The notes under the pieces: generated by a model | What the model was told of the DNA's origin: nothing | Database searches by the model: none | What the model saw: the letters and a program-made list of their open reading frames with translations, nothing else | Origin: Vulcanimicrobiota bacterium | GTDB lineage: Bacteria; Vulcanimicrobiota; Vulcanimicrobiia; Vulcanimicrobiales; Vulcanimicrobiaceae | Reading direction: 5' to 3' | Assembly: GCA_003135555.1 (NCBI GenBank) | Contig: PLCF01000058.1 | Span: 1 to 27,430 of the forward strand | DNA: 27,430 nt | Shown here: one piece after another, positions 1-27,430 of the stretch | Position numbering within the stretch: the stretch's first letter is position 1 | Layout of the letters: each line of letters begins with the position of its first letter | Translations under genes and position numbers: made by a program

Positions 1-186
1 AAACCGCGGGGTCACTTCACACCCGCCGCCCGCATCGGGCCGCATCGCCACGAGCGCGCCGTCGCACCCAGCGCAGAGGATCACGTGCGTCTTCGTCCGG
101 TCGCCGTCCTCGAACCAGAAGCGGCCCATGTCGTCGCTTTGCGCCGGGCCTCTATTTCTCTCCCAATCGCGGGGACGCCGATCCAT
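1..186 (-). CDS. Partial hypothetical ORF with a CxxC motif, running off the window edge; possibly a remnant
   Basis: Manual translation: MDRRPRDWERNRGPAQSDDMGRFWFEDGDRTKTHVILCAGCDGALVAMR... It resembles the C-terminus of 13616..13996. Start uncertain. Confidence 0.3.
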   Translation of the reverse strand, partial: MDRRPRDWERNRGPAQSDDMGRFWFEDGDRTKTHVILCAGCDGALVAMRPDAGGGCEVTPRF

Positions 187-701
187 CCGGTGTTACATCG
201 GGCGGAACGTCTTGCGACGACAAGGAGCGAACAATAACAGACTGCGGCGTCGGAGGCACGGCGTTACAGGCTTCGGAGGTGGCTTAGGCGGGTCGTCTGC
301 CATAGTGAGCCTCCTCTCACCAATGCTTTCTTCCAGCGCCGTCTTTTCTCTTGCGCTGTGCTCGGTAGTGCGCGAAACCGTCGGAGCCTGAAATGGATAC
401 GGGTCGGCCCTGTTCGTCGGGGCGCGACATGTGCGGCACGATCTGCGCCCCAATTTGGACATTCGCGCCTCGTCGAATCGATTCTCGCGCAGTGCGGCAT
501 CCGGCACCGCCGGGTGGGGAATCGGCGAGCACGGATCGGCGTCGAGCGCCCTGCGTGCGCGGCTTTTCGCAGATCGTCGGCGGAGCGGGACCCACCCCTC
601 TCAACAGGGGTGCCAGTTTGGGTACCGGTAAGCGTGCCCTGCCGCATCATCGTGAGTAGGGGCCTTCTGGGAAGAGCCAGGCTCGTTAATGCGTTGCACG
701 G

Positions 702-968
702 ATGCTCACGAGGAAGACAACACGCGCGGTGCGGGCTGCCTCAGATTTGGAATCGACTGGAGGTCTCTACACGCGGACCTCGGCTGAGGTATACACGGAG
801 TACGCACTTCCCGGCGATGATCTGTCCCGGGTCCTGCGCTCGATAACGAACCGCGAGCTTCAAGACCGGACCGGGCTAGCACGGAGCACGATCCAGCGCT
901 TAAGAAATAGCACCGTAATGGCTCGGGTAAAAACAACGACGCTACTCCGCGAGGCATCAAGCGAATAA
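702..968 (+). pseudogene. Short XRE-like helix-turn-helix ORF, probably the C-terminal remnant of a larger gene
   Basis: ITNRELQDRTGLARSTIQRLRN fits an HTH pattern. There is no clear RBS, and an in-frame stop lies just upstream at 687-689. Confidence 0.4.
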
Positions 969-1014
969 CGTAAGCTGTCAAACAATGGTCGATAATGGGC
1001 AGTGATCGGATCCA

Positions 1015-1710
1015 TCATTCCTTTGCCGCAACGTCGGCCAGACAAACCATTAGTAGTTGCCGGTGCCATGAGGGAACCGATTGTCCCAAGATTCTAGAGA
1101 CAAGCTCATCTCGTATATTGCTTGCGAACTCCACTCCATCTGAAACGAGACCAAGCGCATCTTCGGGGCTGGTCAGGTCTTTCCGGTCGGTAAGTGTCCG
1201 ATGCGCGAATGCACCTCGTGCCCTAAGTAATCGATGCAGTGACGCTTCGAATCGGCTACTCGTACTCAGTTCAATCCCAAGCGGCCAAAAGAGTCGACGG
1301 AGATGTTTTCGCCCTGCTCCATGATTCCCAAGCTCGACGTGCTGCGCAAACCTGTCACACGCGTCAGAAAACGCAGCTTGTAACGTCCCCATGAAGTCGT
1401 GATGAGTTGGGTCGCCATAAAGATAGCCTTCTTTTTTGCCGTGATACAGAAGCATCGGCGCTCGAAGTGCATCTCTCCTCGCGTCAGTTCCGGCCGTATC
1501 TCTAAGCCACTCGAGATAAAGCAAAGCAAACGACTCCAGCGTGTGTTCAAGTGACGCATATGATAGAACGCAAAATGACTTCACATCTATAACGTAAGCT
1601 TCTGGAGGTTCTACGGCGCCGACGTGTGGATCGATGAAGTTCCCTTTGAGCTGCAAAACGCCATCAGCGAGTGCACCCAGCAACTCGTCTATGGCATCAA
1701 CGGCGCTCAT
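1015..1710 (-). CDS. HEPN domain protein (RiboL-PSP/MAE_28990-like), putative RNase effector
   Basis: R-x4-H motif (RGAFAH) and an N-terminal helix with conserved Glu (SFCVLSYASLE). ATGA overlap with the upstream DUF262 gene. Confidence 0.75.
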   Translation of the reverse strand: MSAVDAIDELLGALADGVLQLKGNFIDPHVGAVEPPEAYVIDVKSFCVLSYASLEHTLESFALLYLEWLRDTAGTDARRDALRAPMLLYHGKKEGYLYGDPTHHDFMGTLQAAFSDACDRFAQHVELGNHGAGRKHLRRLFWPLGIELSTSSRFEASLHRLLRARGAFAHRTLTDRKDLTSPEDALGLVSDGVEFASNIRDELVSRILGQSVPSWHRQLLMVCLADVAAKE

Positions 1711-3434
1711 TGCTCGATTAGGATCTCCGGCAATTCAAATGTTCTCCCAAAAACATTCGATGCTAGTGTCGCGACGTGTTGAAAGCGAACTTTATACTGA
1801 TCCAAACTTTTTGTCGTTACGCTTACTGACGACCTAAAATCGTTGCTCAACGAATAGAGGGCGATAAAGCCGTTACGGAAGGACTCCTCCTTGCCCCGAA
1901 GCTCCTTGTCCGACACTTGCCGGATGTACCATATTTGTGTCTCGAATATCGCACGATTAAAGCGACGATCAAATGTGCCTTTAGGCATCGGTCGGCGCCC
2001 GACCGAAGTCGCTCCGCCAAATATCGCGATGAGTCGCCTTATAGCGCTCTCGAAAGATTCATGTGCAAGTTCCAGCTTGTTACGATATCGGCGCCAATCG
2101 GCGTTGAATTTATTTGTCACTTCATCAAGGAAACCACGCAAGTTCCCTCGGTATAGTTCAAAGTGTAACACTTGAGCGAAGTATCGCAGCATAATTTCTG
2201 AATCGCGATATCGCGGGTCTGGACCTGAAAGGCCAAGAACGTCGTGAATTTGGGTTTTTTTACTGGTGAGGCGGTCCAAAAACGTTGTAAATTCGCCGCG
2301 GTACAAAGATTGGCGGAGTTCCTGTGGACTAAGGCTCACTGATCCGGAATTCAGACGATAGAATACGTAATATAGGTACTCGTAAGATATGGAACTTCGG
2401 CTCGATATTACGGCGCAGCGGACATCAGCATTCATCAATTCGCGATGTGCGGAACGATACTTTGGATTGTTTGCTAATTCTGCAAACGAGACGCCATCTA
2501 GGTCTGGAAGAATATTTAGACCGGACAGCCGATGCTTTTGCCAATACGGTACTGTAGTATCAATGTATCCCCAGAGTGTCATCAGGCGTTGTCGACCATC
2601 GATGACAATAAACGACCGTTTCTCGTCGGGTTTTTCCGCAAAAACGAGTTGAGGAACCGGAATGCCGGCTATGAGGCTTTCGATGAGGCCGCTTCGCTTG
2701 TCATCGGTCCACGCATTCCGCCGCTGGAATTCCGGATCGAGCTTAATATTGCCGGACGTAATCTGGTCGATCACTGTCGCGACAGTCCAATCGCGCGAAT
2801 AAACAACGAGGTCGCGATAGTCTGGCGGCGTTTGGAAGTCGGCGAGAGTCTCGTCGGGATCTTCGTAAAGACCAACGGTATCAGACTCAATCTCGGCGGT
2901 CAGCTCTTCCACGTTAGTTTCACTGGGGCACAAGAGACTGATTAGTGCTGCGCTAACGCCCTGTACCGAAAGTTCGTCTATCGAATAGTTCCGTGGTTCC
3001 ATCCACTCGGCTCGATCGCTGAGCCGGTTGCCGTCTGCGATCGGGCCGCCCGGCGGAATTGATGGGACGAGTTGTGCCGTATCCTTGCTCAGAACCCGTA
3101 GGACGCCGCCGTGTGCGCCGCGCCTGAGTGACCAAGTTCGCTCGCTTGTTTCTGTAATGTCAACTTCGCATGTCTCGAGAACGCGAGTTGCAATTTCGGC
3201 GAACCATTGGTAAATGTCCAATCGCTGATTCCCCCGGGAGAGGCGCTGACGCGGCGACTCTCGATTCTCCTGCTGTTTGCTAAGGGTGGTTGATTGGGGG
3301 TGGTCCGGCGGTTGCTTTGCGAATGCCTGCCGCGGTTGAAAGGCTGGAGCTAGAATGACGCAATAATCATCCCGCGTATTTCGGCCGGGGACGGCATTTC
3401 CTAGACCTAGTTTGGTGTTCGCCGCCGCCGGCAA
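1707..3434 (-). CDS. DUF262 (GmrSD N-terminal, ParB/Srx-like) domain protein; true start probably downstream (ATG near 3003 or GTG 2912)
   Basis: Motifs PEFQRRNAW, LIESLIAGIPVP, VIDGRQRL and FYRLNSGSVSLSPQELR. The first ~140 codons look less protein-like. Confidence 0.88.
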   Translation of the reverse strand: MPAAANTKLGLGNAVPGRNTRDDYCVILAPAFQPRQAFAKQPPDHPQSTTLSKQQENRESPRQRLSRGNQRLDIYQWFAEIATRVLETCEVDITETSERTWSLRRGAHGGVLRVLSKDTAQLVPSIPPGGPIADGNRLSDRAEWMEPRNYSIDELSVQGVSAALISLLCPSETNVEELTAEIESDTVGLYEDPDETLADFQTPPDYRDLVVYSRDWTVATVIDQITSGNIKLDPEFQRRNAWTDDKRSGLIESLIAGIPVPQLVFAEKPDEKRSFIVIDGRQRLMTLWGYIDTTVPYWQKHRLSGLNILPDLDGVSFAELANNPKYRSAHRELMNADVRCAVISSRSSISYEYLYYVFYRLNSGSVSLSPQELRQSLYRGEFTTFLDRLTSKKTQIHDVLGLSGPDPRYRDSEIMLRYFAQVLHFELYRGNLRGFLDEVTNKFNADWRRYRNKLELAHESFESAIRRLIAIFGGATSVGRRPMPKGTFDRRFNRAIFETQIWYIRQVSDKELRGKEESFRNGFIALYSLSNDFRSSVSVTTKSLDQYKVRFQHVATLASNVFGRTFELPEILIEQ

Positions 3435-4141
3435 ATGCGGCGGGCCAAAGGTTTTCGAAGTCCTGTCTCCTGGTCCACGCCGGAAGCGTCGAGTGGCAGG
3501 GACCGCGCATCAGATGGCTCCAGCTTATCGCCAACCGGCAAGGTCCTTGTCGGCTCATGGGGGGCCGCGTTTCAGAGGGCCCTATCTCCTATCCCGGCTG
3601 CGCGCCGATCGCGGTTGCGACGAATTGGATCGTGACGAGGGTTGGCGAAGACCGCCCGACCGCCACTTTCCTCGGCGTGAGGCCTGCGCGCCAAGTGAGG
3701 TGATGCTAATGCGCGGACCTGCCGAATGTACCGCACTCGCGGGGGCACGTTGGCCTGCGCTGAGGCGCGCAGACGAGCGTGACGATGGAATGGCGACGAA
3801 GATCGGCAGCCCTCGCGCGACTCTCCCGAAACCGACCGGTTCCGGGATGCGGGACGAACAGCGCTGCAACCCGGTGGCGTCGGTCCCGAAATATCGTCCC
3901 GGAACTCGCGACATGGCCCTTCGCGCGGCTCGCGAACGGTGGCGAGACCCAGGCCGTTGCTCGACGCGCTCGACCTCCTCGCGTCGCGGCTACATTTCGC
4001 GGTCAGGTGGCGGCTAGCCACGCGGCGGCAGAATGAACCGCATCGGATCGAAGTCCTCGACCGGCCTCGCAGTGAACGAGTAGAACCTGGATTGCAGCCA
4101 TCCGCGCACCTGGCCCCCAAGAGCGACGCCGTACGGACGTG

Positions 4142-5308
4142 CTACGTGCGGAACACGACTTCAAGCTCCCAGACGTCTTTTCCGCGCGCGCGTGCCCGGC
4201 GACCCAGACTGAGGATCCGCTCGATCGCGGCCGATTCCATGCACTCACTCTGCAGCTCGGCACGGTACCATTCCCAGAAGTCCCCACCGCCCGCCGCGCG
4301 CGCGTCGGCGCGCTTCGCTGCCGCCTCGCACTGCTCGAGCAATTCTTGGCGCTGCGCGTGCTCGCCGATGCGGTCGAGTCGCCGCATGATCTCATCGCTC
4401 CAGCCTTGCTGGTTCTCCGAGCTGAGCCTGCGTTCCCAATCAAACTGCGGCACCGCAACGTCGATATCGAATTGCGGGTCCGGCGCGCCGAGAAGTGGCT
4501 GACGATATCGGATTCCGCCCTCGACGGGCATTACGACCGGGAGCCTACACAGGTACGGGTACGCGTCGAACAGCAGCACACTGACGTACGTGCGGTCGCC
4601 GGCGGGAAAACAGGTAATCTCGTGGCGCGGCGGCCACGCCGACGGGAACAGCACATTGTCGAAAGGCGGCGTGCGAACATACTTGCCGCCGGCGAGTTGC
4701 TCGCCGAACACGAAGGGCAGCAATTCATTCGCGACGGCCGCCGGGACGTCGCTGATAAACCCGGCGAAAAAGTGAAGCGCGATCTTTAGCACGCCGGCCT
4801 CCGACGCGCGGTCGGACCCAACCTCGAACGTGAGCGGCGGCGCCTTGCCGATCGTCGCGATGACGTGGTTTGTGCCGGTCGTCGCAAACGCGCCTTGCCG
4901 CATCAGGTTATCGAGCCGGGAGAGGTCGCCCTTTGCGCGCGTGATGCGCCCGCGTTCGTCACGCTTCTCGACTTCAAGAGCGAGCAACGGGACGCGACCG
5001 TCGGAGGTGACCGTCATCGTCCGCCCGTCGTCCGTTACTCCGTCGAACGAGACGCCGACATTTCCGTCGTGACGGCGCACGCGCAGGAGGTTGACCAGCG
5101 GGCGGACGTTCGCGCTGAACGGTTCGTCGGTCCGCGCGCCGATGATGCGGTTGTGCTCCGGGCAGAGGATGTTGGCCCAGAGCCTGCCTCCAATCGCCTG
5201 CGGCACGGCGTGCTCCCCCGACGTCGCCGGCCTCGTGCAGTACAGGCACTGCTCCGGCGCCCTGCGGTGCCGATCGATGAGCGCGCCGGACGTCAGTCGG
5301 TCCATCAC
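4142..5308 (-). CDS. HNH endonuclease (N-terminal HNH_5-type domain plus uncharacterised C-terminal region)
   Basis: CLYC...EHAVPQAIGG...LCPEHN pattern in a 388-aa ORF. Confidence 0.8.
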   Translation of the reverse strand: MMDRLTSGALIDRHRRAPEQCLYCTRPATSGEHAVPQAIGGRLWANILCPEHNRIIGARTDEPFSANVRPLVNLLRVRRHDGNVGVSFDGVTDDGRTMTVTSDGRVPLLALEVEKRDERGRITRAKGDLSRLDNLMRQGAFATTGTNHVIATIGKAPPLTFEVGSDRASEAGVLKIALHFFAGFISDVPAAVANELLPFVFGEQLAGGKYVRTPPFDNVLFPSAWPPRHEITCFPAGDRTYVSVLLFDAYPYLCRLPVVMPVEGGIRYRQPLLGAPDPQFDIDVAVPQFDWERRLSSENQQGWSDEIMRRLDRIGEHAQRQELLEQCEAAAKRADARAAGGGDFWEWYRAELQSECMESAAIERILSLGRRARARGKDVWELEVVFRT

Positions 5309-5670
5309 CTGTATTTAACCGCGCGTGCGCGCTGGACGATGCGGATCACGCCCCCATCCTCATGCCAGGCACTCAGGCACGAAGTGTGGCGCGCAGCGTG
5401 GAGGCGCAGGGACGAGATCCCGGCGGCGCTCGCGAGCCACGGCTTACCCCTCGGCGTCCACCGGCGGCGTTTTGTCGGTCCAGCCGGCGGCGAAAATCGA
5501 CGACGACCGATTCCGAGCCGACGAGCGGGATGGCGGGTACGTCTTGTCAGACCATGTCCGAGGAGACCGAGGCGCACAAGAAGGCGAAGGACGCCGCCAA
5601 GGCCGGCCCGGGACCCCGCCCTTCGCTCGACCGGTGTAACTGCATCGAGCACGTGCGGTAGAATGGCTGC

Positions 5671-5865
5671 ATGCCGAGCTACAACCTTTTTCGCTGTCCG
5701 GACGGCCATGAACGTCGATCGTACGGATCCTTCGGCCTCAGCAAGGCCGGCTTGCCGCCGACGGAGCACATGCTGTGTACTGGGACGGCTGCCGGGGGTT
5801 CGCCGTGCAAGAAGCTCGCTGTCTTTGTAGCATTTGTGAAAGACGAGCCTCCGGCGGCTCCCTAG
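5671..5865 (+). CDS. Small Cys/His protein, putative zinc ribbon, probably leaderless
   Basis: CPDGH plus two further Cys. TAGAAT at 5659-5664 lies 6 nt before the ATG. Confidence 0.5.
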   Translation: MPSYNLFRCPDGHERRSYGSFGLSKAGLPPTEHMLCTGTAAGGSPCKKLAVFVAFVKDEPPAAP

Positions 5866-6149
5866 CCCAGCGCCCTCGCGATCGTCACCGCGACGTTCAT
5901 TGCGACGAACCGGTCCCGGCGGTCCCCGATGCTCAGCATGACGCGCCGCTGAGCGCCCTCGCGCCACACCATCCAGCGGTCGATAGTCATGGACTCCGCG
6001 CCGCGACGGATCGCGATCAACCGGCCGCGCCGGGTAACGGTGACGTCGGGCAACCGCTGTCGCACGCCGGCGACGACGAGCTCCGCGAATGCATCGAACC
6101 CAATGTCCGGCCCAGCCGGCGGGATCTCGGAAGCTCGAGCAGCGCCCAT
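5862..6149 (-). CDS. Hypothetical protein
   Basis: 95-aa ORF with protein-like composition. Its stop overlaps the stop of the convergent 5671..5865 ORF. Confidence 0.45.
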   Translation of the reverse strand: MGAARASEIPPAGPDIGFDAFAELVVAGVRQRLPDVTVTRRGRLIAIRRGAESMTIDRWMVWREGAQRRVMLSIGDRRDRFVAMNVAVTIARALG

Positions 6150-6255
6150 CCCGCGATTGTAGCCGTTGGCGAGCGCAGCATGGTAATGCAGCGAGCCGCG
6201 GTCGAAGGCGGGGCGACGAGGTCGCGCGTGATCCTCGTGCTGAAAAGCGAACGCT

Positions 6256-6714
6256 ATGCCAAAATACGAGGGACCAGCCGCAGATAGCCCCGGCTACGCG
6301 ATCCGCGACAAAGGCTTGATGCCGTTCATTCCCGTGGTGCTGAGCCAGCCGTATGACCCCGCTGGTCTGACCCTGGCTGGCACGCGGCCGAACACCGGGC
6401 GGGCCTGGGCGCTCGTCGACACTGGAGCGAACATCACGATCATCCATCCGAACGCCGTCCGCGCCCTCGAACTGCCGGCAACCGGGACGCTGAAATCCAA
6501 GGCGCAGCACGGGCTGATCGCCGGCCGCCGAATTCGTGTTGGCATTGTCGTCGTCACCGACGAGATGAACACCGACAATATGACGTTTCTCGACGCGCTG
6601 GAGCATGAGTACGCCAGTGCACACGACGCGCAGATTGTTCTCGGCGCGAATTGGCTGGACGATCGTCACTTGGTCTATGACGGACCGAGGCGACACTTTA
6701 CGATCAGCTGGTAG
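6256..6714 (+). CDS. Retropepsin-like (clan AA) aspartyl protease
   Basis: ALVDTGA catalytic motif and C-terminal IVLGANWL motif; single-domain size. Confidence 0.85.
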   Translation: MPKYEGPAADSPGYAIRDKGLMPFIPVVLSQPYDPAGLTLAGTRPNTGRAWALVDTGANITIIHPNAVRALELPATGTLKSKAQHGLIAGRRIRVGIVVVTDEMNTDNMTFLDALEHEYASAHDAQIVLGANWLDDRHLVYDGPRRHFTISW

Positions 6715-6913
6715 CGCTGCTGCGCGCCGTCGCTCCGCGTTTGCTCGAGCGACTTCCTGAGCGTAGGCGTTCTTCGAGCTTCCCGACGCTTCTCACCGCC
6801 GCGGGCGGCCCGCGCTGGTACGCCGCTCGAGCGCGCGGCCTTATCCGTCCGTCCGTCCGTGACATCAGCCGCGCGACCCCGGGACCCCAAAGGGCGACGA
6901 AGAAGCTCGCATC

Positions 6914-7408
6914 GTGACCCAAGCCCAGATCGCGACCCTGGCGAGCGTAGGTCCTCAACTGCTCGCGTTACTGATGGGTGCTTTCCTCGCGGTCGCTGGC
7001 GGCCTTTGGCTCAAGTGGCATGACGAGCGTCGCGCCGCGCGAGCCGTCCGCGTTCAGTTTGTTCGCCTGTTGGCGCTAGTGCGCGCTGCAATCGCTCCGT
7101 TCATCGACGACCGGACGGCGCCGATGAGCCTGCTCTCTGATCCGTCGATCAGCTACCTTCGGGAACGCGCGTTCTCCGCTGACGCGGCGCTGGCGCTGAC
7201 CGAGCGCGAGAATCACCTAGTCCACGACGCGCTGCAGCAACTTCTGCGCTCGACGGACTATATCGACGAACGTCGGCGGGCTGCAAGCCCCCAGGCGAGC
7301 GGCGCGAGTCTTGCCATCATCCAGAATTTCCACGAGATTCCCGACGCCGCACGGGAGGCCGTTGTGCAACTCGACGCCGCGGCCGCCGAGATTCAGAAGA
7401 ACGTCTGA
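6914..7408 (+). CDS. Hypothetical protein with an N-terminal transmembrane helix
   Basis: Hydrophobic LLALLMGAFLAVAGGLWL followed by basic residues and a helical domain. Confidence 0.65.
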   Translation: MTQAQIATLASVGPQLLALLMGAFLAVAGGLWLKWHDERRAARAVRVQFVRLLALVRAAIAPFIDDRTAPMSLLSDPSISYLRERAFSADAALALTERENHLVHDALQQLLRSTDYIDERRRAASPQASGASLAIIQNFHEIPDAAREAVVQLDAAAAEIQKNV

Positions 7409-7499
7409 CGCCACCGGGCCGCGACGGCGATCTCACCATATATGGGCGTAGGCAGTAGGGTGGCAGTAGAGGATCCGGGCTCTAAAGCAAGCAGGTGAT

Positions 7500-7526
7500 A
7501 AAAAACCGCGCCGTAGCGCGGTTTTT
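7500..7526. terminator. Bidirectional intrinsic terminator
   Basis: AAAAACCGCGC-CGTA-GCGCGGTTTTT perfect hairpin with A/T tracts on both sides, directly 3' of the tRNA-Ile fragment. Confidence 0.75.
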
Positions 7527-7527
7527 C

Positions 7528-7576
7528 TGGTGGGCCATCCTGGTCTCGAACCAGGGACCTCATGCTTATCAAGCAC
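7528..7576 (-). pseudogene. 3' half of tRNA-Ile(GAT), att-core-like fragment
   Basis: Minus strand reads GTGC-TTGATAA-GCATG-AGGTC-CCTGG-TTCGAGA-CCAGG-ATGGCCC-A-CCA. No D arm or 5' acceptor strand upstream. Confidence 0.8.
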
Positions 7577-7716
7577 AATCCGGCCCCCAGCTAGCCGCTC
7601 GGCTTGGGATCGAACCCCGACTCGAACGAGCAAGGGGATCGCGGGCCGCAAATGAAGCGACGTGACCGTCGGAGTACCTTCCGATGTGCCGTCGCCATAG
7701 GAAGGGCTGCCGTCTG

Positions 7717-7830
7717 CGGTTGCCATTCGGTTGCCGTCAGTGGCAACTGTCGGCGACCTTTAACAACCCCACTGGTGCGAAACCCCCTAACTTTTACGAG
7801 GGATTTCAACCGTTGGCGACTCTTGGCAAC
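7717..7830. repeat. Phased short repeats, candidate integrase arm-type or accessory binding sites
   Basis: CGGTTGCC at 7717 and 7728; GGCAAC 7742 and GGCGAC 7752; TTGGCGAC 7813 and TTGGCAAC 7823. Spacing is 10-11 bp. Confidence 0.5.
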
Positions 7831-7839
7831 CCTCGCGTG

Positions 7840-7867
7840 GCGGGTTCGATTCCCGCCGCCCGCTCCA
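7840..7867 (+). mobile_element. 3' fragment of tRNA-Gly, probable attR marking the right boundary of a genomic island
   Basis: GCGGG-TTCGATT-CCCGC-CGCCCGC-T-CCA is a T arm, a Gly-type acceptor 3' strand, U73 and CCA. No 5' part is present, and accessory genes lie to the left. Confidence 0.75.
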
Positions 7868-7883
7868 ATTTCACGAGGGAACC

Positions 7884-9092
7884 GTGACGATCGTACGGCG
7901 CGCATGCGCAGGTATTCTGAGCGCGGCTTTGCTTTTTGCGGCCGTGGTCTTCGGAACGGAGTCGCGAGCGAGTGCTGCGGCCGCGCTGACCATCGACTCG
8001 AGGATCGAGTGGCATCCTCCGGCGTCGGCAAGCACCGACGATGCGGCGTGCGATGCGGCCAAAAATCCGCCAGGGTACACGGCCTGCCGGATCCTGGTGA
8101 TGCGGGCGAACGGGGCGTCGCCTCAAGCGGTCGTGTTTGCCCGGATGTTGTCAGCACAGCGTGGCTTCTTCGGGTACGCTCAGCACGTCGATGCGGGCCG
8201 GTACGGGCCGATCGCGCGGGTTGCGACATTGGGTTCGGGCATCTCGACGTACGCGTCCGGATATTACGCCGGCCCAAATCTCGAGTTGACCAGTACGGAA
8301 GACGACCGGTATGACGCTCGCCTACATCTTGCGCGAAACCCGACCTTTCGTGCGCTGCTCGCCGCGCATCCGCAAGCGACGCTGTGGGAACAATCATCGC
8401 CGGTCAGCGAGCTCCGGCGGCCCGGTGGAGGTCAGCGCTTCGTTTCCGTACGGCCGATCGTCGACGGTTGTCACGCCTGCAAGCTGCTCGGCGCGGCGCA
8501 AGTGGGCTATGACTTCGACGCCGCCGGGCGTTTCGTGAGCACCGTCCTGCTCGACGTGCGGGCCGGCGAGGCCGCCTGGTTCAAGCCGCGAGCGCTATCG
8601 CCCGCGGCCGGTGCCATTGCGGCGCCAAACGATTTCTCGACGCTGCGTGTCACGGGCATCGACCCGGCCCGTGTCTGGATGTCGGTGCGCCAACTGCGCG
8701 ATCAGGGCCTCGAGGTGGCGGGCGGCGGGAGGATCGCAGTCCGCGTCCCGTTGCTCAGCGGCAGAGGCTGTGAATTCAGTCCAACGTCGTCTCTGCCGGG
8801 CGTCGGCGTCATGTTCACCAACGGCCGGGCGACGCGTTTCGACGTCACGACGCGAGAGATCCCGACTGATCGTGGCATTCGCGTCGGCGACTCGGCGGCA
8901 ACGTTGATCAAGGTGTACCGCACACTGCGAGCGACACGCGACATCTATATTCACGGCGGAACGGACTACGAGTTTGCGCCCGGCCCGCCGTTCGAACGCT
9001 ATCGACTCACCTTCATAACCGACGGCAAGCGCGTCTTAGCCGTGTATGGCGGACGTCTACCGGAAGTCCGCTACGTCGAGCATTGCTTCTGA
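7884..9092 (+). CDS. Secreted hypothetical protein, probably two domains
   Basis: Signal-peptide-like N-terminus, a CHAC motif and a 402-aa ORF. Confidence 0.7.
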   Translation: MTIVRRACAGILSAALLFAAVVFGTESRASAAAALTIDSRIEWHPPASASTDDAACDAAKNPPGYTACRILVMRANGASPQAVVFARMLSAQRGFFGYAQHVDAGRYGPIARVATLGSGISTYASGYYAGPNLELTSTEDDRYDARLHLARNPTFRALLAAHPQATLWEQSSPVSELRRPGGGQRFVSVRPIVDGCHACKLLGAAQVGYDFDAAGRFVSTVLLDVRAGEAAWFKPRALSPAAGAIAAPNDFSTLRVTGIDPARVWMSVRQLRDQGLEVAGGGRIAVRVPLLSGRGCEFSPTSSLPGVGVMFTNGRATRFDVTTREIPTDRGIRVGDSAATLIKVYRTLRATRDIYIHGGTDYEFAPGPPFERYRLTFITDGKRVLAVYGGRLPEVRYVEHCF

Positions 9093-9102
9093 GCGCGCCG
9101 AA

Positions 9103-9942
9103 GTGAGGCGCGGTCGGTTTGTCGCCTTGCTGGGCGCAAGTTGTTTCGCACGGCCGATCGTCGTCGAAGCGGCGTCGCGCGACGAGCTGGTCTGGTACGC
9201 AGGCGACCTGGATGGTGCGCGCACGTTCTCCAACGGTGCCGACCGTGTGCTGCCCGCCGCTTCGGTCATCAAACTGCTGATCGCGCGGACGCTCGTCGAC
9301 GCCGTCTCATCAGGCCAACTCTCACTGGACACACGGGTACCGCTGAACCTGCGCGACCGCGTCGGAGGTTCCGGCCGGTACGGTGCGACGCCCCCGGGGC
9401 GCTATCGTGTCGCTGAGCTCCTCGGCGCGATGCTCTCGCTGAGCGACAACACCGCGTCGAACGTTTTGCTCCACTACCTTGGTGCAGAACGATGCAACCG
9501 CCGGGCGGCGGCTTCGGGTTTTACGGCGACCCGCATTCGCCGCAGCTTCTATGATTGGGAAGCGCGAAGGCGCGGCTTGGAGAACACGACGACGACGCGC
9601 GAGAGCGCGCTGCTCTTGGTGGAGCTCGCACGGCGAGCGCAAGTCCGTGGTCGCGACGGCGAGGTTGCGCGGGCGACCATGCGCGCGCTGCTCGCCCAGA
9701 CCGATCGCGAGACGATCCCGGCGGCTCTGCCACGTAGGAGCGCCATTGCGAATAAGACCGGCGAGTTGCCGGGGATCAGAAACGACGTCGCGATCGTCGG
9801 CTACGGTCGTCCCGGCGCGTACGTCGTCTCGGTGATGGACCGCTACCGTGCGACCCGGACGGCCGCGATCGAACGGATCCGGGCGCTCGTCGCGACCCTC
9901 GATCGCCGGCTCGAGCAGTCCCCAGCCATCACGCGGTCATAG
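9103..9942 (+). CDS. Class A beta-lactamase-like serine hydrolase
   Basis: SVIK (SxxK), SDN and KTG motifs. Start moved to GTG 9103, giving a twin-Arg-like leader (RRGRFVALLG). Confidence 0.85.
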   Translation: MRRGRFVALLGASCFARPIVVEAASRDELVWYAGDLDGARTFSNGADRVLPAASVIKLLIARTLVDAVSSGQLSLDTRVPLNLRDRVGGSGRYGATPPGRYRVAELLGAMLSLSDNTASNVLLHYLGAERCNRRAAASGFTATRIRRSFYDWEARRRGLENTTTTRESALLLVELARRAQVRGRDGEVARATMRALLAQTDRETIPAALPRRSAIANKTGELPGIRNDVAIVGYGRPGAYVVSVMDRYRATRTAAIERIRALVATLDRRLEQSPAITRS

Positions 9943-9981
9943 TGCCGCACTGGTGGCACAGCGATCGCTTAGAATTGCACA

Positions 9982-10512
9982 ATGAGTTCGACGATTCCAG
10001 GCGTGTCGCTTTTCATCGATGACGAGATGGGCGGCCGGCAAATGCACTTCGCGTTGACGCCCGAGTTCGAGGCGAAGTACGAACTGAAACCACTAGCAGT
10101 CGATTCGGCAAAGCGCAACACGAAGAGAATAGGCGATATTTCGGAGCTTCATGCGATAATAGCGTTGACGAAGATGGGTTACAAAGTATTGTTGCCCTTC
10201 GGCGAGAATCAGCGCTACGATTTTGTTGTGGATGATGGGCGGACGCTGTCGCGCATTCAAGTAAAAACGGGCCGACTCCGAAACGGCGTGATCTTGTACG
10301 GCGCTGCAAGTACGCACGGACATCGGGGTCGCCCGTGTCGCCCGTACCGGGGCGAAGTCGAGTACTTCGCCGTCTATTGTCCGGATACGGAGAAGGTCTA
10401 TTTGGTACCCGAGTCGGACCTTACGAGGTCCCTCGGGAGCCTGCGTGTCGCGCCGACGAAGAACAACGTTCAGAAGACGGTGCGGTGGGCTTCGACGTAC
10501 GAGCTGGCGTAG
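9982..10512 (+). CDS. Group I intron-associated-type PD-(D/E)XK endonuclease (PDDEXK_5-like)
   Basis: GDISE...LLPFGENQRYDFVVD...RIQVKTG...YFAVYCP. Stop codon lies within tRNA-Thr. Confidence 0.85.
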   Translation: MSSTIPGVSLFIDDEMGGRQMHFALTPEFEAKYELKPLAVDSAKRNTKRIGDISELHAIIALTKMGYKVLLPFGENQRYDFVVDDGRTLSRIQVKTGRLRNGVILYGAASTHGHRGRPCRPYRGEVEYFAVYCPDTEKVYLVPESDLTRSLGSLRVAPTKNNVQKTVRWASTYELA

Positions 10513-10577
10513 CTTAGTGGTAAAGCACGTGCATGGTAAGTACGAGATCGTGGGTTCAATCCCCACCGCCAGCTCCA
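10503..10577 (+). tRNA. tRNA-Thr(GGT)
   Basis: GCTGGCG/CGCCAGC acceptor, anticodon loop ATGGTAA, T arm GTGGG-TTCAATC-CCCAC, encoded CCA. Confidence 0.95.
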
Positions 10578-10586
10578 GAAGCAGAT

Positions 10587-10622
10587 CGAGACCCTCCCGC
10601 CGCGGAGGGTCTCGTCGCTTTC
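10587..10622 (+). terminator. Terminator-like hairpin after tRNA-Thr
   Basis: CGAGACCCTCC/GGAGGGTCTCG 11-bp stem followed by a short T run. Confidence 0.6.
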
Positions 10623-10641
10623 CTGAGTAGTCGTTGGCGTC

Positions 10642-11598
10642 ATGGCTACCGCCGTATCGACCGACAGCGCGAAGCGCGCCCTCCTCGAACGCCTCGTCGA
10701 CGACGCGGGGCTCTTCCCGCCCGCGCAGTTGCCGATGCGGCTCGCGCTGCGAGCGCACGCCCGCCACCGCGAGAGCGCCTACTCGTGGATCGGCGGCCGC
10801 TTCGTGGTCCCGGCCTCGCGGCTGGACGAGTTCGCGACCGCGCGCGCCTTGGAACGTGCCCCGGTCGACCTGAGCGTCGTGCTCGACTCGGGCTCCCGCG
10901 GCGCCAAGGGCGACACCGTGCGAGCCGACCTGGAGCGCGTCGAGCGGATCCGCCAACTCGACGGCGTTACGGTGTCGTCGTTCGAAGCCCGGCTCCCGCG
11001 GCTGGCGCTCGACGACGCGGCCACGAAGCGAATCGTCGCCGATCTCGTCGAGCGCTATCCCAGCACCGAGGTCGCCTTCTGGTACGAGTCGTCCTACGCT
11101 GCCGGCTGGGCGACGCCGCCCGACCAGTGGCTCGCCGAGCTCGCGAGCGCGCGCAAAGCCGCTCCGGCGAACGTGCTGCTGGGCGCGAAGGTGCGTTGCG
11201 GCGGAGCCGCTGCGGGAGCGACCCCGTCAGTTGAGGACCTGGCGGACTTCATCGTCGCGGCGCATGCGAACGACGTACCGTGGAAAGCGACGGCGGGGCT
11301 CCATCATCCCGTGCGCGGGACGCACGCCGATGGCGGTGCGGTTCCGCACGGCTTCCTCAACGTCGTCGTTGCGGCCGCCGCGTTGCACGCCGGCGCCGTC
11401 GAAGCAGCGCGCGTCGCCGAGATCCTCGCCGAAACGAACCCGCGCGCGTTCGTGGTCGATCCCGCCCACGTCGGCTGGCGTGAGGTACGGCTCGAAGCCG
11501 AGCAGGTTGCCGCGGCGCGCGAGCGCTGCGTCGCGTTCGGCAGTTGCAGCTTCGACGAGCCGGTCAACGACTTGCGCGAGCTCGGCCTGCTCTCGTGA
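10642..11598 (+). CDS. Conserved hypothetical protein typically found beside fumarylacetoacetase
   Basis: LVDDAGLFPP, KVRCGG, KATAGLHHP, HGFLN and FGSCSFDEP motifs. GTGA overlap with fahA. Confidence 0.8.
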   Translation: MATAVSTDSAKRALLERLVDDAGLFPPAQLPMRLALRAHARHRESAYSWIGGRFVVPASRLDEFATARALERAPVDLSVVLDSGSRGAKGDTVRADLERVERIRQLDGVTVSSFEARLPRLALDDAATKRIVADLVERYPSTEVAFWYESSYAAGWATPPDQWLAELASARKAAPANVLLGAKVRCGGAAAGATPSVEDLADFIVAAHANDVPWKATAGLHHPVRGTHADGGAVPHGFLNVVVAAAALHAGAVEAARVAEILAETNPRAFVVDPAHVGWREVRLEAEQVAAARERCVAFGSCSFDEPVNDLRELGLLS

Positions 11599-12818
11599 TC
11601 GAACCGGCTGACTACGGACTCGACAACCTGCCGTTTGGAATCTTCTCCGATGCCGGCTCCGGCCGCAAGCGCGCGGGCGTCGCCTTCGGCGACGGTGTGA
11701 TCGACCTCGATCGGCTCGTCGGCGCCGGGCTCCTGGATGCCGAGTCGTTGCGTGGCGCGACGACCTTGAACGACTTTTTCGGCGCGGGGCTCGCAACCTG
11801 GCGTGCGGTGCGCGCGCGCGTGCGCTCGCTGCTTGCATCGGATGCCCCAGCCGAGGAGCGTGCCGCTGTGACGACGGCGACGGTGCCGCGCGACGCCGTG
11901 ACGATGCATCTGCCGATCGCGGTCGGTGACTACGTCGACTTCTACTCCTCGCTCGAGCATGCGACCAACGTCGGTCGCATCTTGCGTCCGAACTCAGCGC
12001 CGCTGGGGCCCAACTACCGTCACATCCCGATCGGCTATCACGGCCGCTCCGGAACCGTCGTCGTCAGCGGAACACCGATCCGGCGCCCGCACGGCCAGCG
12101 CAAGGCGCCCGACGCGGACGCGCCGACGTTCGGCCCGTCGGTGATGCTCGACGTCGAGCTGGAGCTGGGCTGGATCGCCGGCGCGGGCAGCGTACACGGC
12201 GAGCCGGTCAGCGCCGACGCGGTGCGCGAACACGTCTTCGGCTACGTGCTGCTCGACGACTGGAGCGCTCGCGACATCCAAGCCTGGGAGTATCAGCCGC
12301 TGGGCCCGTTCCTGAGCAAGTCGTTCGCGACGTCGATCTCGCCGTGGGTCGTCTCGCTCGACGCGCTCGAGCCGTTTCGCGTCGCCGAGCCGGCGCGCGA
12401 CCCCGAGCCGCTGCCGTACCTGCGCGCGCGCGAACCCTGGTCCTACGACATCGAGCTCGAGATGCTGCTGCAGACGCCGCGGATGCGCGAACGCGCGCTC
12501 GCCCCACTCAGCATCTCACGCACGAACTTTCGCGGCATGTACTGGACCGTCGCGCAACAGCTCGCGCACGTTACGTCGAACGGCGCGCGCTTGCGTCCGG
12601 GCGATCTGTTCGGCACCGGAACGGTCTCGGGCGCCGAGCAGGGGACGCAGGGTTCGCTGCTCGAGCTGACTTGGCGCGGTGCGAACCCGATCGCGCTGCC
12701 CGATGGAGAGACGCGCGGTTTTCTCGAGGACGGCGACACCGTGATCATGCGGGGCCGCGCGATCCGTGGCGCGGCGCGCGTCGGTTTGGGCGAGGTGGTG
12801 GGTACCATCGCCCCCTAA
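11595..12818 (+). CDS. fahA: Fumarylacetoacetase
   Basis: NLPFGIF, GDYVDFYSSLEHATNVG, YHGRS, LDVELE, DWSARDIQAWEYQPLGPFLSKSF and GSLLELTW motifs. Confidence 0.93.
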   Translation: MIEPADYGLDNLPFGIFSDAGSGRKRAGVAFGDGVIDLDRLVGAGLLDAESLRGATTLNDFFGAGLATWRAVRARVRSLLASDAPAEERAAVTTATVPRDAVTMHLPIAVGDYVDFYSSLEHATNVGRILRPNSAPLGPNYRHIPIGYHGRSGTVVVSGTPIRRPHGQRKAPDADAPTFGPSVMLDVELELGWIAGAGSVHGEPVSADAVREHVFGYVLLDDWSARDIQAWEYQPLGPFLSKSFATSISPWVVSLDALEPFRVAEPARDPEPLPYLRAREPWSYDIELEMLLQTPRMRERALAPLSISRTNFRGMYWTVAQQLAHVTSNGARLRPGDLFGTGTVSGAEQGTQGSLLELTWRGANPIALPDGETRGFLEDGDTVIMRGRAIRGAARVGLGEVVGTIAP

Positions 12819-12838
12819 CGCGCGCCGCGCCAGGTACG

Positions 12839-13057
12839 CTACGGCTTCGTGCCGCCGCTGGTGGTCGAACCGCCGCTGGTCGTGCCGCTTCCCGTGGTCG
12901 TTCCTTGCGTCGTGGTGGTCGCGCCGGTCGGCGTCGTGGTGGTCGAGTTGCGCCACGGCTGCCACATGAACAGCGCGATCGCGGCGACGATGACGACGAC
13001 GACGATCGCGATGATGGCGGTATTGCTGCTGCTCGAGCTGGAACTGCGTTCGGTCAT
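12839..13057 (-). CDS. Small single-pass membrane protein with a Thr/Gly-rich tail
   Basis: GGAGG RBS upstream, TM helix AIIAIVVVVIVAAIALFMW and a low-complexity tail. Confidence 0.7.
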   Translation of the reverse strand: MTERSSSSSSSNTAIIAIVVVVIVAAIALFMWQPWRNSTTTTPTGATTTTQGTTTGSGTTSGGSTTSGGTKP

Positions 13058-13173
13058 GCCGAGGTATCCTCCGAATCCGAGTGCTACCCGAGCCGCTTAC
13101 CCGCAATCCGGCTAACCGCCCCAGCCCAAGGAATGAGGCGCCTGGTTCCGGCGGGAAAGATACGTTGCTCCGT

Positions 13174-13247
13174 GCGCCCGTAGCTCAACTGGATAGAGCG
13201 AGGCACTCCTAAGGCCGAGGTTGGCGGTTCAAGTCCGCCCGGGCGCG
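13174..13247 (+). tRNA. tRNA-Arg(CCT) with an imperfect anticodon stem and no encoded CCA
   Basis: GCGCCCG/CGGGCGC acceptor, GCTC/GAGC D stem, loop CTCCTAA, T arm GGCGG-TTCAAGT-CCGCC. Confidence 0.85.
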
Positions 13248-13252
13248 AATTC

Positions 13253-13453
13253 CTACGTGCGCTCCATGCGTGCGCCGAACTGCTCCCAGGTGAGCAGCGC
13301 GCCGCGCTTCGCGTAACCGGGCCACCAATCGACGCCGCCGCGGCTGATGCGCAGCTCGCCGAACTTCTCGCCGTCGGCGAACACCTCGTACACGGCGTCG
13401 GCATTGCCGAGCTCGCGCGGCGGCGCGCTGACGACTACGCGATGTTCGGGCAT
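13253..13453 (-). CDS. Small hypothetical protein (66 aa)
   Basis: GGGAGAGG RBS before the ATG; globular-looking sequence (GELRISRGGVDWWP). Confidence 0.7.
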   Translation of the reverse strand: MPEHRVVVSAPPRELGNADAVYEVFADGEKFGELRISRGGVDWWPGYAKRGALLTWEQFGARMERT

Positions 13454-13615
13454 GTCGTTCCTCTCCCAATCGGCCCCGGATCGAGCCCGACTTCGGGCCG
13501 GCCGGACCAAATCCGTGGCGCCACCCCGACCCGACCTACCGCGACGGCGCCCGGGAAGCTAAAGGCCGCCCGCCCGGTCGCCGATGAGGGGGACGGGAGG
13601 CTACGGAGCCGGCGC

Positions 13616-13996
13616 ATGGACGAACGAGGACGGGCCGAGGTCGCCGCGAGCGACGGGGAGCTGCGCGCACTGCAGGTGCCGGCGCAGCGCGAGCGTGCCA
13701 TGCCGGCCTGGCTCGCGCGTCTCCGCGACCAGCGTTCCGCGCCCGCCGTCGTCGACGGCGCGCTCATCGTGCGGCGCTACTTCCCCCGCGATCTGCGCAC
13801 CGCACCGTCGATCCTCGTCGATGCCCCCGCCGAATATTGCGCCCACTGTGCGACCGCCTTCGGCGAGGGTCACGGCGTCGTTCACAGCTGGAAGCTGCGC
13901 CAAGGCGTGCGCGCGCTGCGTACCGCGCTCATCCTGTGCGACGATTGCGACGCCGCACTGCGGCCGCAGGCGTACCTCGCCGCGGCCGGCGGATAG
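13616..13996 (+). CDS. Hypothetical zinc-finger protein
   Basis: CAHC...CDDC pair; GGAG upstream of ATG 13616. Confidence 0.6.
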   Translation: MDERGRAEVAASDGELRALQVPAQRERAMPAWLARLRDQRSAPAVVDGALIVRRYFPRDLRTAPSILVDAPAEYCAHCATAFGEGHGVVHSWKLRQGVRALRTALILCDDCDAALRPQAYLAAAGG

Positions 13997-14005
13997 CGCG
14001 ACGCG

Positions 14006-14131
14006 ATGCGGGTCAGCCGCCGTAAACGCCCCAAACCGCCGTCGGAGTACGACCGCGAGACGACGATCTACATCATCTTCATCCTCGCGCTCGTCGGCGC
14101 CGTGATGTGGGCGGTGGTCGCCCCGCGCTGA
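14006..14131 (+). CDS. 41-aa single-pass membrane protein (below the ORF-track cutoff)
   Basis: MRVSRRKRPKPPSEYDRETTIYIIFILALVGAVMWAVVAPR: basic N-terminus plus TM helix, starting 9 nt after the upstream stop. Confidence 0.55.
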   Translation: MRVSRRKRPKPPSEYDRETTIYIIFILALVGAVMWAVVAPR

Positions 14132-14195
14132 ACCGGGTTCCGGGCAGGACCGGCGCGAACCAACGAAGCCTGCGTAGCCTTCGGCCGGAGTACCA

Positions 14196-15872
14196 GTGAT
14201 CGCACGACGCGCATACGGGATCGTCCGCGCGGCCTCGCTGTTCGCGGCGCTGGCTGCGGTAAGCGCGTATGCCCCGGCGGCGCTCCACGCCCTCAAGCCC
14301 CAGGACGCCGTGTTTCTCGCCGGCGCCCTGGCGGCCGCGATCGCGCTCGGCATCCTGCGCGCGCCCGCCGCGCATTTCGAACGCAGCCTGCGCCCGACGC
14401 CCGAAAGCGATCGGGTCGGCCTCATCGTGCCGGTCCTGCTCGCGGTGCTGGTGACCGAAGGTTGGCTGTGGGCGGCGGTATGCAACGTCGCGGCCTACCT
14501 CGTGCGCCGGCGCGGCCTACGCCGTCGCCCGTTGCAAGACCGGATCCTCACCGCGGCGCTGCGCTTCCCGGCCTGGTGGGCGGCGGCGCTGCTGCTCGAG
14601 CCGCTGCGGCGTGCCGCGCAGGCAACGCCGTCGGCGGCGTCGCTCGCAACGTTCGTCGGCCTGGCTGCCGCCTTCGTCCTGCTCGTCGATCTGGTGTGGA
14701 TCGATTCGCTCGCGGCGGCGCGCCAGAGCCGGTCGCTGCTGATGCTGTGGCGGCGTCACGCGGCGGACCGCGGGACGCTGCTCATCGTGCTGGCCGAATG
14801 TACCTGGGCGTACGTCATCGTGCGCGTCGCCACCCACGACGGCTCGGCGTTGGGCGTTGCGACGCTGCTGCCGCTCGTCGGCCTGGCCGTCGTCCTGGGG
14901 CGCTTCGCGCGAGTGAACGCGCGGCTGCATCGTCTGGCGATCTCGCGCGAGGCCGTCGACGCGATGCTGCGCGCGAACGATCCCATGCCGCAGATGCGCT
15001 CGCTGCTCGAGAGCATCGACCCGCACATCGTGCGCGAGGCCGTCGAGATCGCCGCCTTCGGACGCGGCGGGACCGAGCGCTGGTCGCGCGTGGTGCGTTT
15101 CGGTCCGGCGGTCACCCCGGAGTTGGAACGGCTGGGCGGGCGGGCGCTCTTGGAACTGCAAGTCACCGGCGAGGACGCGGCGATCGAGCAGCGCGAGGAC
15201 GGCAGCGTGTGGGCGTACCGGGCGCGCGATGCGGGAGAACGGCTGCGCGGCGCGCTCCTGGTATTCCGTGCGCCCGGAGCGCTGCCGTTCGTGGCGGCGC
15301 GCGACTTCGAGCGCGCCGCGTCCGAGCTGGGGCCGCTGTTGGGTGACTACGGCGCGATCGCTGCGACGCGCACGGCGGCGACGATCGATACGCTCACCGG
15401 CTTGGCGAACCGCCGCGGGCTGCAGCGCGCCTTCGAGGAAGCGATGGCGCACGTGCGCGGCGGCGGTGGCTACGCGGTCTTGCTGCTCGACGTCGATCAT
15501 TTCAAGTCGATCAACGACTTGCTCGGGCACCAGACCGGCGATCGCGCGTTGGCGCAGATCGGGCGACTCATCTCCGACAACATCCGGGGCCTGGATCTCG
15601 CCGGACGTTTCGGCGGCGAGGAATTCCTGGTGCTGCTGCGCGATGCGGCGCGCGAGCGCGCGCTGCAAGTCGCCGAGCGTTTGCGCGCCGCCATCGAGGC
15701 GGGCGGGCTCGCATACGCCGACGGCAAGCCCGTCACCGTCTCGGTCGGGGTCGCCTACGCCGTCGCCGCCGACACCACGGCGGACGTGGTCGAACGGGCC
15801 GACCGGGCGCTGTACCGGGCCAAGAACGCGGGCCGGAACCGGGTCGTCGAATCCCCCGTCGAAACCGTGTAA
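14196..15872 (+). CDS. Membrane-bound diguanylate cyclase (GGDEF domain)
   Basis: DTLTGLANRR, LLDVDHFKSINDLLGHQTGD, RGLD I-site, GRFGGEEF and ALYRAKNAGRN; multiple N-terminal TM helices. Confidence 0.92.
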   Translation: MIARRAYGIVRAASLFAALAAVSAYAPAALHALKPQDAVFLAGALAAAIALGILRAPAAHFERSLRPTPESDRVGLIVPVLLAVLVTEGWLWAAVCNVAAYLVRRRGLRRRPLQDRILTAALRFPAWWAAALLLEPLRRAAQATPSAASLATFVGLAAAFVLLVDLVWIDSLAAARQSRSLLMLWRRHAADRGTLLIVLAECTWAYVIVRVATHDGSALGVATLLPLVGLAVVLGRFARVNARLHRLAISREAVDAMLRANDPMPQMRSLLESIDPHIVREAVEIAAFGRGGTERWSRVVRFGPAVTPELERLGGRALLELQVTGEDAAIEQREDGSVWAYRARDAGERLRGALLVFRAPGALPFVAARDFERAASELGPLLGDYGAIAATRTAATIDTLTGLANRRGLQRAFEEAMAHVRGGGGYAVLLLDVDHFKSINDLLGHQTGDRALAQIGRLISDNIRGLDLAGRFGGEEFLVLLRDAARERALQVAERLRAAIEAGGLAYADGKPVTVSVGVAYAVAADTTADVVERADRALYRAKNAGRNRVVESPVETV

Positions 15873-15896
15873 CCGGAGCTGCGTGGCTGCGGCCGG

Positions 15897-16088
15897 CTAT
15901 TCGCGCTCGACCCGCTCTACGAGGGCGTCGCCCGAGCCGTCGATGCGAACCGAGAAGACGAGCGGCCGGCAGCACAGCGGGCAGTCCTCGACGAGGGTCT
16001 GGCGGCGCCCGGCCGTCGGATCCACGCCCAGGGCGTTCTCCTCGCCGCAGCTCGGACAGGCGTAGGAGGCATCCGTTTCGAGCGGCAT
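15897..16088 (-). CDS. CPXCG-motif cysteine-rich protein
   Basis: YACPSCGE...EDCPLCCRP in a 63-aa ORF. Confidence 0.85.
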   Translation of the reverse strand: MPLETDASYACPSCGEENALGVDPTAGRRQTLVEDCPLCCRPLVFSVRIDGSGDALVERVERE

Positions 16089-16154
16089 CAGCCGGGAGGA
16101 GGGTCCTGCAGGATCACGCCGCGGGTAGTGGTCCCTTTTGAATCGGCCACCCCC

Positions 16155-16184
16155 TTGACATACGGGACGGTAGACGCCGACCCT
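16155..16184 (+). promoter_or_regulatory. Putative promoter for the small basic protein
   Basis: Perfect TTGACA at 16155 and a weak -10 (GACCCT, 18-bp spacer) 6 nt before GTG 16191. Confidence 0.4.
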
Positions 16185-16190
16185 TGAGGG

Positions 16191-16424
16191 GTGCCGAAGA
16201 AGCCACCCTCCGATCCGAGCCAAGCCGCCCGGTCGATCCTGGACCAAATCACGGGCGAGAAGCCCAAGGTCATGCCGACCCAGAAGAACGGCGCGGCCGT
16301 GGAGCTAGGGCGCAAGGGTGGCGAGGCACGCCGGGACGCGCTCTCGGCCGAGGAGCGGTCCCGGATCGCCAAAGAGGCCGCCCGGAAGCGGTGGGGCGAC
16401 CCGGCCGACGAGGGTGTAGAATAA
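16191..16424 (+). CDS. Small basic protein of the GRKGG...KRW type, recurrent in IS1/IS1595-like cargo elements
   Basis: KNGAAVELGRKGGEARRDALSAEERSRIAKEAARKRW; family recognised from recall. Confidence 0.8.
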   Translation: MPKKPPSDPSQAARSILDQITGEKPKVMPTQKNGAAVELGRKGGEARRDALSAEERSRIAKEAARKRWGDPADEGVE

Positions 16425-16429
16425 AGTGT

Positions 16430-16525
16430 CAGAGACGGTGGGATTCGGACCCACGGGGGCGCCCCTGAAAAGCCTCCCCGCCCGGACCTAACGCCGGGTG
16501 CCTTAAACCGCTCGGCCACGTCTCC
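16430..16525 (-). ncRNA. Irregular tRNA-like gene with a Ser-like body, long variable arm and 8-nt anticodon loop
   Basis: GGAGACG-TG-GCCGAGCGGTTTAAGGC-A-CCCGG-CGTTAGGT-CCGGG-(26-nt V arm)-GTGGG-TCCGAAT-CCCAC-CGTCTCT-G-ACA. Confidence 0.8.
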
Positions 16526-16528
16526 CCG

Positions 16529-16563
16529 ACAAAGCGCCGAGGCCTTACGCCTCGGCGCTTTGT
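16529..16563. terminator. Perfect 15-bp hairpin between the ImmA gene and the tRNA-like gene
   Basis: ACAAAGCGCCGAGGC-CTTAC-GCCTCGGCGCTTTGT. Confidence 0.6.
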
Positions 16564-16564
16564 A

Positions 16565-17761
16565 TTATGCGCGCCGCCTCCACGGCTCAGGCTGATCATC
16601 GCGCGGATAGATACCGAAGGGATCGTCGTTGTGATTAGCATCTAATTCCTTCGGGTCGAGCGCGCAGAAGCGCGCGAAGTCCGACGGCAACAGGCCAACC
16701 TCCTCAGACAATGCCAACAGGTTCTCGGGATGCGCGTCGCGCAGCGTAACGATCGCCGTCGCGAGAAGGCGCGGATGCTCCATTGGTATTTGCTCGTCTA
16801 ACGGCTCGCTCGTTCCCCAGCCACGACGGTTGCGATTCATCCAGAATCGCTTGTATGTCGCGTCGTCGATCATCCCCAAGTCCTTCGCGCGCGTCATCAT
16901 GGTCGCGACCGAGAGGTACCAATGCGTCTTCGCAAGCAGCAAGTTGTCGAGTGTTACCGGGCTGACTGATCGACGAAAGGTGCCTTCGGGCATGAGGAAC
17001 GCGCGAGCGAATCGGAACGCTTGCGTCTCAATCAAACCGTGCGTCTTGGGATTCACCTCAAGGTACCGGCGGTCGATGTTTCGATGGAGTACTAGATGAC
17101 CCAATTCGTGCGCTACGTCGGTCCGCCGGTGCGACGCGCTGACCTCGCGACAGCCAATAGCAATGATTGGTCGGCCGTTATGCGCCCAAATTGAAAAGCC
17201 GTCCACCGTAGGCGATTCGATGACATTCGGGACGACCACGCAGCCGTGGCCTTCCACCAGTCGAATGACGTCGCGCACGACGCCATTGCTCATTCCCCAA
17301 GCGCGGCGTAACTCCGTAGCAGCTACGTCGATCAACTCGTCGCTGATTTGCTGCGGATCGCTCGGCGGCTTGAAATCGGGCACGGTGACGTCGGGCAAAA
17401 CGACGTACTGCTCAAGCGCGACGATGAAATCGCGGACCCATGCCAGCTGCCGCTCAACGGCACGAAGATGCTTTGGCGTCGTTTTCGAGCGAAATTGCCG
17501 AAAAAACACGGCGGCCGGCTCGGGTGGCGCTTCCGGCCGCATGAAGAATCCAATCGGCACGTTCAACGCTGCTGCGAAACGCGCGACCGCGCTTGGAGTA
17601 GCGCGAATCTCCCCCTCCTGGTACCGATAAACTAACTGCCGATTGGTCCCAAGCCGATCAGCAAGGTCCTTTAAGGACAGTCCGCGCGCCTCGCGCGCTT
17701 CTTTCAAGCGCGCGAGCGGGTGATCGGGCGCGCGCGCAAGGACCTCGGGGCGGTCGTTCAT
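16565..17761 (-). CDS. XRE HTH plus ImmA/IrrE (peptidase M78) zinc metallopeptidase
   Basis: N-terminal RLKEAREARGLSLKDLADRLG...YRYQEG, then RRTDVAHELGH (HExxH) and ETQAFRFARAFLMP. Confidence 0.92.
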   Translation of the reverse strand: MNDRPEVLARAPDHPLARLKEAREARGLSLKDLADRLGTNRQLVYRYQEGEIRATPSAVARFAAALNVPIGFFMRPEAPPEPAAVFFRQFRSKTTPKHLRAVERQLAWVRDFIVALEQYVVLPDVTVPDFKPPSDPQQISDELIDVAATELRRAWGMSNGVVRDVIRLVEGHGCVVVPNVIESPTVDGFSIWAHNGRPIIAIGCREVSASHRRTDVAHELGHLVLHRNIDRRYLEVNPKTHGLIETQAFRFARAFLMPEGTFRRSVSPVTLDNLLLAKTHWYLSVATMMTRAKDLGMIDDATYKRFWMNRNRRGWGTSEPLDEQIPMEHPRLLATAIVTLRDAHPENLLALSEEVGLLPSDFARFCALDPKELDANHNDDPFGIYPRDDQPEPWRRRA

Positions 17762-18393
17762 CCGAGCTTCGGTTTGCGCTGGGCGCGGATTTGCTTGCCC
17801 TTGCGGAGCGGCGTGACGTTGGGTGAGGCGGCGGGCTCGACCGGCGCGTCCGTTGCGCTCGCTTTCAAAAGCTCCAATAGATCAAGACGCTGGTCGGGCA
17901 CCCAAAAGCCATCCGGGTGCAACAAGCGCAGGTACATGAACGCGACGATCGCCGGGTTCTTTCTAAACCCGTAACAGATCGTGCCCCATAGCCTCACGTT
18001 TTGGTCGAACAACGATAGTTCGGTCGGTCGCGTTTGCGTAATCTGATGCAGCTGCGGTGTTGCGAAGCGATACTCAACTTTGTTCACCGCAAGCCGTGCA
18101 TCGGGCGTAACCAACGCGGTGTAGTACGTCGAGCCGCCTTCGTGCCGGCGAGACGTGACGCTTAAAATTGGTACGATGTTGCGGATCGTCGCTTGGCGTT
18201 GAAGCGCCGCGTGAATGTCGTAGTACTTGTTAATGCCGACGACGTGCGGCCGCATCTCTTCGGGATATTGGTTAAAGCGTTGCACGACGGGCGGGCAAGC
18301 GTCCACGATAGTGCGAGCAACCTCGCGAAGCGCGGATAACGGAAATACGCCGATGAAATCCTCGATCGTCGGGCCTGGTTTGGGAGGGGCCAC
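17758..18393 (-). CDS. Hypothetical protein translationally coupled to XRE-ImmA; candidate toxin or effector
   Basis: GAAAGGA RBS before the GTG, ATGA overlap with the downstream gene, 211 aa. Confidence 0.75.
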   Translation of the reverse strand: MAPPKPGPTIEDFIGVFPLSALREVARTIVDACPPVVQRFNQYPEEMRPHVVGINKYYDIHAALQRQATIRNIVPILSVTSRRHEGGSTYYTALVTPDARLAVNKVEYRFATPQLHQITQTRPTELSLFDQNVRLWGTICYGFRKNPAIVAFMYLRLLHPDGFWVPDQRLDLLELLKASATDAPVEPAASPNVTPLRKGKQIRAQRKPKLG

Positions 18394-18514
18394 CCTGGGG
18401 CCGTCCTTTCAGCGGAAAAATGTCACGCTGTAACGTTGTCATCCTTATCGCACATTCTGGCATTTTTTGTCAACCTCGCCCTACGGCGGGGGCTAGTTTT
18501 GTCACCGTATCCCC

Positions 18515-18543
18515 TTGTAAACTGCTTGGCGCTATGCAATAAT
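18515..18543 (+). promoter_or_regulatory. Putative transposase promoter
   Basis: TTGTAA-17 bp-AATAAT, 6 nt before ATG 18550. A divergent TTGACA lies on the minus strand at 18468-18473. Confidence 0.5.
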
Positions 18544-18549
18544 GGGAGT

Positions 18550-19407
18550 ATGAACCGTCTCCCCCTCGCCGACCGCGTTCGCATCCTGGGCGCCCTGGTC
18601 GAAGGCAACAGCGTTCGGGGAACCGCCCGGATCGTCGGGGTGGACAAGAAGACCGTCCTGCGCCTCTTGGCGGACGTCGGGGACGCCTGCGACGTCTACT
18701 TGGATCAGAATGTCCGCGGCCTCAAGAGCGAGCGGATTCAGTGTGACGAAATTTGGTCGTACTGCCACGCCAAGCAGCGCAACCTCCCGCGCGAATTGCG
18801 CGGAAACGATGGCGTCGGCGACCTGTGGACGTGGACGGCTATCGACGCCGACACAAAGCTGATCGTGGGATGGCACCTCGGCAAGCGAACGCACCAGGAC
18901 GCGAGCCTTTTCATTCGCGACCTCTCGCAGCGCGTCGTTTCGGAGCGCGTTCAAATATCAACCGACGGCCTCTCGTTCTACAACGGTCCGATTAAGCTGC
19001 ATTTCTTCCACCGTGCCGACCACGGCTCAGAGGTGAAAGACTACGGGCTGTTAGACGAGGATTCACCGGAGCGCAAGTATAGCCCGATGGTCGTGAAGCG
19101 CGTTCACCGGACGATACAGTACGGCGTTCCCGACCCGGACCATATTTCGACCGCCTACGTCGAGCGAAACAATCTCACGATGAGAATGTCCATGCGGCGG
19201 TTCACGCGGCTAACGAACGGCTTCTCGAAGAAGGCCGAGAACCTACGGCGCGCGCTCGCGCTCAATTTTGCTTTCTACAACCTTTGCCGCAAGCACCAGA
19301 CAATCAAGACCACGCCGGCGATCGCCGCGGGCCTCACGAACCGCATTTGGACGCTGCACGACCTTGCAAAACTGCCTGATGTCCTGAGCGATTCGCTAGC
19401 GGCCTAG
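18550..19407 (+). CDS. IS1-family DDE transposase, single ORF with N-terminal HTH
   Basis: LVEGNSVRGTARIVGV (HTH), IQCDEIWSY, WTWTAIDADTKL, ISTDGL and VERNNLTMRMSMRRFTRLTNGFSKK. Confidence 0.92.
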   Translation: MNRLPLADRVRILGALVEGNSVRGTARIVGVDKKTVLRLLADVGDACDVYLDQNVRGLKSERIQCDEIWSYCHAKQRNLPRELRGNDGVGDLWTWTAIDADTKLIVGWHLGKRTHQDASLFIRDLSQRVVSERVQISTDGLSFYNGPIKLHFFHRADHGSEVKDYGLLDEDSPERKYSPMVVKRVHRTIQYGVPDPDHISTAYVERNNLTMRMSMRRFTRLTNGFSKKAENLRRALALNFAFYNLCRKHQTIKTTPAIAAGLTNRIWTLHDLAKLPDVLSDSLAA

Positions 19408-19511
19408 TTGCGGGGAGCATGCGCCGAGAAACGGCGGTCCCATTCAGAGGGAGTCCACGCGCTTAGGCATAAGTCACGACCCCCATCTCTCCAGCAAAGC
19501 CGGGGGGCGCT

Positions 19512-20312
19512 ATGGAGTGGTTTGAGGCTGTCGAGAAGGTTGCGCCTTACGTCGTAAAAATAGAAACGCCGCGCGGCCACGGTACCGGCTTCTTATGTCT
19601 GTACAACGAGCCGCGCAACCTTTGCGGGATTGCAACAGCGTATCACGTCGTAGAGCATGCGGACGATTGGCAAGAACCAATTCGGCTCGTCCACAAGGGC
19701 ACCGCGAAAGCCCTGTTTTTGAGCGAGGGCCAACGTGTTATTTTTATGGACGAGGGTAACGATTCAGCCGTTATTCTTTTCCCGTCCGGCCAACTTGATT
19801 TGCCAAAGGAGCTGATACCGCTGATTCCAGCCGGTCGTTCGGCCAAGGTCGGCGTCGAGGTCGGTTGGCTCGGATATCCGGCCGTCACGCCTCAAAACCT
19901 CTGCTTTTTTGCTGGTGCTATTAGTGCGAGTACGAAGGACGCCTACTTCATTGACGGTGTCGCCATAAACGGCGTCAGCGGCGGCCCGGTTTTCCAACCG
20001 ATCGGCGACGAAATCTATATCCTGGGCACGATTTCCGCCTACTATCCGAACGTTCGCGGGATGGGCGACACGCTGCCCGGCCTGTCGTTTGCTCAAGGTG
20101 TTGCTCACTTTCACGAAACGATCGCTAAGGTTAAGTCATTGGACGAAGCGCGGAAAACGCAAAAACAGCCCGTACCAGCGCTTTCCCCGCCGGAGCCTAA
20201 GCGCGCCGGGTCGCCTCGTGCTGCACCGAAGGCCAAGAAAACTGCCAAGAAAACTACCAAGAAAAAAACTGCCAAGAAAACTGCGAAGCCCTCCCGCAAG
20301 CGTCCTCGGTAA
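19512..20312 (+). CDS. Trypsin-like serine protease, no signal peptide, Lys-rich C-terminal tail
   Basis: GTGF, TAYHVV (His), NDSAV (Asp), GVSGGPVF (Ser); tail KKTAKKTTKKKTAKKTAK. Confidence 0.88.
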   Translation: MEWFEAVEKVAPYVVKIETPRGHGTGFLCLYNEPRNLCGIATAYHVVEHADDWQEPIRLVHKGTAKALFLSEGQRVIFMDEGNDSAVILFPSGQLDLPKELIPLIPAGRSAKVGVEVGWLGYPAVTPQNLCFFAGAISASTKDAYFIDGVAINGVSGGPVFQPIGDEIYILGTISAYYPNVRGMGDTLPGLSFAQGVAHFHETIAKVKSLDEARKTQKQPVPALSPPEPKRAGSPRAAPKAKKTAKKTTKKKTAKKTAKPSRKRPR

Positions 20313-20671
20313 CAATCGGCGGCCCCGATGCGCCGCGCGGATTACCTCCGATGACTGGTACGTTACCATGCTCCGCTCCCGGTCCGGTAGGGGCTGCGGA
20401 CGTGTGGACGCGGTTTGCCTGCCATGCCGTGCGGTGCCGAGGCCTGGCGAGCCAAGCCACGCCGTGCTCGCCTTATACCCCGCTAGGCCGAGGGGCGGCG
20501 ACGCGGGCTTAGGCGCCGAGCCGGGGGCTGAAAGCGCGCCGCCGCCCCTGTCCAGGATAGAGCCCTCGATTCCTGGCGGCTAGTCACGTCGGACGGGGCT
20601 TTGCAGGTCGCAACGCCCTAGCGAGCGCTTGGCCCCTGAAAAGGGACCAGTACCCACGCCGCGTCCTTCGG

Positions 20672-20700
20672 TTTACAGACCCCCGGGCCTGTGCTACACT
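20672..20700 (+). promoter_or_regulatory. Sigma70-type promoter of the rpmG-secE-nusG cluster
   Basis: TTTACA-17 bp-TACACT with an extended -10 TG. Confidence 0.65.
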
Positions 20701-20767
20701 TTCGACTCGGAACGGACCGCGCGTCCGTTTTCTTCATGTTTTCCGGCACCTCGGCGAGAACACCACG

Positions 20768-20932
20768 ATGGCGAAAAAAGAAACCCGGGTGATGGTTACG
20801 ATGGCGTGCACCGAGTGCAAGCGGCGTAACTACAACACCTTCAAGAACAAGCAGAAGACCAGCGAGCGGCTCGAGCTGAGCAAGTACTGCCGCTTCTGCC
20901 GGTGCCACAAGCCTCACCGGGAAACCAAATAG
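20768..20932 (+). CDS. rpmG: 50S ribosomal protein L33, zinc-binding type
   Basis: [54 protein letters not shown]; synteny with secE-nusG. Confidence 0.96.
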
Positions 20933-20955
20933 CGAGCCCGCTTGCCGGGCCCCAG

Positions 20956-21031
20956 AGGGCGGTGGCGCAATTGGTAGCGCAGCGGTCTCCAAAACCGCGG
21001 GTTGCAGGTTCGAGTCCTGTCCGCCCTGCCA
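20956..21031 (+). tRNA. tRNA-Trp(CCA)
   Basis: AGGGCGG/CCGCCCT acceptor, loop CTCCAAA, TTCGAGT T loop, encoded CCA; 76 nt. Confidence 0.96.
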
Positions 21032-21053
21032 ACTCTCCGCGGTACAAGGTACA

Positions 21054-21326
21054 ATGAAGTCCAACCCAAGCCGTCCCCAAGGGAGCCGCCCGGTGGCGAA
21101 TCGTCCTGCGACCCCCGCGCAACGCGCCGCGAACGCTCAGCGGACACGGGAATTCGTGCGTGGTGTCGCGACCGAGATGCGCCGCGTCACCTGGCCCACG
21201 CGCGAGGAGTGGATCGCGGCGACCTTGCTCACCATCGCGCTGGTCGTTGCGGTCGGTTTGTTCACCTCGGCGTGCGACTGGATCTTCGCCTACTTGTTCA
21301 CCTGGCTCACCGGAGGGGCGCGCTGA
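21054..21326 (+). CDS. secE: Preprotein translocase subunit SecE
   Basis: EMRRVTWPTREE motif plus TM helix; located before nusG. Confidence 0.93.
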   Translation: MKSNPSRPQGSRPVANRPATPAQRAANAQRTREFVRGVATEMRRVTWPTREEWIAATLLTIALVVAVGLFTSACDWIFAYLFTWLTGGAR

Positions 21327-22021
21327 TGGACCAGGACGTCTCCACGGCGGTCAGCGAGTCCGCCGAGCCGCAAGTGGTCGCGGCTGAAGAACCTCAGGCC
21401 GCCGCGCCCGAAGAGCAGCCGGCGGCCGCTGCGCCCGAAGATCAGCCGGCAGCCGCTGCACCCGCGCCTGCGGCGAAAAAGCAGGACGATCGTAAGAAGT
21501 GGTACGTGATCCACACGTACTCGGGTTATGAGAACAAGGTCAAAGCCAACCTCGAGCGGCGCATCCACTCGATGAACATGCAGGACAAGATTTTCCGCGT
21601 GCTCGTCCCGATGGAAGACGAAGTCGAGTTCAAGGACGGCAAGCGCAAGATCACGCCCAAGAAAGTCTTCCCGGGTTACGTGCTCGTCGAGATGGACATG
21701 GACGACGGCTCGTGGTACGTCGTGCGCAACACGTCGGGCGTTACGGGCTTCGTCGGTTCACCCGGATCGGGCGAGAAGCCGGTCCCGCTGCAGGACAAAG
21801 AAGTCAAAACGATCCTCAAACAGATGGGGATCGAGACGCCCAAACTCAAGATCGACTTCGCCAAGGGCGATCGGATCAAAGTCACGTCGGGACCGTTCTT
21901 CGACTTCACCGGGATCGTCGACGACATTCAGCCCGAAAAAGAAAAGGTCCGCGCGCTCATCTCGATCTTCGGGCGCGAGACCCCCGTTGAGTTGGAGTTC
22001 TATCAGATCGAGAAAGTCTAG
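21326..22021 (+). CDS. nusG: Transcription termination/antitermination factor NusG with an Ala/Pro/Glu-rich N-terminal extension
   Basis: WYVIHTYSGYENKV, FPGYVLV, VRNTSGVTGFVG and a KOW domain ending IFGRETPVELEF. Confidence 0.97.
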   Translation: MDQDVSTAVSESAEPQVVAAEEPQAAAPEEQPAAAAPEDQPAAAAPAPAAKKQDDRKKWYVIHTYSGYENKVKANLERRIHSMNMQDKIFRVLVPMEDEVEFKDGKRKITPKKVFPGYVLVEMDMDDGSWYVVRNTSGVTGFVGSPGSGEKPVPLQDKEVKTILKQMGIETPKLKIDFAKGDRIKVTSGPFFDFTGIVDDIQPEKEKVRALISIFGRETPVELEFYQIEKV

Positions 22022-22040
22022 GCGCTCGGGGATTGTGGCG

Positions 22041-22181
22041 GGGCGAGCGGCTCCGCACCGGTACGACGGGCACGCGGCCCCGCGCTTCCTGCGCGGGGCC
22101 GCTCTGTCTTCGCATCGCTTCCGCGCATCCTGCGCACGCTCGCTCACACGACCCGCCGTACCGGTGCGGAGCCGCTCGCCC
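22041..22181. repeat. Nested palindromic element (REP- or MITE-like)
   Basis: 30-bp inverted repeats at 22041-22070 and 22152-22181 (29/30 match) enclose a 12-bp hairpin at 22074-22102. Confidence 0.75.
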
Positions 22182-22256
22182 TGCGGGCATCGCTTGCACG
22201 GGCTTGTGGGGGGTTGCGGGATGGTGGAGTTGCCCCTACGCGGAGGTCTTGTGGCG

Positions 22257-23489
22257 TTAGCGCGTGGAGTGCGATTGCGGGGCGCTTGCGGTTAGGGCGG
22301 TGTTGAAGAGGGCGGGGATGACGGCGTAGGGGAGGGTGCCGGTGCCTTCGTTGGTGAGGAGGATGATCTCGATGTTGTCGTCGGGGAACGTCGCGTTGAT
22401 CGTTTGGAAGCCGCCGAACGCGCCGTCGTGATAGATGTAGCGGTGGCCGTTGAGGGTGTTGATGATCCAACCGAAGGCGTAGGTGCCGAAGGACTGCGGG
22501 AACGGGCCCGGCGCGAACATTTGGGTGAGCGAGGCCGACGTGAAGATCCCCGGTTGTCGAACGGCGCGGTCCCACAGCTCGAGGTCGCCGACCGTTGAGG
22601 ACAAGCCGCCGCAGCCCGCGAGCCAGGGAAGATTCCATTGCACCGCGCGGTCGATCGCGCCGTTCCAAGTCTCGTAGCCGAGCGCGAAGTCGGTCACTTT
22701 TCCGGCCGGAAATCCTTGCTGCGTATGCGTCATGCCGAGCGGGCCGAAGATGCGCTGCCCGAGGAACGTCCCCAGCGGCTGACCGCTGACCTTGGCGGCG
22801 ATCATCGCCAGCAGCAGATAGTTGGTGTTGCTGTACTCGAACGCGGTGCCCGGTAGGAAGTCGAGCGGAAAGGTCGCCAAGCGATCGACGATCGGCGTAT
22901 AGTCGGTCTGCCCGTTCGCCACGAACGCGTGGTAGGCGTCGGTGAAGTCGGGATAGTCGCCAAAATTGTTGTAGTCGACGAGCCCGCTGCTGTGCTGCAG
23001 CAGGTTCCGCAGCGCGATCGCGTTGCCGTTGGGGAAGCTCGGGAAGTACTTCGATACAGGATCGTCCACGGAGAGCTTGCCGTCTTGTTGCAAGAGCAAG
23101 ATCGCGCCAGCGGTGAATTCCTTGCTGACCGAGGCCAGCTCGTAGATCGTGTTTGCGTCGGGCGCGAACTGGCCGCGTGGTAACCCCAACACGGTTTCGG
23201 GTGGCGGGACGCCCCAGAAGCTTCCGTGCCCGTACGTATCGGGAAGCCCGCGGTCGCGCAGCCCGTATCCCTGCGCGTACAGCAGCGCACCGTTGCGGTA
23301 AACGGCCAGCTCGACGCCCCATGCGCCGGGGTAGTTCTGGGCGATGATCGCGTCGAACGGTGAGGCGCCCGGCGGTCCCGTGGCCTGCTGCATCGGCGGC
23401 GAGACGGCGCTCGACGACCCGCCGCCGCCGCACGCGACGAGTCCGAAACAAGCAACCAGAAGGGCGATCGCGCCCGGCGCGCGGCGCAT
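22257..23489 (-). CDS. Beta-lactamase-family (class C/AmpH-like) serine hydrolase, lipoprotein
   Basis: Lipobox GLVAC; SVSK, LLQHSSGL, FEYSNTNY and HDG motifs. Start set at MRRAPG. Confidence 0.88.
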   Translation of the reverse strand: MRRAPGAIALLVACFGLVACGGGGSSSAVSPPMQQATGPPGASPFDAIIAQNYPGAWGVELAVYRNGALLYAQGYGLRDRGLPDTYGHGSFWGVPPPETVLGLPRGQFAPDANTIYELASVSKEFTAGAILLLQQDGKLSVDDPVSKYFPSFPNGNAIALRNLLQHSSGLVDYNNFGDYPDFTDAYHAFVANGQTDYTPIVDRLATFPLDFLPGTAFEYSNTNYLLLAMIAAKVSGQPLGTFLGQRIFGPLGMTHTQQGFPAGKVTDFALGYETWNGAIDRAVQWNLPWLAGCGGLSSTVGDLELWDRAVRQPGIFTSASLTQMFAPGPFPQSFGTYAFGWIINTLNGHRYIYHDGAFGGFQTINATFPDDNIEIILLTNEGTGTLPYAVIPALFNTALTASAPQSHSTR

Positions 23490-23568
23490 GGTGCTGCAAT
23501 TCAGCGGCCGTTCCGAGACTCTTTCGTTCCAGCCGGGGCGATCGTCCGCCCAGACCGAAGCGTCGGTG

Positions 23569-24129
23569 GTGCTCGACTCGACCGTGTTGCGCACCGGCGG
23601 GATCGCGCTCGCCGTGGGCCTCGATGTGTTGGCATTGTCGACGGGGATCGGCGTGCTCGGCGTGCCGTGGAAGGTCCGCATTCGGGTCGGCATGGCGTTT
23701 GCCGCCGCCGAGATCGTCATGCAGGTGCTGGGCGCGGCGATTGGTACCGGTGTCGGGCGCATCGCCGGCGAGATCGCGGCGTATGCCGGCTTCGCGGTGC
23801 TGGCGCTGATCGGTGCCTGGATCCTTCGGGAAAGCTTCGGCGACGACGAAGGGCTCTCCGAGAAGGCGACCTCGGGGTTGGGGCTCGTCGCGGCGTCGGC
23901 GTCGATCAGCCTGGATTCGCTCGGCGTCGGGTTCTCGCTGCCGGCGTTGCGCGTGCCGCTGGTCGGGCTGATCGGGACGGTCGCGATCACGACGATCATC
24001 TTCACGTTCGCCGGGCTGCGCTTCGGTGAGATCCTCGGCAAGCGCTTCAAGAAACGTGCCGAGCGCGGCGCAGGCTGTGTGCTCGTCGCGTTGGCGATCC
24101 TCTTTACCGTTGGGCACCTCACGCGCTAG
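23569..24129 (+). CDS. MntP/YtaF-family manganese efflux-like membrane protein
   Basis: Duplicated motifs AVGLDVLA and SISLDSLGVG, about six TM helices, and AERGAG. Start approximate. Confidence 0.8.
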   Translation: MLDSTVLRTGGIALAVGLDVLALSTGIGVLGVPWKVRIRVGMAFAAAEIVMQVLGAAIGTGVGRIAGEIAAYAGFAVLALIGAWILRESFGDDEGLSEKATSGLGLVAASASISLDSLGVGFSLPALRVPLVGLIGTVAITTIIFTFAGLRFGEILGKRFKKRAERGAGCVLVALAILFTVGHLTR

Positions 24130-24178
24130 GCTGGTCGACCCCTGCTCCGCCGCCGGTGTAGATTTGTGCAGGCGGTCG

Positions 24179-25456
24179 TCAGCCGCCTCCGCTCCCTCTG
24201 AGCGTCTGCACGAGATAGACGACGGTTGCGAGGCCGACGAGCAGCGTGACGCACCAGCCCGACGCGGCCAGCCAGGGGGCGATGCGGGCTTGGTGCATGA
24301 TGCGATGGTTGCGGGCGACGAGCAACATCAACGCCATCGTCAACGGGGTCGCGATCCCGCCCGCGATCCCGCTCATGAAGAGCAGTTTGATCGGCGCTAC
24401 GCCGGCGACGCCGATCAACACGGCGGCCACGACGCAACCGCCCAACGTGAGATAGAACGCGCGCGCCCGGTCGAACGAGGCGTCGAGGCTGCGGCGCCAG
24501 CCGAACATCTCGGCGGCGACGTAGGCCGAGGTTCCGGCGATGACCGGGATCGCCACCAGCGCGGAACCGAGGAGCCCGACCGCAAAGACCAGCGAGGCGT
24601 ACTTGCCGGCGATCGGCGCCAGGGCTTGCGCGGCCTGCTGGGCGGTTTCGACCGTGGTGTGATGCACGCCCAGCGTCGCGCCCGTCGCGATCAAGATGAA
24701 CCAAAAGGTGAGACCGGCGACGACGATCCCCAACGCGGCGTCGACTTGGACCAGCCCGAGTTGGCGCAGGCGCGGCTTCTCTTCGCTCAGCTCGATCGTC
24801 TCCCAAACGTACGCGTACGCGGTGAGGGTCGTGCCGAGCAGCGCGAGCGCGCCGGCAACCGTTGCGGGCTTCAAATCGAAGTGCGGTACGAAGGAACCAT
24901 GCAGCACGGCCCCCCAGTCGGGCCGCGCCAAGAACGCCGCACCGACGTACGTCAAAAACAAGAGCGCGAGGTAGCGCAACACGCGCTCGATGGTGCGATA
25001 GTTGCCGAAGACGAGGACGACGATCGTGAGCACGCCGAGCGGCGCGACCCACCATCGATACGCGATCCCGGTGAGCATCTCGACCGCGGCGGAGCCGCCT
25101 TCCAAATCGGCGGCGAGCGTGAGGACGTTCACGACGAGCAGCGCGGCGAGCGCGGCGAATGCCCAGAAGCGACCGTACGCGCTGCGGACGCAATCCTCGA
25201 GCCCTTTCTTGGTGACCGTCCCGACCTGCGCTGCGATGGCCTGAATCACCACCAACATCGGGATCACCAGCAGCGTAAGCCAGCCCAACTCGTAGGTCGT
25301 GGTCGAACCGATGACGGCCAGCGTCGCGACGGTCGTCGGGTCGTTGTCGGAGGCTCCCGCTACGATGCCGGCGCCGAAACTCTGTTGCGGCGAAGGGCCC
25401 GGCGGCGCCGCCCGGCCACGCCGCGAAGCGAATTGCGGCGCTCTCCTCCTACGCAT
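24179..25456 (-). CDS. NRAMP-family divalent metal transporter
   Basis: GASDNDPTTVAT and LGTTLTAY motifs with many TM helices. Confidence 0.88.
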   Translation of the reverse strand: MRRRRAPQFASRRGRAAPPGPSPQQSFGAGIVAGASDNDPTTVATLAVIGSTTTYELGWLTLLVIPMLVVIQAIAAQVGTVTKKGLEDCVRSAYGRFWAFAALAALLVVNVLTLAADLEGGSAAVEMLTGIAYRWWVAPLGVLTIVVLVFGNYRTIERVLRYLALLFLTYVGAAFLARPDWGAVLHGSFVPHFDLKPATVAGALALLGTTLTAYAYVWETIELSEEKPRLRQLGLVQVDAALGIVVAGLTFWFILIATGATLGVHHTTVETAQQAAQALAPIAGKYASLVFAVGLLGSALVAIPVIAGTSAYVAAEMFGWRRSLDASFDRARAFYLTLGGCVVAAVLIGVAGVAPIKLLFMSGIAGGIATPLTMALMLLVARNHRIMHQARIAPWLAASGWCVTLLVGLATVVYLVQTLRGSGGG

Positions 25457-25604
25457 CGTCTTTCCCTACCCAAACATTCGGACGCGACCTAACGGACGAG
25501 CTCAGACCACTGGATTGCGCTAGCCGGTGTCAGTCGATCTGGCGCAAGAACGTCAGCGCATTGATGAGCTCGTCGATCGCGGCGAGGGGTTCCCCCAGCG
25601 CCCG

Positions 25605-26642
25605 TTATGCCTCCACGCGGCGCCATTGTACGAGCGCCAACACCACGTACACGATCGCGAGGCCGGCGAGCGCGGAGAGTGCGCCCGATGCCGAGCGCGC
25701 CAGGCTCACCACCGCGTCGGGGCTCTGGAACCACACGTAGGTGATGGGATCGATGTAGCTCAGCGCGCCCGAGATCGCGTGGACGACCTGCGCGACCGGC
25801 CAGGATGATCTTTGGGTGTTCCCGGCCAGCACCGGCGTGACGATCGCGACGACCAACGCGATCCCGATCGTCGCACCCGGTCCGCGTTTGAGCGACGTGC
25901 TCAGCGCCGTCACGCACGCGTACCACGCGATCGGCCCAACGAGGGCGAGGCCGATTTGCAGCGCCGCGTCCGACTCCACCCTAACGTGGGGCAGCGCCCA
26001 CAGCGCCGAGCCCAGCACGAGCGCGAGCAGCGCCGCCCCTTGCGACACCAGCATCGTCACGACGTCGACGAGCACCGCGGCCGACGCGTAGACCTCACGC
26101 GACACCGGCTTCGTCCACGCGAGCTCGAGATGCCCGTTGTTCTCCTTGGAGAGCGGCCCTCCGAGCAGCGTCGCGACCAGCAGCCCGATCGGTACCGTGA
26201 TCGAAAACAGCATCCCCAGCCAAAGTTCGTTGCCGGGGTTGACGACCGTCATCGTCGTCGACTCTCGATGCTGCGGGGAACTCGGGTTTACCGCATGGTC
26301 CTCGCCTCGGGAATGCGTGCCGAAAGTCGACGTAGTCGTCGTCGTCGCGGACCCACTGGGTACCGTCACGCGCATGGTCGTCGAGTCCCCATGCCGGACG
26401 ATCACCGCGTGTACGCCGCTCTTGGTGTCGTCCACGACGGTCTGCAGACCACCGTCGGGCAGGCGCGTTCGCTTGATATGGGCCGTTGGTGAGCGCTCGA
26501 TCGCCGCTGCCCAGTCTTGCTCGAACGGTCCGTGCGGGAACGAAAGGCGGAACAGGATGCCGGCGAGCAGTCCCAGCGCCAGCAGGATGCCGACGACGCG
26601 CAGCGCGCGCAGCGCGCGCAAGAGCTCGATGTAGTAGAACAT
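25605..26642 (-). CDS. ABC exporter permease
   Basis: Multi-TM protein with an extracytoplasmic loop and ENNGHLELAWTKPVSR; overlaps the ATPase stop. Confidence 0.8.
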   Translation of the reverse strand: MFYYIELLRALRALRVVGILLALGLLAGILFRLSFPHGPFEQDWAAAIERSPTAHIKRTRLPDGGLQTVVDDTKSGVHAVIVRHGDSTTMRVTVPSGSATTTTTSTFGTHSRGEDHAVNPSSPQHRESTTMTVVNPGNELWLGMLFSITVPIGLLVATLLGGPLSKENNGHLELAWTKPVSREVYASAAVLVDVVTMLVSQGAALLALVLGSALWALPHVRVESDAALQIGLALVGPIAWYACVTALSTSLKRGPGATIGIALVVAIVTPVLAGNTQRSSWPVAQVVHAISGALSYIDPITYVWFQSPDAVVSLARSASGALSALAGLAIVYVVLALVQWRRVEA

Positions 26643-27430
26643 CAGACGCGCTCCACGACGTCGGCCGTCACCCCGGCCGGGTCGACGGCGTTGACGAAGA
26701 TGTCTTCGAGGTTCAGATCCACGACGCGCACGCTTTGGGCACCCGCCGCCGAGAGCTGTTGCGCGATGGAGTCGCTGTCGGCGCTGACCGTGAGGCGCAC
26801 GATGCGTCCGGTCTGCTCGACGCGTGATACCCGGTGGTCCACGCCCAGGCCGCCCAGCGCGACCGCTTCCGACTCAAAGATGGCCTCGACGATCTTCGAC
26901 CCCGCTTTGAGGTCGTCGACCGGCCCGGTGAGCACGACCTTGCCGTGCTGGAGGATCGCGATGTGGTCGGCGGCGCGCTCGACCTGTCCGATCTGATGTG
27001 AGGAGAACAGGATCGTCTTCCCGCGCGCCGCCGCTTCGATGATGAGCTTGAGCACCGCCCGCGCGTTGAGCGGATCGAGTCCGCTTGTCGGCTCGTCCAG
27101 GATCATGATCTCCGGGTCGATCGAGAACGCGAGGACGACCGACAGCGCGGTGCGCAACCCTTTGGACAGGCTGCCCACGCGCTTGCGCGGGTCCAACGCG
27201 AAGAGGTCCATGAGTTGCTTGGCGCGGCCGGCGTCGAAGCGCGAAAAGGCGCGGCGCTGCATCTCCACGTGATCGCCGGCGCGCAGCCACTCGTAGAGGA
27301 CCGAGCGCTCGGCCACGTAGGCGATGTTTTGGAACGCCGCCGGCGCGAGCACGGCGCCGTCGAAGCGCGTCCTCCCCGACGTCGGCCTCGCGAGGCCGAG
27401 CATGCATTTGAACGTCGTCGTCTTGCCGGC
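26642..27430 (-). CDS. ABC transporter ATP-binding protein, 5' end outside the window
   Basis: AGKTT (Walker A end) at the window edge, LSKG signature, ILDEPTSGLD and SSH. Confidence 0.92.
   Translation of the reverse strand, partial: AGKTTTFKCMLGLARPTSGRTRFDGAVLAPAAFQNIAYVAERSVLYEWLRAGDHVEMQRRAFSRFDAGRAKQLMDLFALDPRKRVGSLSKGLRTALSVVLAFSIDPEIMILDEPTSGLDPLNARAVLKLIIEAAARGKTILFSSHQIGQVERAADHIAILQHGKVVLTGPVDDLKAGSKIVEAIFESEAVALGGLGVDHRVSRVEQTGRIVRLTVSADSDSIAQQLSAAGAQSVRVVDLNLEDIFVNAVDPAGVTADVVERV

Follow-up and report, generated by a model that had tools for sequence, protein, structure and literature searches.

The life cycle of homing endonucleases is known as the Goddard-Burt cycle. Its decay step is described in PMC3984707. 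The endonuclease family PF11645 has only one characterised member, I-Ssp6803I (structure 2OST), which is reported to bind a 23-bp pseudo-palindrome as a tetramer (PMC3384342) and, going by the title of a 2001 paper by Bonocora and Shub that PMC3984707 cites, is specific for the anticodon region. SegB of phages T4 and T6 is described as a free-standing nuclease that lies in a tRNA cluster, spreads with the flanking tRNA genes and recognises a T-arm motif (PMC2330249), and intronless homing in T4 has been reported for SegF and SegG (PMC2988022; PMC13096335). A further point of comparison is the PafBC promoter consensus, given as tGTCgg(N10)tA(N3)T in PMC8635444.

Here we analysed a 27,430-nucleotide stretch of DNA from a Vulcanimicrobiota bacterium (contig PLCF01000058.1; hereafter the window) in which a PF11645 nuclease gene ends inside a tRNA gene. 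We consider it probable that this gene takes part in intronless homing, timed by DNA damage and directed at the anticodon arm of the tRNA, with a cassette that delivers a resistant tRNA allele and variants that replace each other. The proposal is made because of the properties of I-Ssp6803I and the intronless homing of T4. In the literature searched, mostly non-subscription articles, we met no earlier account of PF11645 genes that stand free on a chromosome beside tRNA-Thr or tRNA-Ala, of nuclease-linked hypervariability of tRNA stems, or of an SOS-type motif for this phylum or the promoter motif reported below.

A nuclease gene that ends inside tRNA-Thr(GGT)

The intron-less ORF at 9982-10512 on the forward strand, where all features lie unless stated otherwise, encodes a 176-aa PD-(D/E)XK endonuclease of the I-Ssp6803I family. 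It matches the PF11645 profile with E 3e-34 and 118 bits (curated cut-off 26.1) and I-Ssp6803I/2OST by sequence with E 1.4e-8, while a search of NCBIfam with the same protein gave no match. The labels carried by its homologues point to a host in Vulcanimicrobiota/Eremiobacterota. The best Foldseek match of its predicted fold (model pLDDT 87.8) is 2OST at E 6e-9, and the four 2OST chains are the only matches at E<=0.001. Residues D52, E55, D80, Q93 and K95 are intact and align with the catalytic D/E...D...QxK motif of 2OST; the Q of 2OST opposite E55 is presumably an engineered change. D80, Q93 and K95 are invariant among 76 aligned nuclease sequences. An N-terminal extension of about 40 aa is modelled with low confidence. 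The gene is under purifying selection, with a median dN/dS of 0.20 over 24 intact genus copies (261 pairs with finite dS) whose synonymous sites are near saturation. Five other proteins (P0003, P0122, P0124, P0196 and P0209) contain at least two tandem PF11645 domains each and are possibly single-chain versions of the oligomer.

An earlier note on this DNA had read the frame as ending in GAG CTG GCG TAG within the tRNA, with TAGAAT 6 nt before the ATG and a tRNA devoid of introns, and these readings were borne out. The intron-less tRNA-Thr(GGT), with its CCA encoded, occupies 10503-10577, the TAG at 10510-10512 forms its bases 8-10, and the -10 element TAGAAT is found at 9970-9975. No group I intron is present in the tRNA-Thr at this locus, and the nuclease is not intron-encoded. 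The terminator that the note placed after the tRNA can be kept as a 10-bp terminator-like hairpin at 10588-10613, the approximate right limit of the exchanged unit (see below), but its T-tract is weak and a consensus terminator scan did not list it. Two features had been overlooked: a palindrome, TGCC-N8-GGCA, at 9942-9959 (about -40 to -23), which is a candidate site for a DNA-damage regulator, and the variable stem of the anticodon arm at 10528-10544, here the variant CGTGC/GTACG, which is the putative target region.

This tRNA is the only canonical Thr(GGT) found in the window assembly (G000). A second copy with a non-canonical loop belongs to a 16-gene array of atypical tRNAs (C83:48687-50222) that also includes a gene with a CTA anticodon, and a separate atypical Gly pair is located at C40:841-989. 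To the left of the nuclease, a beta-lactamase-family gene (PF13354; 9046-9942), whose stop abuts the palindrome, is a variable neighbour outside the cassette; to the right, a conserved host gene with no Pfam family (10642-11598) forms a vertically inherited flank. The locus is assigned to a Thr(TGT)-Tyr-Gly-Thr(GGT) cluster known from relatives. A 28-bp copy of the tRNA-Gly(TCC) 3' end at 7840-7867 is the attR of an island and shows that this island has driven Gly and Thr apart in the window. The Gly-to-Thr interval is a hotspot for islands, with a spacing of 508-1739 bp where both tRNAs are visible. The island at tRNA-Gly(TCC), covering window positions 1-7867 and C64:1-1410 of G000, carries GmrSD, HEPN, HNH and aspartyl-protease genes, and C64 has a resolvase-like ORF (by motif) after its intact Gly. 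Further along the window (16430-16525, reverse strand), an element that resembles a tRNA (ARAGORN tRNA-???, no Rfam match), whose variable arm is long and whose anticodon loop has 8 nt, stands beside a lower-GC block at 16.5-20.3 kb that contains an HTH/IrrE-like gene, an IS1-family transposase and a trypsin-like gene.

Occurrence of the nuclease at tRNA genes

The nuclease was matched in 25 of 36 same-genus relatives and in 0 of 24 genomes of other families. Each of the 26 same-genus genomes with a match, the window genome among them, has a frame that terminates at TAG 8-10 of Thr(GGT); two of these copies are broken further upstream. PF11645 matches, many of them partial or frameshifted, were found in 68 of 301 genomes of the phylum and 65 of 211 within the family, a family of soil bacteria. 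The earlier note had asked how often homologues adjoin a tRNA 5' end: Thr(GGT) is directly downstream in 60 of 65 loci examined (a set that includes some genomes already in the 36-relative survey), often in the order Tyr-Gly-nuclease-Thr. Of the other five, two are intron-borne within a tRNA-fMet-like gene, one neighbours a tRNA array and the last two run to the edge of a contig. The intron-borne pair, L049 and L050, from the same phylum, are situated in introns of about 654 nt in the anticodon loop of tRNA-fMet-like genes, and at L083 (G172) two tandem nuclease copies stand behind one common promoter.

Genomes without a match have either empty alleles or short pieces left over from the nuclease 3' end. 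Four of the empty alleles carry a sigma-70-like promoter ahead of the tRNA, and three of the genus remnants were called by eye or on weak matches. The nuclease is an optional gene at a fixed intergenic site, and the empty alleles that the earlier note had looked to in relatives do exist, next to intact, broken and remnant ones.

In GTDB at large, a tRNA is nearby in 77 of the best 80 of 254 loci: 38 of these 80 have Thr(GGT) downstream, 37 (Actinomycetota) are adjacent to Thr(TGT), two are at Asn and three have no tRNA. At the 37 Thr(TGT)-adjacent loci among these best 80, the tRNA is divergent in 25, upstream in 10 and downstream in 2. In Gaiellales, the order of G360, 26 of 141 evenly drawn genomes match PF11645, and 17 of 20 further loci stand before tRNA-Ala(GGC). 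Viral homologues inhabit tRNA arrays, with tRNAs within 1.5 kb at 30 of 31 loci, and two of them stand before Thr(GGT); at the viral loci L197, L202, L204 and L207, tRNAs for the same amino acid flank the gene on both sides (Ile/Ile, Lys/Lys, Ser/Ser and Asn/Asn). Nuclease clades track the partner tRNA, with 11 changes against 74 after shuffling, on a FastTree tree of 146 rows and only 135 columns. Linkage, stem and tree counts throughout include one or two rows from genomes flagged as unpublished (G032, G269), and the Gaiellales counts include G392, flagged likewise.

Predicted promoter

The palindrome TGCC-N8-GGCA precedes the -10 element in 23 of the 26 same-genus genomes. In the window genome the two occur together 12 times at 11-nt spacing and 0-4 times at ten other spacings, and a promoter profile found 25 sites against 2 and 2 in two shuffles; the bare palindrome is not enriched genome-wide (57 vs 25-54). 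The profile made from 57 sites has ATG or GTG at +1, and the nuclease mRNA is predicted to be leaderless, with a predicted start site. All 27 genomes that reach far enough upstream of recA carry the same motif there, and the palindrome also occurs in the lexA upstream region. The motif TGCCA-N6-TGGCA with a -10 element is seen in G000 on C94 (recA), at C58:262954 (lexA) and on C31, C11, C7, C14, C17, C43 and C53. Other sites stand before genes named by motif only: radA, TnpB, an IS1595-type transposase and three HNH genes next to tRNAs. HNH-type genes with this promoter at tRNA genes are those at C69:29579-28903 (reverse strand), C64:1843 (forward) and C40:798 (reverse), of which the one on C69 lacks a leader and has its stop within tRNA-Gln(CTG), at bases 13-15.

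The motif TGCCA-N6-TGGCA plus -10 probably marks a DNA-damage regulon that many mobile genes (TnpB-like, IS1595-like, HNH) have joined, and its palindrome is a candidate SOS box for the phylum. It may be a LexA box or a PafBC-like -26 element; the window genome encodes LexA and two WYL-domain matches as candidate regulators. On this reading of the promoter, the nuclease would be induced by DNA damage together with recA. The palindrome was also considered as a sigma-54 element, an idea given up since the -12 GC, judged by eye, lacks conservation, and a likeness of the palindrome spacer to the tRNA D-loop, seen by eye only, is not claimed. Upstream of recA in Gaiellales, a GTCCG-N10/11-TAnnnT-like motif is present in 5 of 5 regions (by eye), and 22 of 57 Gaiellales nuclease genes match a strict version of the GTCCG-type motif. 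Many Gaiellales nuclease genes (L253, L256, L258, L259, L262, L267, L275, L276, L297, L298, L303, L309 and others) have a second conserved motif upstream in common, about GGACACGGCCCAGCCGAT.

Diversity of the anticodon stem

The 76 nuclease-linked loci have 34 different 5-bp anticodon stems with 377 of 380 pairs intact, compared with 10 stems in 35 family alleles without a nuclease trace and 2 in 11 outgroup alleles. For Thr(GGT) in 25 genus genomes we counted by hand 15 stems, 15 in the 21 nuclease-bearing genomes and 1 in the four nuclease-free ones, a single contrast since the nuclease-free genomes of genus g1 are one clade of four. Control tRNAs in the same 25 genomes have one stem for Ala(TGC) in 22 genomes and for Asn in 20, two for Ala(CGC) in 25, three for Ala(GGC) in 22, four for Thr(CGT) in 22 and five for Phe in 18, and a six-genome recA clade has one Thr(CGT) stem and four Thr(GGT) stems. 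In two genomes (G008:C33:10481-10576; G026:C82:94231-94324), tRNA-Phe has partial copies in tandem, 57-59 nt apart, whose anticodon stems differ.

CGTCC or CGTCA is the commonest stem in nuclease-free alleles. In genus g13, for which 36 of the PF11645-negative genomes were taken in, these two stems occur in 1 of the 19 alleles with the nuclease, 1 of the 8 with a remnant and 13 of the 28 with no trace of it (p 0.002, Fisher), 15 of these 28 having variant stems; for Ala(GGC) in Gaiellales, the three commonest stems account for 5 of 18 linked and 93 of 119 unlinked genomes (p 4e-5, Fisher), and both p values overstate the significance because kin are not independent. The same Gaiellales genomes have 14 stems when linked (18) and 13 when unlinked (119), in a hand count from which five second rows were dropped and in which three links were judged by coordinates.

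It is probable, as stated above, that the anticodon arm is what the nuclease cuts. A mobile nuclease at tRNA loci may of course have some other target, such as the T-arm (as in T4 SegB), the neighbouring Thr(TGT) or the tRNA arrays of incoming phages, the last as a domesticated SOS-induced defence, and stem diversity would then come from co-transfer of the donor tRNA. We regard this as unlikely, although several observations speak for it. The T-stem varies too (5 types among 28 g1 alleles), as do the D-stem and acceptor stem, but all vary less than the anticodon stem, which is the most variable tRNA element in both phyla (about 3.9-4.8 bits vs 2.0-2.8 for the T-stem). The T-arm recognition reported for SegB (PMC2330249) lends the alternative a precedent; the intron-borne members of the present family, in contrast, occupy the anticodon loop. 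Thr(TGT), 1 kb away, has variable stems in the genus, and the relatives checked have no nuclease beside it, although three nuclease-free genomes share one stem. The viral homologues, with their tRNA arrays and two positions before Thr(GGT), would suit a phage target, and two of 61 intact nucleases (G011, G317) coexist with CGTCC, the commonest stem in empty alleles. Against a retained host function, frequent decay and loss fit a selfish cycle better.

Some results count against the proposed resistant stem, among them G011 and G317 with their CGTCC. By parsimony the stem requires 17 changes on the nuclease tree and just as many on the recA tree, and hence follows the former no more closely, and over 61 nuclease-stem pairs no clear residue-to-base code emerged (top mutual-information z 4.7, spread over many columns). 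Thr(TGT) of Gaiellales was tried as a control and set aside as undiscriminating, since its stems are diverse in unlinked genomes too. Because Thr(TGT) varies without a linked nuclease, Thr stems may be intrinsically lax. In the group of the window genome, Thr(TGT) also comes in two forms, one with an unusual long variable arm (L004, L005, L006, L008, L024, L063; G000 C64:1730-1813).

Evidence for exchange between hosts

When the nuclease data were tested against seven recA clades, three clades were rejected (AU p 0.001, 9e-5 and 0.02), one was contained and three were not rejected, the nuclease tree resting on 426 near-saturated columns. For the gene that starts 65 nt past the tRNA, the host groups hold together and the strongest nuclease clade is rejected (p 5e-5). 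Upstream DNA is common to the members of each of the sets G012/G015/G017, G022/G023 and G006/G028, whose nucleases fall in different clades. Common upstream DNA beside unrelated nucleases, together with a downstream gene that follows the host, suggests that the exchanged unit extends from about the promoter to the terminator. Promoter, nuclease and tRNA thus appear to have been replaced in place between hosts, with both flanks following the host tree; some vertical signal is left in the nuclease (rho 0.32 with the downstream gene). At locus L019 (G002), a copy that looks older and ends in tRNA bases 1-11 is followed by an HNH-like ORF and a second full cassette. As evidence of tRNA 5' stumps upstream of the cassette, G002 alone is convincing; of the matches listed, the other 12, each 10-11 nt long, appear to be chance. 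The nuclease alleles found side by side range from intact through degenerate and remnant to empty. The earlier note's view of a free-standing, selfish-type nuclease tied to a tRNA gains from these data, with purifying selection, broken copies and replacement between hosts all in its favour.

The nuclease could instead be a neutral passenger, an old insertion next to a tRNA in a recombination-prone island hotspot, its stem drifting and its tree conflict a product of saturation. The Gly-to-Thr hotspot (attR at 7840; spacing 508-1739 bp), the variation of Thr stems without a linked nuclease and the near-saturated synonymous sites would all accord with this. We nevertheless find it quite improbable, given that dN/dS is 0.20 with invariant catalytic residues, that a regulated-type promoter has been kept despite saturated synonymous sites, that host clades are rejected in AU tests of the nuclease but the flanks agree with the host tree, and that in a second phylum the variability of Ala(GGC) goes with linkage.

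The stop codon within the tRNA

T8-A9-G10 is present in most tRNAs, so that an ORF which runs into one in this frame will end at that point, and the exact position of the stop therefore carries little information; the adjacency, and a frame running into the tRNA, are well beyond chance. Among 61 distinct intact alleles of the family, 49 overlap the tRNA 5' end by stopping at TAG 8-10, nine stop before the tRNA and three read further. The 60 alleles that could be placed fall into two spacer classes, 33 in which the nuclease core abuts the tRNA, as in the window, and 27 with a longer spacer. A promoter-like TAGG...GTA motif is predicted just before the tRNA in 22 of the 27 long-spacer alleles and also precedes nuclease-free alleles (by eye). 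Conservation of TAGG-N12-20-GAGTA/CGTA before tRNA-Thr(GGT) across several genera (L114-L149, and long-spacer loci such as L051-L098) suggests an alternative-sigma tRNA promoter. Long-spacer alleles lacking their own stop keep the TAG 8-10 frame in 16 of 19 cases, at 8 spacer lengths that are multiples of three apart, which argues that the borrowed stop is maintained.

Short-spacer alleles, the window included, have no conserved -10-like element within 200 nt before the tRNA (the best TAnnnT position is shared by 8 of 33), which makes co-transcription of nuclease and tRNA plausible. An internal tRNA promoter in the short-spacer alleles was considered and rejected, as no TAnnnT is conserved in them; in the window, a consensus scan gave a TTGACG/TATTGT match at 10165-10192, which is no more than a candidate. 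In three metatranscriptome contig sets from the same study, only two short tRNA pieces with foreign flanks were present, which weigh on neither side.

The earlier note had gone further and proposed that tRNA maturation removes the stop, so that a non-stop mRNA limits expression. Part of this survives: the stop is 3' of the RNase P site, tmRNA and SmpB are encoded in the window genome, and the frame is kept. A tRNA promoter of its own, which would speak against the idea, is predicted in the 22 long-spacer alleles and not in short-spacer ones. As a general design the limiter is not supported, since overlap of the stop is not conserved throughout the nuclease family: nine of 61 intact alleles stop earlier, and at Thr(TGT) the tRNA lies upstream or divergent in 35 of 37 loci. 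The promoter of recA/lexA type is a more visible candidate for limiting the nuclease than a non-stop mRNA. That the main function of the overlap is to let RNase P remove the stop and tmRNA tag the nuclease for destruction is very unlikely in our view, for although the 49 overlapping alleles, the frame kept over 8 spacer lengths, the unrelated HNH-type gene with the same promoter that stops inside tRNA-Gln(CTG), the presence of tmRNA and SmpB and the short-spacer alleles with no evident separate tRNA promoter all favour it, the alleles with their own stop, the Thr(TGT)-linked homologues and a stop at 8-10 in only 3 of 17 Ala(GGC)-linked loci weigh against it, and selection against reading through the tRNA explains the frame-keeping equally well.

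Discussion

Damage-timed intronless homing on the anticodon arm remains the reading that we prefer. The cassette would consist of promoter, nuclease and tRNA, about 700 bp in all, and would be spreading at the chromosomal tRNA-Thr(GGT) locus. DNA damage would turn on the leaderless promoter along with recA. The enzyme, like I-Ssp6803I, would then bind the 5+7+5 pseudo-palindrome of the anticodon arm and cut a stem allele that it recognises. Repair from a donor copy would import the nuclease together with the donor tRNA, whose re-paired stem would resist the cut. Variants would oust one another at the same site, decay and vanish, leaving a stem that is varied but paired. The nuclease would borrow the TAG at tRNA bases 8-10 as its stop, and ribosomes would thereby be kept from entering the body of the tRNA. 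In the window genus, where the spacer with the tRNA's own promoter seems to be gone, removal of the stop by RNase P may damp expression as a side effect. The sequences themselves show the family, the intact catalytic motif, the fixed linkage, the common promoter motif, the tree conflict, the purifying selection and the variability of the stem relative to controls, whereas we infer cleavage, its target, induction, resistance and the route of the donor DNA.

A wider version of this proposal can be put forward only tentatively. Damage-timed, chromosomal, intron-less nucleases may be running a gene-drive arms race on essential tRNAs, in which the anticodon-arm palindromes of rivals are cut and promoter-nuclease-tRNA units are replaced. 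The stems of Thr(GGT) in Vulcanimicrobiota, and of Ala(GGC) and perhaps Thr(TGT) in Gaiellales, would evolve far faster and yet stay paired. In the window genus, a tRNA with no evident promoter of its own would lend the stop, and tRNA maturation and nuclease dose may be coupled. If true, a puzzling pattern would have a cause, namely that one housekeeping tRNA has different anticodon stems in almost any two sister species, intronless homing would act on bacterial chromosomes and not in phages alone, and selfish nucleases would time themselves to RecA induction. Dozens of natural pairs of enzyme and stem are on offer, which makes the idea directly testable by a cleavage matrix.

The window nuclease and I-Ssp6803I are alike in family, fold and catalytic motif. 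I-Ssp6803I is borne in a group I intron of a cyanobacterial tRNA-fMet, whereas the window gene is intron-free and stands beside an intact tRNA-Thr; protection comes from a split site in the former and, as we propose, from a variant stem in the latter. The window nuclease also differs in having its own leaderless promoter of recA type and an N-terminal extension. SegB, SegF and SegG are free-standing nucleases that spread with flanking DNA, as proposed for the window cassette. SegB, however, is a phage GIY-YIG enzyme directed at the T-arm, while the window nuclease is a chromosomal PD-(D/E)XK enzyme at an essential single-copy tRNA, and the window cassette, unlike SegB, has signs of variant replacing variant. 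The predicted promoter resembles PafBC/RecA-NDp promoters in geometry (a hexamer at -28 to -23, 10 nt, then TAnnnT) and differs from the PafBC consensus in sequence and in being a full palindrome. As in the Goddard-Burt cycle, intact, degenerate, remnant and empty alleles are found side by side, but here the target gene itself appears to diversify with its pairing kept, so that re-invasion need not wait for loss of the element.

Follow-up and report, generated by a model that had tools for sequence, protein, structure and literature searches.

The window analysed here (the whole 27,430-nucleotide stretch) contains a 4,531-bp element that is very probably an intact, recent 'transporter' IS, with an IS1-nearest transposase, a backbone carrying Rosmer-type and protease cargo, movement as a whole unit and targeting associated with -35 hexamers. 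Four parts make up the backbone: the inverted ends of 16 bp each, a small basic ORF close behind the left one, a tRNA of type II (in this host lineage) and the transposase, encoded by one ORF with HTH and DDE domains. The cargo occupies two slots. The first reaches from the tRNA to the transposase and holds a Rosmer-type operon in which a 211-aa toxin candidate is translationally coupled to an HTH-M78 RmrA protein; the second follows the transposase and holds a protease of the trypsin type along with 0.3 kb of further DNA. The features, with positions in the window, are as follows.

15897-16091, minus strand: left host gene, small Cys-rich CPXCG protein (Pfam Cys_rich_CPXG, E 2.2e-16; ORF list)
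16115-16123: left target-site duplication, 9 bp, CACGCCGCG (sequence; the 9 joint letters fit either side)
16124-20654: whole element, 4,531 bp (inverted ends and flanking duplication read from the sequence)
16124-16139, plus strand: left terminal inverted repeat GGTAGTGGTCCCTTTT (sequence)
16191-16424, plus strand: small basic backbone ORF, 77 aa, GTG start, three predicted helices (tblastn across the family)
16430-16525, minus strand: type-II tRNA, serine-like body, anticodon-loop core UAGG (anticodon UAG, Leu) (ARAGORN, Rfam)
16531-16561: GC-rich hairpin between the RmrA gene stop and the tRNA, likely terminator (sequence; inverted self-match 16529-16563)
16565-17761, minus strand: RmrA-like antitoxin/regulator, 398 aa, XRE-type HTH and M78 (ImmA/IrrE) zinc peptidase (PADLOC, Pfam)
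17758-18393, minus strand: 211-aa toxin candidate in the RmrT position (gene position; 4-nt overlap, ATGA, of its stop with the RmrA start)
18515-18543, plus strand: putative promoter-like site TTGTAA-17-AATAAT with TG extension, 5' of the transposase start (consensus scan only)
18550-19407, plus strand: transposase, 285 aa, single ORF, N-terminal HTH and DDE domain (D66, D139, E205) (NCBIfam, Pfam)
19512-20312, plus strand: trypsin-like serine protease (H45, D84, S165 in GVSGGP), Lys-rich C-terminal tail (Pfam Trypsin_2, 28.5 bits)
20313-20638: GC-rich right arm of the element, GC about 0.70, no convincing ORF
20639-20654, minus strand: right terminal inverted repeat, reverse complement GGTACTGGTCCCTTTT (sequence)
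20655-20663: right target-site duplication copy, 9 bp, CACGCCGCG (sequence; empty-site joint)
20672-20700, plus strand: putative host promoter-like site TTTACA-17-TACACT for rpmG and downstream tRNA-Trp, secE and nusG (consensus scan)
20768-20932, plus strand: right host gene rpmG, ribosomal protein L33 (Pfam Ribosomal_L33, 1.5e-19)
20956-21031: host tRNA-Trp, after rpmG (ARAGORN)

Element boundaries and empty site

Direct reading of the sequence confirmed the original observation of an IS1-type element with inverted ends that agree at 15 of 16 letters (GGTAGTGGTCCCTTTT and GGTACTGGTCCCTTTT) and a perfect 9-bp duplication. A script that searched for GG-starting inverted ends (at least 15/16) placed 0.7-8 kb apart, with a perfect 9-bp flanking repeat, returned a single pair in the window, compared with none in any of 20 mononucleotide shuffles, in agreement with the GGT-type ends and duplication of the initial annotation. 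The GGTAGTGGTCCCTTTT 16-mer recurs unchanged at both ends of a sibling element (G002), and the family consensus of the inverted ends is GGTAGTGggTCAGTTTGAA. The element is present as one copy in the 98-contig MAG (84% complete) and contains genes on both sides of the uninterrupted transposase ORF. The start codon of the CPXCG gene is 32 nt from the element, so the native upstream region of this gene has been displaced. In the right arm there was no tRNA or Rfam match, and a search of 43 congeners revealed no relative of it.

Contigs from three other peat metagenome runs (X2, X5 and X6, the last two from other studies) joined position 16114 directly to 20655, skipping 4,540 bp (4,531 + 9) and keeping one CACGCCGCG. 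This joint skips exactly the element and one repeat, indicating that an exact empty site exists. The X5/X6 joint had 80 letters on its shorter side, with contig mismatches at 5 of 595 aligned letters, and the X2 joint had just 21. Run X2 also contained the occupied form, in contigs covering 16094-20684 with 0 differences, while run X7 contained the right junction of the element. All of this evidence comes from contigs after assembly and not from the raw reads, and the contig depths of 6.5-8.9 for the occupied form and about 30 for the empty form are not readable as shares of cells. The presence of both forms in one run indicates that the insertion is recent and polymorphic. The flanks were found by BLAST 9-16 nt apart in three congeners (G009, G015 and G017); in silico removal of the element and one repeat left a 16-nt spacer between conserved flank motifs, compared with 17-20 nt in these congeners.

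The initial annotation had proposed a recent single transposition of a unit mobile as a whole and had suggested a search for the empty site; the exact joint, with one CACGCCGCG, in near-identical strains from three other runs upholds these proposals. The 4.5-kb element is probably intact and recently inserted, and transposition may be ongoing. The DDE transposase would bind the GGTAGTGG... ends and make a staggered 9-bp cut in the target (8 bp in most relatives), and the 4.5-kb unit would move together as a whole.

Family anatomy and backbone

The genome set contained 61 bounded loci out of 80, with GGTAGTG-type ends, a length of 2,285-4,779 bp and a left arm of at least 986 bp. A metagenome set that did not overlap with it gave 35 bounded loci out of 80, of 2,083-4,653 bp, likewise with these ends and with duplications of 8-9 bp. 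The duplications of the 61 genome loci were 8 bp in 56 cases (two of them 7/8) and 9 bp in four, with none in the remaining locus. All 96 bounded elements contained at least 1.2 kb of non-transposase DNA. Homologues with inverted repeats tight around the transposase, which the initial annotation had named as evidence against its reading, numbered 0 of the 61 plus 35 bounded relatives, and the reading is therefore not refuted by them.

The stretches common to the element and its siblings were only element positions 1-405 and 2399-3284. The GC3 of the small ORF was 0.85 and that of the transposase 0.80, with values of 0.61-0.71 for the cargo. The small ORF was detected by tblastn (E<1e-3) in 35 of 63 bounded elements, nearly always on the plus strand about 70-320 nt from the left end, and in 16 of the 35 elements of the second (metagenome) set. 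Its alignment (A3) contained the invariant residues G43, G44, R47, R56, R67 and W68, its model had an AF2 pLDDT of 76, and no Pfam or PDB sequence match was obtained. The tRNA region gave an Rfam tRNA score of 40.8 bits in a narrow search, compared with 44-55 bits for its siblings, and a contig of run X2 carried an identical sequence (0 differences). A cloverleaf over the tRNA copies was 97.7% paired, with compensatory changes at 9 of 26 pairs (0/500 shuffles). The five copies and their compensatory changes mark it as a real if odd tRNA that is part of the backbone in this host lineage. The small basic protein and the tRNA-like part had both been assigned to the cargo at first, but the former is a backbone gene conserved across the family and the latter is backbone in this lineage; of the tRNA-like RNA(s) proposed, one tRNA gene proved real and no second one was found in the element, nor any in the right arm.

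Pfam analysis covered 123 cargo ORFs from relatives that were 120 aa or longer, delimited crudely by taking the longest frame. Roughly half had no match, and those matched included P63C (eight), HTH+M78 (seven), SDH/ClpP-like protease (six), Panacea, STAND/AAA and methylases or restriction-modification (three each), Fic, NYN, PIN, HigB-like+HTH and Trypsin_2 (two each), and YhaV, RelA_SpoT and RhuM (one each). The element is a member of a widespread family hauling toxin-antitoxin or defence-type cargo, mostly such genes where the cargo is nameable.

Cargo proteins

Sequence homology suggests that the true cargo is a Rosmer-type pair, consisting of the 211-aa toxin candidate and a full-length RmrA, together with the trypsin-like protease. 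Rosmer systems are described as varied toxins paired with an HTH-ImmA protease antitoxin (PMC10440598; 10.1101/2022.05.11.491447). The 398-aa protein matched PADLOC RmrA over residues 17-379 of 398 (E 4.6e-91) and the Pfam families Peptidase_M78 (8e-17) and HTH_3/HTH_31, while the NCBIfam spr1629 antitoxin model gave 173 bits, below the cut-off of 335. A HELGH motif is present, and H218, E219 and H222 are invariant in eight element-borne RmrA homologues. A search of 1.84 billion representatives returned 13 relatives of the 211-aa protein at E<=1e-3; the protein had no Pfam or NCBIfam match and no sequence link to any known toxin or named RmrT. Its AF2 model (pLDDT 82) gave only weak restriction-endonuclease-like fold matches (Z<=5.6), and the ESM Atlas gave a weak similarity (TM 0.58) to the DUF5986 and 'spr1630 family ClpXP-sensitive toxin' clusters. 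The trypsin-like protease was 43% identical, with the triad conserved, to a cargo protein of an element from an unrelated host (L028), and gave weak PADLOC matches to LmuA and RT-Protease. The full-length match to RmrA lends weight to the addiction or anti-phage module that had been proposed. By analogy with its homologues the cargo may stabilise the element through addiction, with the 211-aa protein as the toxin, and/or abort phage infection upon inactivation of RmrA.

Target choice

Target choice in the family was non-random, insertions being placed with a TTGAC(A) -35 hexamer 15 nt downstream of one end, a distance made up of the duplication and 7 further nt. This constant spacing ahead of -35 hexamers is a new observation. 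TTGACA was matched at 5/6 or better at duplication+7 in 29 of 126 flanks, one flank in each of 29 of the 63 elements (beyond the right end in 16 and beyond the left end in 13), and no other offset exceeded 4 matches. The pattern was replicated in 12 of the 35 metagenome elements, with a peak of 11 flanks at offset 15 and at most 3 elsewhere. The -35 hexamer of the rpmG promoter-like site begins 17 nt from the end of the present element, which is the family's preferred target geometry. Landing 15 nt 5' of a -35 hexamer, by some mode of -35 recognition, would leave the promoter core intact, in this case that of rpmG.

Alternative explanations

Profile searches place the transposase probably nearest to IS1, in line with the initial annotation, and the residues D66, D139 and E205 were invariant in 56/56 transposases. 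It is unlikely that the element falls outside IS1, as a separate undescribed IS family or an IS1595 or IS6 relative sharing only the DDE fold and GG ends. The NCBIfam transpos_IS1 score of 59.9 bits is under the curated cut-off of 100, the IS6 and IS1595 models were also matched by 43/45 and 19/45 members, and the one-ORF transposase, the additional conserved small ORF and the ever-present passengers are atypical of IS1; however, transpos_IS1 was the top-scoring model for 45/45 members (best E 1.5e-21), the Pfam DDE_Tnp_IS1 score of 25.6 bits exceeds the gathering cut-off of 24.1, 45%-identical plasmid homologues are labelled 'IS1 family transposase' in RefSeq by PGAP, and ends of the form GGnnnTG with 8-9 bp target duplications are IS1 traits according to ISfinder. 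The TTGAC pattern could tentatively be ascribed to a simple DNA-sequence preference of the transposase, unrelated to promoters, as TTGAC is missing from the expected position in about half of the bounded elements, and a recognisable -10 from 17 of the 29 TTGACA matches. TTGAC is also nearly invariant in the matches (28-29 of 29), and the element's own ends hold a related (C/G)TGAC/GGAC motif. Against this, a -10-like hexamer at 16-18 nt spacing was found in 12 of the 29 matching flanks (41%) compared with 5 of 72 control flanks (7%), eight insertions precede a tRNA gene by 59-91 nt and the present one is at the rpmG promoter.

The tRNA combines the body of a serine tRNA with the UAG anticodon loop of a leucine tRNA, a new observation. 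It is possible, if somewhat doubtful, that it is an ordinary tRNA-Leu(UAG) supplying a codon rare in the GC-rich host and commoner in the lower-GC genes of the element, as phage tRNAs do. CUA accounts for 8 of 112 Leu codons in the element genes compared with 458 of 31,931 in a rough host sample, 510 long ORFs chosen beforehand for GC3>0.8; ARAGORN assigned Leu(tag) with normal 7-nt loops to four sibling copies, the G006 loop TTTAGGT, which has G37, is identical in the chromosomal tRNA-Leu(UAG) of a congener, and the G051 copy has an A discriminator. The acceptor stem (GGAGAG/GGAGAC), D-arm and T-arm, however, resemble host tRNA-Ser, the discriminator is G in 4/5 copies but A in all five host Leu isoacceptors, and covariance models built from the host gave 64.7-79.9 bits for Ser compared with 38.1-50.7 bits for Leu (64.7 and 38.1 for the copy here). 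A tRNA-Leu(UAG) is already encoded in the complete congener genome, U33 is present in only 2/5 copies, and the anticodon loop of the copy here is one base longer than normal, at 8 nt, suggesting that this tRNA may be impaired. For the HTH-M78 protein and its partner, a function as the element's own ImmR/ImmA-like stress switch on the divergent transposase, rather than in defence or as a toxin-antitoxin, is improbable. ImmA/ImmR govern the induction of the mobile element ICEBs1 (PMC10440598), and the operon and transposase share a 156-bp divergent control region containing the transposase promoter-like site at 18515-18543; yet an HTH+M78 gene was found in only 7/61 relatives and so is not a family-wide regulator, the RmrA profiles are matched over the full length, and the coupled upstream partner is of a variable family exactly as in Rosmer.

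Comparison with known systems

The pair resembles RosmerTA (RmrT/RmrA), including RipAB (spr1630/spr1629) of Streptococcus pneumoniae, in its full-length RmrA-type HTH and M78 peptidase and in the coupled upstream partner of no known family, whose predicted fold is nearest (TM 0.58, ESM Atlas) to spr1630-type toxin clusters. Unlike RosmerTA, it sits inside an IS, and its toxin candidate has no sequence similarity to named RmrT. Natural mistranslating or identity-switched tRNAs include Candida tRNA-Ser(CAG), SerRS being described as not reading the anticodon (PMC11415595), and bacterial tRNAProX/ProA (PMC10404621). The element tRNA shares with the Candida tRNA a serine-type body and leucine anticodon, but differs from all of these in being borne by a transposable element, in lacking a conserved U33 and in the 8-nt loop of this copy.

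The IS1 family includes single-ORF forms and larger 'ISMhu11'-type members (ISfinder). The element is like IS1 in its best profile, an IS1 DDE transposase with N-terminal HTH, its GGT-starting ends (GGnnnTG) and 8-9 bp duplications. Unlike classical IS1 it has a single 285-aa ORF with no insA/insB' frameshift, and it further departs from IS1 in a transposase under the curated NCBIfam cut-off, the additional small ORF conserved near the left end, the family-wide non-transposase DNA and the constant spacing between insertions and -35 hexamers. Transporter IS (tIS) with passenger genes are exemplified by the IS1595-family ISNwi1/ISNha5 groups (Siguier and Chandler's reviews). The element similarly is IS-sized, with a DDE transposase and inverted ends enclosing genes unrelated to transposition in one moving unit; unlike in tIS, a passenger load in two defined slots is the rule for the whole family, and the nameable passengers are mostly toxin-antitoxin or defence-type genes.

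Tn7 targets attTn7, and the eukaryotic Ty3/TRE5-A insert upstream of tRNA genes. The IS1202 family inserts next to dif sites (PMC10132070). Like these elements, the present family inserts with a constant spacing to a functional signal in the DNA and spares essential genes. No targeting protein is known for the family, unlike Tn7 with TnsD, and it differs from all three in that both element orientations occur and that the -35 hexamers serving as its signal, of the sigma-70 type, belong to many different promoters.

Element boundaries and insertion site

The element at positions 16124–20654 of the window (4,531 bp) has inverted ends matching at 15 of 16 positions and is flanked by a perfect 9-bp repeat, which confirmed both features as described in the initial annotation. 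A script requiring inverted ends of at least 15/16, a perfect 9-bp flanking repeat and a spacing of 0.7–8 kb recovered one such GG-starting pair in the window, compared with none in 20 shuffles. The element is present as a single copy in its metagenome-assembled genome (MAG; 98 contigs, 84% complete), of which the window is one whole contig.

Features of the element, in window coordinates
16115–16123 and 20655–20663: target duplication CACGCCGCG, directly abutting both element ends
16124–16139: left terminal inverted repeat GGTAGTGGTCCCTTTT, read in the sequence
16191–16424, + strand: small basic ORF, 77 aa, no Pfam family
16430–16525, − strand: type-II tRNA
16531–16561: hairpin
16565–17761, − strand: RmrA-like protein, 398 aa, XRE HTH and M78 peptidase (HELGH)
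17758–18393, − strand: 211-aa ORF
18550–19407, + strand: transposase, 285 aa
19512–20312, + strand: trypsin-like protease, His45/Asp84/Ser165, Lys-rich tail
20313–20638: right arm, GC-rich DNA, no recognisable feature
20639–20654: right terminal inverted repeat, reverse complement GGTACTGGTCCCTTTT, 15/16 match to the left end

The right arm (20313–20638) gave no tRNA, no Rfam match and no relatives in the searches made. An integrase-mediated island at a tRNA gene was considered and rejected, as an integrase is absent and the repeat is not derived from the tRNA. On the left flank the start codon of the CPXCG gene lies just 32 nt from the element (window 16091–16124), so that the native upstream region of this gene is now displaced by 4.5 kb, and transcription leaving the element may now serve it.

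The unoccupied locus was sought in 40 relatives using a 6.4-kb query spanning the site. In three congeners (G009, G015 and G017) the CPXCG-gene and rpmG flanks are 9–16 nt apart and the spacing from the GGTCCTGC motif to the CTTCGGTTTACA motif is 17–20 nt; in the window, without the element and one of its two repeat copies, this spacing is 16 nt. In an unpublished genome within the same search (G036) the flank genes were the sole match. The CPXCG–rpmG interval measures 0.4–1.5 kb in five further genomes (G012, G011, G020, G022 and G018) against about 20 nt, and these long intervals contain other DNA with no match to the element.

Eight public peat or soil runs contained part of the stretch, and the contigs of four were compared with positions 15600–21100. 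Contigs of three of the four contained a joint from 16114 to 20655 which skips 4,540 bp, equal to the element (4,531) plus one repeat (9), the nine letters fitting either side. In runs X5 and X6, from two separate studies, contigs of 706 and 724 nt contain the joint with 80 letters on the shorter side, and these contigs differ from the window at five of 595 aligned letters; in run X2 the shorter side is just 21 letters. The occupied form was also present in X2, as three contigs covering 16094–20684 with no differences, and the right junction (20568–20718) was found without differences in run X7. The junctions were observed in assembled contigs rather than raw reads, and their depths of 6.5–8.9 for the occupied and about 30 for the empty form do not represent cell shares. 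The empty site with one copy of CACGCCGCG, proposed at the outset as a check, thus exists exactly in near-identical strains, and the joint and the occupied contigs place both alleles in one sample (X2). The insertion is real and recent, and the interpretation given in the initial annotation is supported, with the corrections described below. As expected of a transporter IS (tIS), the joint skips the whole element with one repeat and the cargo varies among siblings with the same ends. A passenger-carrying IS has here been caught mid-event, with occupied and empty alleles together in one peat population; to our knowledge such coexisting alleles have seldom been documented for uncultured phyla. 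In runs X2 and X7 the depth of contigs spikes at window positions 17808–17991 and 19280–19463, loose ends occur at 17935 and 19308, and short pieces of the cargo and transposase are common to other, more abundant sequences in these samples.

Anatomy of the family

A scan of one genome per species identified at least 546 relatives of the transposase, of which the best 80 loci were kept. Inverted ends of the GGTAGTG type were located by script in 61 of these 80 (the best 80 of at least 546); the remaining 19 were unbounded, many of them lying at contig ends. Among the 61 bounded loci the target duplication was 8 bp in 56 (two of these matching at 7/8) and 9 bp in four, with none in one. The bounded genome elements were 2,285–4,779 bp long (median 3,176 bp with the window counted), with 986–3,476 bp between left end and transposase and a right arm of 2–1,838 bp. 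A non-overlapping set drawn from metagenome contigs gave 35 bounded loci out of 80, of 2,083–4,653 bp, and no element was 95% or more identical between the two sets. Inverted repeats closing tightly around the transposase ORF, named beforehand as an observation that would speak against a cargo-carrying unit, occurred in none of the 61 bounded genome loci.

The small ORF was found in 35 of 63 elements (E<1e-3), approximately 70–320 nt inside the left end, and in 16 of the 35 metagenome elements. Because it recurs near the left end across the family, the small basic protein, initially counted as cargo, is instead a backbone gene. It has no Pfam family and no sequence match in the PDB, a VIA search gave a best Z of 3.1, and in the ESM Atlas it matched just automatic 'histone H1 family' or hypothetical clusters. 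Its C-terminal motif, GRxGGxxRAxxLSxExRxxIAxxAAxxRW at residues 42–72, is also present at the N-terminus of cargo proteins with P63C or RhuM domains in three related elements (L031, L093 and L094).

Comparison with siblings from the same host family (G002, G006, G046/L021, L022 and G051) showed that only element positions 1–405, comprising the left end, small ORF and tRNA, and 2399–3284, comprising the transposase and about 30–150 nt upstream, are shared. The tRNA, also listed as cargo in the initial annotation, falls within the shared left block and is backbone in this host lineage. By this comparison the remainder of the element is cargo, held in two slots, and GC3 agrees with the division, being 0.85 and 0.80 in the backbone genes against 0.61–0.71 in the cargo. 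The sibling in G002 is 3,275 bp long, with identical 16-nt ends, a 9-bp duplication GACGGCCTC and other cargo. Matches to any part of the element at E<=1e-8 were obtained in 10 of 43 other genomes of the host genus; these were to the transposase or its fragments, with the left module in four genomes (G002, G006, G009 and G051), and G018 carries a 65%-identical RmrA gene at another place. The protease and right arm had no match among the 43 genomes. In the G051 sibling (L112, 233–253 versus 1190–1400) the left end is separated from the small-ORF/tRNA block by approximately 940 bp, compared with about 60 bp in the window element, which suggests a third place for extra DNA. At one locus (L058) a second GGTAGTGGGTCAGTTTGAG end starts 18 nt past the first element end in the right flank, where another family member appears to adjoin directly.

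Cargo genes

Pfam searches covered 123 ORFs from the relatives, all of them other than the transposase and 120 aa or longer, selected by a crude longest-ORF rule, and about half had no match.

Pfam matches among cargo ORFs of related elements
P63C: 8 ORFs
HTH with Peptidase_M78: 7 ORFs
SDH/ClpP-like protease: 6 ORFs
SocA/Panacea: 3 ORFs
STAND/AAA_16: 3 ORFs
DNA methylase or restriction-modification fusion: 3 ORFs
Trypsin_2: 2 ORFs
Fic: 2 ORFs
NYN: 2 ORFs
PIN: 2 ORFs
Gp49 (HigB-like) with HTH: 2 pairs
One each: AAA_21, YhaV, RelA_SpoT, dCTP-deaminase-like, RhuM, Bro-N, Rap1a, DUF4760, nested IS5-type transposase

The IS5-type transposase (DDE_Tnp_1 with DUF772; L054, 5497–6459) lies within one family member and probably represents a nested insertion, not cargo. 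A cargo protein of element L028, from an unrelated host, has 43% identity to the window protease.

The RmrA-like protein matched the PADLOC RmrA model along its full length (E 4.6e-91, residues 17–379), with H218, E219 and H222 of the HELGH motif invariant; against the NCBIfam spr1629 repressor/antitoxin model it scored 173 bits, under the cut-off of 335. In the Rosmer-type pairs described by Ernits et al. (PMC10440598), varied RmrT toxins are paired with an ImmA-protease antitoxin that often has an N-terminal HTH. The 211-aa ORF is located where RmrT is expected, its TGA stop overlapping the RmrA start by 4 nt (ATGA). The upstream partners of RmrA-like genes in four elements (211, 223, 222 and 219 aa) are mutually unrelated, and in this they resemble the family-variable RmrT of RosmerTA.

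The 211-aa protein is rare, with 13 matches at E<=1e-3 in 1.84 billion representatives and one by word search. It has no sequence match to any known toxin, and Pfam and NCBIfam searches were empty even at E values of 10 and 1. Its ESM Atlas model gave a TM score of 0.58 both to a DUF5986 cluster and to a 'spr1630 family ClpXP-sensitive toxin' cluster, the latter a lead only; spr1630/spr1629 (RipAB) is described in a preprint as a Rosmer-family pair, with DnaN as the proposed toxin target. The AF2 model was good (pLDDT 82). Foldseek gave no match to it at E<=1e-3 in the PDB or BFVD, and a wide VIA search returned CidB ND1-ND2 (Z 5.6, the best), NaeI (5.4) and other restriction-endonuclease-like folds. 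Assignment as a nuclease was not accepted, since these Z values of at most 5.6 are at the level of a common arrangement and no conserved D/E-x-K was present in the alignment (A2).

The element tRNA

The window tRNA scored 40.8 bits against Rfam RF00005 (cut-off 29) in a narrow search of 161 nt, and was missed by the default Rfam filters on the whole window. Sibling copies (G002, G006, L022 and G051) have 7-nt loops with the anticodon UAG, and the three scanned against Rfam gave 44–55 bits. Across the five copies, which represent five species, 97.7% of the cloverleaf cells are paired and 9 of 26 pairs are changed on both sides; none of 500 shuffles reached these values, and slid controls gave at most two such pairs. 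The tRNA-like RNA or RNAs first proposed thus include a real tRNA, with a cloverleaf over the Rfam cut-off; only this one was found, with none in the right arm. ARAGORN calls in other elements (Pro, Gly, Thr, 'Stop' and a second Leu(tag) in L041) were left out of the tRNA counts.

Scores (bits) on covariance models built on host tRNAs
Element copies: host-Ser model 64.7–79.9; host-Leu model 38.1–50.7
Host Leu tRNAs: host-Ser model 38–60
Host Ser tRNAs: host-Leu model 39–56
Host Tyr tRNA: host-Ser model 74.2; host-Leu model 52.4

The acceptor stem GGAGAG/GGAGAC is that of six of seven aligned host tRNA-Ser and the D-arm is of the Ser type. The body contains what we take to be the serine identity set: G1:C72, G2:C71, A3:U70, C11:G24, a long variable arm and G73. 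Leucine identity requires discriminator A73 together with a Leu-type body. In a complete congener genome, which has its own tRNA-Leu(UAG), all five Leu isoacceptors carry A73 and a different body, whereas the element discriminator is G in four of five copies and A in that of G051. The core of the anticodon loop, UAGG, is invariant, and the G006 loop is identical to that of the host Leu(UAG). The window copy has an 8-nt anticodon loop, CGTTAGGT, confirmed in a contig of run X2, and position 33 in the four 7-nt copies is U, U, G and C, a departure from the canonical 7-nt loop with U33.

Since SerRS is described as not reading the anticodon (review PMC11415595) and the body is Ser-like, charging with serine is predicted under the identity rules assumed here. 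That the tRNA of this IS lineage would accept serine and read the leucine codon CUA, perhaps CUG, and so act as a mobile device for mistranslation or recoding that spreads horizontally, is an improbable reading of these sequences. On that reading a costly activity would be tuned or silenced by the variation at position 33 and by the 8-nt loop of the window. A true leucine tRNA serving codon supply would be favoured by the greater frequency of CUA in the genes of the element, at 8 of 112 Leu codons compared with 458 of 31,931 in a crude GC3-selected host set, but G73 in four of five copies and the higher host-Ser scores (64.7–79.9 against 38.1–50.7 bits) argue against it; at 74.2 bits for the host Tyr tRNA, the Ser model is itself not fully specific. 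Read as a serine acceptor or otherwise, an IS-borne tRNA that combines Ser and Leu features prompts one to ask if altered decoding is spread by mobile elements, and a Ser-bodied tRNA with a Leu anticodon in one IS lineage goes beyond the descriptions that we could find.

Elsewhere in the MAG, contig C83 (48930–49591) contains a cluster of tRNAs within 0.7 kb (Ser gct, Leu cag, Leu caa and Leu gag) that repeats isoacceptors present elsewhere in the MAG and scores poorly on the host models. ARAGORN also called tRNA-Pyl(cta) and tRNA-SeC. Outside the element, this 84%-complete MAG yielded neither tRNA-Leu(tag) nor tRNA-Leu(taa).

Target sites

In eight elements among all loci, the 5' end of a tRNA gene (ARAGORN) follows 59–91 nt downstream of the element, and in these eight and the window a TTGAC(A)-type hexamer begins 15–17 nt from the element end. 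Outward reading of 126 flanks from 63 bounded elements at position duplication+7 gave TTGACA at 5/6 or better in 29 flanks of 29 elements, 14 of them perfect, with 16 on the right-end side and 13 on the left. By absolute offset, 27 matches fell at offset 15 and at most four at every other offset from 0 to 49. A −10-like hexamer followed 16–18 nt on in 12 of the 29, compared with 5 of 72 control flanks (those with at most 2/6 TTGACA matches at duplication+7). The same test, stated in advance, gave 12 of 35 elements in the metagenome set, and offset 15 again held the peak, with 11 flanks compared with at most three at other offsets. These flanks point to sigma-70-type promoters being targeted, with insertion upstream of the −35 hexamer at a fixed spacing.

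In the window TTTACA-17-TACACT (20672–20700) begins after a gap of 8 nt from the duplication and is the sole promoter-like site upstream of rpmG. As the −35 lies 8 nt beyond the duplication, the element would occupy the UP-element position of the rpmG promoter and leave the core intact. In two different species, elements L015 (3206–3342, G002) and L021 (9183–9320, G046) lie 60–61 nt upstream of tRNA-Met with the right end facing the tRNA. They have different cargo and different, though perfect, duplications (GACGGCCTC and GATCGAGAC), and look like independent insertions at the same promoter.

The literature search gave no description of IS insertion registered to −35/TTGACA, the main IS reviews being outside its reach. 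If real, such targeting would be a bacterial counterpart to the eukaryotic elements that seek promoters and tRNA genes, and would offer a 'safe-harbour' mechanism open to testing, with possible use in genome engineering.

Relation to IS1 and other mobile elements

The best match of the transposase was NCBIfam transpos_IS1 at 59.9 bits, under the curated cut-off of 100, while Pfam DDE_Tnp_IS1 gave 25.6 bits, just over its gathering score of 24.1. The transpos_IS1 model was the best for all 45 family members scanned (best E 1.5e-21), which also matched IS6 (43), IS481 (23) and IS1595 (19) models. All 56 aligned transposases retain D66, D139 and E205, which were assigned as the triad by position and motif (DEIW, TDG and YVER) rather than by structure. 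In RefSeq, full-length plasmid-borne homologues from cultured bacteria, approximately 45% identical, are named 'IS1 family transposase'. The IS1-family assignment of the initial annotation is upheld by the nearest profile, the Pfam score and these homologues, with the NCBIfam cut-off missed.

IS1 elements in ISfinder have inverted ends starting GG(T), of the form GGnnnTG, and target duplications of 8–9 bp. The GGTAGTG ends of the family and its duplications, which measure 8 bp in 56 of 62 elements and 9 bp in another 5, agree with these traits. Classical IS1 has overlapping frames, insA and insB', joined by a −1 frameshift, whereas the transposase of the element is encoded by one unbroken 285-aa ORF that includes an N-terminal HTH of its own. 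Lack of the frameshift does not exclude IS1, since single-ORF subgroups exist. Nothing relevant on IS1/tIS passenger or defence cargo was found in the literature searched, with most subscription-journal IS reviews and supplements outside its reach, and 'ISMhu11' was not found there.

The family is very widespread and always loaded, with at least 546 genome and at least 599 metagenome relatives in many phyla, and toxin-antitoxin and defence-type genes abound in its two exchangeable slots. The pattern suggests that immune genes are shuffled between bacteria by a small, simple vehicle, one smaller than islands, phages or Tn7-like elements, on which attention usually falls. The obligatory two-slot passenger load beside a conserved small ORF goes beyond the published accounts that we could find; the element itself is an IS1-like transporter IS with a Rosmer-type module, both of which are known kinds.

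Follow-up and report, generated by a model that had tools for sequence, protein, structure and literature searches.

The window analysed here, a stretch of 27,430 nucleotides from a Vulcanimicrobiota bacterium (contig PLCF01000058.1), contains an IS1-family transposon carrying a gene for a tRNA with a Ser-type body and the Leu anticodon UAG, and the codon matched by that anticodon, CTA, occupies two fixed leucine sites, Leu221 and Leu232, of the transposon's own transposase. The tRNA gene is a real gene and a member of a selected family, the codon pattern recurs in related elements and where the anticodon of such a tRNA has switched the transposase codon has switched as well. This coupling of the anticodon to the codons of the neighbouring transposase is the main finding, and the enlarged anticodon loop of the window copy is a side issue. 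It is probable that the element tRNA acts on the CTA codons of the transposase in some way. The features of the element are as follows.

16124-20654: IS1-family transposon, 4,531 bp
16115..16123: 9-bp target duplication, left copy (the empty allele has this sequence once)
16124..16139: left terminal inverted repeat
16191..16424, plus strand: small basic ORF, 77 aa, tail-to-tail with the tRNA gene across a 5-nt gap
16525-16430, minus strand: tRNA gene with a Ser body, 7/5 layout and Leu UAG anticodon (ARAGORN and manual fold)
16493-16486, minus strand: 8-nt anticodon loop CGUUAGGU, with one base more, 5' of UAG, than the 7-nt loop of the family
16429-16427, minus strand: ACA at the 3' side of the tRNA gene, CCA not being encoded
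16529..16563: hairpin of 16 bp, separated by 3 nt from the 5' end of the tRNA gene
16565..17761, minus strand: cargo gene for an HTH and ImmA/IrrE peptidase protein, an RmrA-like antitoxin
17758..18393, minus strand: cargo ORF of 211 aa, overlapping the RmrA-like gene
18515..18543, plus strand: sigma-70-like site directly before the transposase ATG, weak (2 found against 1.2 expected)
18550..19407, plus strand: single-ORF IS1-family DDE transposase, 285 aa (Pfam DDE_Tnp_IS1, HTH_38)
19210..19212, plus strand: CTA codon of Leu221, directly after the helix bearing E205
19243..19245, plus strand: CTA codon of Leu232, in the next helix (228-246)
19396..19398, plus strand: CTA codon of Leu283, the third and last, at a variable site near the stop
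19512..20312, plus strand: cargo gene for a protein with a trypsin-like peptidase domain (Pfam Trypsin_2)
20639..20654: right terminal inverted repeat, matching the left at 15/16 positions
20655..20663: 9-bp target duplication, right copy

The element is bounded by terminal inverted repeats and by a target duplication of 9 bp, the length produced by the IS1 family, and sequencing run X2 contains both the filled and the empty site, on contigs with depths of ~6.6 and 30, figures that do not equate to shares of cells. A first-pass annotation made from the letters alone had called the tRNA transposon-borne, and the inverted repeats, the duplication and the empty site bear this out. Homologues of the transposase bear the name IS1 family transposase, and its own Pfam IS1 match scores 25.1 bits (cut-off 24.1), with an NCBIfam score of 59.5 that lies below the cut-off of 100. 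The N-terminal part is helical and of HTH type, and D66, D139 and E205 are, from their motifs, the putative catalytic residues. A structure model (pLDDT 89) led a fold search to DDE transposase/integrase folds, model and search being informative on secondary structure and the DDE fold only.

The cargo of the window element has a likeness to the RosmerTA system (spr1629-spr1630; bioRxiv 10.1101/2025.09.02.673660), in that an HTH-ImmA/IrrE antitoxin gene is overlapped by an ORF upstream. The gene at 16565..17761 encodes an HTH-peptidase of the RmrA type, with a PADLOC RmrA match at E 4.6e-91 and an NF052239 score of 173 bits, below the cut-off of 335. The 211-aa ORF is likely to be its toxin partner; it had no match in Pfam, PADLOC (including RmrT) or NCBIfam, and its predicted fold lies near spr1630/DUF5986 clusters with a TM of 0.58, under the tool's bar for naming. 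What sets the window cargo apart from RosmerTA is that it lacks an RmrT profile match and that the pair is one of several cargoes. The RmrA-like gene adjoins only 9/46 of the family tRNAs, the other cargoes vary between elements and some family tRNA copies stand directly after the transposase, whereas a small ORF or an IS1-like transposase is found in the flanks of 36/46. The tRNA thus belongs to the transposon and not to the operon, and the RosmerTA-like pair is interchangeable cargo. The idea that the tRNA is an RNA partner of the upstream operon is accordingly unsupported, given also the 16-bp hairpin which separates the two here. That hairpin appears terminator-like in both directions, and a stable upstream hairpin (z <= -2 against mononucleotide shuffles) was found in 25/45 family genes. 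The 77-aa small ORF matched no Pfam family. Elsewhere in the window, 12-nt repeats at 20223-20300 encode a Lys-rich AKKT tail of the trypsin-like cargo protein, and a gene for a PD-(D/E)XK endonuclease at 9982-10512 has its end inside the start of tRNA-Thr(GGT). A low-GC island at 1015-5308, with GmrSD-type/NsnA-like, RiboL-PSP-HEPN and HNH genes, lies to the left of a tRNA-Ile(GAT)-like stretch at ~7470-7550 that ARAGORN did not call.

The features which the first-pass annotation had listed for the tRNA are all present, on the minus strand. The acceptor stem has 7 bp including G1-U72, the D stem 3 bp, the anticodon stem 5 bp and the T stem 5 bp with the T loop UCCGAAU; the variable region is 26 nt long and G73 is followed by ACA. 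Scoring with ARAGORN, proposed in the same annotation, labelled the locus tRNA-???(ttag). A covariance model of the family gives the window copy 99 bits, a score to be read with the copy itself being part of the model's alignment. The Rfam tRNA model did not report the window copy at E <= 1 and its folding alone was not better than that of shuffles (z -0.66), both results being uninformative taken alone. A redrawing of the molecule as 8/4 or 9/3 was rejected, as U8 faces C65 and the acceptor is not extendable. Assembly error as the origin of the extra loop base was also rejected, since the base is identical and without variants in contigs from runs X1 and X2, which are two samples of one study and possibly of the same source as the window DNA.

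The family amounts to 46 distinct genes that combine a Ser body with UAG. They come from a nucleotide search across 401 genomes belonging to the phylum, from scanning species genomes (37 loci) and metagenomes (29 loci) with a pattern, and from later fetches. A caveat that must be applied to this number is that UAG was demanded by the metagenome pattern and by the final family count, so that it is no test of the constancy of the anticodon. A search by the small ORF found such a tRNA nearby at 16/76 places and UAG was the anticodon of every family-type tRNA among them, even of two that differ in their D stem and have a far longer variable arm. UAG is likewise retained in the very divergent bodies of L123, L127 and L208. 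An alignment of 34 copies has pairing in 96.7% of its pair cells, compared with 40-64% in slid controls, and two-sided changes occur at 14/26 pairs, including 5/5 in the anticodon stem; the covariation score was reached by 0/500 shuffles, a control that is inflated by relatedness. Covariation across homologues had been named beforehand as the check on whether the preserved stems reflect selection, and these compensatory changes support selection; pairing and covariation in the relatives also argue that the family is not a product of chance. The recount of flanks covered 38/46 genes and the remaining eight had no small ORF or IS1-like transposase match in an earlier flank search; three of the eight adjoin other transposases, presumably IS1595-like and SWIM-type.

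The pattern with UAG had 0 matches in viral contigs, where a wider pattern had six, none of them UAG, and a covariance-model search of 151 genomes returned mostly ordinary tRNA-Ser. Damaged family copies exist (L008, L010, L012, L014, L019 and L163), and a further one, L180:3978-4076, stands directly upstream of dnaA without a transposase match nearby. The variable arm (window 16455-16480) has a stem of 4-6 bp and a large and variable loop of ~10-15 nt, which often contains a U-turn-like triplet (CAG, UAA, CAA or UGA) that may be due to chance.

Among host Leu codons, CTA accounts for 1.55% (1,005/64,957) and TTA for 0.5% in 1,515 long host ORFs. In the predicted model Leu221 and Leu232 of the transposase flank the turn after the helix with the presumed catalytic E205. 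Residue 221 is Leu in 119/119 homologues, residue 232 is Leu in 107, His in 10 and Met in 2, and Ser is encoded at either site in 0/119. Site 283 varies and accepts Ser, with CTA or TTA in 16/16 cases where the residue is Leu. Of 22 transposases that adjoin a UAG tRNA, 21 reach the two sites, and all of these (21/21) have CTA at both 221 and 232, which are the only invariant codons among 80 conserved degenerate columns; the median share of the top codon across the columns is 0.57 and the next best reaches 0.95. The in-frame triplet alone is invariant and the neighbouring codons vary. Two exceptions that have the tRNA, L071 (CTG at 221 in a broken gene) and L362 (His at 232), were missed by this count because a length filter removed both. 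A CTAG motif was rejected as the source of the enrichment, the next base being A at 221 and mostly C at 232, and no covariation suggestive of extended pairing between loop and mRNA around the codons was seen by eye.

A set assembled from the transposase, without reference to the tRNA, covered 40/43 places, those omitted being the window, one unpublished genome and one N-terminal fragment, and the motif was present in 38 of the 40, of which 12 had a UAG tRNA, 2 a UAA tRNA and 24 none that was found. CTA stood at 221 in 12/12 and at 232 in 11/12 of the elements with a UAG tRNA, as against 14/24 and 9/24 of those without; 5/24 of the latter have ~1.5 kb or less of upstream flank, so that the tRNA could lie off the contig. 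The CTA pair was found in 0/29 Acidobacteriota and 0/93 Gemmatimonadota or viral-contig homologues. Background counts take in rows of the unpublished genomes G578, G683 and G783, on which the main claims do not depend. In plasmids, four distant transposases were matched. Of the remaining Leu sites, fewer have CTA in elements with the UAG tRNA, 10/298 (3.4%), than in those without it, 47/529 (8.9%), with a pooled p of 0.002 and a per-gene p of 0.02 for kin that are not independent, whereas TTA (4.7% vs 4.5%) and fourfold A-ending codons at these sites are unchanged. Elements in which no tRNA was found but which keep both CTAs have CTA at 5/196 of the other sites, and the remaining tRNA-less elements at 42/333; the low value in the former is as expected after recent loss of the tRNA or its supply in trans. 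The small ORF is itself rich in CTA in both classes of element, with 67/163 (41%) of Leu codons in elements with the tRNA and 69/247 (28%) in those without, and its TAG stop often overlaps the 3' end of the tRNA (CCT-A). A per-column count for this ORF may take in the unpublished genome G178, on which the main claims do not depend.

Changes of anticodon are accompanied by changes of codon. The elements L338 and L340 have a Ser-body tRNA with a UAA anticodon directly downstream of the transposase, and among the 38 elements of the transposase-first set they alone have TTA at 221. The three TTAs of the L340 transposase are those at 221, 232 and 283, and L338 has TTA at 221 and 283 with His at 232; at their other Leu sites these elements have 0 TTA and 8 CTA in 52. 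The two are sisters, so that the switch counts as one evolutionary event at up to three sites, and the small ORF of L338 did not follow it to TTA. In Gemmatimonadota, TTG occupies 221 in 2/2 elements whose tRNA has a CAA anticodon, against 1/14 of the others, a weaker case because TTG already makes up 4/27 and 5/28 of the Leu codons in those genes; the background of TTG at 221 is 16/93 in Gemmatimonadota or viral-contig homologues. In one Acidobacteriota element codon 221 is TTA and a search for a tRNA found none. The presence of the tRNA is scattered on the transposase tree, with 11 changes of which at least 7 are forced, and an independent-pairs test was not significant (7 pairs, of which 2.6 changed the same way, 0.1 the opposite way and 4.3 showed no difference, p ~0.25).

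Which amino acid the tRNA carries can be approached through the determinants for Ser and Leu given in Table 1 and the text of PMC9976931. The window tRNA has the Ser determinants G73, G2-C71, R4-Y69, C11-G24, G30-C40 and a long variable arm and lacks the listed C72, having U72, whereas in place of the Leu determinants A73, A15-U48 and A20a it has G73, G15-C48 and U20a; the first-pass description of a Ser-type body with a Leu anticodon therefore stands. Across the family (n=44) position 73 is G in 29, A in 10, C in 3 and U in 2. Ordinary tRNA-Ser genes of the phylum have G or U at 73, these controls taking in the unpublished genome G213, of which the main claims are independent, and five host tRNA-Leu(UAG) genes all have A73. 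In E. coli A73 is a key LeuRS determinant and G73 a LeuRS antideterminant (PMC9976931), and the distribution of N73 in the family fits SerRS better than LeuRS. The acceptor-stem Ser positions are conserved in the family, but the variable stem has just 4-6 pairs with frequent mismatch, and SerRS can be blocked by bulges in that stem (PMC7590224). With the Ser determinants on one side and a short mismatched variable stem on the other, charging of the element tRNA with Ser by the host SerRS is graded as likely.

The genome of the window has one SerRS above the cut-off, one gene of the CCA/poly(A) polymerase family and RNase Z matches that are below the cut-off. CCA is encoded in only 4/44 family genes and is missing too in the five host tRNA-Leu(UAG) genes and in 18/55 of the ARAGORN calls of the genome. 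Those 55 calls, from a genome that is 84% complete, do not include a tRNA-Leu(UAG). That the element tRNA fills such a gap was rejected, as 9/10 of the genomes tested have a host tRNA-Leu(UAG) of their own, two of them together with an element tRNA.

The reading that we tentatively prefer is that the Ser-body UAG tRNA places Ser at the CTAs of Leu221 and Leu232 in part of the transposase, yielding a form that is predicted to be inactive and would act as a brake on transposition. The tRNA gene would be transcribed at a low level through the upstream hairpin, which may hold the dose of tRNA low; processing, CCA addition and serylation by the host SerRS would follow, and the Ser-tRNA would compete with the host Leu-tRNA(UAG) at CUA to yield a second product from the same ORF, CUA presumably being rare enough to spare most host protein. 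Ser beside the catalytic helix would be expected to stop catalysis and leave the N-terminal DNA-binding part whole, and the inactive product could then compete for the transposon ends. In classical IS1 an inhibitor of this kind, InsA, is made by way of a frameshift (PMC12428005). The likeness is that of an IS1-family DDE transposase in which recoding would give transposase and inhibitor from one region; the difference is that InsA/InsAB' depends on a -1 frameshift at A6C (PMC12428005), whereas the window transposase is one ORF and its second product would arise from misreading of a codon by a tRNA that the element encodes. The inhibitory nature of the product is an analogy and not a result. 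Leu is the residue of the working enzyme, as 221 is Leu in all homologues, 232 is never Ser and, where the tRNA is missing, the sites carry different Leu codons or His; for the same reasons recoding to a required Ser is disfavoured. Fixed sites beside the catalytic helix, together with the purging of CTA elsewhere, where Ser would merely waste protein, fit a product that is folded and end-binding and non-catalytic.

Other readings of the coupling have to be weighed against misreading to Ser. It is unlikely that the tRNA is a helper which brings Leu to CUA or eases a pause there, making transposase synthesis dependent on it, much as genes are under rare-codon control by bldA in Streptomyces. 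Such a helper would give the same coupling and the same switches, both sites are naturally occupied by Leu or His and A73 is present in 10/44 family genes and in one of the two UAA genes; however, 34/44 are without this LeuRS determinant, the commoner G73 acts against LeuRS in E. coli, hosts own a tRNA-Leu(UAG) even where the element tRNA is present and the purge of CTA at other Leu sites is given no reason. Doubtful to the same degree is an RNA toxin or anti-phage device: Ser would replace Leu at CUA globally, to the detriment of the cell or of invaders rich in CUA, and the cargo operon or antisense read-through out of the small ORF would restrain it. When induced in E. coli, allo-tRNAs bearing Leu anticodons were lethal, and such genes adjoin toxin-antitoxin genes (PMC5389517); the tail-to-tail layout and the hairpin would permit an antisense transcript, the cargo is defence-like and the low frequency of CTA in the rest of the transposase is consistent with avoidance of harm. 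Against this, an element so exposed should lose CTA at an invariant Leu, yet there it is kept and switched with the anticodon, and the cargo varies between elements.

A tRNA that is uncharged or poorly charged and stalls ribosomes at the CUA codons of the transposase, or serves as a decoy for anticodon nucleases, would insert no amino acid at all. The scarcity of encoded CCA, C55 in 15/46 genes and irregularities at positions 32/33 in several point that way, as do six allo-tRNA(UAU) variants that were inactive in translation (PMC5389517), but host tRNA-Leu(UAG) genes lack CCA as well, the CCA/poly(A) polymerase-family gene is present, the acceptor-stem Ser positions are conserved and a decoy does not predict a match between anticodon and fixed transposase codons; we regard this reading as quite improbable. 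Rather improbable too is that the CTA pair is a trait inherited within a Vulcanimicrobiota lineage of transposases and independent of the tRNA, acting as a signal in RNA or DNA or as a rare-codon throttle, with the 8-nt copy as a decaying passenger. Retention of both CTAs in 9/24 elements where no tRNA was found, the lack of significance in the tree-aware test, the damaged family copies and the two private departures of the window copy speak for inheritance. It is countered by the restriction of invariance to the in-frame triplet, by the replacement of CTA with TTA exactly where the anticodon becomes UAA and by the persistence of UAG in very divergent bodies.

The 8-nt loop is private to the window copy, being found in 1/46 distinct UAG genes, and the other 45 have 7 nt, among them the nearest relative, L002, which is 91% identical. 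G1-U72 is unique to the window copy as well, with G1-C72 in 42/44 family genes. An 8-nt anticodon loop is a feature of +1 frameshift suppressors, and here it occurs in the window copy only; with 7-nt loops in 45/46 genes, +1 frameshifting, which had been raised from the loop, is unsupported as a role of the family. In +1 suppressors with four-base anticodons U33 is expected ahead of the anticodon, and in the window tRNA it is G that precedes UUAG. At Leu221 the context CUA-A does match UUAG and a +1 shift there would lead to a stop after 57 codons, so that four-base reading would truncate the transposase and would likewise be a brake. This is argued against by the G that would occupy position 33 and by the insertion being found in no relative. 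Most likely the extra base lies 5' of U33 with UAG still readable, or is paired as C32-G37, an alternative of -8.6 vs -7.3 kcal/mol. Natural enlarged anticodon loops are rare and mostly without known frame-shifting (PMC5009743). With its extra base and U72 the window copy is probably a weakened allele, and the chance that it still functions is about even.

The closest known counterparts are the allo-tRNAs (Mukai et al., NAR 45:2776, PMC5389517; reviewed in PMC7609411), which with Leu anticodons inserted Ser for Leu in E. coli. The likeness, already noted in the first-pass annotation, lies in a long variable arm, G73/U73 and Ser identity with non-Ser anticodons, including the Leu anticodons UAG, UAA and CAA, and in a location near transposon-related ORFs and toxin-antitoxin genes (PMC5389517). 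Allo-tRNAs differ in having an 8/4 or 9/3 layout and a long D stem with a tetraloop, whereas the window tRNA is 7/5 and has a canonical Ser D arm, with a 3-bp stem and an 11-nt loop resembling that of host tRNA-Ser. The one UAG-anticodon entry that was found in the supplement of PMC5389517 is a 9/3 gene unlike the window family, and the sections of that paper considered here give no target codon or biological role for allo-tRNAs; its Figure 4A, a drawing of the loci, may include elements of the present kind. The tRNA-ProX of Streptomyces and Kitasatospora similarly joins the body of one amino acid to the anticodon of another in a dedicated mistranslation device, with a Pro body, its own ProRS isoform and a role as a global stress aid (PMC10404621). 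In contrast, the window element has a Ser body, carries no synthetase and has the neighbouring transposase as its apparent target. The CUG-Ser yeasts, with Ser at a Leu codon, and bldA, with control of chosen genes by a rare Leu codon, are both genome-wide features of the host, whereas the window pattern is confined to a mobile element and its sites are Leu or His, not Ser, in homologues. Leu-to-Ser misreading in Candida is mentioned in PMC10404621.

Further irregular tRNAs were observed beside transposases. The gene L298:883, in genome G442, is 9/3 and allo-tRNA-like with a stop-reading UUA anticodon and lies beside an Acidobacteriota IS1-like transposase with one in-frame TAG, a single case in which the transposase may depend on suppression or the gene may simply be broken. 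Ser-body tRNAs with CUA, UUA and UAG at L179:4033-4130, L307:4232-4328 and L079:3990-4082 stand beside transposases presumably of the SWIM type, and in the ORFs of these three no in-frame stop to be suppressed was found. Others (UAG or CAU), including those at L056, L063 and L031, are near transposases that are presumably IS1595-like, and in two L063 transposases CTA makes up 3/17 and 2/18 of the Leu codons. Viral contigs and Gemmatimonadota have more irregular tRNAs that lie ~500 nt or less from an IS1-like transposase (the L400-L403:3281-3366 region, L415:3276-3359, L391:3226-3318, L446:3040-3129, L374:1286 and L426:3320-3394); some combine a Leu-like body with the stop anticodon UUA, others a Ser-like body with GUA, UAU or GUC, and an AGU anticodon occurs as well. 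In the genome of the window itself (G000), positions 48687-50222 of one contig hold an array of 16 irregular tRNA genes, which includes a CUA-anticodon call and short-armed Leu calls.

What is new here, and was missed by the first-pass annotation, is CTA at Leu221 and Leu232 of the transposase matching the anticodon of the element tRNA, which makes a specific target visible in sequence; no transposon tRNA matched to transposase codons was found described in searches of open-access literature. If the preferred reading holds, genes of this kind are mislabelled as tRNA-Leu or overlooked by tRNA scanners. A wider and still more tentative proposal is that IS1-like transposons of many phyla encode misreading tRNAs as a gene-specific recoding switch, in which a rare codon at fixed transposase sites would let one ORF specify both active and inhibitory protein with no need of a frameshift, with anticodon and codon co-evolving (UAG/CTA, UAA/TTA and CAA/TTG). 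If true, this would supply the missing natural role for allo-tRNA-like genes and amount to a form of transposition control that the literature searches did not turn up, and if the preferred reading of serine misincorporation holds, a mobile element would be altering the genetic code locally to regulate one gene.
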